A DNA stretch of 64,000 nt from a virus. Its lineage: Duplodnaviria > Caudoviricetes. The position numbers and the translations under genes are program-made. This document shows, in pieces, positions 1-64,000 of the stretch. A model generated the notes under the pieces. It was given only the letters and a program-made list of their open reading frames with translations. It was not told where the DNA came from and ran no database searches. The stretch is taken from IMG/VR virus record IMGVR_UViG_3300028601_000031, positions 1 through 64,000 of that record, one strand, 5' to 3'. The number at the start of each line of letters is the position of its first letter. Positions within the stretch are counted from its first letter, which is position 1.

Positions 1-151
1 TAAACATTTTTAAAAAATCTTTTGCTGTTGAATCATCGATATTAGATATTGAAACATTTATGGTTATATTACCATTTTCATCTTTTAAAGTTTCTAAATT
101 TATATCGTTATCCTTTTTTTCATTTAATTGATTAAATCTTTTAATTTTCAT
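1..151 (-). CDS. Hypothetical protein, runs off the window edge, with CTS-like leader (MKIKRFNQLNE)
   Basis: Hand-translated from ATG at 151; not in the ORF track; divergent from 201..554 around TTATATATAA at 171-180. Confidence 0.7.
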   Translation of the reverse strand, partial: MKIKRFNQLNEKKDNDINLETLKDENGNITINVSISNIDDSTAKDFLKMF

Positions 152-200
152 AATCTAATTTTATTTCTTATTATATATAAAATAAAAATATTTTGTTTTC

Positions 201-554
201 ATGTTAACATATGAAAAATTCATAGAAAATTATGATATAGTTGTTACCATACCATCAACTATTAAATGGGAAGATTACCAAAAGGAATTAATTGATGCAC
301 AACAAAATAATTATGTTTTAAATTTTAAAGTTAATTTTTTTCCTAAACATACAAAGAAAGGCAATAAATGTTATTTGGTACATAATAATTATATGGTAGG
401 TTGGTTAGAAATTGTTGGATTTGAAGAAAAAGAATTTACCTGCCAAACGACAGGTAAAAAATGGAAAGGTAAATTTATATTAAGAAGTCCAAAATTTAAT
501 AAAATTGAACCAATACATATGAAAGGGTTTAGAGGTTTTAGATATTTGAAATAG
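201..554 (+). CDS. Hypothetical protein, possibly ASCH/PUA-like; CTS-like leader MLTYEKFIE
   Basis: Small beta-rich ORF ending KGFRGFRY; fold call tentative. Confidence 0.5.
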   Translation: MLTYEKFIENYDIVVTIPSTIKWEDYQKELIDAQQNNYVLNFKVNFFPKHTKKGNKCYLVHNNYMVGWLEIVGFEEKEFTCQTTGKKWKGKFILRSPKFNKIEPIHMKGFRGFRYLK

Positions 555-1353
555 TATTTAATATTTTTCTAATTTTAGATGATCTAATTTTTTGTAATAT
601 GTATTTACTTTTATATTCTCTAATACCTCTGATTTTACAACTATTGTGTCTATCAATAATAAATTTTTTCTTATCTAAAAAGAAACCACTTATACCATAT
701 TCTATTTCATAAGGTAGTTCTAACCAATCAAATTGTTCTTTTATTTCTTTTGTTAGAAAATCTAAATATATTACGTCTGTATCTACATAAATAATATTAT
801 CAATATAATCGTTTTTAAATGTAACTAATGGATGATGAATATATTCACATATTAAATGATGTTTATCTACATAAAAATTAGAAAATTTAGGATTTGATAA
901 TGCACCATAAGTATAATTTATTAAATATTTAAATAATAATTTACTATTATCTGTTATATTTTTATGATTTTTAATTATATTAATATTTTTAACCATAAAT
1001 GAATAAATAATAGCAAATTCATCAATATTAAATTTTAATTTACCATTTTCGTATAATTTAACTATGATATTAGGATATAATACATTAAATGAAATTTTAC
1101 ATATATTTGTATGCCAATAATTTCTTAATTTATCATTAATTAATGTCGCTCCATAAGAACGATTGTCTGATATTTCTAAATCATTAATTTGATAAGAATC
1201 AAAGAAATAATCAATAAAATTTAAAAATACATTATTGAAATCTTTAATAGAAAATCTATTTAAAGAATTTAAAGTAAATTGTTCATTAGTAAATTTTTGT
1301 TGATTTAATAGATATACGATGTTATCTATATTGATAGGATTTTTTGTTTTCAT
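538..1353 (-). CDS. Minimal family-B DNA polymerase palm-like protein
   Basis: KYLINYTYG (motif B), YVDTD (motif C), FNVLYPNII (degenerate motif A); no exonuclease domain. Confidence 0.6.
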   Translation of the reverse strand: MKTKNPINIDNIVYLLNQQKFTNEQFTLNSLNRFSIKDFNNVFLNFIDYFFDSYQINDLEISDNRSYGATLINDKLRNYWHTNICKISFNVLYPNIIVKLYENGKLKFNIDEFAIIYSFMVKNINIIKNHKNITDNSKLLFKYLINYTYGALSNPKFSNFYVDKHHLICEYIHHPLVTFKNDYIDNIIYVDTDVIYLDFLTKEIKEQFDWLELPYEIEYGISGFFLDKKKFIIDRHNSCKIRGIREYKSKYILQKIRSSKIRKILNTISNI

Positions 1354-1426
1354 AGAATTTATCTTTTTTTAGTTTGAAGTTATCTCAATTTATTATAGTA
1401 TAGAAAACAAAAAAGTTTATATCAAG

Positions 1427-1453
1427 AAAAAGGAGCGGTCGAATTTCCGCTCC
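1427..1453 (-). terminator. Rho-independent terminator
   Basis: GGAGCGG/CCGCTCC stem followed by a U-run on the minus strand. Confidence 0.75.
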
Positions 1454-1626
1454 CCGTTTCTTAGATTTTTAGAATACCTCCTTTCACAATTAACCAGTTT
1501 TAACCCAAAACACAATCATAAATCTAAAATTCCTGGTCGTGAGTCAGGAGGTTTTCCACTTTGTTCTTTTTTCCACTATAACCATATTGATTTACATTAT
1601 TTTTTGGGTAATATAAAAACGATTAC
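1427..1626 (-). ncRNA. Candidate structured ncRNA (bulged rod hairpin 1476-1552)
   Basis: ORF-free GC-enriched island with nested pairings ACCUCCU/AGGAGGU, UCAC/GUGA, ACCAG/CUGGU, UUUUAG/UUAAAA; AATATATA motif upstream and terminator downstream; 5' end approximate. Confidence 0.5.
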
Positions 1627-1717
1627 AATATTATATATTTAATATAAAATATGAAAAAAATCCAAATTATATTGATATTATTGGTTTTCAGTATATAAAA
1701 ATATACATTTATTTTTT

Positions 1718-1725
1718 AATATATA
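1718..1725 (+). promoter_or_regulatory. Putative late promoter AATATATA
   Basis: Recurs at 6785, 21898, 25615 (+) and 56609, 57641 (-) just upstream of genes; analogous to T4 TATAAATA. Confidence 0.55.
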
Positions 1726-1742
1726 ATAAAAAAATAAAAGGA

Positions 1743-2036
1743 ATGATGAAGAATATAAACACATTTAAAGAATTTAATTTGAAAGAGAATAATGACTTTT
1801 CACTAAATAATGATAATGTGAAAAGTTATACTTGGGTAAGTGGTGGTAAAGAACATAATATAAAATATCATTTAAGTTATGATGTTTTTAGACGAATTTA
1901 TACAGCAAATCTTTTAGGTGGTGAATTTGATAATACTTATGGAGAAGGAGAAACTGAAGAAGATGCAGTAAAAAGTTTAAAGCTTAGATTAATTCAACTA
2001 AGAAATAAAAAAAAAATAAAAAATAATAAAGAATAA
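1743..2036 (+). CDS. Hypothetical protein with CTS-like leader
   Basis: MKNINTFKEFNLKE; C-terminal part resembles a HicB-like GETxEDA motif. Confidence 0.6.
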   Translation: MMKNINTFKEFNLKENNDFSLNNDNVKSYTWVSGGKEHNIKYHLSYDVFRRIYTANLLGGEFDNTYGEGETEEDAVKSLKLRLIQLRNKKKIKNNKE

Positions 2037-2041
2037 TAAAA

Positions 2042-2665
2042 ATGAATAGAATATTATTATTTGAAGAATTTAAAGAACAAACATTAATAAAAAATATAGA
2101 AGTATATAATAAATTTTTATCAAAATATAAAGGAGATAGAAGTTCATCTGTTGCATGGGAAGCTGATAATTCTCAAATTAAAAATTTTGAATTAGTTTCT
2201 AATCATATTAAATCAGGTGATTCATTATTAGATTTCGGATGTGGAATGGGTGATTTTATATTACATTTAGATAATCAAAATATTCAATTATCTGATTATT
2301 TAGGTGTAGATATAAATAAAAATTATATATCAATTGCTAAAGATACATATAAAAATTATGATTTTAAATTAATAAAAGATGCTAATGAAATTAATAAAAA
2401 ATTTGATATTGTTTGTGCAATTGGAGTTTTTACATGGTATATAGATAAAGATGAATTTATTGAAACTATAAATAAATTACATGATTTATGTAATAAAAAA
2501 GTATTAATAACATGTATCCATAAACATGATATGGTAATAAGTGATGATTATTGGGAATCTGAATACAGAGAGTATAATAAAGAAATATTTAATGAATTGT
2601 TTCCTAATTTAAATCTTAAATTTGAATATATATATAATACAATGTTAGTTATTATAACAAAATAA
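2042..2665 (+). CDS. Class I SAM-dependent methyltransferase
   Basis: LLDFGCGMG, YLGVDIN, FDIVCAIGVF. Confidence 0.85.
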   Translation: MNRILLFEEFKEQTLIKNIEVYNKFLSKYKGDRSSSVAWEADNSQIKNFELVSNHIKSGDSLLDFGCGMGDFILHLDNQNIQLSDYLGVDINKNYISIAKDTYKNYDFKLIKDANEINKKFDIVCAIGVFTWYIDKDEFIETINKLHDLCNKKVLITCIHKHDMVISDDYWESEYREYNKEIFNELFPNLNLKFEYIYNTMLVIITK

Positions 2666-2681
2666 AAAATAAAAATAAAAC

Positions 2682-3281
2682 ATGAACAATATTAAAAAAT
2701 GGAAACAATTTAACGAAGAAGTAGAAAAATATCATCTTTTAAATGAAGAGAGTTTACCTCCTAATAAAGACCATCAATATTTTATTGATATTTTTAAAAA
2801 ATTAGGTTATAATATTATAAAAAATATTTCTGGTGGGCATTACGGATATTGTTATTTAACAGATAAGAATACAGTTCTTAAATATACATCAGATAAATTT
2901 AATGCAGCCGCAGCATATATATTAAAGGGAAAAAAATTAGAATATTTAGTAGATTGTTATAATTCATATATAATTAATCATAACGATCATACTTTTTATA
3001 TAATTGAAATGGAATATTTAGATACAAAAAAAGTTAATTTAAATAAATTAAATGATGCATTTAAAAAATTTAATTATAAAATGTCATATTTTAATACAAT
3101 ACACCCAAATTCATATGTAAGAGATTTTTTAAAAATACTAAAAGAAGCAGATAAATATGGTATAAGAGTAGATTTACGTAATACAGGAAATTTCACTATT
3201 AAAAATAATCATTTATGTGCGATAGATTTAGGGTACATTAGTCATAAAACTGTGGATAAGATAGAAATTATTAATATATAA
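2682..3281 (+). CDS. Protein kinase-like enzyme
   Basis: SGGHYGYCY glycine loop, VLK lysine, IEMEYL hinge, DLRNTGNF catalytic loop, IDLG. Confidence 0.7.
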   Translation: MNNIKKWKQFNEEVEKYHLLNEESLPPNKDHQYFIDIFKKLGYNIIKNISGGHYGYCYLTDKNTVLKYTSDKFNAAAAYILKGKKLEYLVDCYNSYIINHNDHTFYIIEMEYLDTKKVNLNKLNDAFKKFNYKMSYFNTIHPNSYVRDFLKILKEADKYGIRVDLRNTGNFTIKNNHLCAIDLGYISHKTVDKIEIINI

Positions 3282-3301
3282 ATTTTTAACAAATTAAAAT
3301 A

Positions 3302-3333
3302 TTTGGTTTTTTAAAAAATTATTATTATCTTTG
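3302..3333 (+). promoter_or_regulatory. Bacteroidota-type housekeeping promoter (-33 TTTG, -7 TATCTTTG)
   Basis: Matches TTTG-N20-TAnnTTTG, 21 nt before the start at 3355. Confidence 0.8.
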
Positions 3334-3354
3334 TTAATTCAAAAATAATTAAAA

Positions 3355-4101
3355 ATGTTAAATTTCGATTATATATTTGTGTGTGGTGATATTCATGGAG
3401 AATTAGATGTTATTCCAAATTTTCTTAAAGCTAATGATTTAAAAAACTGTGCAATTATTGTTGTAGGTGATTTTGGTGTTGGGTTTGATGATGTCATTAA
3501 AGAAGATAGAAGAATGAATCATTTTAATAACAGATTAAAAAAATACAACAGCGCCGTATTTGTTGTTCGTGGAAATCATGATGATCCTAATTATTTTAAT
3601 GGTGAATTAGATATTAACAAAAAACATGTTAAATTTGTTAATGATTATGATGTATTAGAGATAAATGGTTGGAATATTCTATGTGTTGGTGGTGCAACAA
3701 GTATCGATAGAACAAATCGTAAAAGATATATTCTAGGAAAAGGTAGAGATTGGTGGAAAGATGAAATATTCGTTTATGATGAAAATAAAGCTAACAATTT
3801 AAAAGATATCGATTTTGTTGTTACTCATACTGCTCCTCACTTTGCATATCCTTATGTTAAAATAGGATTAGATTACTGGATAAACAGAGATATTCATTTA
3901 TTTGGTGATTTGGAAAAAGAAAGAAGTGAAGTAACTAAACTTTATGAACATTTAATTATAAATGGTAATAAAATTCTAAGATGGTATTATGGTCATTTTC
4001 ATATGAGCAAAACATTTCCATATGATGATACTATCTTTACTTGTTTGGATATTAATGAAACGAAAGAATTATTTCCTTTAAATAATAAAAATTATGATTA
4101 A
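3355..4101 (+). CDS. Calcineurin-like metallophosphoesterase
   Basis: GDIHG, GDFG, RGNHD, THTAP, GHFH. Confidence 0.9.
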   Translation: MLNFDYIFVCGDIHGELDVIPNFLKANDLKNCAIIVVGDFGVGFDDVIKEDRRMNHFNNRLKKYNSAVFVVRGNHDDPNYFNGELDINKKHVKFVNDYDVLEINGWNILCVGGATSIDRTNRKRYILGKGRDWWKDEIFVYDENKANNLKDIDFVVTHTAPHFAYPYVKIGLDYWINRDIHLFGDLEKERSEVTKLYEHLIINGNKILRWYYGHFHMSKTFPYDDTIFTCLDINETKELFPLNNKNYD

Positions 4102-4690
4102 TAAAATAAAAGATAATATTAAAAAACTAGAAAAAGAACTAAAGAGTAATAAAAGAAAATTAATATCATCTATACTTATGGTATTTTTTCTAATAATTAT
4201 GTTATTAACTGGTGGTAATAGTATTATTTTTAGATTCTTTATGACCATAGTTCTTTTAGTTTATATTGTTGGTGCATTTTATTTTTCAAAAACTATTTTT
4301 GACATATCGGGTGAATTATCTCATAATAAAGAAATATTATATGAATATGAATTAAATGAAATGAAAAAAAGATACTATAATTATTATAATAGTTATAGAG
4401 AGTTTTTCACAAGAGATTCAACATATGGGCATAATTATTATGGTGATAGTTATAGAAAAGTAAATAAACCAATAATTGATCAAAATGTTAAAAATAGTTA
4501 TCAATTAATGGGATTAGATATTAATGATAATATTGTTAAAATTAAAAATAGATATAGAGAGTTAGTTAAAAAATGGCACCCTGATGTATTTTCAAATGAC
4601 ACTAAAGAAAATCAAGAAATATCTAAAAGAAATATGCAAAAATTGAATAATGCTTACAATATCATAAAAAAACATAAAGGTATAAAATAA
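4094..4690 (+). CDS. Membrane protein with C-terminal J domain
   Basis: Two hydrophobic helices; YRELVKKWHPD...LNNAY. Confidence 0.85.
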   Translation: MINKIKDNIKKLEKELKSNKRKLISSILMVFFLIIMLLTGGNSIIFRFFMTIVLLVYIVGAFYFSKTIFDISGELSHNKEILYEYELNEMKKRYYNYYNSYREFFTRDSTYGHNYYGDSYRKVNKPIIDQNVKNSYQLMGLDINDNIVKIKNRYRELVKKWHPDVFSNDTKENQEISKRNMQKLNNAYNIIKKHKGIK

Positions 4691-4721
4691 AAAAAAGGAA
4701 GATTTAATCTTCCTTTTTTTT
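4689..4721. terminator. Bidirectional terminator
   Basis: A-run GGAAGA/TCTTCC T-run between convergent genes. Confidence 0.75.
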
Positions 4722-5456
4722 ATAATCAAATACTTTTTTAATGGCTTCATCTAATGTTATATCACCATTTTTAAGTTTGGGATCTAATTCTTTTTTAATA
4801 TCACCTATTAATCTACAGGGTTGTATATCTAATAAATCCATAATCATATTACCAGTCAACGGAGATCTCCATTTAGCATCTTCATCTTTTTGTCTTATCT
4901 CTAATATTCTGTTTTTTATTATATTTAAATTACTAATTATTCTATTTCTTTTATCATCAAATTTTGTTGTTATATCACACTTACAAAATTCAATTAAATC
5001 AAATATGATATCTTGCCCTACTTCTTTATCTAATCTTCTTATAACTGATTCTGACACATCCCTGTGAATTTTAACTCTGCCATGATAGTAAATCATCCTA
5101 TAAACATAATATCTTAAATATTCATCGTTTATATCCAATCTATCGAATATTTTTATTGTCATTTCAGCCCCAACAGATTCATGATTATGAAATGTCCATT
5201 TACCTTTACTATTATCTTTAGTTTTTGGTTTACCTATATCATGGAATAATGCTACCAATTTCATTTTATGATCATTGGTAATATCTGATACATTTTTTAA
5301 GACTTGTAAAGTATGATAAAAATTGTTTTTATAACCTTTTATATTATCATCTAATACAACAAGTTCTGGTAAAATGTTAACAAGTTCACCATTATTATAT
5401 AATTCTAATAGGTGAACTTGTACATTTTCTTTTTTTATTAATTCTATTAAATTCAT
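4704..5456 (-). CDS. Stand-alone HD domain resembling the C-terminal half of CCA-adding enzymes
   Basis: HTLQV, LFHDIGKP, FHNHESVGA, CDIT, LTGNMIM; no nucleotidyltransferase head. Confidence 0.8.
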   Translation of the reverse strand: MNLIELIKKENVQVHLLELYNNGELVNILPELVVLDDNIKGYKNNFYHTLQVLKNVSDITNDHKMKLVALFHDIGKPKTKDNSKGKWTFHNHESVGAEMTIKIFDRLDINDEYLRYYVYRMIYYHGRVKIHRDVSESVIRRLDKEVGQDIIFDLIEFCKCDITTKFDDKRNRIISNLNIIKNRILEIRQKDEDAKWRSPLTGNMIMDLLDIQPCRLIGDIKKELDPKLKNGDITLDEAIKKVFDYKKKED

Positions 5457-6610
5457 TACGTTACTAAATGTGATTTTTCTTTTTGTTCATTATACCATTT
5501 ACCAAAATCGAAATCATTTATACTTTTAGATAGTTCATCTTCTTTTAATGGTTTACTAACAGTTTTATTATTTGTTGATGAACCAGTATTATTTCTATTA
5601 TAAGAATATCCATCACCATCCCAGTAATCATTCCAACCATGACCATAATATCCACCATAATTATATCTATTATAACTATTGTATCCACTATTATATCTAT
5701 TAGTATTATATGTAGATTTTTTACCTTTATATGCGATATTATCACACTTTCTTTCAATTGGTAATGTTTCCCAATCTATTTTAGTACAAACAATGGATAA
5801 AAGTTCAAGAAATTCAATATCTTGTTTTTCTGATGTAGTATGTTCGCTAAAATATCCACAAGATAAATTTGTACATTCATCTATAATATCCATAAATTCA
5901 GCGGAGTCTGTATAAACACCTGTATTATCAGGTTTAAACCAAAAACCATATTCATTTAATCTATTTGATAACTCATTTGCAAATGTATCAGATGCACAAT
6001 CACCTCCCATTTGTGATGTGATAATCGAATCATATCCTTTTCTATCAAATGATATACATTTTTTAATTTCTGGTATGCTTACTTTTTCTAAAAATTTATT
6101 AAAAACCCTTGATTGTGAACTAGATCCAATACATCCACTTTCTTCACCAATGAAAAAATAATATAAACCTGGAACATTTTCACTAATCATGTTAAGCATA
6201 ATAGTCATACCTGCTTTATCATCAGCACCTAGATTTGTTTGTCCATCGGTTTTAATGAAATCTCCGTCAAATACATGTTTAACAGATTTATCATCAACTT
6301 TTTTAGTATCATTTTTCTTTTCTTTTTCTGGATCGATTATATCCCATTGTTTTGTATCGGTGTTCCATTTTCTATTACTATAGTCAATTCCTCCACTATA
6401 TGTATAAGGTCCTCTATCAATTGTATCTAAGTGACTAGTAAACATAGTGTTTGAAAATGTACCATCTGGTTTTTTAACTATTATATAATAGTTACCAATA
6501 TCATCCTTTTCGAATTTAAATTCTGGTAATAATTTAATGACATCATCCTCTGTTCTATAAGGATATCTTTTACTGGTTAGTTTTAAAAATGTACTTTTAA
6601 TATCTATCAT
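5456..6610 (-). CDS. M20/M28-family zinc peptidase
   Basis: SHLDT, LGADDKAG, GEESG, FDR, GY..EH. Confidence 0.85.
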   Translation of the reverse strand: MIDIKSTFLKLTSKRYPYRTEDDVIKLLPEFKFEKDDIGNYYIIVKKPDGTFSNTMFTSHLDTIDRGPYTYSGGIDYSNRKWNTDTKQWDIIDPEKEKKNDTKKVDDKSVKHVFDGDFIKTDGQTNLGADDKAGMTIMLNMISENVPGLYYFFIGEESGCIGSSSQSRVFNKFLEKVSIPEIKKCISFDRKGYDSIITSQMGGDCASDTFANELSNRLNEYGFWFKPDNTGVYTDSAEFMDIIDECTNLSCGYFSEHTTSEKQDIEFLELLSIVCTKIDWETLPIERKCDNIAYKGKKSTYNTNRYNSGYNSYNRYNYGGYYGHGWNDYWDGDGYSYNRNNTGSSTNNKTVSKPLKEDELSKSINDFDFGKWYNEQKEKSHLVT

Positions 6611-6635
6611 TTTATTATAATTTACAATTAATTCA

Positions 6636-6667
6636 CAAAAGTAATAATAAAAAATATAATTTCCAAA
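6636..6667 (-). promoter_or_regulatory. Bacteroidota-type promoter
   Basis: TTTG-N20-TACTTTTG on the minus strand. Confidence 0.75.
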
Positions 6668-6841
6668 TTTTAATTAATAAAAATATATTATTATATGATT
6701 TATTGAAACTTTTACAAAAATAATAAAAATATTCAAAATATAAAAATAATAATTTATATATAATAAAAATGATGTTTAAAAATTAATATATAATTTAACA
6801 TTAAAAAATTTTGTTTTAAAAAAAAATAATATACTTTTGCA

Positions 6842-8026
6842 ATGAAAAAATTACAGAGTTTCCAAGATTACTTAACTGATAAAATTCTAGAGAATATGAA
6901 TCTTAAAATTAAAGAATTGGAGCTAATTCTATCTCCAAAAATGATCAAAATGTTAAAACAGATGAATCATAAAATCGCTGATGAACTATTAGAACTACAT
7001 CTAGATAGTGAACCAAAATTTAAAATAACTTTTGTTGATTTGGGTTCAGAATCAGATATGGTTTCTTTTATACAAGCTAATAAAGTACCTGAATTAATAG
7101 AACCTGATCTAGTACACGGTACTTATAATAAAGAAATAGACGATGAAAATTTTAAAGGTGGATATTATGATTATATTCCAATGTATAAAAATCCTTGGAT
7201 AAGTGATGATGAACACATGATAGATCTATTTGATCCTCAATTTAAATCAAAGGAACATCCAGTTTGGACAAAATTTAGATCTGAAATTAAAGTTGGTAGA
7301 TTTATAAATAGAATATTTGGTAATAAATTTCCAGCTAATGTTAAAAGAACAGAAGCCGCTAAAAAAGAAAAACCAGATGATGTTGAATCATTTGTTAATA
7401 TGTTTGTTGCAACAGTAGAAGAAAACTCTAAGAAATTTGTAATGGTCAAAGGTGAAGATATCAGACATTGGTATGATTGTAATAATTATTTTAAAAATGC
7501 TGGAACTTTAGGTGGATCATGTATGAAATATCCAGAAAAATCACATTATTTTGATCTATATTGTAATAATGATGATAAAGTTCAAATGTTAATTCTTCTT
7601 CCAGAAGATATAAGAGATAAGATTATCGGTAGAGCTATAGTTTGGAAATTAGATGAACCTAATGGTAGATATTTTATGGATAGAATTTATACAGCAAATG
7701 ATTCAGATGAATATATGTTTATTGAATATGCAAAAAGAAAAGGTTGGTTATATAAGAGTTCACAATCAATGGGATATGATGTTAAAATTTATGATCCTGA
7801 AAATGATACAGTATCTAAAATAGATATGTTGGTTAAATTACAACCACAAAAATATGGTAGATATCCATATTTAGATACAATGTCATTTTATAATCAAGTA
7901 ACAGGTGAAATAACTAATGATAATGATTATGCTCAAAAATATAACATTGAAAATAGAGATAAAAATAACGATGATGATAGATTTATTAGGTTAACAAGTG
8001 ATGGTGGTGGATATGGTAGTGTTTAA
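6842..8026 (+). CDS. Uncharacterised phage protein, SCM/MDRIY/YPYLDT family, paralog 1
   Basis: LGGSCM, GRAIVW, MDRIY, YPYLDT shared with 8060 and 36144. Confidence 0.75.
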   Translation: MKKLQSFQDYLTDKILENMNLKIKELELILSPKMIKMLKQMNHKIADELLELHLDSEPKFKITFVDLGSESDMVSFIQANKVPELIEPDLVHGTYNKEIDDENFKGGYYDYIPMYKNPWISDDEHMIDLFDPQFKSKEHPVWTKFRSEIKVGRFINRIFGNKFPANVKRTEAAKKEKPDDVESFVNMFVATVEENSKKFVMVKGEDIRHWYDCNNYFKNAGTLGGSCMKYPEKSHYFDLYCNNDDKVQMLILLPEDIRDKIIGRAIVWKLDEPNGRYFMDRIYTANDSDEYMFIEYAKRKGWLYKSSQSMGYDVKIYDPENDTVSKIDMLVKLQPQKYGRYPYLDTMSFYNQVTGEITNDNDYAQKYNIENRDKNNDDDRFIRLTSDGGGYGSV

Positions 8027-8059
8027 AATTATTAGATTTTAAAAAAATTAAGAGATTAA

Positions 8060-9520
8060 ATGAAATTAATAACCAGTTATAATGATTATATAGTAGAAAA
8101 AATGTTAGTAGAATCAATAAGAGAAATGAAATTTGTTTTATCTGATAGATTAATTGATATATTAAAATCAATATACAGTGATATATCAGATAAACTATTA
8201 AAATCACATAATGATTTAGATTTTAAGACTAAACATACATTTATAGATATTAAAGATGGTACAGATGATTCAATATCATTTATATTGGCTAATAAAGCTG
8301 GTGATTTATTGGAAATTGATGATGAAGAAGAACTTGATTCTAATATAGAATTTAAAAAGAAATTAAGAGATGAAATAAAAATAGATAATCCTTTATACAA
8401 AAGATATAGAGGTTCTATGAAAATAGGAAGATTTATAAATACCTTATTTCCAGGTGAGTTTCAATCATCATCAAGATATAAACAATATAAAATTAATGAT
8501 GTTGAGTCATTTGTTAATATGTATAAAGTAATGTCTAATAAGGAAGAAAAATTTAAAATGTTTGATTTAGTAAGTGGAACAGATATTGCAAAATGGTATT
8601 ATTGTGATAATTATTTAGACAGAAATAATGGATCATTAGGTGGTTCTTGTATGTCAAGACACGGTGAATCATATTTTACACTTTATACTAATAATGATGA
8701 TAAAGTACAATTATTAATATACTACTCAGATGAAACAAAAACAAAAATAAAAGGTAGAGCATTAGTATGGAAATTAGATGAACCTAATGATAGATTTTAT
8801 ATGGATAGAATATATACAAATGACTATTCAGATGAAAAAATATTTATAGAATACGCTAAATCAAAAGATTGGTTATTTAGATCAATACAAGGCTATCAAC
8901 AAAGTGGAGAAATTGCTGATCCTAGAACTGAAATAAATTCAAATATTATACTAAAAGTATATTTAAAACCAGAACATCACAATAAATATCCATATTTAGA
9001 TACATTGGTTTATCATAATCCTGATACTGGATTGTTAAGTAATAGAGAGACAGGATGTAAATATTTATTAACTAGTACAGGTGGTGATTATGATTATCTA
9101 GATGATGATTATGATACTGTTTATAGTGATTATCATGGCGATGATATAATGAGAAGAGATGCAGTATATTGTGAATTAGGAGAAGATTGGGTATTAAGAG
9201 ATGAAGCATTAAGAGTTTATAATACTGGTTTAGGTAGTGAAGTATATGCAATATCTGGTTATCAAGGTATTGTACATTCTGTAATAAGTAATAAGATAGA
9301 TAAATATTTCCCAGAAGAAAAATGTATATGGTCAGATTATCATAATACTTGGATATTTAAAACAAGTGCAAGAAAAGTATATTTAGATAAAAATAAAACA
9401 AGTAGTATTTTAGATCATAAAGTAAATGAAAATGAAACATTTGCTAAAGTGGGAGAAGAATACTATGATATAGGACTAGTGACAAAAGACAGTAATAATA
9501 ATTGGAAATTAAAGGACTAA
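8060..9520 (+). CDS. SCM/MDRIY/YPYLDT family, paralog 2
   Basis: Same motifs plus C-terminal extension. Confidence 0.75.
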   Translation: MKLITSYNDYIVEKMLVESIREMKFVLSDRLIDILKSIYSDISDKLLKSHNDLDFKTKHTFIDIKDGTDDSISFILANKAGDLLEIDDEEELDSNIEFKKKLRDEIKIDNPLYKRYRGSMKIGRFINTLFPGEFQSSSRYKQYKINDVESFVNMYKVMSNKEEKFKMFDLVSGTDIAKWYYCDNYLDRNNGSLGGSCMSRHGESYFTLYTNNDDKVQLLIYYSDETKTKIKGRALVWKLDEPNDRFYMDRIYTNDYSDEKIFIEYAKSKDWLFRSIQGYQQSGEIADPRTEINSNIILKVYLKPEHHNKYPYLDTLVYHNPDTGLLSNRETGCKYLLTSTGGDYDYLDDDYDTVYSDYHGDDIMRRDAVYCELGEDWVLRDEALRVYNTGLGSEVYAISGYQGIVHSVISNKIDKYFPEEKCIWSDYHNTWIFKTSARKVYLDKNKTSSILDHKVNENETFAKVGEEYYDIGLVTKDSNNNWKLKD

Positions 9521-9537
9521 TATTTTAGTCCTTTTTT
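9511..9537. terminator. Terminator hairpin at convergent stops
   Basis: AAAGGACTAA/TTAGTCCTTT. Confidence 0.65.
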
Positions 9538-10800
9538 AATTTTATTTAATTGGAAATTAATATCATCCTTGTATGTTATTCTAATTAATTCAATATTGTT
9601 ATTTGAGCAATATTCATTTTTTATTTTATCTTTTGTTTTTTGTTCATTTAATCTTTTATCACCACCAAAAACTTTTAAAGATTTAAAATGTTGAATACCA
9701 TCATATTCAATACAAATATTATAATCTGTTAAATAAAAATCGAAAGGTAATGGTAGTTTATATTTACAATCTTTGAATCTTTTTTGATTGATATATTTTA
9801 TATTATTATCTTCTAAAAATATTCTTATTTTTCTTTCTCCTATAGATTCTTTACATTTCGGACAACCACTTTTTTTGCTTATATGATTATTTGGTGTTAC
9901 GTTAAAATCACCGTGTATTGGACAAGTTACTATCATTTTTGTTGAATTATTAATATAAATTGATTTATTATAAGAATAAAAATTATTATGAACATCATTT
10001 GATTTTTTTATAATATCATTTAAATTATTTTTTAATTTACCACTACATTTAATGCAACCGTGCCCTTTTAAATGGTCATCTGGTCTTTGTTCAAAAACAC
10101 CGTGTTTTGGACAAATTATTTTAACTTTAGTTTTATTATTAATGTAATTAACTAAAGAATAGTTATAATAATTATTATGTTTAATATTTGATAATCTTTT
10201 AAATTCTTTTTCAGATTTCTTTGTATCTTGACATTTTGGACATTTTTGACCATTTAAATGAGCATATGGTCTTTGTTCAAATAAACCATGTATAGGACAA
10301 ATTATTTTAACCTTAGTTTTATTATTTATATAATTAACCAAAGAATAATCATAATAATTATTATGAATAATTAATGATTTATTTATAAATTTATCATTAT
10401 TATATCTTAATTTATCGATATGACATGATGGACAACCATTACCTTTTAAATGAGCATATGGTCTTTGTTCAAACATACCATGTACAGGACAAATTATTTT
10501 TACTTTAATATGTGAATTTTTATAATTAACTAAAGAATAATCATAATAATTATTATGAATTAATATTGATTTTTTTATAAAATCTTCATTTGTAATAATT
10601 CTTTTTAAGATACTACATTTTGGGCATTTTGATCCTCTAATATGATGTGATGGTAATTGTTCAAAAACGCCGTGAATTGGACATATAATTTTAATTTTTG
10701 TGTTATTATTAATATAATCAATTAAAGAGTAGTCATAATAATTATTATGAACTTTATTACAACATTTTTTTAATTGATCAATTGTTCTTTTTTTACTCAT
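9517..10800 (-). CDS. Putative homing endonuclease: 5 Zn-binding repeats (DUF723-like) plus PD-(D/E)xK/Vsr-like nuclease
   Basis: Repeat YDYS..Y....K.KIICPxHG.F.Q.P..H..G..CxxC; C-terminal FDFY, IEYDGIQH, LIRI. Confidence 0.8.
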   Translation of the reverse strand: MSKKRTIDQLKKCCNKVHNNYYDYSLIDYINNNTKIKIICPIHGVFEQLPSHHIRGSKCPKCSILKRIITNEDFIKKSILIHNNYYDYSLVNYKNSHIKVKIICPVHGMFEQRPYAHLKGNGCPSCHIDKLRYNNDKFINKSLIIHNNYYDYSLVNYINNKTKVKIICPIHGLFEQRPYAHLNGQKCPKCQDTKKSEKEFKRLSNIKHNNYYNYSLVNYINNKTKVKIICPKHGVFEQRPDDHLKGHGCIKCSGKLKNNLNDIIKKSNDVHNNFYSYNKSIYINNSTKMIVTCPIHGDFNVTPNNHISKKSGCPKCKESIGERKIRIFLEDNNIKYINQKRFKDCKYKLPLPFDFYLTDYNICIEYDGIQHFKSLKVFGGDKRLNEQKTKDKIKNEYCSNNNIELIRITYKDDINFQLNKIKKGLKY

Positions 10801-10812
10801 ATTTATATATAT

Positions 10813-10845
10813 AAAAAAAACCGAAGTTTTAAAACTTCGGTTTTT
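10813..10845 (-). terminator. Terminator after the MoxR gene
   Basis: CCGAAGTTTT/AAAACTTCGG with A/T tails. Confidence 0.75.
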
Positions 10846-10848
10846 CCT

Positions 10849-12033
10849 TTATTCGTCAATTTTAGGTACGTGTTCTAAAATTGCATTATAGAATTTTTCA
10901 AATCTTTCGTCTGATAAGAATTCTTCTACAGCATCATTATCATCATCATTCACTTTCATATATTTGTAGTCATCATCTAATATTTTTAGAATAAAAGATA
11001 CTGCCTCGTCATCTGAAATAGAAAGAATGAATTTTTTAACATTTTCTCTTTGATAATCTTTTAATCCCATTATATTCATTTGTTTTAATGAATTTAATAG
11101 TTCAGATTTTTTATCTCTGTTTAGAGATTCGATTTGTTCTTTTAGTTCATCATACCTTTCTAGTAAGTCTTTTATACCAAATTTCAAGCTCTCATCTAAG
11201 TATCTAATGAATCTAGAATTTGCACCAGTTCCAACATAACCTGCTCCCAATTCTCTAACATCATCGATAAAATCTCTGATACTAGATTCCATTCCGTAAT
11301 TTCTAACGATATAATCGCTTAAAAATGTCCAAGAACGTGGTGTAGCGTAAGCATTTTGAGTTTTTGATCTTTTATCATCGAAACTATGTAGGAAATGTTC
11401 TTCATTACTCTTTAAGAAGTTAATAATAACTGGATGGACATTTTCGTTAGCGAAATCATCTATCCATTCTGGTAATGTTAATGTGTGTTGCATATGGATA
11501 AGTCGGTTATTAAGAGCTCTGTCGAATTCTTCAACATCTGTACCATCCATTTCACCTAAGTTACCAGATGACACCATGTACACATTATCATTAAATTTGA
11601 AATCTACGCCAATTGATCTTTCTAAAAGAATTTGAAGAGCAGCGTTTCTAACAGCAAGGGGTGCTCTGTTTAATTCTTCGAAGTGAATAATTGTTGGTGA
11701 TTGATTTGCCATATATGCCCATTTAGGGATAGCGTATGACATAACGCTAATAATTTTTCTAACACTCTCGCCAGTATGATCATTTAAATCAATTTCCATT
11801 TCTTCTCTATATGGGAAAAGACCAACATCAATTTCATCTACCATTGAAAGACGAACATCAAAGTATTGAAAACCTAATTTTTTAGCAATGGTTCTCATAA
11901 TTGCTGATTTTGCTACACCTGGTTCTGCTGTAATGAATAATACTCCAGATTGACCATACATTATTCTGAAATACTTTTTCTGTTTAGCAGTTAAGGTATT
12001 AAATTTTTCTTCGTCTACTTTTAAAAACATCAT
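10849..12033 (-). CDS. MoxR-like AAA+ ATPase
   Basis: AEPGVAKS Walker A variant, HFEELNRA, SGN, ALNNR, TPRSW. Confidence 0.85.
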   Translation of the reverse strand: MMFLKVDEEKFNTLTAKQKKYFRIMYGQSGVLFITAEPGVAKSAIMRTIAKKLGFQYFDVRLSMVDEIDVGLFPYREEMEIDLNDHTGESVRKIISVMSYAIPKWAYMANQSPTIIHFEELNRAPLAVRNAALQILLERSIGVDFKFNDNVYMVSSGNLGEMDGTDVEEFDRALNNRLIHMQHTLTLPEWIDDFANENVHPVIINFLKSNEEHFLHSFDDKRSKTQNAYATPRSWTFLSDYIVRNYGMESSIRDFIDDVRELGAGYVGTGANSRFIRYLDESLKFGIKDLLERYDELKEQIESLNRDKKSELLNSLKQMNIMGLKDYQRENVKKFILSISDDEAVSFILKILDDDYKYMKVNDDDNDAVEEFLSDERFEKFYNAILEHVPKIDE

Positions 12034-12081
12034 AATATTTAAATTTTAAATTTGATTACAAATATATAAATAATTTTTTAA

Positions 12082-12342
12082 TTAATCAACAGTTTGTTCA
12101 TAATCTTTTAATAATTCTTCAAGAATATCTTTAATAATAGGATTATTAAAAATAACTTCATATGAATTTGGTAATTTTTCTTCTGTATCATCTGAAGTAA
12201 ATTTATAATCAATAGTATCTACTATGTTATTAACAACTTCTTTTAGTTCGTCTTTTGGTAATTCTACCATTTCATTTAATAGTTCTTCGACTTGTGCATC
12301 TGATGCATTCAAATAGTCAAAATTTTTAACTTTTTCAATCAT
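12082..12342 (-). CDS. Acidic hypothetical protein
   Basis: ORF between vWA and MoxR genes. Confidence 0.65.
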   Translation of the reverse strand: MIEKVKNFDYLNASDAQVEELLNEMVELPKDELKEVVNNIVDTIDYKFTSDDTEEKLPNSYEVIFNNPIIKDILEELLKDYEQTVD

Positions 12343-12365
12343 AATTTTTCAATTTTATTTTTATT

Positions 12366-13988
12366 TTAATTACTATGTAATGAGTTTTCAACATCAATTT
12401 CAATTATTTTAACAATTCCCTTAGGATCATTTATTCTAGGTGCTGTTCTAGTAGTCAATATAAGAGTTTTACCTTTTATCATTGAAAAATCTAAATGATC
12501 ACATTCACCGTCAGTTAACATAACAGTATTATACGAAAATAGTTTGTTTTTAGGTTCACTAATATAATCCAAAGCAGGTTGCAATGTAGTTCCACCTAAT
12601 CCCTTTATTACTAATTTTTCCAAATCTTTTTTTGTTTTAATGCCCTCTACTGCTTTAACTTGTGTATCAATTTGAATAAGATTTATATGAATATCGTTTT
12701 GGAATACGTATGATAAAACTGATTCAAAATCACCACTCATTGATCCTGATGTATCTAAAATACAATTTATTACATTTTTAAATTTTTTCTTACCCTTTAT
12801 ACCCTCAATGCCTCTTCTATTTGGTTTAGTAATAGATTTTCTTTTAGTTGTACCAAACACATGATGAGATATAGTTCTTTTAATTTCTTTAAGGTAATCA
12901 TGTTTTGATTTTCTTAATTTATTAAGAATTTTCTCAACATCTGATGTAACAAGACCTCTGTTTTTAAGTCTTTGCATGAAATCATTAACCATAGATTTTC
13001 TAGCATCCTCTGGTACATCATCATCTATATGACTATCCAATGTAGTTTTTTCTCCTCTTTCCATAGAATCAAATATTGAATCTAAAGATTGACATTCTAT
13101 ATTATTTTGTCCATAGTTACCTATTCTATCTTTACCAAAACTATCTTTTGTGTGATCTATATCACTATTATCACCATTTTGGTCAGATTCTTGGTCACCT
13201 GGTTGTTGTCCACCTTGACCAATATCATCGTTTTCCCCTTTGCCTTTTCCTCCTTTTTGTTTACTGTTACCACTTTGTCCACCTTTTTGTTCTTGACTTT
13301 TATCTTGACTTTGTTCTTGATTTTGATCTTGACTTTGTGATTTATTATTATAATTTTGTAATTTTTCTTTTCTATTTTTATATTCTGCATATTTATCTTT
13401 TAACCATTCGTAAAGGTTTTCGAATATATGTTCTCCTTTGTATTCAACAGGAATAAACAATCCCATATTTTTATTATAGAAAGGATTTTTAATAGGATTT
13501 CCATTTTTATCTAAAACAGGTGTTCCATCTTTTTTAGTTAAAAATTCTTCTCTGCTTTTTGGAATTGTTACTTTACCTTTATTCTTATCATTAGACATGA
13601 TTTCATCATGAATGATTTGATTAATAATCATATCTTGTGCAATATTAGAGAATTCCTTATTATACATAATTGATCTTTTTGTGTGATCAAATAATAGGTG
13701 AAAATCTTCATGTAATAATAAGAATAATGCTTCAGTATCTAATAAACTATCTACGAATTCTCTATTCCAGTAAAAATTACATCCTTCCTTTGAAACATTT
13801 ACTCCACAAGTAGGAATACTATTTGTTTCATAATAGTTAAGGAAAGTTTGAAATTCGGCATAATATGGTAAAATGTTAGCAGATAACATCATCACAGTAC
13901 AATCAATAAATTTAGGATGTTCTCCTTTTCTCATTATTAATTGTGATGTATTTTTTACGATTTCATTATTTTTAATTTCTTGATTCAT
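12366..13988 (-). CDS. Metallopeptidase-like (HExxH) plus vWA domain protein
   Basis: LHEDFH, Q/G-rich linker, LDTSGSM, GGT, LTDG. Confidence 0.85.
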   Translation of the reverse strand: MNQEIKNNEIVKNTSQLIMRKGEHPKFIDCTVMMLSANILPYYAEFQTFLNYYETNSIPTCGVNVSKEGCNFYWNREFVDSLLDTEALFLLLHEDFHLLFDHTKRSIMYNKEFSNIAQDMIINQIIHDEIMSNDKNKGKVTIPKSREEFLTKKDGTPVLDKNGNPIKNPFYNKNMGLFIPVEYKGEHIFENLYEWLKDKYAEYKNRKEKLQNYNNKSQSQDQNQEQSQDKSQEQKGGQSGNSKQKGGKGKGENDDIGQGGQQPGDQESDQNGDNSDIDHTKDSFGKDRIGNYGQNNIECQSLDSIFDSMERGEKTTLDSHIDDDVPEDARKSMVNDFMQRLKNRGLVTSDVEKILNKLRKSKHDYLKEIKRTISHHVFGTTKRKSITKPNRRGIEGIKGKKKFKNVINCILDTSGSMSGDFESVLSYVFQNDIHINLIQIDTQVKAVEGIKTKKDLEKLVIKGLGGTTLQPALDYISEPKNKLFSYNTVMLTDGECDHLDFSMIKGKTLILTTRTAPRINDPKGIVKIIEIDVENSLHSN

Positions 13989-14031
13989 TCTGGTTATTTT
14001 ATAAATTATGGTACAAAAATAATAAAAAGTT

Positions 14032-14946
14032 TTAAATATTCAAAAAGTTTTTTAACTTTTCTTCTATATTATCATTATATTTTATTCTTAGTAGATTTAT
14101 ATTATTATTTTTACAATATTCGTTCTTTATTTGATCTCGTTTTTTTAATTTTTCTAATTTTTCAATACCTCCAAAAAATTTTAAAGGTTCGAAATGTTGA
14201 ATTCCATCATGTTCTATACATGAATTATATTCAGGTAAATAAAAATCAAATTTTAACAATTTTTTGTATTTACAATCATTAAATATTTTTTGTGTTTCAA
14301 AATTTATATTATTATTTTTTAATAGACTTTCTATATATTTTTCACCTTTTGGTATATTACACTTTGGACATCCTGATTTTTTATTTATGTGATTATTTGG
14401 TGTTACTTGAAAAATACCGTGTTTTTTACATATTATTTTTACTTTAGTTTTTGCATCAATATAATTACATAAACTATAATTCCATTCATTATTATGAATT
14501 ATATTTGATTCTTTTATAAAATTTTCATTTGTTTTTTGAATATTATTTGCGCAATATTTACAACCTTTTCCGTTTAAATGATTATTAATTTGTTGTTTAA
14601 ATATACCATGAATAGGACATATTATTTTTATTATCGTTTTTTGTGTTTTATAATTATTATCATTATCATTTAAAAACAAAGAATATTCATATTTATTATT
14701 ATGTATTTTATTAGATTTATTAATTATTTCTTCTTTTGTTAATTTTATATTTCTACCATTACATTTTGGACATTTTTGACCTTGTGAATGATCATTTGGT
14801 CGTTGTTCAAATATACCATGTTTTTTACATATTATTTTTACTTTAGTTTTTGTATTTATAAAATTAACTAATGAATAATCATATTCATCTTTATGAACTT
14901 TAATAAAATTTTTAATTATATCATATTTTGTTAATTTTATTCCCAA
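14032..14946 (-). CDS. Putative homing endonuclease with 3 Zn-binding repeats
   Basis: Paralog of 9517..10800; FDFY, IEHDGIQH. Confidence 0.8.
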   Translation of the reverse strand: MGIKLTKYDIIKNFIKVHKDEYDYSLVNFINTKTKVKIICKKHGIFEQRPNDHSQGQKCPKCNGRNIKLTKEEIINKSNKIHNNKYEYSLFLNDNDNNYKTQKTIIKIICPIHGIFKQQINNHLNGKGCKYCANNIQKTNENFIKESNIIHNNEWNYSLCNYIDAKTKVKIICKKHGIFQVTPNNHINKKSGCPKCNIPKGEKYIESLLKNNNINFETQKIFNDCKYKKLLKFDFYLPEYNSCIEHDGIQHFEPLKFFGGIEKLEKLKKRDQIKNEYCKNNNINLLRIKYNDNIEEKLKNFLNI

Positions 14947-14973
14947 TTTATAAATTATTTTTATATTATATAT

Positions 14974-15005
14974 AAAAAAGACAGTTTTGTTAAACTGTCT
15001 TTTTT
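14974..15005 (-). terminator. Terminator after pncB
   Basis: AAAAAGACAGTTT/AAACTGTCTTTTT. Confidence 0.75.
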
Positions 15006-15011
15006 AATGGT

Positions 15012-16178
15012 TTAATTAATTCTTAATATTTTCTTACATAATTCAACTTCATCTTTATCACCTGTATTTTTACCTTTATTATCTGAAAGTTTAACTGCAG
15101 GAATCCAATCATCATTGAATAAAACTTCTGAAATTTTAATAACCATATTTAATGGTTTAACACCCAGATCATTAGTTAAATATGTTCCAATTCCAAAGGC
15201 ACTTTTAATTTTACCAACACAATATTCTTTTATTTGTGTTGCTAAATCAGTATTTAACCCGTCACTAAAAATAATAGTTTTTGACATAGGATCAATTCCC
15301 ATTGATTTGTAATGATTTATTACCTTATCAGTAAATTCAAATGGATCACCACTATCATGTCTAACTCCATCAAATAATTTAGATTGTTTCATATCAAATG
15401 ATTTGAAGAAAACATCAGATGTATAAGTATCTGATAAAGCTATACCAAGCGATCCTTCATAGGTATTAACCCAGTTATCCAATGATAATTTATTTGACAT
15501 TTTATAACCAAATAATGCAGCATGTACCATAAACCATTCGTGTGCCATAGTACCTGTACATCTGATATTATATTTATATGCTAAAAAAATATTTGATGTA
15601 CCTGTAAAAATAGGACAATCCTTATAAAGTGCTACAATTTTTTCTTGATTAAGGAATGAATATCTCCTTCTTGTTCCAAAGTCAGCAAAAAATGCATTAT
15701 GATCAATCATTTTTTGTAGTTTATTTTTATCCTTTATTATGATTTTTTCATCATAAATATCAACGATTTGACCAGTTTTTTGAAAGTAAAGTTCTGATAT
15801 GATTGCCATTAAAGGTACTTCCCATAGAATTGTACGAAACCAGAATCCTTCAATATCAATGTGTAATTTATTATTGTCATCTAAATAGACATCAACTTCT
15901 GATGAATCAAAACGATATCCACTTAGAAAATCAATATATGTAGGTGGTAGGAATTTTCCTAAATTTTTATTTACCCATGTTTTTTCGGATTGTGTTAAAA
16001 ACAAAGATTCCATATTTTTAACTTCATCCATAACATCTTTATCAAAATTATCAGGGAAAGAAATATTATTTCTATCTGTGAATTTATATCTAACCTTTTG
16101 ATAAGGAAAATTTTTAACAACGGCGAATCCCATTGTTAGTTTATAAAGATCGGTGTCTAAAATACTTTTGATTATCAT
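15012..16178 (-). CDS. pncB: Nicotinate phosphoribosyltransferase
   Basis: LDTDLYKLTM, DFGTRRR, GTMAHEW, GVRHDSGDP, FSDGL, FGIGT, KLSD; start moved to ATG at 16178. Confidence 0.95.
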   Translation of the reverse strand: MIIKSILDTDLYKLTMGFAVVKNFPYQKVRYKFTDRNNISFPDNFDKDVMDEVKNMESLFLTQSEKTWVNKNLGKFLPPTYIDFLSGYRFDSSEVDVYLDDNNKLHIDIEGFWFRTILWEVPLMAIISELYFQKTGQIVDIYDEKIIIKDKNKLQKMIDHNAFFADFGTRRRYSFLNQEKIVALYKDCPIFTGTSNIFLAYKYNIRCTGTMAHEWFMVHAALFGYKMSNKLSLDNWVNTYEGSLGIALSDTYTSDVFFKSFDMKQSKLFDGVRHDSGDPFEFTDKVINHYKSMGIDPMSKTIIFSDGLNTDLATQIKEYCVGKIKSAFGIGTYLTNDLGVKPLNMVIKISEVLFNDDWIPAVKLSDNKGKNTGDKDEVELCKKILRIN

Positions 16179-16195
16179 ATAATTATATTTTAAGT

Positions 16196-16357
16196 TTATT
16201 TTTGTGATTCCCAAATTATTTGAATTTCTCTACCTGTTAGAGAATATAATACCCTATCATCGAAATATTGTTTACATAATTCAATTTTTACATCAGTGTC
16301 TAATTTATTCCACCATGCTAATGCAGATATTCTTTTGTTTTGAAATTTAGTTAACAT
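16196..16357 (-). CDS. Small hypothetical protein (53 aa), paralog of 58859..59065
   Basis: Hand-translated; ALAWWNKL...LTGREI matches ALNWWNDL...LTGDEI; host-type promoter at 16374-16405. Confidence 0.6.
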   Translation of the reverse strand: MLTKFQNKRISALAWWNKLDTDVKIELCKQYFDDRVLYSLTGREIQIIWESQK

Positions 16358-16408
16358 ATTATTTTATTTTTTACAAAAATACACATATTTTAATAACTAA
16401 ACAAATAA

Positions 16409-16939
16409 TTACGCTAATTTTTTACCTTTTAATAATTCACGTAAAAATAAATTTTTTTCACCGTTCATTATTTCTTCAGTCCATTTATAGAACAGGGTTG
16501 GGTATTTTCGTTTTAATTCATCATATGATTTTTTTCTATCATCTAATGGATGATAAGAATGTTCCAATAAATATTCTTTCCAATCTGGATATTTTTCATA
16601 ATCCCATACATGTTCATCACAAATAAAACAAACAGCGGTAAGTGCATCATTTAAATCAGGTTCTTTAAATGATGCAATTTTAATCTGTTCGTTTTTAATA
16701 TTTGCATCATAATTTAATAAATCAATATAGATTTTATTTAATGTTCCTAATCTATCCGGATGTTCATTTGTTGTACCACCATTTAATATAATCCAAGTTT
16801 TATGATTATCGACAAAATCTTTAAATAGTTCAGTATCACCATATCTTCTTGCATATTCTAAAGCAGCATGTCCTGCTTGAATAGATTGTTGAATTGGTGA
16901 AATATTATAAGGTACAAAAAAATACATTCTTTTTTCCAT
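16409..16939 (-). CDS. Peptidyl-tRNA hydrolase 2 (PTH2)-like protein
   Basis: MYFFV, QAGHAA, FKEPDL..ALTAV. Confidence 0.6.
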   Translation of the reverse strand: MEKRMYFFVPYNISPIQQSIQAGHAALEYARRYGDTELFKDFVDNHKTWIILNGGTTNEHPDRLGTLNKIYIDLLNYDANIKNEQIKIASFKEPDLNDALTAVCFICDEHVWDYEKYPDWKEYLLEHSYHPLDDRKKSYDELKRKYPTLFYKWTEEIMNGEKNLFLRELLKGKKLA

Positions 16940-16944
16940 AAATT

Positions 16945-17325
16945 CTATTTATTAAAGTATGAATATAAATTTTTATAATATGTTAATAATTTTTTAACTT
17001 TTTTCATTTCTGAATCAGGTATACAATCTCTATAATATTGTATATAATATACACATAAACTATTTGTAATCATACCATTTTCTAATAGATAATCATTATT
17101 AGTTGAAATCATTCCACAGTCAGTTCGATGGAACCCTTTAAAACCTGATCCTTTGCGAAAATTTGGTTCTAATTTTATATCACTATAATTTGATGTTCCT
17201 TTAATTGATTTTGATAATGCAAATTCCATTATTTTTGTTAATTCATCATTAACAGGCACATCACTTTTTTCGTTTTTATCAGGTTCTATGTATAATAAGA
17301 ATACACTATCATCTATTCTATGCAT
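16945..17325 (-). CDS. Hypothetical protein
   Basis: ORF in operon; KGFHRTDCG. Confidence 0.6.
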   Translation of the reverse strand: MHRIDDSVFLLYIEPDKNEKSDVPVNDELTKIMEFALSKSIKGTSNYSDIKLEPNFRKGSGFKGFHRTDCGMISTNNDYLLENGMITNSLCVYYIQYYRDCIPDSEMKKVKKLLTYYKNLYSYFNK

Positions 17326-17329
17326 ATTA

Positions 17330-17845
17330 TTATTTAAAATTTTTCATAACGTATTTAACTACATCATCAATTGTATCCCAACTTTCAATTTCTTTCATAC
17401 TTATTGTACTTGATAAATATTTATCTAAATGATCAGATAATTCATATTTATCAATGTTAGACATATATAAATCATCAGTTAAATATATGTATATTGGTTC
17501 ATCGTTATATAATAAATCATCATTATCAACAAATGGTTCTAGTTCATCTCTAACTATATCTAATGCTTTTTGGTATGTGATATTGTAAGATTTAAATTCT
17601 TTTTTATCTACAATTTTATTATAATTTTTATCCATATATCCATTATATGTTAAACATCCGATTAACCAATAAATATTAAGATCATTACTAAAAAATTTAT
17701 CCCCTTGATTATTCGTAATAATATATTGTTCATCAATAGATTGGTGAACTGTGCATGATTCATTAGATAATATTATATTACCTTTAGGTGTTGTAGATTT
17801 CTTAAACCCGTTTAATTCTAAAAAATTAATAACTTCTTTATACAT
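17330..17845 (-). CDS. Hypothetical protein with C-terminal acyl-carrier-protein-like domain
   Basis: DDLYMSNIDKYEL...ISMKEIESWDTIDDVVKYV aligns by eye to ACP helices II-IV. Confidence 0.5.
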   Translation of the reverse strand: MYKEVINFLELNGFKKSTTPKGNIILSNESCTVHQSIDEQYIITNNQGDKFFSNDLNIYWLIGCLTYNGYMDKNYNKIVDKKEFKSYNITYQKALDIVRDELEPFVDNDDLLYNDEPIYIYLTDDLYMSNIDKYELSDHLDKYLSSTISMKEIESWDTIDDVVKYVMKNFK

Positions 17846-18475
17846 AATTATTTAATATTAAAAATTGTTAAATTTTCAATAAATGTACCATCATCATTTA
17901 TTCTGATAATTTCATTTATTTTTTGCATATTAGTAGTGTACTTTGAATAGTTTTCTTCTAATGTTTTAACATCATCAAAGAAAACTGGATAATCATCATA
18001 ATCCCATGTATCACAAACAGATATTATATATTTATGATTATTCTTTTTTGCTATTTTAATCCAATGATTAACATCTTGTCTTGTTGCTGTCATTTTTAAA
18101 TATTTCATTAAGTTTAAATCTTCTTTGTTTTAATTTACCAATATGATTTAATAAATCTCTATATTCTTCCTGTAATGATAATGAATATGATGCGGGATCA
18201 CTCCATTTAACATTCATTATTTTCTTTTTTAAACGAACTCTTTGTTTATGTAAATCATTAAATATCATAATTATCTTTGAAATATTGAAATAATTATACT
18301 TATAGTCATAAATAATATAACAATCGATATAAATGCTATAGGAATATACATAATTTTCAATAGAATATCATAACCATTTATGTTATATGATATTGTTAGT
18401 GTTATAATTAAAAATAATGATATTAATAGTTTAATACCTATATTTTTTTTAATTGCGTTTATTATTTTATCCATA

Positions 18476-19096
18476 TTATTTAATATATTTTTCAGAGTAT
18501 TCAAATCGAATACCATTAATTTTCATTTCTTCTATGTGTGGTTTAATATCATTTGTTATGAATTGAGTAGCATCTAATACTAAAGTAGTATCAAATCCCT
18601 CATTTATACTATCAATAGCAGTATATTTAACACAAAAATCACCAGCTAATCCACATATAATAGTTTCTGTTACATTTTTTTCTTTAAGAAATTCCGATAA
18701 ACCTGTTGAATTTTTATGATCATTATCAAAAAAAGCAGAATAACTGTCAACATCAGAATTCATTCCTTTTTTAAAAATATAAGAATTTGGCATTCCTATA
18801 ATAATATCATCATGTATATCTGAACCTCTTGTATTTTGAACACAATGGTCTGGCCAAAGAACTTGTTGAATTCCATTTAAATTAACAATATCAAAAACGT
18901 TTTTGTTTTCGTATTGTGATGCAAACGATTTATGATCAGATGGATGCCAATCTTTAGTAAAAATAATAATATCAAATTCTCCTTTTTGCGTTAAATCATT
19001 TATGATTGGTATGATTTTATTACTATCTTTTACTTCTAGATTTCCTCCTTCGAGAAAATCATACTGTACGTCAACTACAATTAGTGCTTTTTTCAT
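18476..19096 (-). CDS. pncA: Nicotinamidase
   Basis: VVDVQYDF, DWHP, LWPDHCVQ, KG..DSYSAF, GLAGDFCV. Confidence 0.95.
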   Translation of the reverse strand: MKKALIVVDVQYDFLEGGNLEVKDSNKIIPIINDLTQKGEFDIIIFTKDWHPSDHKSFASQYENKNVFDIVNLNGIQQVLWPDHCVQNTRGSDIHDDIIIGMPNSYIFKKGMNSDVDSYSAFFDNDHKNSTGLSEFLKEKNVTETIICGLAGDFCVKYTAIDSINEGFDTTLVLDATQFITNDIKPHIEEMKINGIRFEYSEKYIK

Positions 19097-19124
19097 AATA
19101 TGTAATATTTAATTGTTAATATTT

Positions 19125-19712
19125 TTATTTTTTAATTTTTAATGTATATATCATATCTTTTAACCTTGATGATATTAGTTCCTCACCTATTAAATCAATT
19201 TCTGCTAATAATTCAGATCTTTCTTGCGATGATATTTCAGATTTTAATTTAATTTTACTAATTAAATCTCGAATTTTATCTTTTGATTTTATTTTTTCTT
19301 CTTTTGATATTTGATAACTTTCATTTTCTAGTAAATTATGTCTAATATCATGAATATTAGACATAAAGGTTTTACATGGACAATCTACAATAGTATTATA
19401 TTCTGTTAAAACTCTAACACATCCATCAATCATATCCATTATAATATTTTGATTTGATGTAATAATTCTAAATTCATCATTAGATTTACTATTACATATC
19501 ATAGATATAAATTGTCTTAATTGTGGGATAGAAAGTTCTCTTTCTGGAAATAAAAAAGTACTTGGTGTATATTTTATTATATTTTCTAATTGATTATAAG
19601 TATGATAAGGTGCAACAATGCACTTTATTATCTTACCATTATACATGGTTTTTGATAATTTTTCTTGTTCTGGTGTTAAATCAAATAAATTTTCTGGTAT
19701 TGTCAAATTCAT
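19125..19712 (-). CDS. Hypothetical protein
   Basis: ORF with host-type promoter at 19730-19760. Confidence 0.65.
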   Translation of the reverse strand: MNLTIPENLFDLTPEQEKLSKTMYNGKIIKCIVAPYHTYNQLENIIKYTPSTFLFPERELSIPQLRQFISMICNSKSNDEFRIITSNQNIIMDMIDGCVRVLTEYNTIVDCPCKTFMSNIHDIRHNLLENESYQISKEEKIKSKDKIRDLISKIKLKSEISSQERSELLAEIDLIGEELISSRLKDMIYTLKIKK

Positions 19713-19764
19713 AATTTTTTTTATTTATACAAATTTAATAAATATATTTAAATATACAAAATTA

Positions 19765-20652
19765 TTAATAAAGTTTATTGTTAATAATATAATTTAAAAC
19801 ATCTCTATTCATATATTTTAATAATTCATCATAATTACTACCATCGTTATAAAAAATTTTTAATTTATCTCTTATAAGTGTTGATGATACTTCTATAATT
19901 TTATTTTCATCTTTTAGATAAATATGAGGATAATTTAAATACCAATTTACAAATTCGTCTCTTTTTATACCTGTTCTTGGAATAACAACAAATTGAATTA
20001 ATCTTTCTAATTCTTCATAATTAACCCATTTATCAAAAGTATTTGCATTATCCATTCCTATAATTAATGAAAAATTATGTTTTTCTGTTAATTCTTTTTC
20101 TTCTTTTAATCTTTTAACAAAATTATAAGTGGCACCTGATAATTGATTATCAATTTCATAAGGAAATACTTTGATTCTATCATCTACTTTAGATGCAATT
20201 TCACACATATTTAATCTGTGTTCAGATGATACCATTTCTTTATTGTACATATGTTTAAACGCAGGCATTAACCATACTTCATCAAATTCTCTTGATGTGT
20301 TTAAAACAAATTGTGCAGTTTGTATATGTCCTTGGGTAATAGGGTTAAACGCCCCGCCAAATATAGCAACTTTTAATTTTCTACCAAGTGATTTATATTG
20401 TAATGATCTAGAATTTATTTTTTCTATATTATTTTGTATCAATTCATCTATTGTCCATCCACTTTCATTACATAATTGAATTAATGATGATAATAAGTCA
20501 CCTGTTTCTTCTTTCAAATTGTGAATATCTGACCATTTCATTAACTCAAAAAATTCTTTTTGAATATCATTTAATCTTTCGGTTAAAGGTGTATATCCAA
20601 AATTTTGTTTATATGTATTATTAATTAATTTTTGTAATTTATTGGTTTCCAT
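19765..20652 (-). CDS. nadD: MazG-like domain fused to nicotinate-nucleotide adenylyltransferase
   Basis: N-terminal KEFFEL...KEETGDLL; then GGAFNPITQGH, IGMDN, VSSTLIR. Confidence 0.85.
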   Translation of the reverse strand: METNKLQKLINNTYKQNFGYTPLTERLNDIQKEFFELMKWSDIHNLKEETGDLLSSLIQLCNESGWTIDELIQNNIEKINSRSLQYKSLGRKLKVAIFGGAFNPITQGHIQTAQFVLNTSREFDEVWLMPAFKHMYNKEMVSSEHRLNMCEIASKVDDRIKVFPYEIDNQLSGATYNFVKRLKEEKELTEKHNFSLIIGMDNANTFDKWVNYEELERLIQFVVIPRTGIKRDEFVNWYLNYPHIYLKDENKIIEVSSTLIRDKLKIFYNDGSNYDELLKYMNRDVLNYIINNKLY

Positions 20653-21040
20653 ATAATATTTTTTGAATTTTATTTTTTCTGTCTCTCATTTTAATATAGT
20701 CATTTATATCCATTTTACTCTGATTGTATAATCGTTTATCATATTCTATTTTATTAAGTAAATTAGATATTTTTTCATTTATACTATCTAAATCATCTTC
20801 AAATTCAGTAACATTTATAATATTATTATTAATATTAAATAATGTAAGTTTGTTATTTATTATTGATCTGAATACATGTATACACATTATATAAAAATCA
20901 TGCATATTATTTTCTTCATTTTCAACTTTAAAATTAAATGCAATTTGATCTATATTATCATCAATAATACATCTATATACTTTTACTAAAAAATCGTTTT
21001 CTATTTTTTGAATCATATTATTTAGTTTTACATAACCCAA
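20639..21040 (-). CDS. Hypothetical protein with RxxKIxxI tail
   Basis: Ends RKNKIQKIL. Confidence 0.6.
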   Translation of the reverse strand: MGYVKLNNMIQKIENDFLVKVYRCIIDDNIDQIAFNFKVENEENNMHDFYIMCIHVFRSIINNKLTLFNINNNIINVTEFEDDLDSINEKISNLLNKIEYDKRLYNQSKMDINDYIKMRDRKNKIQKILYGNQ

Positions 21041-21423
21041 AATTCACCATTAACAATAATTTTTTTATTATATAATGGTTCTTTGAATTTATTTAATTCA
21101 TTTTGTTTTAATCCCCAATCTTGTAAACAGTAAAATAATTGTTTAAGATATGTATATCTATATTCATCATTGTAAAAATTACAAGATAAAATATGATTAT
21201 TTTTTAATTTATCCAAACTAGGTATTCTGAAAATATTAGTATTAGTTATTTTACCATTTCCTTGTGAATATATTACAAACCCATTATGAATATGTAAGTC
21301 AAATGGATTATTTATTTTTCCACTATAAGATAGATATCTTTTATCCCAATGAATTATAGTTATTTCTAATCCATATTCTTGATTACCAGTTAATTTTATT
21401 TTTAGTACAAATTTATTATTCAT
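21028..21423 (-). CDS. Hypothetical protein, paralog of 21436..21837
   Basis: Shared FR.P, LK.L...LQ.W, terminal W. Confidence 0.65.
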   Translation of the reverse strand: MNNKFVLKIKLTGNQEYGLEITIIHWDKRYLSYSGKINNPFDLHIHNGFVIYSQGNGKITNTNIFRIPSLDKLKNNHILSCNFYNDEYRYTYLKQLFYCLQDWGLKQNELNKFKEPLYNKKIIVNGEFWVM

Positions 21424-21435
21424 ATTTAATAAATT

Positions 21436-21837
21436 TTATTTAATAAACCAATAATTATCAACAAATTCAACATTATTGTTATTAATGTCTGAGTAATTAT
21501 TAATAAATATTTTTTTATCACATGACCATGTTTGTAAAGAATCATATAATTTTTTTAATCCGATTTTTCTTTTTTCGTCAGTAATATAATCATGTGTATG
21601 TATTATTTTCATATTATTATTCATATAACCAGGAAATCTAAAATAATTCTCACAAAATACAAAATACATACTTGACCATATACAAAAATTATTTTTCTTA
21701 TTCCTATGTACAACAATATTATAGACATCATCATTAGTCAATAATAAAGTATCGTCTAAATATAATATTTCTATTGATACTTTATTATCGCCTATCAAAT
21801 TTACTTCTAAACAAGCTTTATATGTTTTTTTATTCAT
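21436..21837 (-). CDS. Hypothetical protein
   Basis: Host-type promoter at 21842-21872. Confidence 0.65.
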   Translation of the reverse strand: MNKKTYKACLEVNLIGDNKVSIEILYLDDTLLLTNDDVYNIVVHRNKKNNFCIWSSMYFVFCENYFRFPGYMNNNMKIIHTHDYITDEKRKIGLKKLYDSLQTWSCDKKIFINNYSDINNNNVEFVDNYWFIK

Positions 21838-21925
21838 AATACAAAATTAAATAAAATAAATTAATTAACAAAATTATTATTAGAATTATTAAAAATTAAT
21901 ATATATTATAAAAAATATAATTATT

Positions 21926-22678
21926 ATGTCAGCAGCTCAACAACAAATTAATCAATTAGAAGAAAATATAGAAGAATTAGAAGAAATAATTTATAGATTA
22001 ACAAAAAAAGAAGAACCAATAGATATATGGGAATATTTATTAACACCTAGACAAATTGCTAAAAAAATAATGATAAATAGTGCACCTGTTATACCTACAT
22101 TAGACGGTGAAGAAATATTACCAGCAGAAGATATGGAAAAATCAATACATATGGTAGTATATGGTAAATATTTAGTTGGTGATGATGGTATACTAATTGA
22201 TAATGAAATTAAATATCCTGAATGTGTAGATAAAAATAGAGCAATTGGAGATGATCATCCTATTTTTAAAGAAAAAATTAAAAATATGAAAAAACAGATA
22301 AGAAATTCAATTGAACAAATATCAATTAAAAAAAACCAATTAAAAGATGCATTTAAACTTGCTGGTCAACAAATTATAACAGGAACTGCTGCTCTTGTTG
22401 CATCTGCTACTGTTTTACCAATAGGTGCTGGTGTTCCTGCATCAATAGCTGCCGTACAAACAATAGTTAGTGCAATAACTGATCTACAATATAAAGTATT
22501 AGAAATATTACCATTATTAGGACCTTTAATAGAGATACCACTTATTATAATGGATGCTGGTATTGCAATAGTATTGGCTGCTATAAATTTAGTATTAACT
22601 GCTTTAATAATTGTTATTGGATCTATAGCAACATTAAAAGAATTAATTGCTCCTTTAATATTAGCTATTGGTGCTTAA
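21926..22678 (+). CDS. Hypothetical protein with long hydrophobic C-terminus, possibly virion or membrane associated
   Basis: AATATATA at 21898; coiled-coil then A/I/L/G-rich helices. Confidence 0.6.
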   Translation: MSAAQQQINQLEENIEELEEIIYRLTKKEEPIDIWEYLLTPRQIAKKIMINSAPVIPTLDGEEILPAEDMEKSIHMVVYGKYLVGDDGILIDNEIKYPECVDKNRAIGDDHPIFKEKIKNMKKQIRNSIEQISIKKNQLKDAFKLAGQQIITGTAALVASATVLPIGAGVPASIAAVQTIVSAITDLQYKVLEILPLLGPLIEIPLIIMDAGIAIVLAAINLVLTALIIVIGSIATLKELIAPLILAIGA

Positions 22679-22990
22679 TCATTCATTAATTAATTGATTT
22701 CTTTTATCTAAATTTTCTAATTTATCTACATATTTTTTTAGAATATCACCATGACATGATAATGGATAACACCAACATCCTAATGTTTTATATTTTAATT
22801 CATGTAAAGAATTCATTAATTCTTTGTTATTTAACAAATATTCTTCATATTTTTGAATCGATTCTTGTCTTGTATCAACTTTAAATTCTGCTATTGTATC
22901 ATTTTTATGTGAATATGGATTTCCCCATTTAGAAGGTCTACCTATATAAATATCAAATTTTTCTTTTTTACAATGTACTACTTTACACAT
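22679..22990 (-). CDS. DUF4326-like protein
   Basis: YIGRPSKWGNP, LGCWC.P..CHGD. Confidence 0.85.
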   Translation of the reverse strand: MCKVVHCKKEKFDIYIGRPSKWGNPYSHKNDTIAEFKVDTRQESIQKYEEYLLNNKELMNSLHELKYKTLGCWCYPLSCHGDILKKYVDKLENLDKRNQLINE

Positions 22991-23818
22991 TATATACCAT
23001 CTTTTATTTTTTTAATTTTTTTAAATCTTAACTTCAATTTATTAACATATATTTTAGTTAAATTAAAAAATTCATCATCAGTTAACAAACCCTTTTTATT
23101 CTTATTGGATAAAATAAAATTTGTTATTATATCAATATTTTTATCATTTTCAATATCTTTGACATTAACATGTAACATTATATCACCAGTATTTACAATA
23201 ATACTACTTAATTTTGTTTTATTAAATATATCTAGATATGATTCATAATAAGAATCACCCTCATTAAAATAACAACCACCAATATCATTTTCTCTGAATT
23301 TAACTGGTTTACCAGACATTACCCAATTAGCAAAAAATTCATATATAGACTCTTTTTGTTCTTGTGTTAATCTATTTGAATAATCTTTCATATTATTTAT
23401 TTTTTAATAGTTTGATTATTTTATATTTTCTTTCAAAAATTTTAAATTTTTCATCTATACATACAGTATCAGATAATTTTGGGTAATCTTTGTAAAAATT
23501 ATAATATTTTTTTAGAATATCAATATCAATATCAGTCATAATAGATATGCAGTTAAGTATATTTATACTGCCATCTTTTTTAATTGATTTTGATATTTTA
23601 TCATTATACATTGATATCATTTTATTATATTATTTAATTTTTCTTTTCTTAGTAATAATTTAATTCTATTTTCATCTCTTTTAATATAATTATAATGATG
23701 TAAATAAATACATGGATATTTACCGTATATTTTTTTATATTTATCAATAATTAAATCATCTACATTATAAATTGATGAAATGATATCATAATGTAATTTT
23801 TTTGTAATACTCATAAAT

Positions 23819-24505
23819 TTATTCCCATTTGAAAAAATGAACAGGTATTAAATCAACTTCCATACCATTAAAATTTTCAATTAAAATATTATTATCATTA
23901 TCATCAATAGCAAAAGCAATAATATTGTCATTTATTGATATTTTAATATTAGGCACATTATTTTTAATATCGTTTATAAAATTAGATACCATATTAGTTG
24001 TATCGTCAGTAATAATACCTTTATCATCAAAATTTATATCGGGAAATATTTTAATCATATCTCCTATAAATGATGTATTTATAATAATACCATTATAAAC
24101 TTCAATATTGAATAATGTCATAAGATATATAATATTCTTATGATATGTTTTTAATCCAGAAAAAACATAACCAGGTTTATAATATTTAGTTATATAATGT
24201 TTAATTATACCATCTAATTCATTATCATTAAATACATTTTTTATATAATTATAAAAATTTAATAATTCATCTTTTTTATAATCATTTATATCAATATCAT
24301 ATATAAGATGAAGTAATCTTTTTTTACTCTTATCATTGTATTCTTTAATAGATGGGTATTTACCTAAAAATGAACTATATATAATATTTTCAGCTTCTAC
24401 ATTGGATATATCATTTGATGTTTTAATTATCCCTTTTTTAGCTTGTTGTTTTTCTATGATTTCTCTAATTTTAGGATTAATATCATATTTTTTCATTAAG
24501 TCCAT
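23819..24505 (-). CDS. Hypothetical protein
   Basis: Largest ORF of the tightly packed 22990-25569 operon. Confidence 0.6.
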   Translation of the reverse strand: MDLMKKYDINPKIREIIEKQQAKKGIIKTSNDISNVEAENIIYSSFLGKYPSIKEYNDKSKKRLLHLIYDIDINDYKKDELLNFYNYIKNVFNDNELDGIIKHYITKYYKPGYVFSGLKTYHKNIIYLMTLFNIEVYNGIIINTSFIGDMIKIFPDINFDDKGIITDDTTNMVSNFINDIKNNVPNIKISINDNIIAFAIDDNDNNILIENFNGMEVDLIPVHFFKWE

Positions 24506-25584
24506 ATTTATAAGTTTTTATAGTTTTTTAAAAAATTAATTTCTTCTTTTGTTATAGATTCTAATCCTGATTTTTGTATTTTATATAATATTTCATCTAT
24601 ATCTAATGATTGTATATTATTATAGTTAATTTTATCATCTTCTCTTAATAAATCATTTTGTCTTTTTATAATACCCTTTAACTCTATTATATAATTTGTT
24701 TGTTTATTACAAATATCAATATATTCGCTATTTTGTTTCATTAATTTTTTAGCAGAATCATATATAGATTCAGATGATTTCATTATTTTTTTAATTGTTA
24801 AACTAGTTCTCCATAATCTAATGGATAGAATAGCAATTATTGAAGATAATATTATTACTAATATATTTAAGTTCATTTAAAATTATTTTTAGATATTAAC
24901 AATTTGTTTTTCTGTTGGTTCTACTACTTTTAATGGCACAAATAAATCATAACCATTATCATCTTCCATATGATTTATTTTATCAATTGACCAATGACCA
25001 AATTTATTTCTCATATAAAGAAATTTATCACCATCCCATTTAGCAACACTGGCATTTCTACACCTACCTAAATAGTAATTACCAATAATTAAATCTTTTT
25101 TCGGTATAACACCTTTACTAAAAAGTTCATTGTACATAGATTCTGGTATTGGTTTAGGTAAACGACCAACTTTATAATAATTAGTTTCGTCAAATTTTTC
25201 AATATTTGGATAATGTATCATGTTTAAAATGTTTAAATACAAAAATAATAAATAAATTTTAAATATCAAAACTTATTCATTATTATCGTCATCTTTTTTT
25301 CTTGTTCTTGTATTTTTTTGTGTATCTTCTTTTTGTGTATCTTCTTTACAGATGAACAGTTGATAAAGTTCTAGTATTCTACTTATATCACCATATTCTT
25401 TTAAGAATTTCTCATGTGAACTTGCTATAATAAGCGGATCTACTGTTATTTTACCTTTATGTGATTTATATGCATCATGTAATATCATATATTCTTCTGT
25501 TAAGAATTTAACTTTTTCTACTAATAATTCAATTAAGTTCGATTGTTCTATTTCAATTTTATTCTTCATAATATTTTTTATTTT

Positions 25585-25612
25585 ATTTTAGTGTAAAATT
25601 ATTATTAAGTTT
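25585..25612 (-). promoter_or_regulatory. Putative phage-sigma promoter AAAC-N18-TAAAAT
   Basis: Same spacing at 29372, 32508, 33901, 36067, 42838 (17 nt at 1392). Confidence 0.5.
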
Positions 25613-25680
25613 TTAATATATAATAACAAAAATAAATGGTATAATATTTGTTTTATAATTATTAAAAAAAAACAAAAATT

Positions 25681-26853
25681 ATGAAAACAAAAATTATTTT
25701 ATTCTTATTAAGTTCAATTTTATTTTTGAGTTGTTCTACATCTAATAAATTATCTAAAAACTCCGATGATATTTATTATAATGATAATATTGAAACAAAA
25801 AATATCCAAAATAAAGATTTTTACTCCGATTTAGAAAATAAGTATAATGATATTCTTAGTAATGATACTACTAATAATATTGATACTGTTATTTATAAAT
25901 CAGAAAATACTAATCCATATGAAAATATAGTATCAAATTCTTATCAAGAATCATATGAAAGAAGATTAAATGCTAGAAAATATGGTTTTAGTACATATTT
26001 TTATAATAATGACTATTGGTATGCACAATCATACGCATTTGATCCTTTTTATAGAATTATAATTATAAATGATCATGTATGGGTTGAACCTTGGTATATA
26101 TCAAATATGTTTTCACATTCAATATATTATAGGTATAATTATTGGTATAGATATACATATAGATATACATATTTTTGGAATTACCCATATTATAATTATC
26201 ATAATTATCATAATTATCATTGGGCAAATTATTATCAAAATAGAAATTATCAAAATAGAAATTATAATAATATACATTATGGTAGAAGACCAACAAATAA
26301 TCCAATTGAAATAAATAGACAATATAACAGGGATAGATACGGAGATAGAAATTATAAACAAGAAAAACCAGTAGAATTAACTAGACCAAATAAACCAGTA
26401 GAATTAACTAGACCAAATAAACCAGTAGAATTAACTAGACCAAATAAACCAGTAGAAGTAAATAGACCAAATATATCAAATAGACCAAATAAACCAGTAG
26501 AAGTAAATAGACCAAATAATATGAATAGGAATTATAAACAAGAAAACAGGACAGATAGACCAAAATATTATCATAAACCAAAATCTAATAATAGAAATAT
26601 TTATAATAGACCATCTATCAGTCCATACGATAATATTTTAAAAGATAGTGATAATAGAAATAATAATAGAAATAATAATTCATATAGAACACCAAATTCA
26701 AATAACCAAATACGAAATAATAATGGTTCATCAAGGAGTTCAGTTGGATCATCGAGAAATTCTAGTGGTTCATCAAGGAGTTCAGTTGGATCATCGAGAA
26801 ATTCTAGTGGTTCATCAAGGAGTTCAGGTAGTTCTTCAAATAATAAAAGATAA
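25681..26853 (+). CDS. Bacteroidota-style lipoprotein with Y-rich and low-complexity tail
   Basis: Signal peptide II LFLS-C, DDIYY, N/R/S/P-rich C-terminus. Confidence 0.8.
   Translation: MKTKIILFLLSSILFLSCSTSNKLSKNSDDIYYNDNIETKNIQNKDFYSDLENKYNDILSNDTTNNIDTVIYKSENTNPYENIVSNSYQESYERRLNARKYGFSTYFYNNDYWYAQSYAFDPFYRIIIINDHVWVEPWYISNMFSHSIYYRYNYWYRYTYRYTYFWNYPYYNYHNYHNYHWANYYQNRNYQNRNYNNIHYGRRPTNNPIEINRQYNRDRYGDRNYKQEKPVELTRPNKPVELTRPNKPVELTRPNKPVEVNRPNISNRPNKPVEVNRPNNMNRNYKQENRTDRPKYYHKPKSNNRNIYNRPSISPYDNILKDSDNRNNNRNNNSYRTPNSNNQIRNNNGSSRSSVGSSRNSSGSSRSSVGSSRNSSGSSRSSGSSSNNKR
26365..26472 (+). repeat. 27-bp in-frame tandem repeat (KPVELTRPN), 3 exact plus 1 variant
   Basis: AAACCAGTAGAATTAACTAGACCAAAT units; another variant at 26491-26517. 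Confidence 0.9.
26725..26827 (+). repeat. 42-bp in-frame tandem repeat (GSSRSSVGSSRNSS), about 2.5 copies
   Basis: Direct reading. Confidence 0.9.
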
Positions 26854-26890
26854 AATAAAAAACCCCGAATTAATTCGGGGTTTTTTATTT
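26852..26890. terminator. Bidirectional terminator
   Basis: AAAAAACCCCGAAT/ATTCGGGGTTTTTT between convergent genes. Confidence 0.85.
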
Positions 26891-29348
26891 ATTTGTCATT
26901 CATATTTGTTATAGTATCACCTGATATTGGTATTAACATTTTAGTTATATTAACTATCTCTAATTTATCTTCTGTTTGAGATTTCGCAATAATTATCTTA
27001 TCTCCATTTACAACTTCTTTTGTTATAATCTTTATAGATACTTCATCTTGTATATATTTTTGTATTGCTCTTTTTAATGGTCTTGCTCCCATATCTTCAT
27101 CCCATCCTTTTTCAAATATAAAATCTTTAGCAGTTTCATCCAATTCAATATCGATATTATTATCAATTAATCTATTTCTAAAATTATCTAGTTCAATATC
27201 AATAATACTTTTAATATTATCTTTACTAAGACTATCGAAATGAACAACTTCATCAATTCTATTTAAGAATTCGGGTGAGAATTTTTTCTTTAATTCTTTT
27301 TCAACAATTGATTTACTCATAACTTGTTTATCACTATTAAATCCAATTCCAGCTCCTCTTAGTTTTGCTTCTTTTGAACCAATATTTGAAGTCATAATAA
27401 TAACAGTATTTTTAAAATCAACAGTTCTTCCCTGACTATCTGTTAATATACCATCATCAAATACTTGTAATAGTACATTCCATACATCATTGTGTGCTTT
27501 TTCGATTTCATCTAGAAGGATAATAGAATATGGCTTATTTTTAACTGCATCTGTCAATTGTCCACCATCTTCGTGACCAACGTATCCAGGAGGTGCTCCA
27601 ATTAATCTAGATACAGAGTGTTTCTCCATATATTCTGACATATCTATTCTAATATAATCTCTTTCACTATTAAATAATTGTTCAGCCAATTTTTTAACCA
27701 TATGTGTTTTTCCTGTACCAGTAGGACCTAGTAATAAAAATGTACCAATTGGTCTTTTTCCATCATTTAATCCAGCCTTGTTTCTTAATATAGCCATTGA
27801 TATTTTATCAACTGCGTCGTCTTGTCCAATTATCTTTTTCTTCAATTCAAATGGTAAATTTACAAGTTTAGATGTATCATCATCTGTTATATTTTTAGAT
27901 GGTATATTTGTCATTATAGAAATAACTTCATATACATCTTCTTTTCTAACCTTTTTTCTTTTTGATAATCTTTTATTTTTAAGATCATTTTTCATTATTT
28001 CAAGTTCAGATTCTATTGATCTTTGTTGTTTTAACAATTCTGCCGCTGATAAAAAATCTTGTTCTGATACTTTTTTTAATTTTTGTTTAGTTATTTCATC
28101 TAATTCATTTTCCTTATTGATTATATCAACAGGTGTTTCAATATTAATCCTAACAGATGCACCAGCTTCATCCATAACATCAATCGCTTTATCAGGAAAT
28201 TGTCTATCAGATATATATCTATCAGATAATTTTAAACATGCTATTATGGATTCATCTGTATATTCCACCATGTGGTGATTTTCATATCTATCTTTAAGAT
28301 TTTTAAGAATTTCATATGTTTCATTATATGTTGGTTCATTTACTCTAATTTTTTGGAACCTTCTTTCTAATGCACCATCTTTTTCGATCTTTTTATATTC
28401 TTCATTTGTAGTAGAACCAATGCAACTAATTTCACCCCTTGATAATGCTGGTTTTAAAATATTTGCAGCATCTAATGATCCTGTTGATCCGCCCGCTCCA
28501 ACTATTGTATGAATTTCATCAATATAGATAATAATATCTGAGTTTTGTTTTAATTCATCGACAATTTTTTTCATTCTTTCTTCAAATTCTCCTCTGTATT
28601 TAGTACCAGCTACAACAGAACCCATTTCTAGTGATAATATTCTCTTATTATGTAAAATATCAGGTGTTTCTTTATTGATGATAGCTTGTGCTAAACCATC
28701 AACAATAGCAGTTTTCCCAACACCTGCACTACCAATAAGAATAGGGTTATTTTTTTTCCTTCTAGAAAGGACTTGTGCAATTCTTTTAATTTCTTTTTCT
28801 CTACCGATGACAGGATCTAACTTATTTTGTTTTGCTAAATCTGTTAAATCTGTACTAAATTCATCTAGAATTGGTGTTTTTGTTTTTTTATAAGGTACAT
28901 TAGTTCCAGTTGGATTATCATCTTTTTCCATATTAGAATTTTTATTAAATACTTTATTATAAATATTTTCAGCATCGGTATATGTAACATTTGGTATAAC
29001 TTTAGCTCTTATAATAGATAATACAAGATGCTCTGTTCTTACGATACTTGAATTAAACTTTTTTGCTTCTAATTGGGATTGCATCATTATATTTTGTGCT
29101 TCGGTACTTAATGATGCTAAATCGTCATCTTTTTTTTCAATTGTATCAACAGATATTGGATCACTATTTAAAAATGTTTTCATTTTTTTCTTAGCATTAT
29201 CAATATCAATAATATTTGATAGTATTTTATAACCATTACAATCATTTGTACTTATTATTCCAAATAATAAATGAGGAGGTTCAATTAAACCATTAGAGTA
29301 CTCCTTTGCTTTCTTAATTACTTTTTTAAAATTTTCTGAATATTCCAT
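26889..29348 (-). CDS. clpC: ClpC-like AAA+ unfoldase
   Basis: Clp N-domain, GSAGVGKT and GPTGTGKT, UVR-like middle domain, GIGF ClpP-docking loop, GARPL. Confidence 0.9.
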   Translation of the reverse strand: MEYSENFKKVIKKAKEYSNGLIEPPHLLFGIISTNDCNGYKILSNIIDIDNAKKKMKTFLNSDPISVDTIEKKDDDLASLSTEAQNIMMQSQLEAKKFNSSIVRTEHLVLSIIRAKVIPNVTYTDAENIYNKVFNKNSNMEKDDNPTGTNVPYKKTKTPILDEFSTDLTDLAKQNKLDPVIGREKEIKRIAQVLSRRKKNNPILIGSAGVGKTAIVDGLAQAIINKETPDILHNKRILSLEMGSVVAGTKYRGEFEERMKKIVDELKQNSDIIIYIDEIHTIVGAGGSTGSLDAANILKPALSRGEISCIGSTTNEEYKKIEKDGALERRFQKIRVNEPTYNETYEILKNLKDRYENHHMVEYTDESIIACLKLSDRYISDRQFPDKAIDVMDEAGASVRINIETPVDIINKENELDEITKQKLKKVSEQDFLSAAELLKQQRSIESELEIMKNDLKNKRLSKRKKVRKEDVYEVISIMTNIPSKNITDDDTSKLVNLPFELKKKIIGQDDAVDKISMAILRNKAGLNDGKRPIGTFLLLGPTGTGKTHMVKKLAEQLFNSERDYIRIDMSEYMEKHSVSRLIGAPPGYVGHEDGGQLTDAVKNKPYSIILLDEIEKAHNDVWNVLLQVFDDGILTDSQGRTVDFKNTVIIMTSNIGSKEAKLRGAGIGFNSDKQVMSKSIVEKELKKKFSPEFLNRIDEVVHFDSLSKDNIKSIIDIELDNFRNRLIDNNIDIELDETAKDFIFEKGWDEDMGARPLKRAIQKYIQDEVSIKIITKEVVNGDKIIIAKSQTEDKLEIVNITKMLIPISGDTITNMNDK

Positions 29349-30279
29349 ATAGTTGCGTTTTTAGTTTTTATAATATATATTAATTTTATTGAATTGTTTA
29401 AATTGTCAAAAAATGTACCATTTATTTACTTACTGACAAATTAACATATTTTAAATGGTATGTTCATTTATTCACATAGTGTTTTTAATTCTTCCCATGT
29501 AGGTGTGGTTCCTTCGTGCACAAAAAATTCAATACCATCTGCAATGCCGTCAATATCCAAATACCATTTAGGATTTGTCCTATCAATATATTTTAAGACA
29601 CCTTTTCCATTAACGGTATGTAAATATGCACTATCATAAGGTGCTCCATCCATAATAAAATGATTAACAATTGACGAATAAGTGAAAATTGATTCATTTT
29701 CAATTTCCATAACCATAAATTTGCGCATATCATACCAATCTTTTACAAAATTACCAGTATTAAATATTTTTTATGATTTTTATCATAATGTAATTCAACA
29801 CTACTGTAATTTAAATTGGTTTTATTTCCCTCGTCATATCTGATATAAATATATACCATATCTATAGTTTTTGAATTAAAATTCCATCTTTATCAAACAT
29901 TATCAAATCAAATCCTAATACTTTTATATTCTTATCTTTATAAAATTCTGATAGTGAACCAACATTTTTTCTAACTTCTGAAAAATTATGAGATCTTTCT
30001 GACATAATTTTAATTTGTTCATCGGTTGGTTCACTTTCAAAAAATATAATAAAATTATCAGAATTTGAATTATCCAACGCAACTGGTCTATAACATCCAT
30101 GATCATCAGGTAAATCTTTAATATTACTAAATAAATTTGATATATTCATGTCAACAAATTCATCACCTACTCCACATTCTCCTAATTGACCAGTCATATA
30201 TGCACACATTTCTCTCTCAAAATTACCTGCATAAGAATCAGTTTTAACTTTAAATCCCCAATAAATTTCTTTCATATTA

Positions 30280-30627
30280 TTAATCAATTTCAACGGTTGC
30301 TTCTAAATTTCTACTATTTAATCCTTTTTTTAATTTCATCATTTCATCAAATGATCCAGTTTTAACAACTGATTTACCCTTGTTGTGTGCTTCCATTGTT
30401 ACTCTAATACATTCTTCACTTGATAATTTACAAATATCATATAACGCTAACATTACATCCATAATATCATTGACATGATCATTCCATAGTATTAGTCTAT
30501 AAACATCAGATTTCGAATTTTTAATACCTAATTCACTTAATAAATCGGTTATGCTATCAGTATCAGATGATACACTACTTTGTATATCATTTAACATTTG
30601 CTCATATTTGTCTCTACTATACATCAT
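30280..30627 (-). CDS. clpS: ClpS adaptor
   Basis: LILWNDHVN, MEAHNKGKSVV. Confidence 0.8.
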   Translation of the reverse strand: MMYSRDKYEQMLNDIQSSVSSDTDSITDLLSELGIKNSKSDVYRLILWNDHVNDIMDVMLALYDICKLSSEECIRVTMEAHNKGKSVVKTGSFDEMMKLKKGLNSRNLEATVEID

Positions 30628-30668
30628 ACATATTAATATTTTTACAAAAATACTATATTTTTTTATAA

Positions 30669-31256
30669 TTAAAAAGCTTTTTTAAATTTTTTATTTAAAT
30701 ATTCAGATTTTCTTTTTAATCTAAAATTATTAATGTATATAAAATACTTTTTATCATTAGTAAAAACATCATTGCAATCTTTACACATTCCCATATTTAT
30801 ATCCCTATTGACATTATTTTTAGATTTTCCGCAACATGAACAAGTATTATTAGTTTCAATAATATTATTAATAATATCAGTATTATTACTTTTCTTCCTT
30901 ATTAATCTATTAATCGAATATTTAACATCAATATCATTTAAAAAATTTTTATTTATACAAACTATTTCTTTTTTAACAACTTCTCCATATTTATAAAAAT
31001 AAACATATTTTTCCGTTAAACAATTGAAAAAATCACTACTTAAATGACACCATATTGGTATATCTATTTTTAGAATAGGTCTATGATATCCATATTCATA
31101 AGTGTATGATCTTAATTTAGATATAGTATTACTATTTTTTAAACAATATGATTTTTTATTAATAGCGTCAATCTTTAAATATGGACATAAATTACAACTG
31201 TTTAATTTTAAACAGGTTGGTTTATCATCAACAAATGTAGATATATATTTATCCAT
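30669..31256 (-). CDS. Cys-rich hypothetical protein, paralog of 31261..31893
   Basis: CxxCP, IPxWC, CSxCG..GMCxxC, NNFRLKR. Confidence 0.65.
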   Translation of the reverse strand: MDKYISTFVDDKPTCLKLNSCNLCPYLKIDAINKKSYCLKNSNTISKLRSYTYEYGYHRPILKIDIPIWCHLSSDFFNCLTEKYVYFYKYGEVVKKEIVCINKNFLNDIDVKYSINRLIRKKSNNTDIINNIIETNNTCSCCGKSKNNVNRDINMGMCKDCNDVFTNDKKYFIYINNFRLKRKSEYLNKKFKKAF

Positions 31257-31260
31257 TAAA

Positions 31261-31893
31261 TTAAATTTTAATATCTTTCAAAACTTTTATTGTAGATTTT
31301 ATTTTTTTATTTCTTTTTAATCTAAAGTTATTAAGATATGATAATCTTTTATTATAATCATTATTTTGGGATAATTCCCAGCATGTATCACACATACCAA
31401 AATTAACTGACCTATTAACACTTGTATCTTCTTCTCCACATAAAGAACACACTAATCCTTGATTATATTTTTTAATATCTGTAGTAATTGTATTATTATC
31501 TGTTCTTATATCATTATAACTATGTATAAATCCTTTCATATCATAATTATAATATAATGTGTCTAAGTTCAAAACATCAAAATCCATAGTATTTATGGAT
31601 AAACTATTTTCATATACTTTAAATGTATAATAAAATTTATGAATTAAATCAGATAAATTATTTGGCAATTCACACCATTTTGGGATATTAATAAATTCAT
31701 ATAACGAATATTTATCAATATCATAAATGTATATGTTATTTTTTATAATATTATTTCCATCTTCGGAACTAAAATATCTACATTTACAATTTTTATTATT
31801 GAAATCTAAAGATAAAAGTGGGCATTTATTACAACTACTTAAGTTAACTATAACTTTCTTGTTTTTGTAATACGTTCTTATGTATTTTTGCAT
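31261..31893 (-). CDS. Cys-rich hypothetical protein
   Basis: As above; host-type promoter at 31908. Confidence 0.65.
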   Translation of the reverse strand: MQKYIRTYYKNKKVIVNLSSCNKCPLLSLDFNNKNCKCRYFSSEDGNNIIKNNIYIYDIDKYSLYEFINIPKWCELPNNLSDLIHKFYYTFKVYENSLSINTMDFDVLNLDTLYYNYDMKGFIHSYNDIRTDNNTITTDIKKYNQGLVCSLCGEEDTSVNRSVNFGMCDTCWELSQNNDYNKRLSYLNNFRLKRNKKIKSTIKVLKDIKI

Positions 31894-31939
31894 GCTTTAA
31901 TTTTTTACAAAAATAATAAAATTATTTTAATAAAAAAAA

Positions 31940-32293
31940 TTACATTAAATATTTTTTTATAGTATCTGATATCATTTTCTTATTTAATGGTTTTAATAAG
32001 ATATCATTAAATATACTAATATCTCTAAATTCACTTGTACTATAAGCAGTAACTGCAATTATTGGTATATCTTTATTTAAGTTTTCTCTTATATATTTTG
32101 TTGCTTCTATTCCATTCATTAATGGCATTTGTATATCCATAAAAATTAAACTTATATCAGAATTATTAATAAATATATTTATACACTCTTTACCGTTATC
32201 AGCTTCTAATATGTCGATATTAAAATCAGATAATAACTCATTTAATAATAATCTGTTAACATCAACATCATCTACTATTAGAATTTTTGACAT
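31940..32293 (-). CDS. Single-domain response regulator (CheY-like)
   Basis: ILIVDD, FMDIQMP, VTA, KP. Confidence 0.9.
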   Translation of the reverse strand: MSKILIVDDVDVNRLLLNELLSDFNIDILEADNGKECINIFINNSDISLIFMDIQMPLMNGIEATKYIRENLNKDIPIIAVTAYSTSEFRDISIFNDILLKPLNKKMISDTIKKYLM

Positions 32294-32318
32294 TTTTTAT
32301 TTTTATATATTAAATAAA

Positions 32319-32486
32319 CTATTTAGATTTTTTATCTTTTTTATCCATTTTACTATCTTTATTAATATCTCTAATATTTTTTTTCCAAATTGATTTAGGT
32401 GTATAACTATATCCCATACTTAAATAATTATTAACTTCTGATTCTTTTACTCTAATAATTTGATCATTTTTCTTTAGTGTTTTCAT
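32319..32486 (-). CDS. Small basic hypothetical protein (55 aa)
   Basis: Hand-translated MKTLRKNDQIIRVKE...; follows the AAAC-N18-TAAAAT motif at 32508-32535. Confidence 0.55.
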   Translation of the reverse strand: MKTLKKNDQIIRVKESEVNNYLSMGYSYTPKSIWKKNIRDINKDSKMDKKDKKSK

Positions 32487-32535
32487 AATATTATATTTTA
32501 TTTTTATATTTTATTATAAAAAATTAAAATAGTTT

Positions 32536-32572
32536 AAAAAATAAATCCCTTATAATTAAGGGATTTATTTTT
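32536..32572 (-). terminator. Terminator
   Basis: AAAAATAAATCCCTTA/TAAGGGATTTATTTTT. Confidence 0.7.
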
Positions 32573-33178
32573 AACTAAAAAGTAATCCTGGTTTTTTATA
32601 TTCTTCTTGTTGATATATTTCATTTAATTGTTCAGGTTTCAGATCATTTTTATCCCAACCTTTTTCATTGATATATTTATCAACAAATTTCTCTCTAAGA
32701 TCTTTTAAATCTTTTTCAGATAGACCAGTTTCTTTAATAATTTGTTCTTTCATAATCATTTATTATTTTTTATTATATATAAAATATTAAAAGTTATAAT
32801 TATTTAATTTTATTTCTTTTAAAATCAATAAATTACAATTTTTATTTTTAATTTTATTTATTTTTAATTTTCTTATATATAAATCATCATATATTGGTAC
32901 CAATCTATTATCATCCCATCTCATATTACCATCTAAATATATTTTTATTTTATTCGCTAATATTCCTATAAGACCTATTTTATCATGATTAAATGATAAT
33001 TTACTATGTGATGGTATATTATCCATTAAATTTGATATTATATTACCATTAGTTTTAATTTTCGTAAAATTGTAAATATTAGAAAATTTTATAATATCCA
33101 TAATAATTTGTCTATTTATAGTTGATATATTATGTAATAATGATATGGTATCATTAATATCTATATTAATATCTTCTA

Positions 33179-33874
33179 TCATTGTTTATAATAATTATCA
33201 TAATCTATTTTAGTAATAAAATTATCAAATGTTGTTCTAACAATTTTACCATTATCATCTTTTAAATAAATTAAATATTTAGTATTAAAATCATTGTCAA
33301 TTTTAACATTAATATCAATTATACTATACTCTTTATCTAATGTAAAATTTTTTTGACATTTTATACAAACCAATTTGTGATTTTTTAATTTTAATAGTAT
33401 CCCTTTAATTTGTTGAGATAATGATTCTAATTTCTTATTAATATACTTACTTTTATTTATGGGTTTTGGTTTAGGTTCTTCACCATCAACTTTATCACCT
33501 TTTATTTCATTACAAGGTTTACATAAAAGTTGATAATTTTCTAATTCATTTTTGCCCCCTTTACTTTTTGGATAAATATGATCAATTGTATACATATAAG
33601 GTTCACCGTTATCATCACTATATAAATCTAAATGCCATCTACCCGCATTATCTTTTGCTGAAGCAAAATATTCTGGTATTTTATTACAATACTGACATTT
33701 TAATCCATCCCTATCAATTAAACTTTTTATTATATTAGCTCTTTTTAAAGAGTCGCTCATATCTTTAACATGAAATATTAATTCATCTGGTATTTTATTT
33801 TCTTTTAGTAAATCAAAGACCTCTTTTATTGTATATTTTTTATAAATCTTATAACCATGATTGTTTCTTGGCAT
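33179..33874 (-). CDS. HNH endonuclease
   Basis: CQYC, TIDHIYPKSKGG.N...N.QLLCKPCN..K. Confidence 0.9.
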   Translation of the reverse strand: MPRNNHGYKIYKKYTIKEVFDLLKENKIPDELIFHVKDMSDSLKRANIIKSLIDRDGLKCQYCNKIPEYFASAKDNAGRWHLDLYSDDNGEPYMYTIDHIYPKSKGGKNELENYQLLCKPCNEIKGDKVDGEEPKPKPINKSKYINKKLESLSQQIKGILLKLKNHKLVCIKCQKNFTLDKEYSIIDINVKIDNDFNTKYLIYLKDDNGKIVRTTFDNFITKIDYDNYYKQ

Positions 33875-33928
33875 ATCTTATATTAAATTAATTTTAATAT
33901 CTTATATTTTATGATATTAGATAAGTTT

Positions 33929-33959
33929 AAAAATAAGGACAAAATATGTCCTTATTTTT
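33929..33959 (-). terminator. Terminator
   Basis: AAAATAAGGACA/TGTCCTTATTTT. Confidence 0.7.
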
Positions 33960-34782
33960 AATAATTTTTATTATAGGTATAGATATAATCAACAGGATTA
34001 ACTGGTCTATTATTTAATAAAATTTCATAATGTAAATGATTATTAGTTGACATACCAGTACTCCCAACATAACCTATTTTTTCGTTTAATTTAACATGTT
34101 GACCTTTTTTAACAGATATTGAACTTAAATGCGCATAAACAGTCTTATATCCATATTTATGTTGTATTACAATTCTATTTCCATATCCTGTTTTATCTTT
34201 ATAAATATTTTCTACAACTCCATCCGATGTAGAATACACTTCAGTTCTTTTAGTTGCTGAAATATCAATACCTTCATGAAATGACCATTTTTTAGTTATT
34301 GGGTGTCGTCTATAACCAAATCCACTTGTTATTCTAATTAAATCACTAGATGATATAGGTGTTAGTGTAGGTAAATGATATATTGAATCAACCAATACAT
34401 TAATTTTACGATTTAATGAATCATATATAATATTTTGATTATTTATTTCATTATATAAATCTGTTATAGTATAATTACTATAATCTGAATAGTTCACATC
34501 TAAAGAAAGACTTAATGATTTTCTTATTAAATCTTGTTCTCTTTCTTTTATTGTTATTAATTCATTTAAAACTATATTTTTTAATGAATCTTTCTCTTTA
34601 TATACTAATTCTGTTTCTTTTTTAAAATTTTCTATAATTTTAGATTCGTCTGGATGTATTGATACACTGGATATAGATAAAAAGATTACAAAAATAAATG
34701 CAAAATTAAATAATAAAAATTTTCTTACTAATTTTGATTTTTCGTTTTTATACACTTCATTTTTAATTAATTCTGTATTCAT
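33958..34782 (-). CDS. Membrane-anchored M23 peptidoglycan peptidase
   Basis: TM helix, coiled coil, HEGID, YAHL, HLHYE. Confidence 0.9.
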   Translation of the reverse strand: MNTELIKNEVYKNEKSKLVRKFLLFNFAFIFVIFLSISSVSIHPDESKIIENFKKETELVYKEKDSLKNIVLNELITIKEREQDLIRKSLSLSLDVNYSDYSNYTITDLYNEINNQNIIYDSLNRKINVLVDSIYHLPTLTPISSSDLIRITSGFGYRRHPITKKWSFHEGIDISATKRTEVYSTSDGVVENIYKDKTGYGNRIVIQHKYGYKTVYAHLSSISVKKGQHVKLNEKIGYVGSTGMSTNNHLHYEILLNNRPVNPVDYIYTYNKNY

Positions 34783-35165
34783 TATAAAAATTATTTTTTC
34801 TAGATATAATAAAATATTAAATATTATATCGGTTAAATTATCTATTTTATATATTTTTTATAGTTGATTCTGATTATATCTATATAAATACTTTATAATC
34901 AATATCTTAATAAAAAACGAATAAATATGATTTTATTTAATTAAAAATTTCAATTTTTATATTTTATTTTAATTAAAATTAAATAATGAATAAAAAAACA
35001 TATTTTATTCATATGAAAAATTCGTATATATTAAATTTTAAATATTAAAAAATCAAAAAACATAATTTATATTCATATTTATATGGTTTTAATTTATATT
35101 TAAAATAAAAATATAGATATAATTTCATTAATATTTTAAAATATAAAAACCGGATATTATCCGGT

Positions 35166-36026
35166 TTATTCTATTCCATTGTCGTCAATGTATTTAAATT
35201 TCTTTTTGACAATTGACTGTATTAATGATCGACCTTTGCTTATTTGAGATTTTATTGTTGATAAATTGGTATATGTTCTATATAAACAGTCTATTTGACT
35301 ATTATTATCTATTTGAACATTTTTAATATTTTTTAATTCATTTTTATTAAAAATAAAAGTTTTACCTGGTTTTACTTCCATTTGTAAACAATCAGTATCA
35401 TTATATTCAAAATTAATATAACAATAATCAGTTCCATTATTTTTAATTTTTATATCTAAAAATTCTGACGCATTTGGTAAATCTATTTTATCCTTTTTAT
35501 CAGTATTTATTATAATTTCTTTTGTGCACATTTCAGCAATTTCTAAATATGGTCTATTTTCTATCTCCCTCATAATCATAACCTTTTTATATTTATCAGG
35601 TAGATTAAATATAGTACTTCTTACAATTTCAGCCTTTTTAATAATTGATTTATCTAATTCTATATTATAATTATCATCTGTATCTATATTAGGGATAATA
35701 TTAATAAGATTAAGATTATTATCATTATAATCTTTGTCTAAAGATACTACAGACATTCTTTTTTTGTCCTTAAAATCTTTTTTTACTAAATTTTCAGCTA
35801 TTTTATATAACCAAGTATGTATTTGAGATTTTTCTTTATTATAGTTATTTATTTTTAATAATGCTTGTGTAAATGCATCATCAGCAAAATCTTCTGCTAT
35901 ATATTGATCTCTTGTATATCTTGTTAAATACCATACTAATTTTGGTTTGTGTTTGTGATAGAATGACTCAAATTTTTGTCCAGTTATTTTTTCAAATTCA
36001 ATAGATAAACTATTATTTTTTTTCAT
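35166..36026 (-). CDS. ECF-like sigma-70 factor with insertion in region 4
   Basis: AEDFADDAF, TWLYKIAEN (region 2); LPDKYK...YLEIAE and TIKSQISKGR (region 4) separated by ~85 extra aa. Confidence 0.85.
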   Translation of the reverse strand: MKKNNSLSIEFEKITGQKFESFYHKHKPKLVWYLTRYTRDQYIAEDFADDAFTQALLKINNYNKEKSQIHTWLYKIAENLVKKDFKDKKRMSVVSLDKDYNDNNLNLINIIPNIDTDDNYNIELDKSIIKKAEIVRSTIFNLPDKYKKVMIMREIENRPYLEIAEMCTKEIIINTDKKDKIDLPNASEFLDIKIKNNGTDYCYINFEYNDTDCLQMEVKPGKTFIFNKNELKNIKNVQIDNNSQIDCLYRTYTNLSTIKSQISKGRSLIQSIVKKKFKYIDDNGIE

Positions 36027-36046
36027 AAAAAAGAGGTAATTTTTTG

Positions 36047-36097
36047 ATTAAACATTTTAAGAAACTATTATAGTCATAATTTCTTAAAATGTTTAAT
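36047..36097. repeat. Perfect 18-bp inverted repeat with 15-nt spacer upstream of the sigma gene
   Basis: ATTAAACATTTTAAGAAA 36047-36064 / TTTCTTAAAATGTTTAAT 36080-36097. Confidence 0.85.
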
Positions 36098-36143
36098 TTT
36101 TTTTTAAATTTTTTAAATTATTTAATATAATTATTATAGTACT

Positions 36144-37934
36144 TTATTCACTTTCATTTTCATTTTCACTTACATCAGTACCATAAATATACATATCTGA
36201 ATTTGTCAATCGATTAGTATTCCATACCATATAATTTCCTAATAATGTTTGCCATGTATTTTCATCTACGTTTAGTTCTCTTTCACTTCTATCATTTATT
36301 TCTATATTTTCCATATTTTCGGATAATGGTCTTCCTTGTAATATTTGTTCTTCTTGATCTCCCATTAATCTTCTAGAAGATGGAAATCTGGTGTCACTTG
36401 ATCTTCTAATTCTTCTTGGTAAATCCATGTGCGATCCATCTCCTTCTTCTTCTGTTGAATATCTTTCTGTTGGGTGTATTCGCCTATTTTCAGAACTAGA
36501 TTGGTTATTACTGATGATATGATCACTATCATAATAAGAATGATGAAATTTAAGATAGTCTTCGAGTTTGTCTTTTTTTTTAACAACTTTTTTTGGTGGA
36601 GAATTATCAACTATAATATCACCATTATCATCTAGTTTAAATCCTCTTCCGATCATTTTAAAATGAATAATTACTCGTTGAGTTTTTTTATTATCAATGA
36701 AAGCTTCTCTTACACTATCTTCAAAAATATAAGTATTTAAATAATCTGAATAGACACACCTATCAGCTAAAAAGTATTTTCGTTTACCAAGGATTTCAGA
36801 TTTAACAATCTTATTTGATCCTTTTATAGCCCGTAATCCATCAGTATTATGAACATATACTGAATCTGATTCATATACCCAGTCATCATCTATTTGACAA
36901 TATACTGATTCATATCTAAGTATATCATCATCATAATATCTACTATAAACTCTAGGTCTATGATCTACTTCATCTATATAACTACCTTGTGGATCAATTA
37001 AATGAATATGTGGTGATGTTTTTAATAATCTACCGTCATTACATAATCTACCTGTCTCTGTATTATATACAGATAATGTATCCAAATATGGATAATATCT
37101 AAATTTTTTATTATTTAAATATACATCCATAATAAAATTACTAGGGGTATATAAAGAATCATTTCTAGTATCAACAATTACATTATTCCAACCATAGGTT
37201 TGTCTCTCTTTATGTAACCACCCATTTTTCCTAGCATAATCTTTAAATATTTCAACATCAAAATCATTTACTGAATAAATTCTATCCATATAAATTCTAC
37301 TTTCTGGGTTATCTAATTTCCAAAGTACTGCTCTAGCTCTTAATTTATTTTGGTCGTCTTTAAGAATAAGCATACTTATCTTATCTGGATTTTTTACATA
37401 TAAATCAAGAAATTTAGTAGATTCATCATATCTTAAACAAGATTTTCCAAGTGGTGTATCACCATGTGTAAATCTAGTATAATTCTTAAAGTTATACCAA
37501 AATGCAATATCTTTACCTGATACGATTTCAAATCTATCGTAATTTTCGTTCTTTTCCCTTTCGGCTTTGAACATATTTACAAATGTTTCAATATCTATTG
37601 GAGGACAAGGTATAGGGCTACCTTTTGGATTATTTACAGGAAATGCATCACCAAATAAAAGTTTGATAACTTTACCAACTTTCATTTCAGACCTTTTTTC
37701 TTTCCATGCTTTTTCAGAATATTTATAATCATATTCTCTTTGTAGTTCTTTTACTTTATTGGAATAGATAAAAGTAATAGTATCATTAGATTCACCGATA
37801 TCTAAATAAGATATTGGAAATCTATTATAATGCCTAAATTGTTCCATTATAGTATTGGAAATACGATGATTAATTTTACTTAATAGTTCAATCAATCTTT
37901 GTGAACCATAGATTGTGATACATTCTCTTTTCAT
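36144..37934 (-). CDS. SCM/MDRIY/YPYLDT family, paralog 3
   Basis: LGKSCL, RAVLW, MDRIY, YPYLDT; host-type promoter at 37974. Confidence 0.75.
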   Translation of the reverse strand: MKRECITIYGSQRLIELLSKINHRISNTIMEQFRHYNRFPISYLDIGESNDTITFIYSNKVKELQREYDYKYSEKAWKEKRSEMKVGKVIKLLFGDAFPVNNPKGSPIPCPPIDIETFVNMFKAEREKNENYDRFEIVSGKDIAFWYNFKNYTRFTHGDTPLGKSCLRYDESTKFLDLYVKNPDKISMLILKDDQNKLRARAVLWKLDNPESRIYMDRIYSVNDFDVEIFKDYARKNGWLHKERQTYGWNNVIVDTRNDSLYTPSNFIMDVYLNNKKFRYYPYLDTLSVYNTETGRLCNDGRLLKTSPHIHLIDPQGSYIDEVDHRPRVYSRYYDDDILRYESVYCQIDDDWVYESDSVYVHNTDGLRAIKGSNKIVKSEILGKRKYFLADRCVYSDYLNTYIFEDSVREAFIDNKKTQRVIIHFKMIGRGFKLDDNGDIIVDNSPPKKVVKKKDKLEDYLKFHHSYYDSDHIISNNQSSSENRRIHPTERYSTEEEGDGSHMDLPRRIRRSSDTRFPSSRRLMGDQEEQILQGRPLSENMENIEINDRSERELNVDENTWQTLLGNYMVWNTNRLTNSDMYIYGTDVSENENESE

Positions 37935-38025
37935 ATTTTATAATTAATATATTAGTAATTTTATTATTTAATACAAAGATATAACAAAAAATTAAAATAA
38001 AAAATAATTTTAAAAAATTTAACAT

Positions 38026-38586
38026 TTAATTTTTTGGTGGCGGAATTACAACCTTATCTTTCATTTTATTTATGACATCAACTATTGATATTGGTTTATA
38101 ATCTAACATTTCACAAGACACATTAATAATCCTACCTGGATGATTTTCAAAATATTCTTTGGAATTATCATGTGTATGTCCACAAACATGTATAGAACCT
38201 CTCCATATTCCATCCCATGAATAAATTGGATAATGAAAAAGAACAAATTTATATTCTTTTTCTTCATGTGTGTATTTAAAAGTATGATAATCCTTTACCC
38301 ATTCAAATCTATCAATAAACCTATTGATTATTTTTGGTTTATCATGATTACCTGCAATAAGATATATTTTACCATTCAATTTATTTGCGACATATTTACT
38401 AAAGGTATTACCATTCATTTTATATGTCATATCTCCTAAATAATAGACTTCATCATCAGGTGATACAACTTCGTTCCATGAATCGAACATACGTTGATTC
38501 ATGTCAATAACGTCTTTAAATGGACGATTTTGCATATGAATTATTGCATTGTGTCCCCAGTGATGATCACTTATAAAATATATCAT
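38026..38586 (-). CDS. Calcineurin-like phosphoesterase
   Basis: SDHH, LGD, GNHD, FHYP, GHTH. Confidence 0.9.
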   Translation of the reverse strand: MIYFISDHHWGHNAIIHMQNRPFKDVIDMNQRMFDSWNEVVSPDDEVYYLGDMTYKMNGNTFSKYVANKLNGKIYLIAGNHDKPKIINRFIDRFEWVKDYHTFKYTHEEKEYKFVLFHYPIYSWDGIWRGSIHVCGHTHDNSKEYFENHPGRIINVSCEMLDYKPISIVDVINKMKDKVVIPPPKN

Positions 38587-38693
38587 AATTTTTTATCGTA
38601 TTTGATTACAAAGATAAGAAATAAAATATTAAATAACAAATATTTTGTTTTATAAATTTTATATATATTCTAAAATATTTAAAGTCTAAAATT

Positions 38694-39059
38694 ATGAAAC
38701 ATATTAAAACATATAATGAATCAATAAGACATCTTTTAAAGGGTAAAAATAAGGATGAAATGAAAAACATAGTTTATAGTTTACCAGACTATAAAAAATA
38801 TGTTTATATAGAAAAACATGATTTATATGATTTATTTACTGAAAAAGAATTAGAAGAGTTTGAATCTAAATCACCTGAAATAAGTGAAATGGGAAAGTGG
38901 TTTGATTTCCAAGTTGAAGATACACAATACCATATTCTTATTCAGGATAATGATATAGATACAATTATTATATTAGATGAAAATCTTAAAGAAATAGAAG
39001 ATTATGATACATTTGAATACATAAATGAAATGGAAGATTACTTAAAACCTTATTTATAA
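38694..39059 (+). CDS. Hypothetical protein with NES leader
   Basis: MKHIKTYNESIRHLLKGK. Confidence 0.7.
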   Translation: MKHIKTYNESIRHLLKGKNKDEMKNIVYSLPDYKKYVYIEKHDLYDLFTEKELEEFESKSPEISEMGKWFDFQVEDTQYHILIQDNDIDTIIILDENLKEIEDYDTFEYINEMEDYLKPYL

Positions 39060-39075
39060 AAAAAATAAAAAGTTT

Positions 39076-39723
39076 ATGAAATATTTAAAAACATATAGGA
39101 AACAATATAACTTTTGTAATGAATCCATAAAACATTTTTTAAAGGGTAAAAGTAAGAATGAAATAATGAAAAAAACATCTAATTTAAAACCAATAGAAAA
39201 AATGAATTATGCAATTAAATATGGTATAGACTGGTTAGCACAAGAAGCTATTGATGATGGAATTGACATTAATATGATATATATTGATTTAAGAACTGTT
39301 GTAATGAACAACGAAATTAGTATTTTAAAAATTTTAATTAATAATAAAATATCAATAAATGAACTCAATAGTGCAATTCTATATGCAATAGAACATAATA
39401 AATTAGATATATTAAAATTATTAGTTAATTATGGTTGTGATATAAAAACTGATGATAATTTTATTGAATATTATAATTTTTATTTAACATATTTACAATT
39501 TGCTGTAATAAAATTAAAATCTGATGATAATATGGTTAAATATTTAATTGATAATGGTGCTTATAATTATATTCCAAAAGAAATACTAGTAGATATATTA
39601 AATATGAATAAATTTGATGTAATTAAAGTATTAATAGATAATATTAAAGGTATGAAGGAAGCATATCAATATTTATACGATGAACATAAAAAAATAATTG
39701 AAAAATTAGAAAAAGTATTATAA
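39076..39723 (+). CDS. Ankyrin-repeat protein with NES leader
   Basis: AILYAIEHNKLDILKLLVNYG, MVKYLIDNGA. Confidence 0.75.
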   Translation: MKYLKTYRKQYNFCNESIKHFLKGKSKNEIMKKTSNLKPIEKMNYAIKYGIDWLAQEAIDDGIDINMIYIDLRTVVMNNEISILKILINNKISINELNSAILYAIEHNKLDILKLLVNYGCDIKTDDNFIEYYNFYLTYLQFAVIKLKSDDNMVKYLIDNGAYNYIPKEILVDILNMNKFDVIKVLIDNIKGMKEAYQYLYDEHKKIIEKLEKVL

Positions 39724-39726
39724 TTT

Positions 39727-40896
39727 ATGAAATATTTAAAAACATATAGGGAACAATATAACTTTTGTAATGAATCCATAAAATATTTTTTAAAACCAAA
39801 AAAAGAAGAGGATGTATTAAATATTATCAATAAATTAACACCCAAAGATAAATTATATAAAGGATGTACATATGGATTATTATCTGTTGTTAAAGATGCA
39901 ATAGAAAAAGACGGAGTTGATCCATCAATTAGTAGAAATGAACCATTAGAAATAGCATGTGAACATGGTAATATAGATATTGTTAAATATTTATTAACTT
40001 TTGATTCAGTTGATCCTTCTACAGATAGAAATAGTCCAATTATATCTGCTGCAATGTATGGATATGAAGATTTGGTAAAATTATTATTAAAAGATGAAAG
40101 AGTTGACCCATCTGATAAACATAATAGAGCATTAAAAAAAGCAGATCAAAATAAATATAATAAAATTGTTAAAATACTTTTAAACGACGATAGAGTTATA
40201 AATAGATTAAAAATGGATGATGAATTATCATTTTATATAAGAGAAAAAAATTATGAAAATACAAATGAAAGTTTAAATGTATCTAAATACGAATGGGAAT
40301 ATAGTAGAATAAATAATAAAGTTGGTAAATTATATTATGCATCAAAATATAAATTATCGGTCGCAAATCTATATGAACTATCTAAATTATTAACTAATTT
40401 TTCTGATAAGGAAGTAATGTTAATGACAATAACAGCAATATCGATATTAACAAGGGAAAGTAAAGAAAAAGTTGAAAAATTATTTGAATTATTATCACAA
40501 TACAATATAAGTCAAAAAGATATAGATAATCTAGTTAATAAGTTCACTACTATAAAGAATATATTTAAGGTTGTTGCATCAAAATACGATATAGTAATAA
40601 ATAATATTTATGATATGTTATCGAATACGACTTTATTAATACCATTTATAAACGTTTTAATAACATTAATAGAACATCAGAAGTTAAATATAGATATTTT
40701 ATCTAAACCCTTAAATGATATTAAAAATGAATTAGGTGACGATAAATATAATTTAATGTTTGATAGAATTGAAAGGAAATTATCTATAATGGTATCAAAT
40801 ACATCTAAATTTAAAGATGTTAAATACACTGAACCATATAGAAAAAGTCATGAATTAAAACCAATTCATATGAGAACAAAAAGAATTACATTATAA
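39727..40896 (+). CDS. Ankyrin-repeat protein with NES leader
   Basis: VDPS..N.P...A...G..D.VK.LL repeats. Confidence 0.8.
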   Translation: MKYLKTYREQYNFCNESIKYFLKPKKEEDVLNIINKLTPKDKLYKGCTYGLLSVVKDAIEKDGVDPSISRNEPLEIACEHGNIDIVKYLLTFDSVDPSTDRNSPIISAAMYGYEDLVKLLLKDERVDPSDKHNRALKKADQNKYNKIVKILLNDDRVINRLKMDDELSFYIREKNYENTNESLNVSKYEWEYSRINNKVGKLYYASKYKLSVANLYELSKLLTNFSDKEVMLMTITAISILTRESKEKVEKLFELLSQYNISQKDIDNLVNKFTTIKNIFKVVASKYDIVINNIYDMLSNTTLLIPFINVLITLIEHQKLNIDILSKPLNDIKNELGDDKYNLMFDRIERKLSIMVSNTSKFKDVKYTEPYRKSHELKPIHMRTKRITL

Positions 40897-42165
40897 ATGA
40901 AATATTTAAAACCATATAGGAAACAAAGTAACCTTTGTAATGAATCTATAAAACATCTTCTAAAACCTAAAAGTGAAGATGATATAAAAAATTCTATAAT
41001 GAAATCAAATTCATCAGATAGACTAGATAAAATTTTTAGATTTAAATTAAATCACTTATTTAGTGATGATGAAATATTAGAAATATGTAAAAATTTAACA
41101 CCAGATGAAAAGTTATATAAGGGTACAAGACATAATATACCTATTTTAATCAAACAGTCCATATTAGACGGTGTAAATACTGGTAAAAATAATCAAATGT
41201 TAATAAAATTCGCATCACAAAATGGATATCCTGATATTATAGAAATGTTATTAAAAGATGATAGAGTTAATCCAGTAGTTCATAATAATCTACCAATTGC
41301 ATACGCTGCAGAAAATGGACATTTAGATGCTGTTAAAGTATTAATGAATGATAAAAGAGTTGATCCATCAGATCATAATAATGATGCTATAAAATATGCA
41401 TTAAGAAATAATCATTTAACTGTAGTTAAAGAATTATTAAAAGATAAAAGAGTTGTTGATAAATTAGAACCGGATGATAGATATAAAATTAGAATAGAAT
41501 TGGAACATGGTTATAAATCATTATTTAAAGATATAGAAAGAAAAATGAAATCAAATGAATCCATAAAACATCTTCTAAAACCTAAAAGTGAAGGTGATAT
41601 ATTAAAAACAGTTGAAAAATTATCACCACAAGAAAAATTACAACACGCTTGTGAATATGGTATTCTTTGGTTATTTAAACAAGCATTGGATGAAGGTGCA
41701 AATCCTGCATATCAAGATAATTATCCTATAAGATACGCATCAGCAGGTGGACATTATACAATAGTTAAAATATTATTAAGTTTTGATAGTGTTGATCCAT
41801 CAGATTTAAATAATGTTGCTATACAGGTTGCTCATTATTATAAACATAAAGATGTTGTGGAATTGTTATTAGATGATAAAAGAGTTAAAAAATCACTACC
41901 TAAACATTTATTAGAAAGGTATATAAAATATGTATATGATGATTTACATGAATCAAATATAATAAGAATTAATGAGTTTGTTCAAAATGATGATATAAAA
42001 TATTGGGCATTATACTATCATATTTATGATAATTTTTTCTCCAAATTAGATAATAGAGAAGAAATTCAAGAATTAAGAAATAAACTAATTGATGAATTTG
42101 GTGAAGAATTAGCACCAGTTATCAACTTTTTTGCTGATTATAGACTTAAAAAATTGGATATTTAA
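40897..42165 (+). CDS. Ankyrin-repeat protein with duplicated NES leader module
   Basis: NESIKHLLKPKSE occurs twice; VDPS-type ankyrin repeats. Confidence 0.8.
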   Translation: MKYLKPYRKQSNLCNESIKHLLKPKSEDDIKNSIMKSNSSDRLDKIFRFKLNHLFSDDEILEICKNLTPDEKLYKGTRHNIPILIKQSILDGVNTGKNNQMLIKFASQNGYPDIIEMLLKDDRVNPVVHNNLPIAYAAENGHLDAVKVLMNDKRVDPSDHNNDAIKYALRNNHLTVVKELLKDKRVVDKLEPDDRYKIRIELEHGYKSLFKDIERKMKSNESIKHLLKPKSEGDILKTVEKLSPQEKLQHACEYGILWLFKQALDEGANPAYQDNYPIRYASAGGHYTIVKILLSFDSVDPSDLNNVAIQVAHYYKHKDVVELLLDDKRVKKSLPKHLLERYIKYVYDDLHESNIIRINEFVQNDDIKYWALYYHIYDNFFSKLDNREEIQELRNKLIDEFGEELAPVINFFADYRLKKLDI

Positions 42166-42204
42166 AAAATATATTGTATATTTGTACCATAAAAATCTAA
42201 CATT

Positions 42205-42417
42205 ATGGATAAAAATACAGAAACACCTAAATTCTTTAGTGAAAACGTATGGTTAAAAAGATTAGGATTGGTAATTTTAATTTTAGGTATGTATCCTAAT
42301 ATTGTTGCTGAATATCCTGTATATGTAGATTATATTATTAAATTTGTAGTTGGTGCAATTATTTTATCATATGTTTTAAAAATGGTAGTTGGATTTTTTA
42401 AATCTCTTCTAACTTAG
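42205..42417 (+). CDS. Small two-TM membrane protein
   Basis: Two hydrophobic segments; TATATTTG promoter at 42177-42184. Confidence 0.65.
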   Translation: MDKNTETPKFFSENVWLKRLGLVILILGMYPNIVAEYPVYVDYIIKFVVGAIILSYVLKMVVGFFKSLLT

Positions 42418-42817
42418 ACATTCTATTTAATAATTTTTCAATTTTTTCTTTTCTCATCAATAAATCATAATCGATACTTTCAGCCCAATCATATATTATA
42501 TTCATGTCTATATCATTATATGATGAATGTGAATTAAAATCAATTGTCATTTCTTCAATAATAGAGTTATAAAAAACCATACATGTATTATCATATATTA
42601 TTAACTTTGATGGTTTTTTAGTATTACTAATTTTAGTATTATTGGACATAGTTAAATATATTTCATATAATTTATTTATAACATAATGATTATTATCTAC
42701 TTTTAATCGTATATTATTTGTAAATATTTGATAATTATTATTTTGTGTTAATGTCATATTTCCCTTTGAAATATTAAATTTTACATCTAATCCATCATAT
42801 TCATATATACAAACCAT
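42398..42817 (-). CDS. Hypothetical protein with RxxKIxxL tail
   Basis: RKEKIEKL. Confidence 0.6.
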   Translation of the reverse strand: MVCIYEYDGLDVKFNISKGNMTLTQNNNYQIFTNNIRLKVDNNHYVINKLYEIYLTMSNNTKISNTKKPSKLIIYDNTCMVFYNSIIEEMTIDFNSHSSYNDIDMNIIYDWAESIDYDLLMRKEKIEKLLNRMSKLEEI

Positions 42818-42865
42818 TAAACAAAAATTGTTTTTTAATTATATAGATTAAAATATAAAATGTTT

Positions 42866-44320
42866 TTAATTTAAATAACTATTTAATATATTATCGATAT
42901 CATCAATATCATTATAAGGTATTCTCAGTAAATTTATGTTATTATTTTTACAATATTCGGTTTTAATGGAATCTCTTAATTTTTGTTTTTTAAATGATTT
43001 AATTCCACCAAAATATTCATTAACTTCAAAATGTTGTTTACCGTCAAATTCAATACATAAATTATAATCAGGTATATAAAAATCAAATTTTAAGGGGTTT
43101 ATATGTTTACAGTCTTTGAAGGATTTTTGGTGTATGTGATCAATTTTATTATCATTTAAATATTTTTTTATGGATAATTCACCTTTAGATGATTTACATA
43201 TAGGACATCCATTATTTTTAATGTGATATTTTGGTTTTTGTTCAAAAATACCATGAATCGGACAAATTATTTTTACTTCAGTTAAATTATTTTTATACTT
43301 AACTAATGAATAATCATATTTATCATTATGTATTTCTTTTGAATCTTTAATAAATTGTTCATAATTCTTTCTTTTTTTACCACTACAATCATAACACCCT
43401 TTATTTGTTAAATGACTACTTGGTAATTGTTCAAAAATACCATGAATCGGACAAATTATTTTTACTTTAGTATAATTGTTTATATATTTAACTAAAGAAT
43501 AATCATATTTATTATTGTGTAATTTTACAGATCTATCAATAAAATCAACTGTTGTTAATTTTTTATTATTAGAACATACAGGACATCCAGATCCATTTAG
43601 ATGATCAATTGATGATTGATTAAAAATACCATGTTTCGAACAAATTATATTAATTTTTATCATAGTGTTTTTATAATTAACTAAAGAGTAATCGTATTTA
43701 TCACCATGAATATTTTTACATTTTTTTATAAATTGTTCTGTCGTTAATATATTTTTTGCACACTTATTACAACCTATATTTAACAGATGACTATTTGGTG
43801 TTTGTTCAAAAATACCATGAACTGGACAAATAATTTTAACTTTTGTTTTGTTATTTTTATATTTAACTAACGAGTAGTCATATTTATTGTTATGAATTAT
43901 ATTTGAACGTTTTATAAATTCATCTTTATTCAATCTACTATTACCATAACACAGTGGACATCCTTGTTTATTCAAATGATTTTTTGGTGTTTGTTTAAAT
44001 TCACCATGTTTTTTACATATAATAATAACTTTTGTTTTAACATTAATATAGTTAACTAAACTATAATCATATTCAAAATTATGAACAATATTTGATTTAT
44101 TTATAAATTGTTCTTTGGTAAATTTTTTATTTATAATCGCGCATTTAGGACAACCATTATTAATATGATTATCTGGTCTTTGTTCAAATATTCCGTGTTC
44201 TTTACATATTATTTTAACTTTAGTCTTACTATTTATATAATCAACTAAAGAATAGTCATATTTATAATTATGTTTTTCGTTTGATTTATTTATAAACTCT
44301 TCTTTATTTGACTTTTTCAT
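42866..44320 (-). CDS. Putative homing endonuclease with 6 Zn-binding repeats
   Basis: Paralog of 9517 and 14032; FDFY, IEFDGKQH. Confidence 0.8.
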   Translation of the reverse strand: MKKSNKEEFINKSNEKHNYKYDYSLVDYINSKTKVKIICKEHGIFEQRPDNHINNGCPKCAIINKKFTKEQFINKSNIVHNFEYDYSLVNYINVKTKVIIICKKHGEFKQTPKNHLNKQGCPLCYGNSRLNKDEFIKRSNIIHNNKYDYSLVKYKNNKTKVKIICPVHGIFEQTPNSHLLNIGCNKCAKNILTTEQFIKKCKNIHGDKYDYSLVNYKNTMIKINIICSKHGIFNQSSIDHLNGSGCPVCSNNKKLTTVDFIDRSVKLHNNKYDYSLVKYINNYTKVKIICPIHGIFEQLPSSHLTNKGCYDCSGKKRKNYEQFIKDSKEIHNDKYDYSLVKYKNNLTEVKIICPIHGIFEQKPKYHIKNNGCPICKSSKGELSIKKYLNDNKIDHIHQKSFKDCKHINPLKFDFYIPDYNLCIEFDGKQHFEVNEYFGGIKSFKKQKLRDSIKTEYCKNNNINLLRIPYNDIDDIDNILNSYLN

Positions 44321-44332
44321 ATAATTATATAT

Positions 44333-44374
44333 AAAAATAAAAGGTCTAAATTTACATTTAGACCTTTTATTTTT
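44333..44374 (-). terminator. Terminator after clpP
   Basis: AAAATAAAAGGTCTAAAT/ATTTAGACCTTTTATTTT. Confidence 0.75.
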
Positions 44375-44379
44375 ATCTA

Positions 44380-45042
44380 TTAAACACCAATGATCTTATC
44401 GATGGCCCCATAATCCTTTGCCTCAATTGATGTCATCCAATAATCTCTATCACAATCCCATTCCACTTTTTCATAAGGTTGACCAGTTTTATCTGATATT
44501 ATCTGATAAAGTTCATTCCTTAACATTTCAATTTGTTTAGCAGTAATTAAAATATCAGATGCTTGTCCTTGTACACCCCCTAATGGTTGGTGTTGCATAA
44601 GACGACTATGTTTTAATGCACTTCTTTCTTTACCAGAAATAGCAAGAATAAATGCCATCGATGCTGCCATTCCAGTTACCATAGTATTTACATCATTGGA
44701 AATGAAGTTCATAGTGTCCAATATGGAATATCCCGCATAAATCCCACCGCCCGGACTATTCAGATAAAGGTGAATTGGGCTATTATTATCATTAGATTGT
44801 AAAAATAACAGTTGTGCAGTAATAATATTACTTACTGTATCGTCTATTGCGGTGCCAAGAAAAACAATACGATCCATAAGTAATCTACTGAATACGTCCA
44901 TACTAGCTACATTCATCTGTCGTTCTTCAATAATAGATGGATTAATATAACCACCGATAACTTTTCCATATTGGTGCATTGCAGTGGCACTAACACCCAT
45001 GTCTTTTCTAAATAAATTAAAATCTTTTCCTAAGTTTGTCAT
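44380..45042 (-). CDS. clpP: ClpP protease subunit
   Basis: DVFSRLLMDRI, NSPGG, AASMA, HQPLGG, DRDYW. Confidence 0.95.
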   Translation of the reverse strand: MTNLGKDFNLFRKDMGVSATAMHQYGKVIGGYINPSIIEERQMNVASMDVFSRLLMDRIVFLGTAIDDTVSNIITAQLLFLQSNDNNSPIHLYLNSPGGGIYAGYSILDTMNFISNDVNTMVTGMAASMAFILAISGKERSALKHSRLMQHQPLGGVQGQASDILITAKQIEMLRNELYQIISDKTGQPYEKVEWDCDRDYWMTSIEAKDYGAIDKIIGV

Positions 45043-45056
45043 AGTTTTTATTGTTT

Positions 45057-45599
45057 TTATTTGTATAATAGTTTATTAAGTTCTTTTCTTATTATTTTTT
45101 CTTTTTCAAATGCTTCAATTTCATATGGTCTCTTATTATACGGTATGTCAATAAAATATATCTTATCTCCCATATATTCTAAATAATATTTATCTGAACC
45201 TGGATAAACTAATGAACCATCCATATATTGTTGGATATGTACCATTTCATGTGATAACAATGTTTTTATCATGCTTCTGGGAAATGTACGACCTAAAAAT
45301 ATATAATATTTATTTTTTTCAAATAAATTTGGGAATGTATAACCATAAATTTCATACTTATCAGTATTCATATCAATTGGTGTTATAAAAATGTCAATTT
45401 GAATAGTATCAATATCCATTATTTTATTTGTAATAACTTTTAATATTGTATCAATTTCATTGAAATCTGTATAATTATTAACAATAACAGTATCAGGAAA
45501 ATCAAAATGATTCATCTTTTTTTCTCTTCCTAAATATAGGAATAACAAAATTAGTAAAATTAATGATATTACTATAATAATTACGGACTTTTTTTTCAT
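45057..45599 (-). CDS. Membrane-anchored zincin-like metallopeptidase
   Basis: N-terminal TM, LSHEMVH.Q, PYEIEA. Confidence 0.7.
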   Translation of the reverse strand: MKKKSVIIIVISLILLILLFLYLGREKKMNHFDFPDTVIVNNYTDFNEIDTILKVITNKIMDIDTIQIDIFITPIDMNTDKYEIYGYTFPNLFEKNKYYIFLGRTFPRSMIKTLLSHEMVHIQQYMDGSLVYPGSDKYYLEYMGDKIYFIDIPYNKRPYEIEAFEKEKIIRKELNKLLYK

Positions 45600-45602
45600 T
45601 TT

Positions 45603-46016
45603 TTATTTAATTATTTTTTCAATTTTATTAAGTTTTAAAATTCTTTGTACTTCTTTGGGTTTTAAACATTGTTCTCTTAATTTTATTGTTTCTTTTAGAA
45701 CATTATCATATGACCAGTTGTGCATATTATCACCACTATGACAAGTATCAAAACCAATTATCCATAAATCTTCTTCATCATCATAATCAGAAAATGTTAA
45801 TCCACCATGTACACTAGTATGTTTATATAAGTCATCATAATCTATTTTATAAAAAGGGTGCCAAACAGGAATACCAACATACCCATTTCCCCATCCACCT
45901 ATCATTTCTACATGTACTCCAAAATCTTTTTGTTTAGAATATTCATGTAAATGATTTCTAACTAAATATATAGGTAGTTGGTTATAATGTGGTAATTTAT
46001 TTATTTTAAAGTTCAT
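45603..46016 (-). CDS. Conserved phage hypothetical protein
   Basis: GYV...HP, VHGGLTF, GFDTCH. Confidence 0.65.
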
Positions 46017-47070
46017 TAAAATTTTCCAATTTTGATAGTTCTTCTAATAATATTTTTTCTTCTTTTGTTATTTTATCTGGAATATCTACATTTATTAATA
46101 TATAAAGATCTCCTTTATTGTTTCTTTGATCTGATAAACCTTTACCTTTCAATCTTAATGTATCTCCGTTTTTTGTATGTGGTTTAATATTTATAGATAC
46201 ATCCCCATCTAATGTAGGAATTATTGATTTACCACCCAATATAATTTTAGTAAATGGTATGTATAATTCATAAATTAAATTTATTCCATCTCTTTTTAAC
46301 TTTTCATGTTCTTTAACATTTACATGTATTATTAAATCACCATACATACCACCATTACCTGGTCTATATGGGGAATTTCCTTTTGTTCTTATTTGAAATC
46401 TATCATCATTATTTACACCCTTTGGTATTTTGATGTTAATTTCTGTTTCTTCATCAATTACACCAGTTCCTGTGCAATGTGAACAAGTTTTTAATATAAT
46501 ATGCCCACTTCCGTTACATTTATCACAATCTACAATTGTTGATGATATACCGAACATTGTTTTTCTTCCAATTTTTAATTTTCCTACACCACCACATTTA
46601 TCACATGTTTCTGTTTCTCCTCCAAAACCATTACATGAATTACATTTAACCTTTCTATTATATTTTATGTTCTTATCAACACCATCTCTAACATCATAAT
46701 AATCAATATTTATTTTAAGTCTTAAATCATTACCTCTATTAACTTTTTGTTGAAATCCACCACCAAAACCAAAATTAAAACCAAAATGACTAAAAATATC
46801 ATCAAAATTCATGTTAAAATTGCCCATAAAATCATCATAATTAAAACCACTATTAAATCCTTTATTATCACCAAATCTATCATAATTTTGCTTTTTTTGA
46901 GAATCTGATAATACAGAATATGCTTCTGATATATCTTTAAATTTTTGTTCAGCTTCTTTATTATTTGGATTTTTATCTGGATGATATTGCATGGCTAATT
47001 TACGATATGCCTTTTTTATTTCATCGGGTGTTGCATTTTTATCTACACCTAGTATATTGTAATAATTCAT
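46006..47070 (-). CDS. dnaJ: DnaJ chaperone
   Basis: J domain HPD, G/F region, four CxxCxGxG, C-terminal domain. Confidence 0.95.
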
Positions 47071-47710
47071 AAAATAAAATTATTTTTTATTAATTGTTGT
47101 CCAATAATTAAAATATATTGAAGTATCTAAATTTGAATCAAATTTAATCGATGCTTTTTCATATATTATTTTATAACCTTTTAATGTTAATTTTCTAATT
47201 TTTCGAATAGTTCCTTCAGGATATAAATAAATATCACCAAAAGAATCTTGTTTATGTATTGTTGGTTTATTATCAATTTCTAATATCTTCATAATTAATA
47301 AAAGTTTAATATTTTGTTAATATTTTATTTTTTAATCTATTACATTCTTCATAATCTTCTTTATGTAAACTCCTTATTAATTTTCTAAAAAGTATAAATA
47401 TTTGTGGTAATTTTGGAATTTGTGTTGGATTATCTTCAATTTGTTTTCTATATTTTAAGGTATATTCACTGTTTATGTTTTCAAGTTTATCAATAATATC
47501 AAATGCCATTTCATTATATTTAGCAATAGACATTATTGGTTTAATTATATCTTGATTTATAGGGTATATTGAATTTTGTTGAGCTATATCTACCATACTT
47601 TGTTTAGCTGATTTTGAATCATCTAAAACTTTTATAGATTGCTCATATAACTCTTGAAAATCATTGTATAATTCATTATAAGTATTTATATCCATATTAT
47701 TTATATATTT

Positions 47711-47745
47711 AAAAGAATATTGATGTTAAAATCAATATTCTTTTT
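47711..47745 (-). terminator. Hairpin, probable terminator
   Basis: AAAAGAATATTGAT/ATCAATATTCTTTT. Confidence 0.55.
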
Positions 47746-47793
47746 GTTAAACAATTTTTATACCTTTTATATAATATATGAAAAAATGTCATA

Positions 47794-49593
47794 TTATTTG
47801 TTTAATATTTTTAATTTCTCTTCAATTGTCATATTTTCCAATTTAGATTTAACTCTTACATCAATTTGTTCATTTTTAATTCTATCATCAACTTCTTGAT
47901 ATTTTCTTTCAATTCCTACTTGTGCATCTGAATTGTCAAAATTTAAATTTAAGTTTTCAAAATCTTCAATAAATATTTCACCATCACTACTTTCAGGAAA
48001 ACTAATATTTACTTTATCACCAACTTTTGTAACAATTATTTTATTAGATATTGTAGATGAAGATACAAACAATTTATTTGGGTGTTCTTTTATGACAAAA
48101 TAATAATAACTATCACTACCTCTTATATCTACACCTATTCTTTCAATAGTACCAGTTAAATCCATAATTTTAATATCTGATGATGGTGCGATTATATTAC
48201 CACTACTATTTAAAACTGATCTATAATTTCTAATAGCATCTTGAATATTATCACCCACACCAACGATTTGATATTTTTCATATGATACTAAAGCGATACT
48301 TTTTATAAGACCTTCTTGATCTTTTAATGCCATAACATATGTCCATACACCATTAATGTTATATGGTCTAGGAAAAGATGCAATATAATTTTTTTCTGGC
48401 ATTCTTTGTTCAGCTGACCTTTGTGCGGCTCCTTCAATTGCTCCTGATGTTTTATATAATATGGTTTTTTTAGTTCTTGTATCAACCATAACAAAACCAA
48501 GACTGGCATCATCTCTACCGACAGAAGTTATACTACTATAATAGTAACATCTTCCATCTTCTCCGTATACTATTTGTACACCATCACTTAGTTGCCTTTT
48601 ATCTCTACCACTCCAATTCCATGCACCATGTATATATCTACCCCAATCATTTACCTGACTAATAATAAAAAGACTTGGTTGTATTCTATCTACCCATTCT
48701 GGTGTATCTTCAATACTATACTCTTTAATATCACCATTTTTAGGATTTACTATTATAGTACCAATTGCATCTCTACCTAAATATCCAACTTTTTTATCAT
48801 ATAGTGTAACAACATACCATGGCATCATATTATCATCCAATTCAAAACTAATATCAGTGAATGCTTTTGTTTTATATCCATTTTTGTATATATGTCTTTG
48901 TAAATAATCACCAACATATGCACCTTCTTGATATTTTAATTTAACATCTTCTCCATTAATATTAGTTATCAATCTAACATCTTTATCATTATTAGCATTA
49001 ACAATCATATAACCAGTTGTTCCTTCTTTATTTCTTCTCCATTTCCAAAAACCAGAATGATTCAAAGGGGCAACATAATATAGTTTATTATTTACTTGTT
49101 GTAAAGTAAATTCACCAATTTCAACTTGACTACCTAACGACATATTTTCATCAACTAGTTTTTTATCAGCTAATTTAGATGCTGTTTTTTCATCAATTAT
49201 TATAATATCTTCTGGTGATGTTGGACTCATATCTATACTTAGAGTTTTTTCTTCAACTTCTCCTAATAATTTTTGATAATCATATGCTCTAAATATTGGC
49301 ATTGTACCAATTGGTAGTATTATAAAAAATATTAAACCTATTGACATTAATCCTAATGATATAGATGTTCTATATGTTCTTTTAAATTCAACATCACCAT
49401 ATTCATCAGAAGTAAAATCAAATAATATATAAACAACACCCATCAATATTAAAATGAAAGGCCATCCTACAAATCCGTAATTTAGAACAGGTAAACTAAA
49501 GTAAGTAAAAAACCAACCTGTGAAAATAACAGTAAATAAGGATATTATATCCTTAATACTAAAATCATTTTTTTGTTTATTCTTCTTTGCCAT
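47794..49593 (-). CDS. Large membrane-anchored conserved hypothetical protein
   Basis: Three N-terminal TM segments, PEWVDRIQP. Confidence 0.7.
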   Translation of the reverse strand: MAKKNKQKNDFSIKDIISLFTVIFTGWFFTYFSLPVLNYGFVGWPFILILMGVVYILFDFTSDEYGDVEFKRTYRTSISLGLMSIGLIFFIILPIGTMPIFRAYDYQKLLGEVEEKTLSIDMSPTSPEDIIIIDEKTASKLADKKLVDENMSLGSQVEIGEFTLQQVNNKLYYVAPLNHSGFWKWRRNKEGTTGYMIVNANNDKDVRLITNINGEDVKLKYQEGAYVGDYLQRHIYKNGYKTKAFTDISFELDDNMMPWYVVTLYDKKVGYLGRDAIGTIIVNPKNGDIKEYSIEDTPEWVDRIQPSLFIISQVNDWGRYIHGAWNWSGRDKRQLSDGVQIVYGEDGRCYYYSSITSVGRDDASLGFVMVDTRTKKTILYKTSGAIEGAAQRSAEQRMPEKNYIASFPRPYNINGVWTYVMALKDQEGLIKSIALVSYEKYQIVGVGDNIQDAIRNYRSVLNSSGNIIAPSSDIKIMDLTGTIERIGVDIRGSDSYYYFVIKEHPNKLFVSSSTISNKIIVTKVGDKVNISFPESSDGEIFIEDFENLNLNFDNSDAQVGIERKYQEVDDRIKNEQIDVRVKSKLENMTIEEKLKILNK

Positions 49594-49619
49594 ATTTTTA
49601 TTTTTAAGTTATTTACAAA

Positions 49620-50837
49620 TTAAATATTATACATTGGACAAGCTATACCTTTTGATTTATTATCAATTGTTATATTAGCAAATTGTCTAACTCTATCAGA
49701 AAACCATATATCTTTAATAAAATCATCATATTCTAATACTGATATACCATTTTCCCAATCAATATTATCATCTTTAACTTTTTCCGAAAAAGAACAAGGA
49801 TAAAATTTTGGATCACCATTTTCACCAGAATTTATATAAAGTGAATAAATACTTGATTCACAACTTTCTGCATATTTTTCTAATTTTTTTGCATCTTCTC
49901 TATCTTTTATAGATTTTATAAATTTTGGTTGTGAACAAGAATCAAATCCTATTGGTGCATTATTTTCAAATGCAAAATCAATTAATTCTTTAAATTTTTC
50001 ATCACTTAATCTTGTATATGCGCTTTGTACTGCTCTTCCTTTTGGTTTAAGACTAAGAAAAACAATAGCATTTAATTTTTTTAATCTTTTATCTGTTTTA
50101 TAATCTTTTATTAATTGAATAGCATTATCAAATGTTTGTTCTGCTATCATGAAATGAATATTTACCTGTTTCATTCCTCTACTAGTTAATTCTTTAACAG
50201 CATTATATGTTAAATCTTTATCATATAAAGAAACTGCAACTGCTCCCATAGTAGATGATAGTTTATCGAATAAATGAGATGTCATTCTATCACCATTAAT
50301 GGTAACATTTGGAACTACTCCATTTGATTTTGTATATTCAAAAATATCCCACATATCAGGATTAGCATCAATATCCGTAATACCAAATGCAATTTGTCCA
50401 ATTGTAGCAGGTAGTTTAGAAAATAATTTTTTAAATGTATCTAATGTCATATTTCCTTCGCCTGTTGGTAAGTTTGATTTATAACAGAAACGACAAGGTC
50501 CTATTCCACTTACACCATGGCAAGATGTTGATATTTCGATATCAGCTATTTCAGGTAAACCTAATGATAAATTACCATCAGTATCTAAATCTAGTATAAA
50601 CTCTTTAACATTAAATTTTTCTTGCCATATATTACACCACAAAAGATATAAATCAACTTTATCTTTACTTAATTCTGGTTTCTTTGTATAATCACCTTTA
50701 CCCCATCTAATAAAAAATCCATTATTTTTATTGAATATAAAATTATATTTTTCACTTTTAAGTACTTTATATTCAATATTATCTTTTATGATAGCATTAG
50801 AACCGTCAAATAATTGTATATTATATATTTTTTCCAT
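49620..50837 (-). CDS. Radical SAM protein
   Basis: DIEISTSC-x8-CRFCY, NVTING, AVS; CES...YPCSF in the C-terminal region. Confidence 0.8.
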   Translation of the reverse strand: MEKIYNIQLFDGSNAIIKDNIEYKVLKSEKYNFIFNKNNGFFIRWGKGDYTKKPELSKDKVDLYLLWCNIWQEKFNVKEFILDLDTDGNLSLGLPEIADIEISTSCHGVSGIGPCRFCYKSNLPTGEGNMTLDTFKKLFSKLPATIGQIAFGITDIDANPDMWDIFEYTKSNGVVPNVTINGDRMTSHLFDKLSSTMGAVAVSLYDKDLTYNAVKELTSRGMKQVNIHFMIAEQTFDNAIQLIKDYKTDKRLKKLNAIVFLSLKPKGRAVQSAYTRLSDEKFKELIDFAFENNAPIGFDSCSQPKFIKSIKDREDAKKLEKYAESCESSIYSLYINSGENGDPKFYPCSFSEKVKDDNIDWENGISVLEYDDFIKDIWFSDRVRQFANITIDNKSKGIACPMYNI

Positions 50838-51242
50838 AATTAATTATTATACTTTTTCATAAAGTCAACAACAGATGAATATATTGACTTAATTAATGAT
50901 TCGTCAATACTATATGATATAACATTTTTATCAAAAGAATATTCACCTATTTCAGAAAAAGTTGTTACATATAATACTTTATCATCGAAGACATTTTTAA
51001 TACTAAATCTATAATTAAAACCATTTAGTGATTTTAATTTAGATATTTTTTTAACAACTGGCATTATCCAATCAAATGATTTAGAAAATTTTAATTCATC
51101 ATCATTATCAGATAATCCACTTATAATTAATTCTTCATGATCAATATCTGTTCTACCATTTTTTTTGGGTATCCAACAATTTTCATCTACACTAAACTCA
51201 AGATTCATAAATTTAGCAATTATAATATCACCAATTAAATTT

Positions 51243-52235
51243 TTATTCATCGAAATTTGTATTTAAATAATTTAGCCAAAAAATTCTAGCTTTTGCAGAT
51301 ATAGCTTTTCCAATTTTTTTAATATTAATATTATTTTTCTCTATTGTATCTGATTCTTCCTTAATAACATCATTATAAACCCACTTCAAGTAATCTGCAG
51401 TAGATTTATCAATAATTGGAATATTTAATTCTCTCATTTTATCAATACCTTGTGTCAATCTATTTTCAGTGACAGCATAATCGACAAAAGACTTAATATT
51501 TTCAATTTCCTCAATATCAACAGTAGTTAAAGTTTTTACTTTACTTACTTGGTGTTTTTCTCCTTTAACTTTAAAAATATATCTTTTATTATCATTAATA
51601 TGTTCCCACACAATCCCTTCTCCTGTTCCTGATACATCAAAATATTTTCCAATAGGGCATTCTTTTTCTACATTATTAGTTAATTCAGATAATATATTTA
51701 TTGATAATTCAGGTCGATTAAAATTAATATCTATTTCAAAATTAGGAAATTGTAATATATTAAAAATTAATTGATCTTCGTTTTTTATATGTGCAAAATT
51801 AGACATATCTTTATAAAGACCATCTATTTTTATAGCAAAAATAACAAACATTTTAGGTAATTGGGATATTGCCACTTTTTTCTGAATACCCTTACCACAC
51901 CATTCACCATAAATAGCACAATATTCATTAAACTGAATATTATCAAATAATTTTTGATAATCTTTTTTAATCATTTCATTCATGAAATTATAATTATCTT
52001 CAGTTAATGATAATTCAGATTCTCTGGATTGAAATTTATATGTACCATCAGCATATTTAACAATAGATGAGTTAGAACCATGTAATTTTACAGTTCCTCT
52101 AAATTTCATTGTAGGGTATGGTGTAGTATGATTAAAAATAGCTTTACCATCATCATTCTTACCTGCATAATCATGACTATCTTTAACCTGTCTAATGACA
52201 TTTCTAAATTGTTCTATTTCGGTAAATTTTTTCAT
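51243..52235 (-). CDS. RNA ligase (Rnl2-like)
   Basis: KLHGSN, YGEW, FAI, EGIVW, KVKGEK; start moved to MKKFTEIEQFR. Confidence 0.8.
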   Translation of the reverse strand: MKKFTEIEQFRNVIRQVKDSHDYAGKNDDGKAIFNHTTPYPTMKFRGTVKLHGSNSSIVKYADGTYKFQSRESELSLTEDNYNFMNEMIKKDYQKLFDNIQFNEYCAIYGEWCGKGIQKKVAISQLPKMFVIFAIKIDGLYKDMSNFAHIKNEDQLIFNILQFPNFEIDINFNRPELSINILSELTNNVEKECPIGKYFDVSGTGEGIVWEHINDNKRYIFKVKGEKHQVSKVKTLTTVDIEEIENIKSFVDYAVTENRLTQGIDKMRELNIPIIDKSTADYLKWVYNDVIKEESDTIEKNNINIKKIGKAISAKARIFWLNYLNTNFDE

Positions 52236-53158
52236 TTTAATCTTTTTGGTATTTAGATATTTGTGTAATTTCATTATGGGTGAAACCAGATCTTTCTAAA
52301 GCTTCAGCAAAAGGAATCCATACATTTTCTTTTTGTGGTTCACCAGAACAATAACCATAATAATCTCTAGTTCCCCACCTATCTACAACAGCTTTAGTTC
52401 GTGCTACTAGTTTATTTTTATCTTTAATAAGTTTAGCCATTCTAGATGCGCATGATTGAAAAGGAGCACCATTACCATAAAATGTACGTCCGTTAAACTG
52501 AAGACTATCTGCTCTTTCGTAATCTTTTTTAGTTGGGATAATTTTATCAATATCTATTCCATTCATAATATTTAATTTCTACAAAGATAAATAATAAAGA
52601 TTAAATATCCAAATTTGTTCTAATATAATGATTATATAATTTCCTTTTTAATTTTCCACCATAATTATTTAACCAATTATTTATTTTCATTATCAATATT
52701 TCTTTCGGTTATTATTACATATGATATTCTCCAAAATGAATATAATACAACCCAAGTTACATAAGTCCACCACCACCCACGTACCGATGTTAATATAAGA
52801 GTAAATAACGTTATTAAAATTATTGTGATTATTGTAATAAATTCTTGTTTATTTGCCCATTCATTTGATTTAATTATAAATTTTTTCATATTATTTTATG
52901 TTTTGTGGTATATTATCATCAAATAACATTGATATACTTAATTGACTTTGTATCATTTCCAAAAATAAATACTTACACATTGTCCAATCATAATTTGCAC
53001 CTGTTCTACTAATAACTTCCCCATCATCATTATAATGTGGTGTAGTTTGACTAATATTATATTTTGACATAATATCATAAAATTTATTTTTACAGTCTGA
53101 TATGGTATCGGTGTCATTAAATTTTAATGATATGATTTCTTTTGCAATATCGTTCATT

Positions 53159-53869
53159 TTATTTTCCATTTTTAACATTTTTAACAATTAATTGATTATC
53201 AATTTGTTCCAATTCTATTTCTTGGATATCTTTTGTTGATTTTATATGATCTATAAATTCAATAAAACCATCTTTAAATGATTTTTCTTGTTTAAATTTT
53301 CCACTTCGATATGATTTTTTAAATTTTCTAAATAGTTCATTTAATTCATTTAATGTAAATGGGTAATTATCAGAATTTTCTAATACAGTTATTTTTTGAT
53401 CTAAAATAGAACCAAACCAATAAGTACCATCGGTTTTAAATTTTATTTTATCATCTACTTTTAAACATAAACCATAGTTATCTTCAATAACACTACCAAT
53501 ATAAGTTTGATAACCTAAATTTTCATATTGTGATTGATTTGGGAATGGTTTAGGTTGTTCTAATTCATAAATAGTAGTAACTGATAAAATATTACCAACT
53601 TTCCAAGGATCTATGTATTTACTGATATCAAATACTGGTATATTTTCAAGTTCAAATGATGAATAAATAACCCTTTTAGTATTTTCACAAATTGCATTCA
53701 ATTTACCTTTTGGTGTTCCATCATTTTTAAATAGGTACCATCCTCTACCTGATAAATTAATACCATGTGCAAATGAAACACCATAATCACCAATTTCAAC
53801 TTTATCGTCTGTAGTGATAACGTATCCTTCTTTTACTTTAAATAGATTTTTATTAATTATTGCTTTCAT
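53159..53869 (-). CDS. Hypothetical protein
   Basis: First ORF downstream of the T-loop RNA. Confidence 0.6.
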   Translation of the reverse strand: MKAIINKNLFKVKEGYVITTDDKVEIGDYGVSFAHGINLSGRGWYLFKNDGTPKGKLNAICENTKRVIYSSFELENIPVFDISKYIDPWKVGNILSVTTIYELEQPKPFPNQSQYENLGYQTYIGSVIEDNYGLCLKVDDKIKFKTDGTYWFGSILDQKITVLENSDNYPFTLNELNELFRKFKKSYRSGKFKQEKSFKDGFIEFIDHIKSTKDIQEIELEQIDNQLIVKNVKNGK

Positions 53870-53895
53870 GTTTATATTTATTTAGAAATTAAAAT

Positions 53896-54051
53896 GTATT
53901 GCTATTTGAGTTGGATTCGAACCAACAGGCGGATGCCTCCTTTTCTACAACCATTCACATTTCTGCGGTCAGGAATCGAACCTGAGAGAGCAACCACTGA
54001 TCACACACCGAGTTGAACGGGCTACCTACCAATCTGTTCAAATAGCAATAC
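53896..54051 (-). ncRNA. tRNA-like ncRNA with three T-loop arms
   Basis: 14-bp closing stem; CCG-UUCAACU-CGG, UCAGG-UUCGAUU-CCUGA, GUUGG-UUCGAAU-CCAAC; no anticodon arm or CCA evident. Confidence 0.75.
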
Positions 54052-54055
54052 TATA

Positions 54056-54086
54056 CAAAGATATAAAAATATTTTTAATAAACAAA
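54056..54086 (-). promoter_or_regulatory. Bacteroidota-type promoter directly before the T-loop RNA
   Basis: TTTG-N19-TATCTTTG ending 4 nt before the closing stem. Confidence 0.8.
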
Positions 54087-55342
54087 ATTTAATAACAATA
54101 TGAATCGTCATTTTCACCAGAAGGATAATATAAACTTTTACCTAAACTATTTATTTCATCTCTTTCTTTTTCCAATTCACGTCTATTGCTTTCAATGATT
54201 CTCCTATTAACTTTAGATTCCCATCTTTTTGATTTTGCTTTATTAATATTTTTTCTTACTTCATTTCTCCAACTCATAATTAATTATTTTTAATATTTTA
54301 TCTTTTCTTTTATATTTTTCTAAAAATTTCATAGTATTATCATACATATTAATTTTACTATTTAATCTTTTTTGTTGTCTTAATAATTCTTTTATTGTAT
54401 TATTTTTTGTTTCAAATAACTTATCATAAAATCTATTTATCAATTCTATTTCTTTTTTCTTTAAATATTCTTCATTGTTTATTTTTCTTGTTATAAATGT
54501 AGAGTATGTTAAATCTGTTTTATTATAACTATAATTATTATCAAAATAAAATTTATCCCAACTTTCACCATCACGAAAACCAACTCTAAAATATTCTCTT
54601 GTTAATATAATTTTATCACTGTATAAATTCAATGAAATTCTATATGATATAGGTTCATCTTTAAAACTATCTAAGTCTGATTTTTCTTTTATAATTAATT
54701 CCATTTGAAAGTTTTTTAATTTTTGATTGTCTTAATACCATATTAAAAAAATCTATAGATATTTTACCTGAAAAAAATTCTTGAAAATTATAATGTTCCC
54801 ATAAGTTACCCTCAATTATTTTAAATTCATCATTTACAATTTTTGCAAATTGTGGCATATTTAAATCAAATTTATCAAGATGTTGTGTCATCTTTTCATT
54901 AGACGATGTTGAAAATGTGTTATATTTAACATATTCTTCATCACATTTTAATAGAAAATTAAGTATTAAACATGCACCTATTTGAATATCTTCATCATTT
55001 AATTTCATATCGATTTAACAGTATTATTATAATTCCAAACTTTAACTAAACGATTATATTCGTCATTATTTAATCTATCTTTTAATGGTATCCATCCAGT
55101 TACACATGATGATTGTTTTAATCCATTTGGTGTATCATATACCCAATAGTAATCTTCTTCGCCATCTACTACATCAACCAGTCTAACCACATCAAAAAAA
55201 TCTAAAACTAGTGTATTTTTATATGGTTCTAATTCTTTTTTTAATTCTATTAACGTCGCCATTTTCTTAAAAATTTAGGTGTGAAATATCCAATTAAGAA
55301 TCCAATAACACCAAATCCCCATATTGGTATATATCTAACTAT

Positions 55343-56781
55343 ATGAACTACACATTAGCTAAAGACTAATGTGTTTCAGGAATATACCTTCTCTTTAATC
55401 GTTTCATTGCTTATGCCATTTAATTCCGAGAAATTATTTGGTCTTATTTTTGCTCCGCGATCGTTATCAGATGTTCCGTCTGATATATTTAATCTTAATC
55501 CTTCTTTTAATATATTTATGGCTGCATTAATATCTCTATCTAGTTTAGCACCACATTTATTACATATCCATTTTCTTTGATGAAGTTTTAAGTTTTGATT
55601 TATATGACTACATTTATTGCAAGTTTTAGATGAAGGGAAAAATCTATCTACTTTAATTAATTGTTTATCGTTCCAATCACATTTATAACTTAAAATATCG
55701 ATGAATCTACCCCAGCTAACGTCAGAAATTGATTTAGATAGTTTTCTATTTTTAATCATTCCTTTGATATTTAAATCTTCAATGTAAATAGTATCAAATT
55801 CATTAATTAGTTTAAATGTTATTTTATGTAACATATCTGATCTAGAATTTGAAATCTTTTCATGGATTCTACAAACTTTTAATCTTTGTTTTTCGTATCT
55901 TTTTGATCCCCTTGTTTTTCTTGATAAATGTTTTTGATTTAAACTTAATTTTCTTTCATATTTCTTTAAATATCTGATGCCCTTGGTTTTCGAACCATTA
56001 GATAGAGATATGAAGTCATTTAAACCTAAATCCATACCAATATTTTTATTGGTTTTTTTAACTGGTTGATATTCTTTTTCGACTAAAATTGAAACATAAT
56101 ATTTACCAGTTGAGGTCTTTGATATAGAACATTTTTTAATTAAACCTTCTATATTCCTGTGTTTAACCATTTTAATCCCACCTTTAAACTTTGGTATAAT
56201 TAAATAGTTATCTTCTACCTTTACACTCTGTGGTACAGTAAAGGTATTTTTTGTTTTTCTACTTTTAAATCTAGGAAATCCACTTCTTTTTTTAAAAAAT
56301 GATTGGTATGCTATATCCAAACAATTTAAACTATATTGTAAGGTCTGTGAATTAATTTCTTTTAACCACTGATAATCAGGATCTTTTTTAAGTTTAGTTA
56401 AAAAAGAAGATTGTTGGTTATAAGTTATAGATTTTTTATTATTAACGTATTCTTCTTTTCTTTGGTTTAAAAAATGGTTGTATACAAATCTGACACATCC
56501 AAAATACCTATTTAAAATATATTGTTGTTCTTTATCAGGGTTTAACCTGAATTTATATGTATATATTATATTTTTCATCTTTATAGTAATTAATTCCTTT
56601 ACTATAAATATATATTAAATGAAAAATATCACTTTTTTCCATTTTTACAATTTAAATATCTAACAGATTGATTATTAGTTATTTAAATTTTAAAAATATT
56701 TTTAAAAAATTAAATTCAATTGAAATTTATTGAAATTCATCCCTCTAACTAAAGATTAGATGGTTTTCTTTCAAGGTGAAT
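55343..56781 (-). mobile_element. Non-autonomous IS200/IS605-family (TnpB-only) element
   Basis: Subterminal hairpins near 55350-55374 and 56738-56763, right end GTAGTTCAT, inserted 3' of TTTAT, no target duplication, no tnpA. Confidence 0.85.
55376..56578 (-). CDS. tnpB: RNA-guided endonuclease TnpB
   Basis: YKFRLNP HTH, GMDLG, IEDL, CNKC/CNKC zinc finger, DRDINAA. Confidence 0.95.
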   Translation of the reverse strand: MKNIIYTYKFRLNPDKEQQYILNRYFGCVRFVYNHFLNQRKEEYVNNKKSITYNQQSSFLTKLKKDPDYQWLKEINSQTLQYSLNCLDIAYQSFFKKRSGFPRFKSRKTKNTFTVPQSVKVEDNYLIIPKFKGGIKMVKHRNIEGLIKKCSISKTSTGKYYVSILVEKEYQPVKKTNKNIGMDLGLNDFISLSNGSKTKGIRYLKKYERKLSLNQKHLSRKTRGSKRYEKQRLKVCRIHEKISNSRSDMLHKITFKLINEFDTIYIEDLNIKGMIKNRKLSKSISDVSWGRFIDILSYKCDWNDKQLIKVDRFFPSSKTCNKCSHINQNLKLHQRKWICNKCGAKLDRDINAAINILKEGLRLNISDGTSDNDRGAKIRPNNFSELNGISNETIKEKVYS

Positions 56782-56929
56782 ATAAATATCAAAATATGAT
56801 AAAATTAAAATAATAGTAAATAATAAAAATATGTTCGATAAACATACTAATAATACAAGTACTTTATTTTTATCAATATTTTTATTATTAAAATTTGGTA
56901 TAATAATTGGTATAAACATATTTATTCTT

Positions 56930-57619
56930 TTAATTTATTATTTTAATTGAATATGATGGTATATTATCATAAGTATAATATGCATCAATATTAGTATATT
57001 TTGGATCTTTATATAATTTTATTTTTGGTAATGATTTAATATTTATTTTTAATTTAACAGGATTAAAATCTTCAACATAATATGATTTATTAGATATGAA
57101 TGAATTTATATCATCAACACTTTCAAATAAGTAAATTCTATCCGGATGATTATCTATCATCTTATTGGATTTCGGTGTTAATCCGATTTGTTTTATTTTA
57201 TTAATATGTTTTTCATCTGTAACATGATATAAAAACAATTTAATACCAGTATCTTCAAAATCAAAATTTTTATTAAATACAATATTTAATTTTTCACTAT
57301 TCATAAAAATATTAATGTTTAAATTTAAATATTCTGTTTCATTATTGTCTTTTTTATAAGATGATATATAATAACCAGAAATATTTAATAAACTAATAAT
57401 ATCATTATATAAATTTATATTCTTAATAGGTTTAAAATTTATTAAAAATATACCATCTTCAGATTGTATCAAATCATATTCTTCTATTTTATATTTAGTT
57501 AAAATATCATTTAATTTTTCTTTGAATTTAGAGTATGAAAATGAGTATATTAATCCTTCTTGAATTAAATGTTCATTTTTATTTTCAAATGCCTCTTTAA
57601 ACTGATTAAAATTTAACAC
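56930..57619 (-). CDS. ADP-ribosyltransferase-fold protein (Tpt1/KptA-like) with CTS-like leader
   Basis: LYHVT...I...GLTP, RIYL, YTYDNIP; GTG start after AATATATA. Confidence 0.6.
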   Translation of the reverse strand: MLNFNQFKEAFENKNEHLIQEGLIYSFSYSKFKEKLNDILTKYKIEEYDLIQSEDGIFLINFKPIKNINLYNDIISLLNISGYYISSYKKDNNETEYLNLNINIFMNSEKLNIVFNKNFDFEDTGIKLFLYHVTDEKHINKIKQIGLTPKSNKMIDNHPDRIYLFESVDDINSFISNKSYYVEDFNPVKLKINIKSLPKIKLYKDPKYTNIDAYYTYDNIPSYSIKIIN

Positions 57620-58274
57620 TTTATATTTTTATTTTATTCTTATATATTAAATTTAAGAGTAGATAGTTCTAACTTATCAATAAACTCATATGAAAATATT
57701 TTTTCTTCATAAAATGAATATTGAAAATTAGTTGTATCCCACCCATCAGGATCAATTATTTCAATTTTGAATTTATCTTTTACTATATCATACCATTCAT
57801 TTGATGTCTTTAAACCACTGATATTAGTAATATCTTCTCTAATATTTTTAAATACTGACATAATTTATAATTTTTAAAAATTTAACATTTATTAATCCTC
57901 AAATTTAACTAGTTTATAAATGTAGGTATCGTCCTCATTTTTTGCAAACTTATCCATCCATTTTTTAAACCATGATTTTTTAACAATAATTATTTGGTAT
58001 TTTTCCATATATTCAGACGCAATTTCTTGATTGATAATACCATCTTTAAATAGTTTATCTATTATCATTTCTTTACAAAGATTTGCATTTTTTGTCATAC
58101 TATCAATTTCTACTAATACACTGTCTATTGTTCCCATATTTTTAATTTTTAATTTTTTCAATAAATTTACCAATTAATTTTCCAGTGGATGTTATAATCC
58201 AAACATATCCAACTATTGCAAGAATACCAAACCAAAATTCCATATCGGATAAGAAATTAAAATTTTCCATATCA

Positions 58275-58808
58275 TTAAAGTTTAATAGTTCTAAAGTTAT
58301 TTAATTCATCTAGTTCATCCCACATATCAGAATATAATCCTCTTACTTTTAGTGCATATCTAAAAATAGGATATTCTTCAACGTATACTTTATACATATG
58401 ATGACCTGACTCTTTTGAGTTTTTGGTATTTGCAATTCTATCACATAATTTTACAAAAATAGCAAAATCACTAACCCAAATTTTTGGATATGTTTTAAAG
58501 TTTCTTTCCTTTCTATCCCAACCTCTTTCATTAGATACTCTAAATACGATATCTGCTATTTCTTCATTAAATTTTTCTTTTAATTTTTTAGGTGATGTGT
58601 CAGTATCTTCTACGGTATCATGTAACATTATGGCACTTAACACAATATCTAATTTATCAGTCGGTAAATAATATGAATATTTTTCACCGTTTTTCAATAC
58701 ATCAAAAAGATGAACAGAATATGATTCACTACCATATCTTTGTGATTCTGATGGCAAATCGTGTTTTTTACATGCGTATTCAATAGCTAAATCAATGAAA
58801 TTGTTCAT
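58275..58808 (-). CDS. RelA/SpoT-type HD hydrolase (small alarmone hydrolase-like)
   Basis: A..KH...Q.Y...Y..H, LHDTVEDT, VKLCDRIAN. Confidence 0.8.
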   Translation of the reverse strand: MNNFIDLAIEYACKKHDLPSESQRYGSESYSVHLFDVLKNGEKYSYYLPTDKLDIVLSAIMLHDTVEDTDTSPKKLKEKFNEEIADIVFRVSNERGWDRKERNFKTYPKIWVSDFAIFVKLCDRIANTKNSKESGHHMYKVYVEEYPIFRYALKVRGLYSDMWDELDELNNFRTIKL

Positions 58809-59850
58809 ATTTTATTATTTTAAGAACAAAGATAATAAATAATAATCAAAATTAAAAATTAATTTAATATTTTTTCATTTAAGTATATTTTTAATATTTC
58901 ATCACCTGTTAAACCATAACAACTACCTTTATCTGGATAATATATCATTGTTAAATTAGCCCACCCATGATTACCCATAATATCTTGTATAGGAAGATCA
59001 TTCCACCAATTTAAAGCAAGTTGTCTATATCGGTATAATTTTATTCTACGAATTAATTTTTCCATATTAGATGTTCCTCCAATTTTTATCTAAATTAACA
59101 ACCCAATCTTCAATTCTTATTGGTTCTATATTTGTTTCTTTTAATTTTCTTATTGCTTCTTTTAAAACAATATTCATAAATTCACCAGATTCTTCTAATT
59201 GTTGTTCATATAATTTTAATAGTCCTTCCTTATGGATATTTATTTGTTCATTTCTTTCATCTTTTGATTGTCTTCGAATATTACCCAATTTATTTATGGC
59301 ATCATTCCAATCACCAAATCTATTTATTTTTTTACTCATAATGTTTAATTTTCCTATTCATTTATTCAAATTTTATACATATTTCACCACCTTTTAATGG
59401 ACACCAATCTGGTGTTTCAATCGGTTTATCTTTTTTAAAACTATCATATATTTCTAATATATTATCTGTATCTCCCATGGATTTACACAAATTACAATAT
59501 TCTATTGTATCATGTCCAGTTGCATAATCATTATAATTAATTTGTTTAAATGGACAATCTTCGCAACCTTTAATTATAAATTCTGTCATAATTTAATAAT
59601 TTTTAATATAAATAAATCTAGGTATAAAAATATCTAATTCTATTAATCTAGCATATCTAGCATCACATACATTACTAATACTACCTATCATAAATGATTC
59701 TTTTTTAATATCAATACCTTTTCCTTGGAATTTAGATTCAATAGTTAAATATTCATCAGTATCTAAATCTTTAACATAATCTAAATATCCATTATCTTCA
59801 TTATAGGTAATTTCTATGTTTTTTCCTAAGTGTTTAAATTTTATTTTCAT

Positions 59851-60243
59851 TTATCTTAACATTTTTGGTAAATTATATTTTTCAACTAAATCATATAAAT
59901 CCCCATATGATACATATATAAATAAAAAATAATCTACTGTATCCATTAATCTACATCCAATTTCTCCATATTTCCAGCTCTCTTTATATCCACCTTGGGT
60001 AAATCTATCAATGACAACATTATGAGTATTTAAAGATAATTTTTGTTCAATGAATTCTTCTGCTGTAAATTTATCAGTTCTCTTTCTTTGTATACTAGTT
60101 AATTCATCAACATGATGATCATATGACAATGACAATGCGTCTCTATATAATTGTTTAAGTGTTTTTTCATCTTTAATAACACCAACATCAAAAAACCCAT
60201 TCCAATATGATGTTTGTTCATTAAAATTATTAATATTTTTCAT
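59851..60243 (-). CDS. Hypothetical protein, weak CTS-like leader
   Basis: MKNINNFNE. Confidence 0.55.
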   Translation of the reverse strand: MKNINNFNEQTSYWNGFFDVGVIKDEKTLKQLYRDALSLSYDHHVDELTSIQRKRTDKFTAEEFIEQKLSLNTHNVVIDRFTQGGYKESWKYGEIGCRLMDTVDYFLFIYVSYGDLYDLVEKYNLPKMLR

Positions 60244-60935
60244 TTTTTCTTAAATTTAGATTTTGTTTTTAATTCCTTTATTTTTTCATCTCTATCTCTA
60301 TTTTTAAAATATTCTTTTTCATCAATAAATAATCGACAAATTTTTTTATCATTAACAATTTCATCATAATATGGACTATTTGGATGTTCACATTTCATAC
60401 ATTGATCACCAAACCACTTATTTAATAATAAAGTAGATTCTGTATAATTAGAATATAAACAATCCAAACATGACTTTTCCATACTATTTATATATTAATA
60501 TTTTTTTAATAGTTTAACTCCACTTTAAATGATACTGGTATATCATCTTTATAATTATCTGTATACGAATAATATTCAAAATGCCTTCCTAATCCTGATG
60601 ATACAGCAACAGATTCTAACCAAAGAAGAAATTCTTTTACTTCTTCTTTTGGTAATTCTTTTTGGATATCAATTATTTCTATTTTCAAATTAATTGATTT
60701 TTTTAATATTTTACCAATTAGATTTTCCATATTATTAAATTTGTTTCAATTATTATCAAAATACCAGTAAGTATCATCTTCATCATCTTTGAAATAGATA
60801 CCCATTGATTCTAATTCTTCTAACAATAAGTCATAATCCTTTTCCGGATGTATCATTCTTTCGTTCAGTCTATTAACTAATTTTTGTAATAATTGTTCCA
60901 TTTCCATATGTTTTATTTTTATCTAAATAATTATT

Positions 60936-61289
60936 TTACCTGCTACCAAAAATGTTCCATAAATCAATTGATCTTAAAATGGCTTGTTCACGATCTTTTT
61001 CATAAGAACCTCTAAAGTATTCCCATTTTTGATTTACAGCATAACGCCAATTATCACTACCATTTTCTACCATACTAAGATCAATAATGAGATTTCTTTT
61101 TCTAAACCATTCAATAGCTTGTTGCCAAAGTGGTGCAGCAATTTGGTCTTCTTTATTAAAATGCGAGTTTTTATATCGTCCAGTAATATCAATAAATTCA
61201 TTTTTACTGTATTGACAGAAACAAGTTTCATCAAAACCCAATTCTTTAAGTTTCAAAGCTATCTCATATGTAACAAATTCTTTTTCCAT
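60936..61289 (-). CDS. Conserved Bacteroidota-phage-type hypothetical protein
   Basis: FVTYEIALKLKELGF...APLWQQAIEWFR. Confidence 0.6.
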   Translation of the reverse strand: MEKEFVTYEIALKLKELGFDETCFCQYSKNEFIDITGRYKNSHFNKEDQIAAPLWQQAIEWFRKRNLIIDLSMVENGSDNWRYAVNQKWEYFRGSYEKDREQAILRSIDLWNIFGSR

Positions 61290-61743
61290 TTTAATTTTAA
61301 TTACTCATGCTTTGCATTATCTTCTACATCTTTTATAAATTCATTAATAGCTTTATTTAGCTTATCATATTGTTCTTGCTCTGCAACATATGTTTGTAAC
61401 ATACTTATAAGTTCACCCTTTGCTCTTTCCCAAGCCATTAATCTCATAATTTGTCTATCCTGTGTATTCATAATAAAAATCTTATAGTTTATTATAATAA
61501 TTTTCTACCCAATCTAAAAACGTGCCAAAAGTATTGAAATAGTAATCTAAATCTAAACACGATCCAACTGATTCTTCAGTCATGTAATCTTCGCCAAATT
61601 CTTCAGCAATTTGTTTTACTATTTCAACATATTTTGGGTGTACACCAAAATTCTCATTATCTTCTGGTATAAACCCAAGTACAATTTTTATAGACTTATA
61701 ACAACGTTGTCTAACATCGTGTATTGCTGTATCTTTTTCCATT

Positions 61744-62412
61744 TTATGTAGATTTATTAAACATTTTATTATTAAAATATTTTCTGCCTTCTTCTCCGAA
61801 AATATAATTAAACCCATTTTCTTTTCCCCATTTAATCATATCTTCTATATATTCTTCTTTATATTCTTCTAATTTTTTAACATCGTTATATAATGATGTT
61901 ATTTTTGATTTATCATCACCATCTTTATATAACGGGTCAATTTCTAATAAACCTAAGTTGTAAATTTCTAAAAATCCAGCTTTTTCTCTAGTTTTAAAAG
62001 TTAACCCATATTTACCCTTAATATTAAAAAGATTAATACCTTCATAATAATGAATATCGGTAAAAACTTTTAGTTCTTCTTCATCTTTATGTTCATCATA
62101 GTAATCTTTATCGATGGTTATAAATGATTTATCGTTGGTTGCATAATATTCAGTGATTGAATCATTTGAAATAAAGTATCCTTCACTGGTTCCATAGAAA
62201 CCAGTTATACAATTTTGTATGTACTTTTTTATCTGATAACCAAATAACATAAAATCTATTTTTCCATCGATTAAAATATAGGAAAGATATTTCTCTATTT
62301 TAACAGGTTTATCTGATACTACAGATGCAAATAATTCAACGGCATTATTAGGCATATCTAAATAATTAGGCATCAACCTCAATTCATAAGTTTTAAATTT
62401 TTCTATTTTCAT
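61744..62412 (-). CDS. Hypothetical protein
   Basis: ORF in a packed minus-strand operon. Confidence 0.6.
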   Translation of the reverse strand: MKIEKFKTYELRLMPNYLDMPNNAVELFASVVSDKPVKIEKYLSYILIDGKIDFMLFGYQIKKYIQNCITGFYGTSEGYFISNDSITEYYATNDKSFITIDKDYYDEHKDEEELKVFTDIHYYEGINLFNIKGKYGLTFKTREKAGFLEIYNLGLLEIDPLYKDGDDKSKITSLYNDVKKLEEYKEEYIEDMIKWGKENGFNYIFGEEGRKYFNNKMFNKST

Positions 62413-63002
62413 AATTTTTATTTATTAACGGTTTTTAATTCTGAATATTTTTCACATATTTTAAAATGTTTTTTTAAAGTAATTATTAAATCACTGTGAT
62501 CTGGTTCTATAAATTTTTTTCCACAACATGGACATTTTGTTTTTGCGTAATTAAACCAGCATTTCATAATTTTAAAGTTTTAATTATATCATTGATCATT
62601 TTATATTCATCGATTTCTTTGTCCATATCATCTAAATCTAGATCAGTCCCATTGCCATATGCACAATTTTCTTCTTTATTCCAAGCATTACCATCGGATG
62701 GTATGTATGCTCTTAATTTTCCACCATCCCAATAAAAAATAAAACATATTGGAAATTCCCAATCACCACCGGCATTCACAAAAAACACATGAAAATCATC
62801 TACTAATTTTCTATATCCAACCGGATATTTACCATTACAGAATCCTTCATCATCATCAAATTCTGTATAATTTTCAAAATCAAATTGAACTTTCGATAAA
62901 TCTTTTAGAATTTGTTGTGGTAAATCATATGGAAATTCATCATCTTCCATTAATTCTTTTACTTTTAGTAAAAATTCAGTTTTAGTTATTTTTATCATAA
63001 TT

Positions 63003-63446
63003 TTAATTTTTAATAAGTTCCAATATTTTTTTATAAGAATCACTATTCATAACTTTAATACTATCATCACCGAACATAAATGGGATACTCATTAACCATT
63101 TATCATAAATACTATCAATATCATTTAATATAATAGTTTTGTGTTTTTCGATATCACTATTATCTAATTTTTTATTAACTGATAAATGAATTGCTAATTT
63201 ATTGATAAATGAAGTATCAATTTCACCATTAATTAATAAATCTTGAATTATAATATCTTTAGTATATGATACTAATTGAGTATAGTGTAATTGATTTACA
63301 ACTTCATCATATGTTTGAATTGGTACCGTATTAGTAATTGTTTTTTCTTTTAATGATGCAGATATTATAAAATAAAGAATAGCAATAGCAATACTAATAA
63401 AAATTACTAATACAGTAATCGGATAATACATGTTCACATTTTTCAT
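63003..63446 (-). CDS. Membrane-anchored hypothetical protein
   Basis: N-terminal TM; host-type promoter at 63472-63503. Confidence 0.6.
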   Translation of the reverse strand: MKNVNMYYPITVLVIFISIAIAILYFIISASLKEKTITNTVPIQTYDEVVNQLHYTQLVSYTKDIIIQDLLINGEIDTSFINKLAIHLSVNKKLDNSDIEKHKTIILNDIDSIYDKWLMSIPFMFGDDSIKVMNSDSYKKILELIKN

Positions 63447-63488
63447 AATTTAATATTTTTTAATTAAGTTACAAAGATATAAAATATT

Positions 63489-64000
63489 TTACAAAGATCC
63501 AAATAATTCTTGACTAATTGATTTCCCGTTACTAACTCTTTTAATAGCCTTAGCTAACATTTCATCAATTGATAATACTTTTATTTTATTACTTAATCCA
63601 TGTTTAATTGGAATAGAATCAGTAACAATTAATTCTGTTAATTTAGAATTATTAATATTATTATAAGCGTTACCTGATAGTATAGGATGACAAATAAGAG
63701 CCCTTACTGATTTTGCACCAGATTCCATCAAAAGATCAGCAGCTCTTGAAATAGAACCACCGGAATCGATTATATCATCAATTAAAAAGACATCTTTATC
63801 TTGGACATCTCCAATAAGTTTCATAGTAGAAATAACACCAGGTTTTGATCTTTCTTTATGAATAACCACTAAATCTGTTTGTAATACATTAGAATAACGA
63901 CTTGCTCTTTTTGTTCCACCTACATCTGGCGTTGCAATAACCATATTATCAGTATCGAAGTTTTCTTTAATATATGGTATGAATACATAACTAGAACTTA
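63489..64000 (-). CDS. prs: Ribose-phosphate pyrophosphokinase, 5' part outside the window
   Basis: PDVGGTKRA, IGDV, IDDIIDSGGS, VTDSIP. Confidence 0.9.
   Translation of the reverse strand, partial: SSSYVFIPYIKENFDTDNMVIATPDVGGTKRASRYSNVLQTDLVVIHKERSKPGVISTMKLIGDVQDKDVFLIDDIIDSGGSISRAADLLMESGAKSVRALICHPILSGNAYNNINNSKLTELIVTDSIPIKHGLSNKIKVLSIDEMLAKAIKRVSNGKSISQELFGSL

Follow-up and report, generated by a model that had tools for sequence, protein, structure and literature searches.

A phage RNA gene with three tRNA elbow-like modules belongs to a covarying RNA family

A structured RNA gene of 156 nt was identified on the minus strand (54051..53896) of the window, the stretch of 64,000 nucleotides that was analysed here, where it forms a GC-rich element inside a jumbo-phage fragment of 23% GC. 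It was confirmed as a real and conserved phage RNA gene, the structure of which is backed by covariation. The element is probably a tRNA-shaped but non-decoding gene for a tRNA-mimic RNA, which would be matured like a tRNA and would represent a widespread and unannotated phage family. A preliminary description of this DNA had proposed a structured RNA gene with three tRNA elbow-like modules and without an anticodon arm, and this proposal was supported. It had also treated the element as a singular oddity of one phage; instead, the element is one member of a large family whose members usually lie inside phage tRNA arrays.

Structure of the element in the window

The GC content of the element was 0.51 over 120 nt while the window had a mean of 0.23 (sd 0.058), making it the top GC island in the window. 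The motif GGTTCRANYCC occurred twice in the window, both times inside the element, with 0.12 occurrences expected and 2 of 100 shuffles reaching two. Since both motifs and the strongest GC island of the window fall within it, the element is more than a chance arrangement. The 72,227-nt record to which the window belongs has just one copy of the element.

The minus-strand sequence, the 14-bp stem and the three UUCRANY hairpins quoted in the preliminary description were all present (Table 1), and so was the UGGU ahead of every T-loop hairpin. The last hairpin and the 3' strand of the closing stem are directly adjacent, in agreement with the claimed stacking of the last T-arm on this stem. The parts followed the order D1, T1, D2, T2, D3, hairpin B and T3, together with the long-range helix P2, and all were found at the places expected from the family.

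Table 1. Features of the element and of its upstream block in the window
Feature	Position	Strand	Remark
-35-like hexamer TTGTTT	54080..54085	-	Read from sequence; putative promoter role
-10-like hexamer TATCTT, 16-nt spacer	54058..54063	-	Predicted +1 near G at 54051
Closing stem, 14 bp	54051-54038 with 53909-53896	-	Inner 7 bp correspond to the acceptor-like stem of the family
D1, GG-bearing D-loop-like segment without stem	54028..54037 (RNA 15-24)	-
P2 5' strand, long-range 4-bp helix	54024..54027 (RNA 25-28)	-
T1 hairpin, 3 bp, 7-nt T-loop-type loop	54008..54020	-
D2 arm, 4-position stem including one U.C mismatch, 7-nt loop with GG	53988..54002	-
T2 hairpin, 5 bp, T-loop	53969..53985	-
D3, third GG-containing loop region	53945..53959 (RNA 93-107)	-	A-rich linker after D3
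Hairpin B, 4-nt loop	53931..53940 (RNA 112-114 with 119-121)	-
P2 3' strand	53927..53930 (RNA 122-125)	-
T3, T-arm on closing stem	53910..53926	-	5 + 7 = 12 bp as in tRNA

All three 7-nt loops match the T-loop consensus, with a pyrimidine at the position of purine 37 in an anticodon loop. A GG-bearing segment at the place of D1 was also present in the family members listed. The four pairs of P2, read from the window sequence, are A-U, G-C, G-C and U.G. The stem of D3 is weak in the window, and the mini-hairpin flanking it was 77.4% paired in the family. The closing stem of the window continues for 7 bp beyond the inner 7 bp of the family, an extension shared by about 10 of the 56 distinct members, and the base which follows the inner 7 bp in the window is G, not A.

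A small hairpin AGGC/GCCU, drawn in the preliminary description, is probably a wrong pairing, because the 3-bp hairpin B together with the 4-bp P2 agrees better with the alignment of the family and with a naturally occurring G-to-U change at RNA 115. Another helix (RNA 45-48 with 85-88) fitted the window and one natural change; it was absent in the family and was dropped from the model. The MFE fold of the lone window sequence (-48.7 kcal/mol) was a different fold from the family structure, which had -33.3 kcal/mol as a bare fold and -39.8 kcal/mol when the remaining sequence was free to fold. The MFE z-score of the element was just -2.33.

Members and distribution of the family

The first patterns, with two T-loops or with a D-loop plus two T-loops, picked up tandem tRNAs for the most part, and nhmmer detected no homolog in the two-T-loop set. 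These first listings did reveal closed multi-T-loop RNAs. L231, a second haplotype of the phage in the window, came from a metagenome scan, as did high-GC actinophage-like contigs in which the parts are ordered alike. The three-T-loop pattern was found at more than 118 viral loci and at 75 genome loci, and 7 of the 75 genome matches were members. The members were gathered with patterns requiring three T-loops, thus the invariance of the loops among them is partly built in.

Scores with covariance model R1 fell into two groups, 62 matches (56 of them distinct sequences) standing at or above 68 bits and everything else at or below 52 bits. The sources of the 62 matches were phage contigs (22-68% GC), cultured phages of Streptomyces, including Comrade and NootNoot, and four Streptomyces genomes, and the members are 130-156 nt long. 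When the genomes of one genus were sampled, at least 2 of 121 held a member, which is a lower bound since 27 first-look candidates were scored per genome. With this count and with 7 members among the 75 genome matches, the family is mostly phage-borne. On the window, R1 reached 72.4 bits (E 6.4e-16, 53903-54044). Model R2, which was built from 56 rows that include neither the window nor L231, reached 58.2 bits (E 1e-14) over model positions 1-133, and its match at 53904-54043(-) was the sole one at E<=1 in the window and in the 72,227-nt record.

Covariation and conserved structure

RNAalifold recovered the three T-arms and nothing else from a MAFFT alignment. A structure was therefore drawn manually on one member before it was put to the test. 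Alignments A5 and A6 were fitted to the model, and A3 was a sequence-only MAFFT alignment. In A5, 88.3% of cells were paired versus 62.0% in shuffles, and the covariation score was 0.641 versus 0.166 (0/500 shuffles), with slid controls at 0.094-0.137. The corresponding values in A3 were 80.3% versus 61.4% for pairing and 0.463 versus 0.159 (0/500) for covariation.

The closing helix was 97.6% paired in the family and all six of its pairs covaried. Covariation was also observed in the stems of T1 (95.0% paired, 4/5 pairs covarying), T2 (100%, 2/4) and T3 (94.5%, 4/6), and in hairpin B, which is helix 8 of the family (91.2%, 3/4). P2, helix 2 of the family, was 79.5% paired with two covarying pairs (GC 17 / AU 14 and CG 17 / GC 15), and the register of the model at this helix was one base off for the subgroup of the window. 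D2 was poorly aligned in the model (60.5% paired). The linker between T1 and T2 folded as a hairpin whose loop contains GG in 51 of the 54 analysable distinct members, the MFE fold of the window's own linker being among the three without such a hairpin. Of the 56 distinct members, 53 have G in one GG column of D3 and 54 in the other, and one A of the linker was invariant (56/56).

Natural variation

Natural variation was read from the DNA contigs of four runs. L231 differed from the window by 12 substitutions, which broke 0 of 37 pairs and included two double compensatory changes, while just 0.27% of 200,000 random sets of 12 substitutions broke no pair. In the closing stem, C:G at RNA 7:150 was changed into A:U. 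In D2, G:C at RNA 50:64 became U:A, the U.C mismatch at 52:62 became G:C, and C:G at 53:61 became U.G. D1 was unchanged. The T1 loop was altered at two positions and remained UUCRANY, with a would-be anticodon of Leu in one haplotype and Ser in the other. The change at RNA 115 lies inside the loop of hairpin B, and the R position of the loop was the sole change in T3.

Genomic context

A tRNA called by ARAGORN was located within 500 nt of 33 of the 56 distinct members, in all 33 cases on the same strand and often 2-7 nt away; 17 members had one within 15 nt, and 23 had none within 500 nt. The first base 3' of the stem was A in 37/56 members, and AC followed in 28/56. The NootNoot member occupies the space that separates tRNA-Gly from tRNA-Arg. 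The Comrade member, partly annotated as tRNA-Ser(tcg), is flanked by tRNA-Arg and the tmRNA gene. The same-strand tRNA neighbours, the A after the stem and these two placements speak for tRNA-like handling. The copy in the window is atypical, with no same-strand tRNA array and no tRNA in 64 kb, in a record that is about 18% complete (CheckV). No neighbour protein was common to more than 4 of the 56 member loci, and the 15 largest clusters were all without the window.

The preliminary description had placed a full host-type promoter upstream of the element. The consensus score did not bear this out, since a scan of 2 kb returned 22 sites versus 19.2 expected, which is not significant by itself, and selected other hexamers (TTAAAA-17-TATAGT at 54078-54050). 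What speaks for a promoter is recurrence: the upstream block is repeated in the same record (G000 70270-70311(-) and 37971-38010(-)), the spaced motif has a further exact match at 16372-16404(-), giving 2 matches versus 0.02 expected, and motifs related to the block precede ORFs. The -10-like hexamer was identical in L231. The upstream block is a candidate promoter, for which the recurrence is better evidence than the consensus score.

Comparison with known RNAs

ARAGORN called neither a tRNA nor a tmRNA gene in the 64-kb window, and Rfam 15 gave no match at gathering score. At E<=10, two Rfam matches were returned, both at chance level, and the tRNA family (RF00005) had no match at this threshold in 53600-54400. 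ARAGORN and Rfam had been named as checks in the preliminary description with no full match expected, and none was found at the element. The Rfam tRNA model also missed the eight member loci tested at E<=1. The tmRNA families of Rfam had no match in the window, nor had RF02553 (YrlA) at E<=10. With blastn, 1 kb around the element gave no match to GenBank phages, and members L274, L346 and L229 gave no useful one. The two phages whose Clp-like proteins were the most similar, and the contig bearing the related ligase, were searched by model or by DNA, and only T-arm-sized matches came back. Full-text literature searches, mostly at the level of listings and abstracts, gave no paper describing such an RNA, which agrees with the preliminary description, where no described family was recognised. 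The triple-T-loop RNA family appears to be so far undescribed.

The element shares with tRNA (RF00005) the 12-bp acceptor/T-arm stack, the T-loop consensus, a GG loop after the 5' strand, an A that usually follows the stem, and a same-strand slot in tRNA arrays, but it has neither an anticodon arm nor a D-stem, and it carries three T-arms in 130-156 nt. The tRNA-like domain of tmRNA has an acceptor stem, a T-arm and an unstemmed D-loop, with a helix leaving at the place of the anticodon stem, and by eye the element has the same arrangement. Unlike tmRNA, it has no tag reading frame or pseudoknots and is about one third of the size, and Comrade holds a separate tmRNA gene adjoining its member. 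The species 1 and 2 RNAs of T4 (rnaC and rnaD), for which we know of no function, are also small stable RNAs in a phage tRNA cluster, and rnaC ends with a canonical T-arm followed by an acceptor-like strand. It has one T-loop whereas the element has three, and since R2, the one model used for this comparison, matched rnaC in part at 17.5 bits (E 0.003), rnaC is not a member of the family.

YrlA is another non-decoding RNA with a tRNA-like domain which is found in bacteria and phages (PMC4201824). Chen et al. 2014 (PMC4201824) describe RNase P, the CCA-adding enzyme, TruB and DusA as acting on some of the copies, and YrlA is defined by a Ro60-binding module and an adjoining Ro60 (TROVE) gene (PMC4201824). 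PF05731 (TROVE) had no match in the 72,227-nt record, itself a phage fragment, while control genomes responded. The element differs from the YrlA RNAs so described in that its RNA ends form an acceptor-like stem and it has three T-arms; the phage YrlA RNAs listed in the supplements of PMC4201824 may also have a bearing here. Outside tRNA, the T-loop fold is reused in RNase P, in stem I of the T-box and in the L1 stalk of the ribosome (PMC3664808, PMC4810234). In these RNAs, two T-loop motifs in internal loops interlock and read the elbow of another tRNA. The T-arm hairpins of the element are instead complete and three in number, and for each there is a candidate GG partner.

Proposed function and alternatives

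The two ends of the RNA pair as an acceptor-like stem which is stacked on a canonical T-arm to give 12 bp in the style of tRNA. A GG loop without stem comes after the 5' strand of the closing stem, and P2 stands in place of the anticodon stem, enclosing two more T-loop hairpins, two more GG-loop elements and a small hairpin. In the reading that we consider probable, each T-loop would dock with one of the three GG loops, so that three tRNA-like elbows would be formed. The RNA could then be excised by tRNA-processing enzymes, with RNase P at the 5' end, trimming at the 3' end and perhaps addition of CCA. In the phage of the window, transcription would start from the element's own promoter, and the extra 7 bp of the stem would be removed or tolerated. 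Such an RNA would not decode; it could mimic the shape of tRNA on a factor which reads the acceptor, the T-arm or the elbow. The non-decoding part of this proposal is drawn from the T-loop-type loops with a pyrimidine at 37, the shift of the would-be anticodon between Leu and Ser, and the lack of a tRNA call by ARAGORN or Rfam.

More tentatively, and with considerable doubt, a dedicated three-elbow RNA in the tRNA arrays of large phages of many hosts could be a multivalent mimic which captures or redirects a host reader of tRNA shape. RNase P, the CCA-adding enzyme, T-arm modification enzymes, the elbow contacts of the ribosome or a tRNA-directed defence or toxin are perhaps among its targets. 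The three-elbow RNA would be matured like a tRNA, and CCA, or even an amino acid, could perhaps be attached to it.

A special case of the mimic was put forward in the preliminary description, namely an early multivalent decoy which, together with a nearby RNA ligase, would shield the phage from host defences or sensors directed at tRNA, whether these cleave, modify or detect it. Phage tRNA arrays have been argued to offset tRNA-targeting defences, and the family is found in phages with such arrays. An RNA ligase gene (PF09414, phrog_548) is located 1.6 kb downstream of the element in the window, and its sole relative among the viral contigs, a ligase of 65% identity on contig L121, is likewise preceded, at about 600 nt, by an odd tRNA-like RNA. 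That RNA, however, scored 17.9 bits with R2 and is not a family member, L121 shares just the ligase out of the 19 window proteins tested, and with no neighbour protein in more than 4 of the 56 loci, and the 15 largest clusters lacking the window, the link to an RNA ligase is not general in the family. Known anticodon nucleases recognise the anticodon loop, which is just the part that this RNA lacks. We regard the decoy as unlikely. An aberrant but decoding class II tRNA, in which the first hairpin would be the anticodon arm and the rest up to the last T-arm a giant variable region, is less plausible again. The first GG loop does resemble the D-loop of class II tRNAs, an ARAGORN tRNA overlaps 6 of the 56 distinct members (Ser 4, Pro 1, Gly 1), the Comrade copy is partly annotated as tRNA-Ser(tcg), and the base after the stem is mostly A. 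Against this, the would-be anticodon loop has the T-loop consensus with its pyrimidine at 37, the D-stem is missing, the 'anticodon' differs between the haplotypes above a stem of just 3 bp in the window, and neither ARAGORN in the window nor the Rfam tRNA model, in the window or at the eight member loci, reports a tRNA.

The remaining readings concern the place and the origin of the element. The ATG of a 236-aa ORF (53869..53159) lies 26 nt downstream of the stem, and since no terminator-like site was found in 53000-55000, the copy in the window could serve as a leader of this ORF, that is, as a cis-acting structured 5' UTR sensing tRNA or a protein and not as a free RNA. But the downstream gene differs among members, most of which lie between tRNA genes, and the 236-aa protein has no relative among the viral contigs and no protein family match, so that a leader role is very improbable. 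Hardly credible is an origin as debris, such as a decayed tRNA array, stacked attachment-site fragments or a small mobile element with inverted repeats, since every helix covaries, the architecture is kept from 22% to 68% GC, the changes between the haplotypes are compensatory and there is one copy in the 72-kb record. These points outweigh the 14-bp inverted repeat that bounds the element and the fact that the same pattern also picked tandem 3' fragments of tRNAs and T-arm-like repeats in bacterial genomes. Random decay of a tRNA array among the homologs had been named in the preliminary description as grounds to abandon its reading; the homologs covary instead.

Significance

Few tRNA mimics are known, and each of them, from tmRNA and Y RNAs to the tRNA-like ends of viruses, has been instructive. 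The architecture of the tRNA-mimic RNA proposed here, with three T-arm/GG-loop modules in one acceptor-like frame, is apparently new. For annotation, the family amounts to a gene-sized gap that recurs in the tRNA arrays of phages, and false tRNA calls arise from it, the copies in cultured Streptomyces phages being either unannotated or partly mislabelled as tRNA-Ser. It reopens an old problem, that of the stable RNAs other than tRNAs which phage tRNA clusters encode (for example species 1 and 2 of T4), and raises the question of which tRNA-reading machine merits a trivalent mimic by phages. Host-phage pairs exist in the cultured Streptomyces phages for direct study. If a three-elbow RNA does capture or redirect a host factor, this would amount to RNA-based host takeover or counter-defence of a new class.

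The RNA element and its phage

A 156-nt element on the minus strand of the window has ends closing by a 14-bp stem, three T-loop hairpins (T1, T2 and T3 in 5' to 3' order) and UGGU before each hairpin, exactly the sequence and parts given in the preliminary description. T3 abuts the 3' strand of the closing stem. The element is the strongest GC island of a window with 23% GC (0.51 vs a mean of 0.23), and the only two GGTTCRANYCC motifs of the window are within it (0.12 expected). As had been anticipated, no full match was obtained: ARAGORN identified no tRNA or tmRNA gene across the 64-kb window, and Rfam 15 gave no match to the element at gathering score, with two chance-level matches at E<=10.

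The source record of 72,227 nt was estimated to be 18% complete by CheckV, so it covers only part of a very large phage genome. Its genes include a Clp-like ATPase/protease (65% identity to the best viral relative), homing endonucleases, a TnpB gene and an RNA ligase.

Locations of the features (G000, the whole record; L-numbers, other loci)
Feature	Location	Strand	Remark
RNA element	window 54051..53896	-	
T1, T2, T3, with UUCRANY loops	window 54020-54008, 53985-53969, 53926-53910	-	
Match of covariance model R2	window 53904-54043	-	58.2 bits, E 1e-14, full model length
TnpB / IS605 OrfB gene (PF01385, PF07282, PF12323; phrog_506)	window 55376-56578	-	1.3 kb upstream of the RNA element
Three HNH / homing-endonuclease genes and 819-aa Clp-like ATP-dependent protease (phrog_4871)	window 42866-44320, 9517-10800, 12366-13988, 26889-29348	all -	
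AT-rich motif ending T(A/T)TNTTTGTA, coding strand	window 12057-12079, 14012-14034, 16372-16404, 25238-25260, 31906-31928	all -	candidate promoter class
AT-rich motif, further copies	G000 70270-70311, 37971-38010	-	
Member in phage Comrade	record 77368-77497		91.4 bits
Annotated tRNA-Ser(tcg) of Comrade	L425:1486-1567 (record 77362-77443)		
tRNA-like gene	L121:4268-4397	+	55-nt insertion in anticodon loop
'Family B' examples	L242:1880-1955, L253:2320-2404, L268:789-863, L279:8491-8567		
Closed tRNA-like RNAs, two T-loop hairpins inside acceptor-like stem	L131:906-988, L140:3187-3269, L137:5134-5206, L066:3860-3922, L071, L059		
T-arm-like unit arrays, bacterial genomes	L381:3691-4280, L387:6009-6513, L380, L388		pattern-scan false positives

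Identification of the family

No close relatives of the element were found in the first searches. Metagenome contigs were scanned with a pattern combining the first GG loop with two T-loops, which gave seven loci, including a second haplotype of the window's phage (L231), whose 16,306-nt contig was also present in a MAG labelled Saccharofermentanales (L356). Loci L228, L229 and L233, also among the seven, on contigs of 58-60% GC with mycobacteriophage-like genes, carried an RNA with its parts in the same order as in the window. A three-T-loop pattern yielded more than 118 viral loci and 75 genome loci, many of the latter being tandem repeats or multiple copies of tRNA 3' fragments. T-arm-like tandem arrays were periodic at 20 nt in a Rubritalea MAG and at 45 nt in a Dehalococcoidia genome, and a tRNA followed by repeated tRNA 3' fragments was another false positive in Curtobacterium.

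Covariance model R1 was built from A3, a MAFFT alignment of 39 hand-picked sequences with the structure set from one member, and was run on the window and most loci (L004-L102; L228-L424 without L233; and also L119 and L134). It gave 62 matches at 68.3-128.8 bits, 56 of them distinct and the window's element among them at 72.4 bits, while everything else scored 52.4 bits or less. One more copy is truncated where its contig stops; L356 is a duplicate of L231. The collecting patterns required T-loop letters, so the T-loop invariance is partly built in; the stems, GG loops and A-rich linker were no part of them. Model R2 was built from 56 rows with the window and L231 left out, and at E<=1 the element was its sole match in the window and in the whole record.

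Structure and covariation

In A5, a model-fitted alignment of 62 rows, 88.3% of cells were paired vs 62.0% in shuffles, and the covariation score was 0.641 vs 0.166 (0/500 shuffles for both); sliding the partners by 1-3 columns gave covariation of 0.094-0.137. Since A5 leans to the model, the count was redone on the sequence-only A3, with 80.3% vs 61.4% paired and covariation of 0.463 vs 0.159 (both 0/500). D2, the second GG-containing region, was poorly aligned because its length varies. When the T1-T2 linker, where D2 lies, was folded alone, 51 of the 54 analysable distinct members gave a hairpin whose loop contains GG.

Pairing in A5
Helix	Cells paired	Covariation
Closing stem	97.6%	all 6 pairs
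T1 stem	95.0%	4/5 pairs
T2 stem	100%	2/4 pairs
T3 stem	94.5%	4/6 pairs
Hairpin B, before T3	91.2%	3/4 pairs
Long-range helix P2	79.5%	two pairs split GC/AU and CG/GC
D3 mini-hairpin	77.4%	all 3 pairs
D2	60.5%	all 3 pairs

The second haplotype, found in contigs of three DNA runs and in L231, is about 5.5% diverged over 1.2 kb and differs at 12 positions of the element. Two pairs changed on both sides in a compensatory way, C:G to A:U within the closing stem and G:C to U:A within the D2 stem; one mismatch became a pair, and one C:G became U.G. The changes in two T-loops fell on their R and N positions and retained the consensus, and three unpaired sites changed: one each in the loops of hairpin B and D2, and one shortly before the D2 arm. 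All 37 pairs stayed intact, as happened in 0.27% of 200,000 trials with random sets of 12 substitutions. This natural variation independently supports the structure and membership of the element. The AGGC/GCCU hairpin proposed earlier is doubted, because one of the haplotype changes falls within the loop of hairpin B. Folded as a single sequence with nearest-neighbour energies, the element favoured another structure (MFE -48.7 kcal/mol, z-score only -2.33), the family fold reaching -33.3 kcal/mol bare and -39.8 with the remainder free to fold; these predicted energies count against the family fold of the element.

Genomic context

The home of the family is phage tRNA arrays. An ARAGORN tRNA was located within 15 nt of 17, 500 nt of 33 and 2 kb of 36 of the 56 distinct members, with the nearest tRNA on the member's strand in 33 of 33. 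The base directly after the stem was A in 37/56 and AC in 28/56; ACCA was encoded in two members, and the stem was extended outwards in about ten, window included. The proposed link with an RNA ligase is not general, with no neighbouring protein common to more than four of the 56 loci. By blastn, two members had relatives in 8 and 26 Streptomyces phage records of GenBank; the single member of Comrade lies between tRNA-Arg and the tmRNA gene, and that of NootNoot (80.4 bits) occupies the unannotated gap between tRNA-Gly and tRNA-Arg. In cellular genomes the family is sporadic: seven of the 75 pattern hits were members (four Streptomyces, two MAGs and a MAG-binned copy of the window's phage), and a one-genus sample had a member in 2/121 genomes, with few candidates scored per genome.

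A full host-type promoter was described earlier for the element. The consensus scan was uninformative (22 sites vs 19.2 expected), while the 40 nt upstream of the closing stem recurred twice in the record on the same strand. The spaced motif had one extra exact match in the window (2 vs 0.02 expected), with looser copies just upstream of ORF starts; read as TTGTTT-16 nt-TATCTT, it would place the transcription start at about the point where the stem begins. The AT-rich motif, whose copies at 12057 and 14012 are directly upstream of ORF starts, may be a phage promoter class judging from sequence. An ORF starts 26 nt downstream of the closing stem, and the scan found no terminator-like site after the element.

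Nature of the RNA

The family is a conserved structured RNA in which an acceptor/T-arm stack resembling that of tRNA is combined with three T-loop hairpins and three GG loops, and the anticodon arm is absent. Each T-loop would be capped by a GG loop in the fashion of the tRNA elbow, and the RNA could be freed by tRNA-processing enzymes, in the window from a promoter-driven, extended-stem transcript. It probably acts as a non-decoding mimic on a factor that reads tRNA shape.

A decoding tRNA is what annotation would suggest for Comrade, where the GenBank tRNA-Ser(tcg) is the first part of the member with its first T-loop taken for the anticodon loop; similar ARAGORN calls (Ser, Pro, Gly) fell on 6/56 distinct members. 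Several features speak against this reading: what would serve as the anticodon loop is a T-loop whose position 37 is a pyrimidine, the D-stem is absent, and the would-be anticodon identity differs between the two haplotypes. The Comrade annotation is probably a false tRNA call. Debris, attachment-site or leader readings are also disfavoured, as covariation and the varied neighbours speak against them. The decoy against defences put forward in the preliminary description is a speculative possibility.

Among known systems, tmRNA is similar in its acceptor stem and T-arm, its D-loop without a stem and the helix that replaces the anticodon stem, whereas the triple T-loop RNA is without tag frame or pseudoknots. 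YrlA likewise has a non-decoding tRNA-like domain (PMC4201824), but the triple T-loop RNA does not match RF02553 and its topology differs; no TROVE gene was present in the 72,227-nt record, a phage fragment. T4 rnaC shares the terminal T-arm and the location in a tRNA cluster, but scored only 17.5 bits with R2.

Several other tRNA-like RNAs were observed. The L121 gene (Rfam tRNA 36.3 bits, none by ARAGORN) lies in 550 nt of GC-rich non-coding sequence, some 600 nt upstream of an RNA ligase that shares 65% identity with that of the window, and was excluded from the family at 17.9 bits with R2. 'Family B' elements measure about 75 nt and combine two T-loop hairpins with a conserved linker rich in purines; they immediately follow a normal tRNA and recur in about 20 phage contigs. 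R1 gave them 31-48 bits, and for the four loci submitted to Rfam there was no hit at E<=0.1. The closed two-T-loop RNAs, one with a 19-bp closing stem, suggest that phages carry a broader range of multi-T-loop RNAs.

In Rfam 15 no family matched the window, nor, at E<=1, any of eight member loci; full-text literature searches found no description of such a three-T-loop RNA, and the abstract of the genome announcement for the cluster BE1 phages names only tRNAs and a tmRNA (PMC5764925). The family thus appears to be undescribed, as first thought. Because the comparison with known systems, Rfam 15 and the literature yields no match, the triple T-loop RNA is rated as a new family within the known kind of tRNA-like non-coding RNA, and cultured phage-host pairs exist in which its function could be tested.
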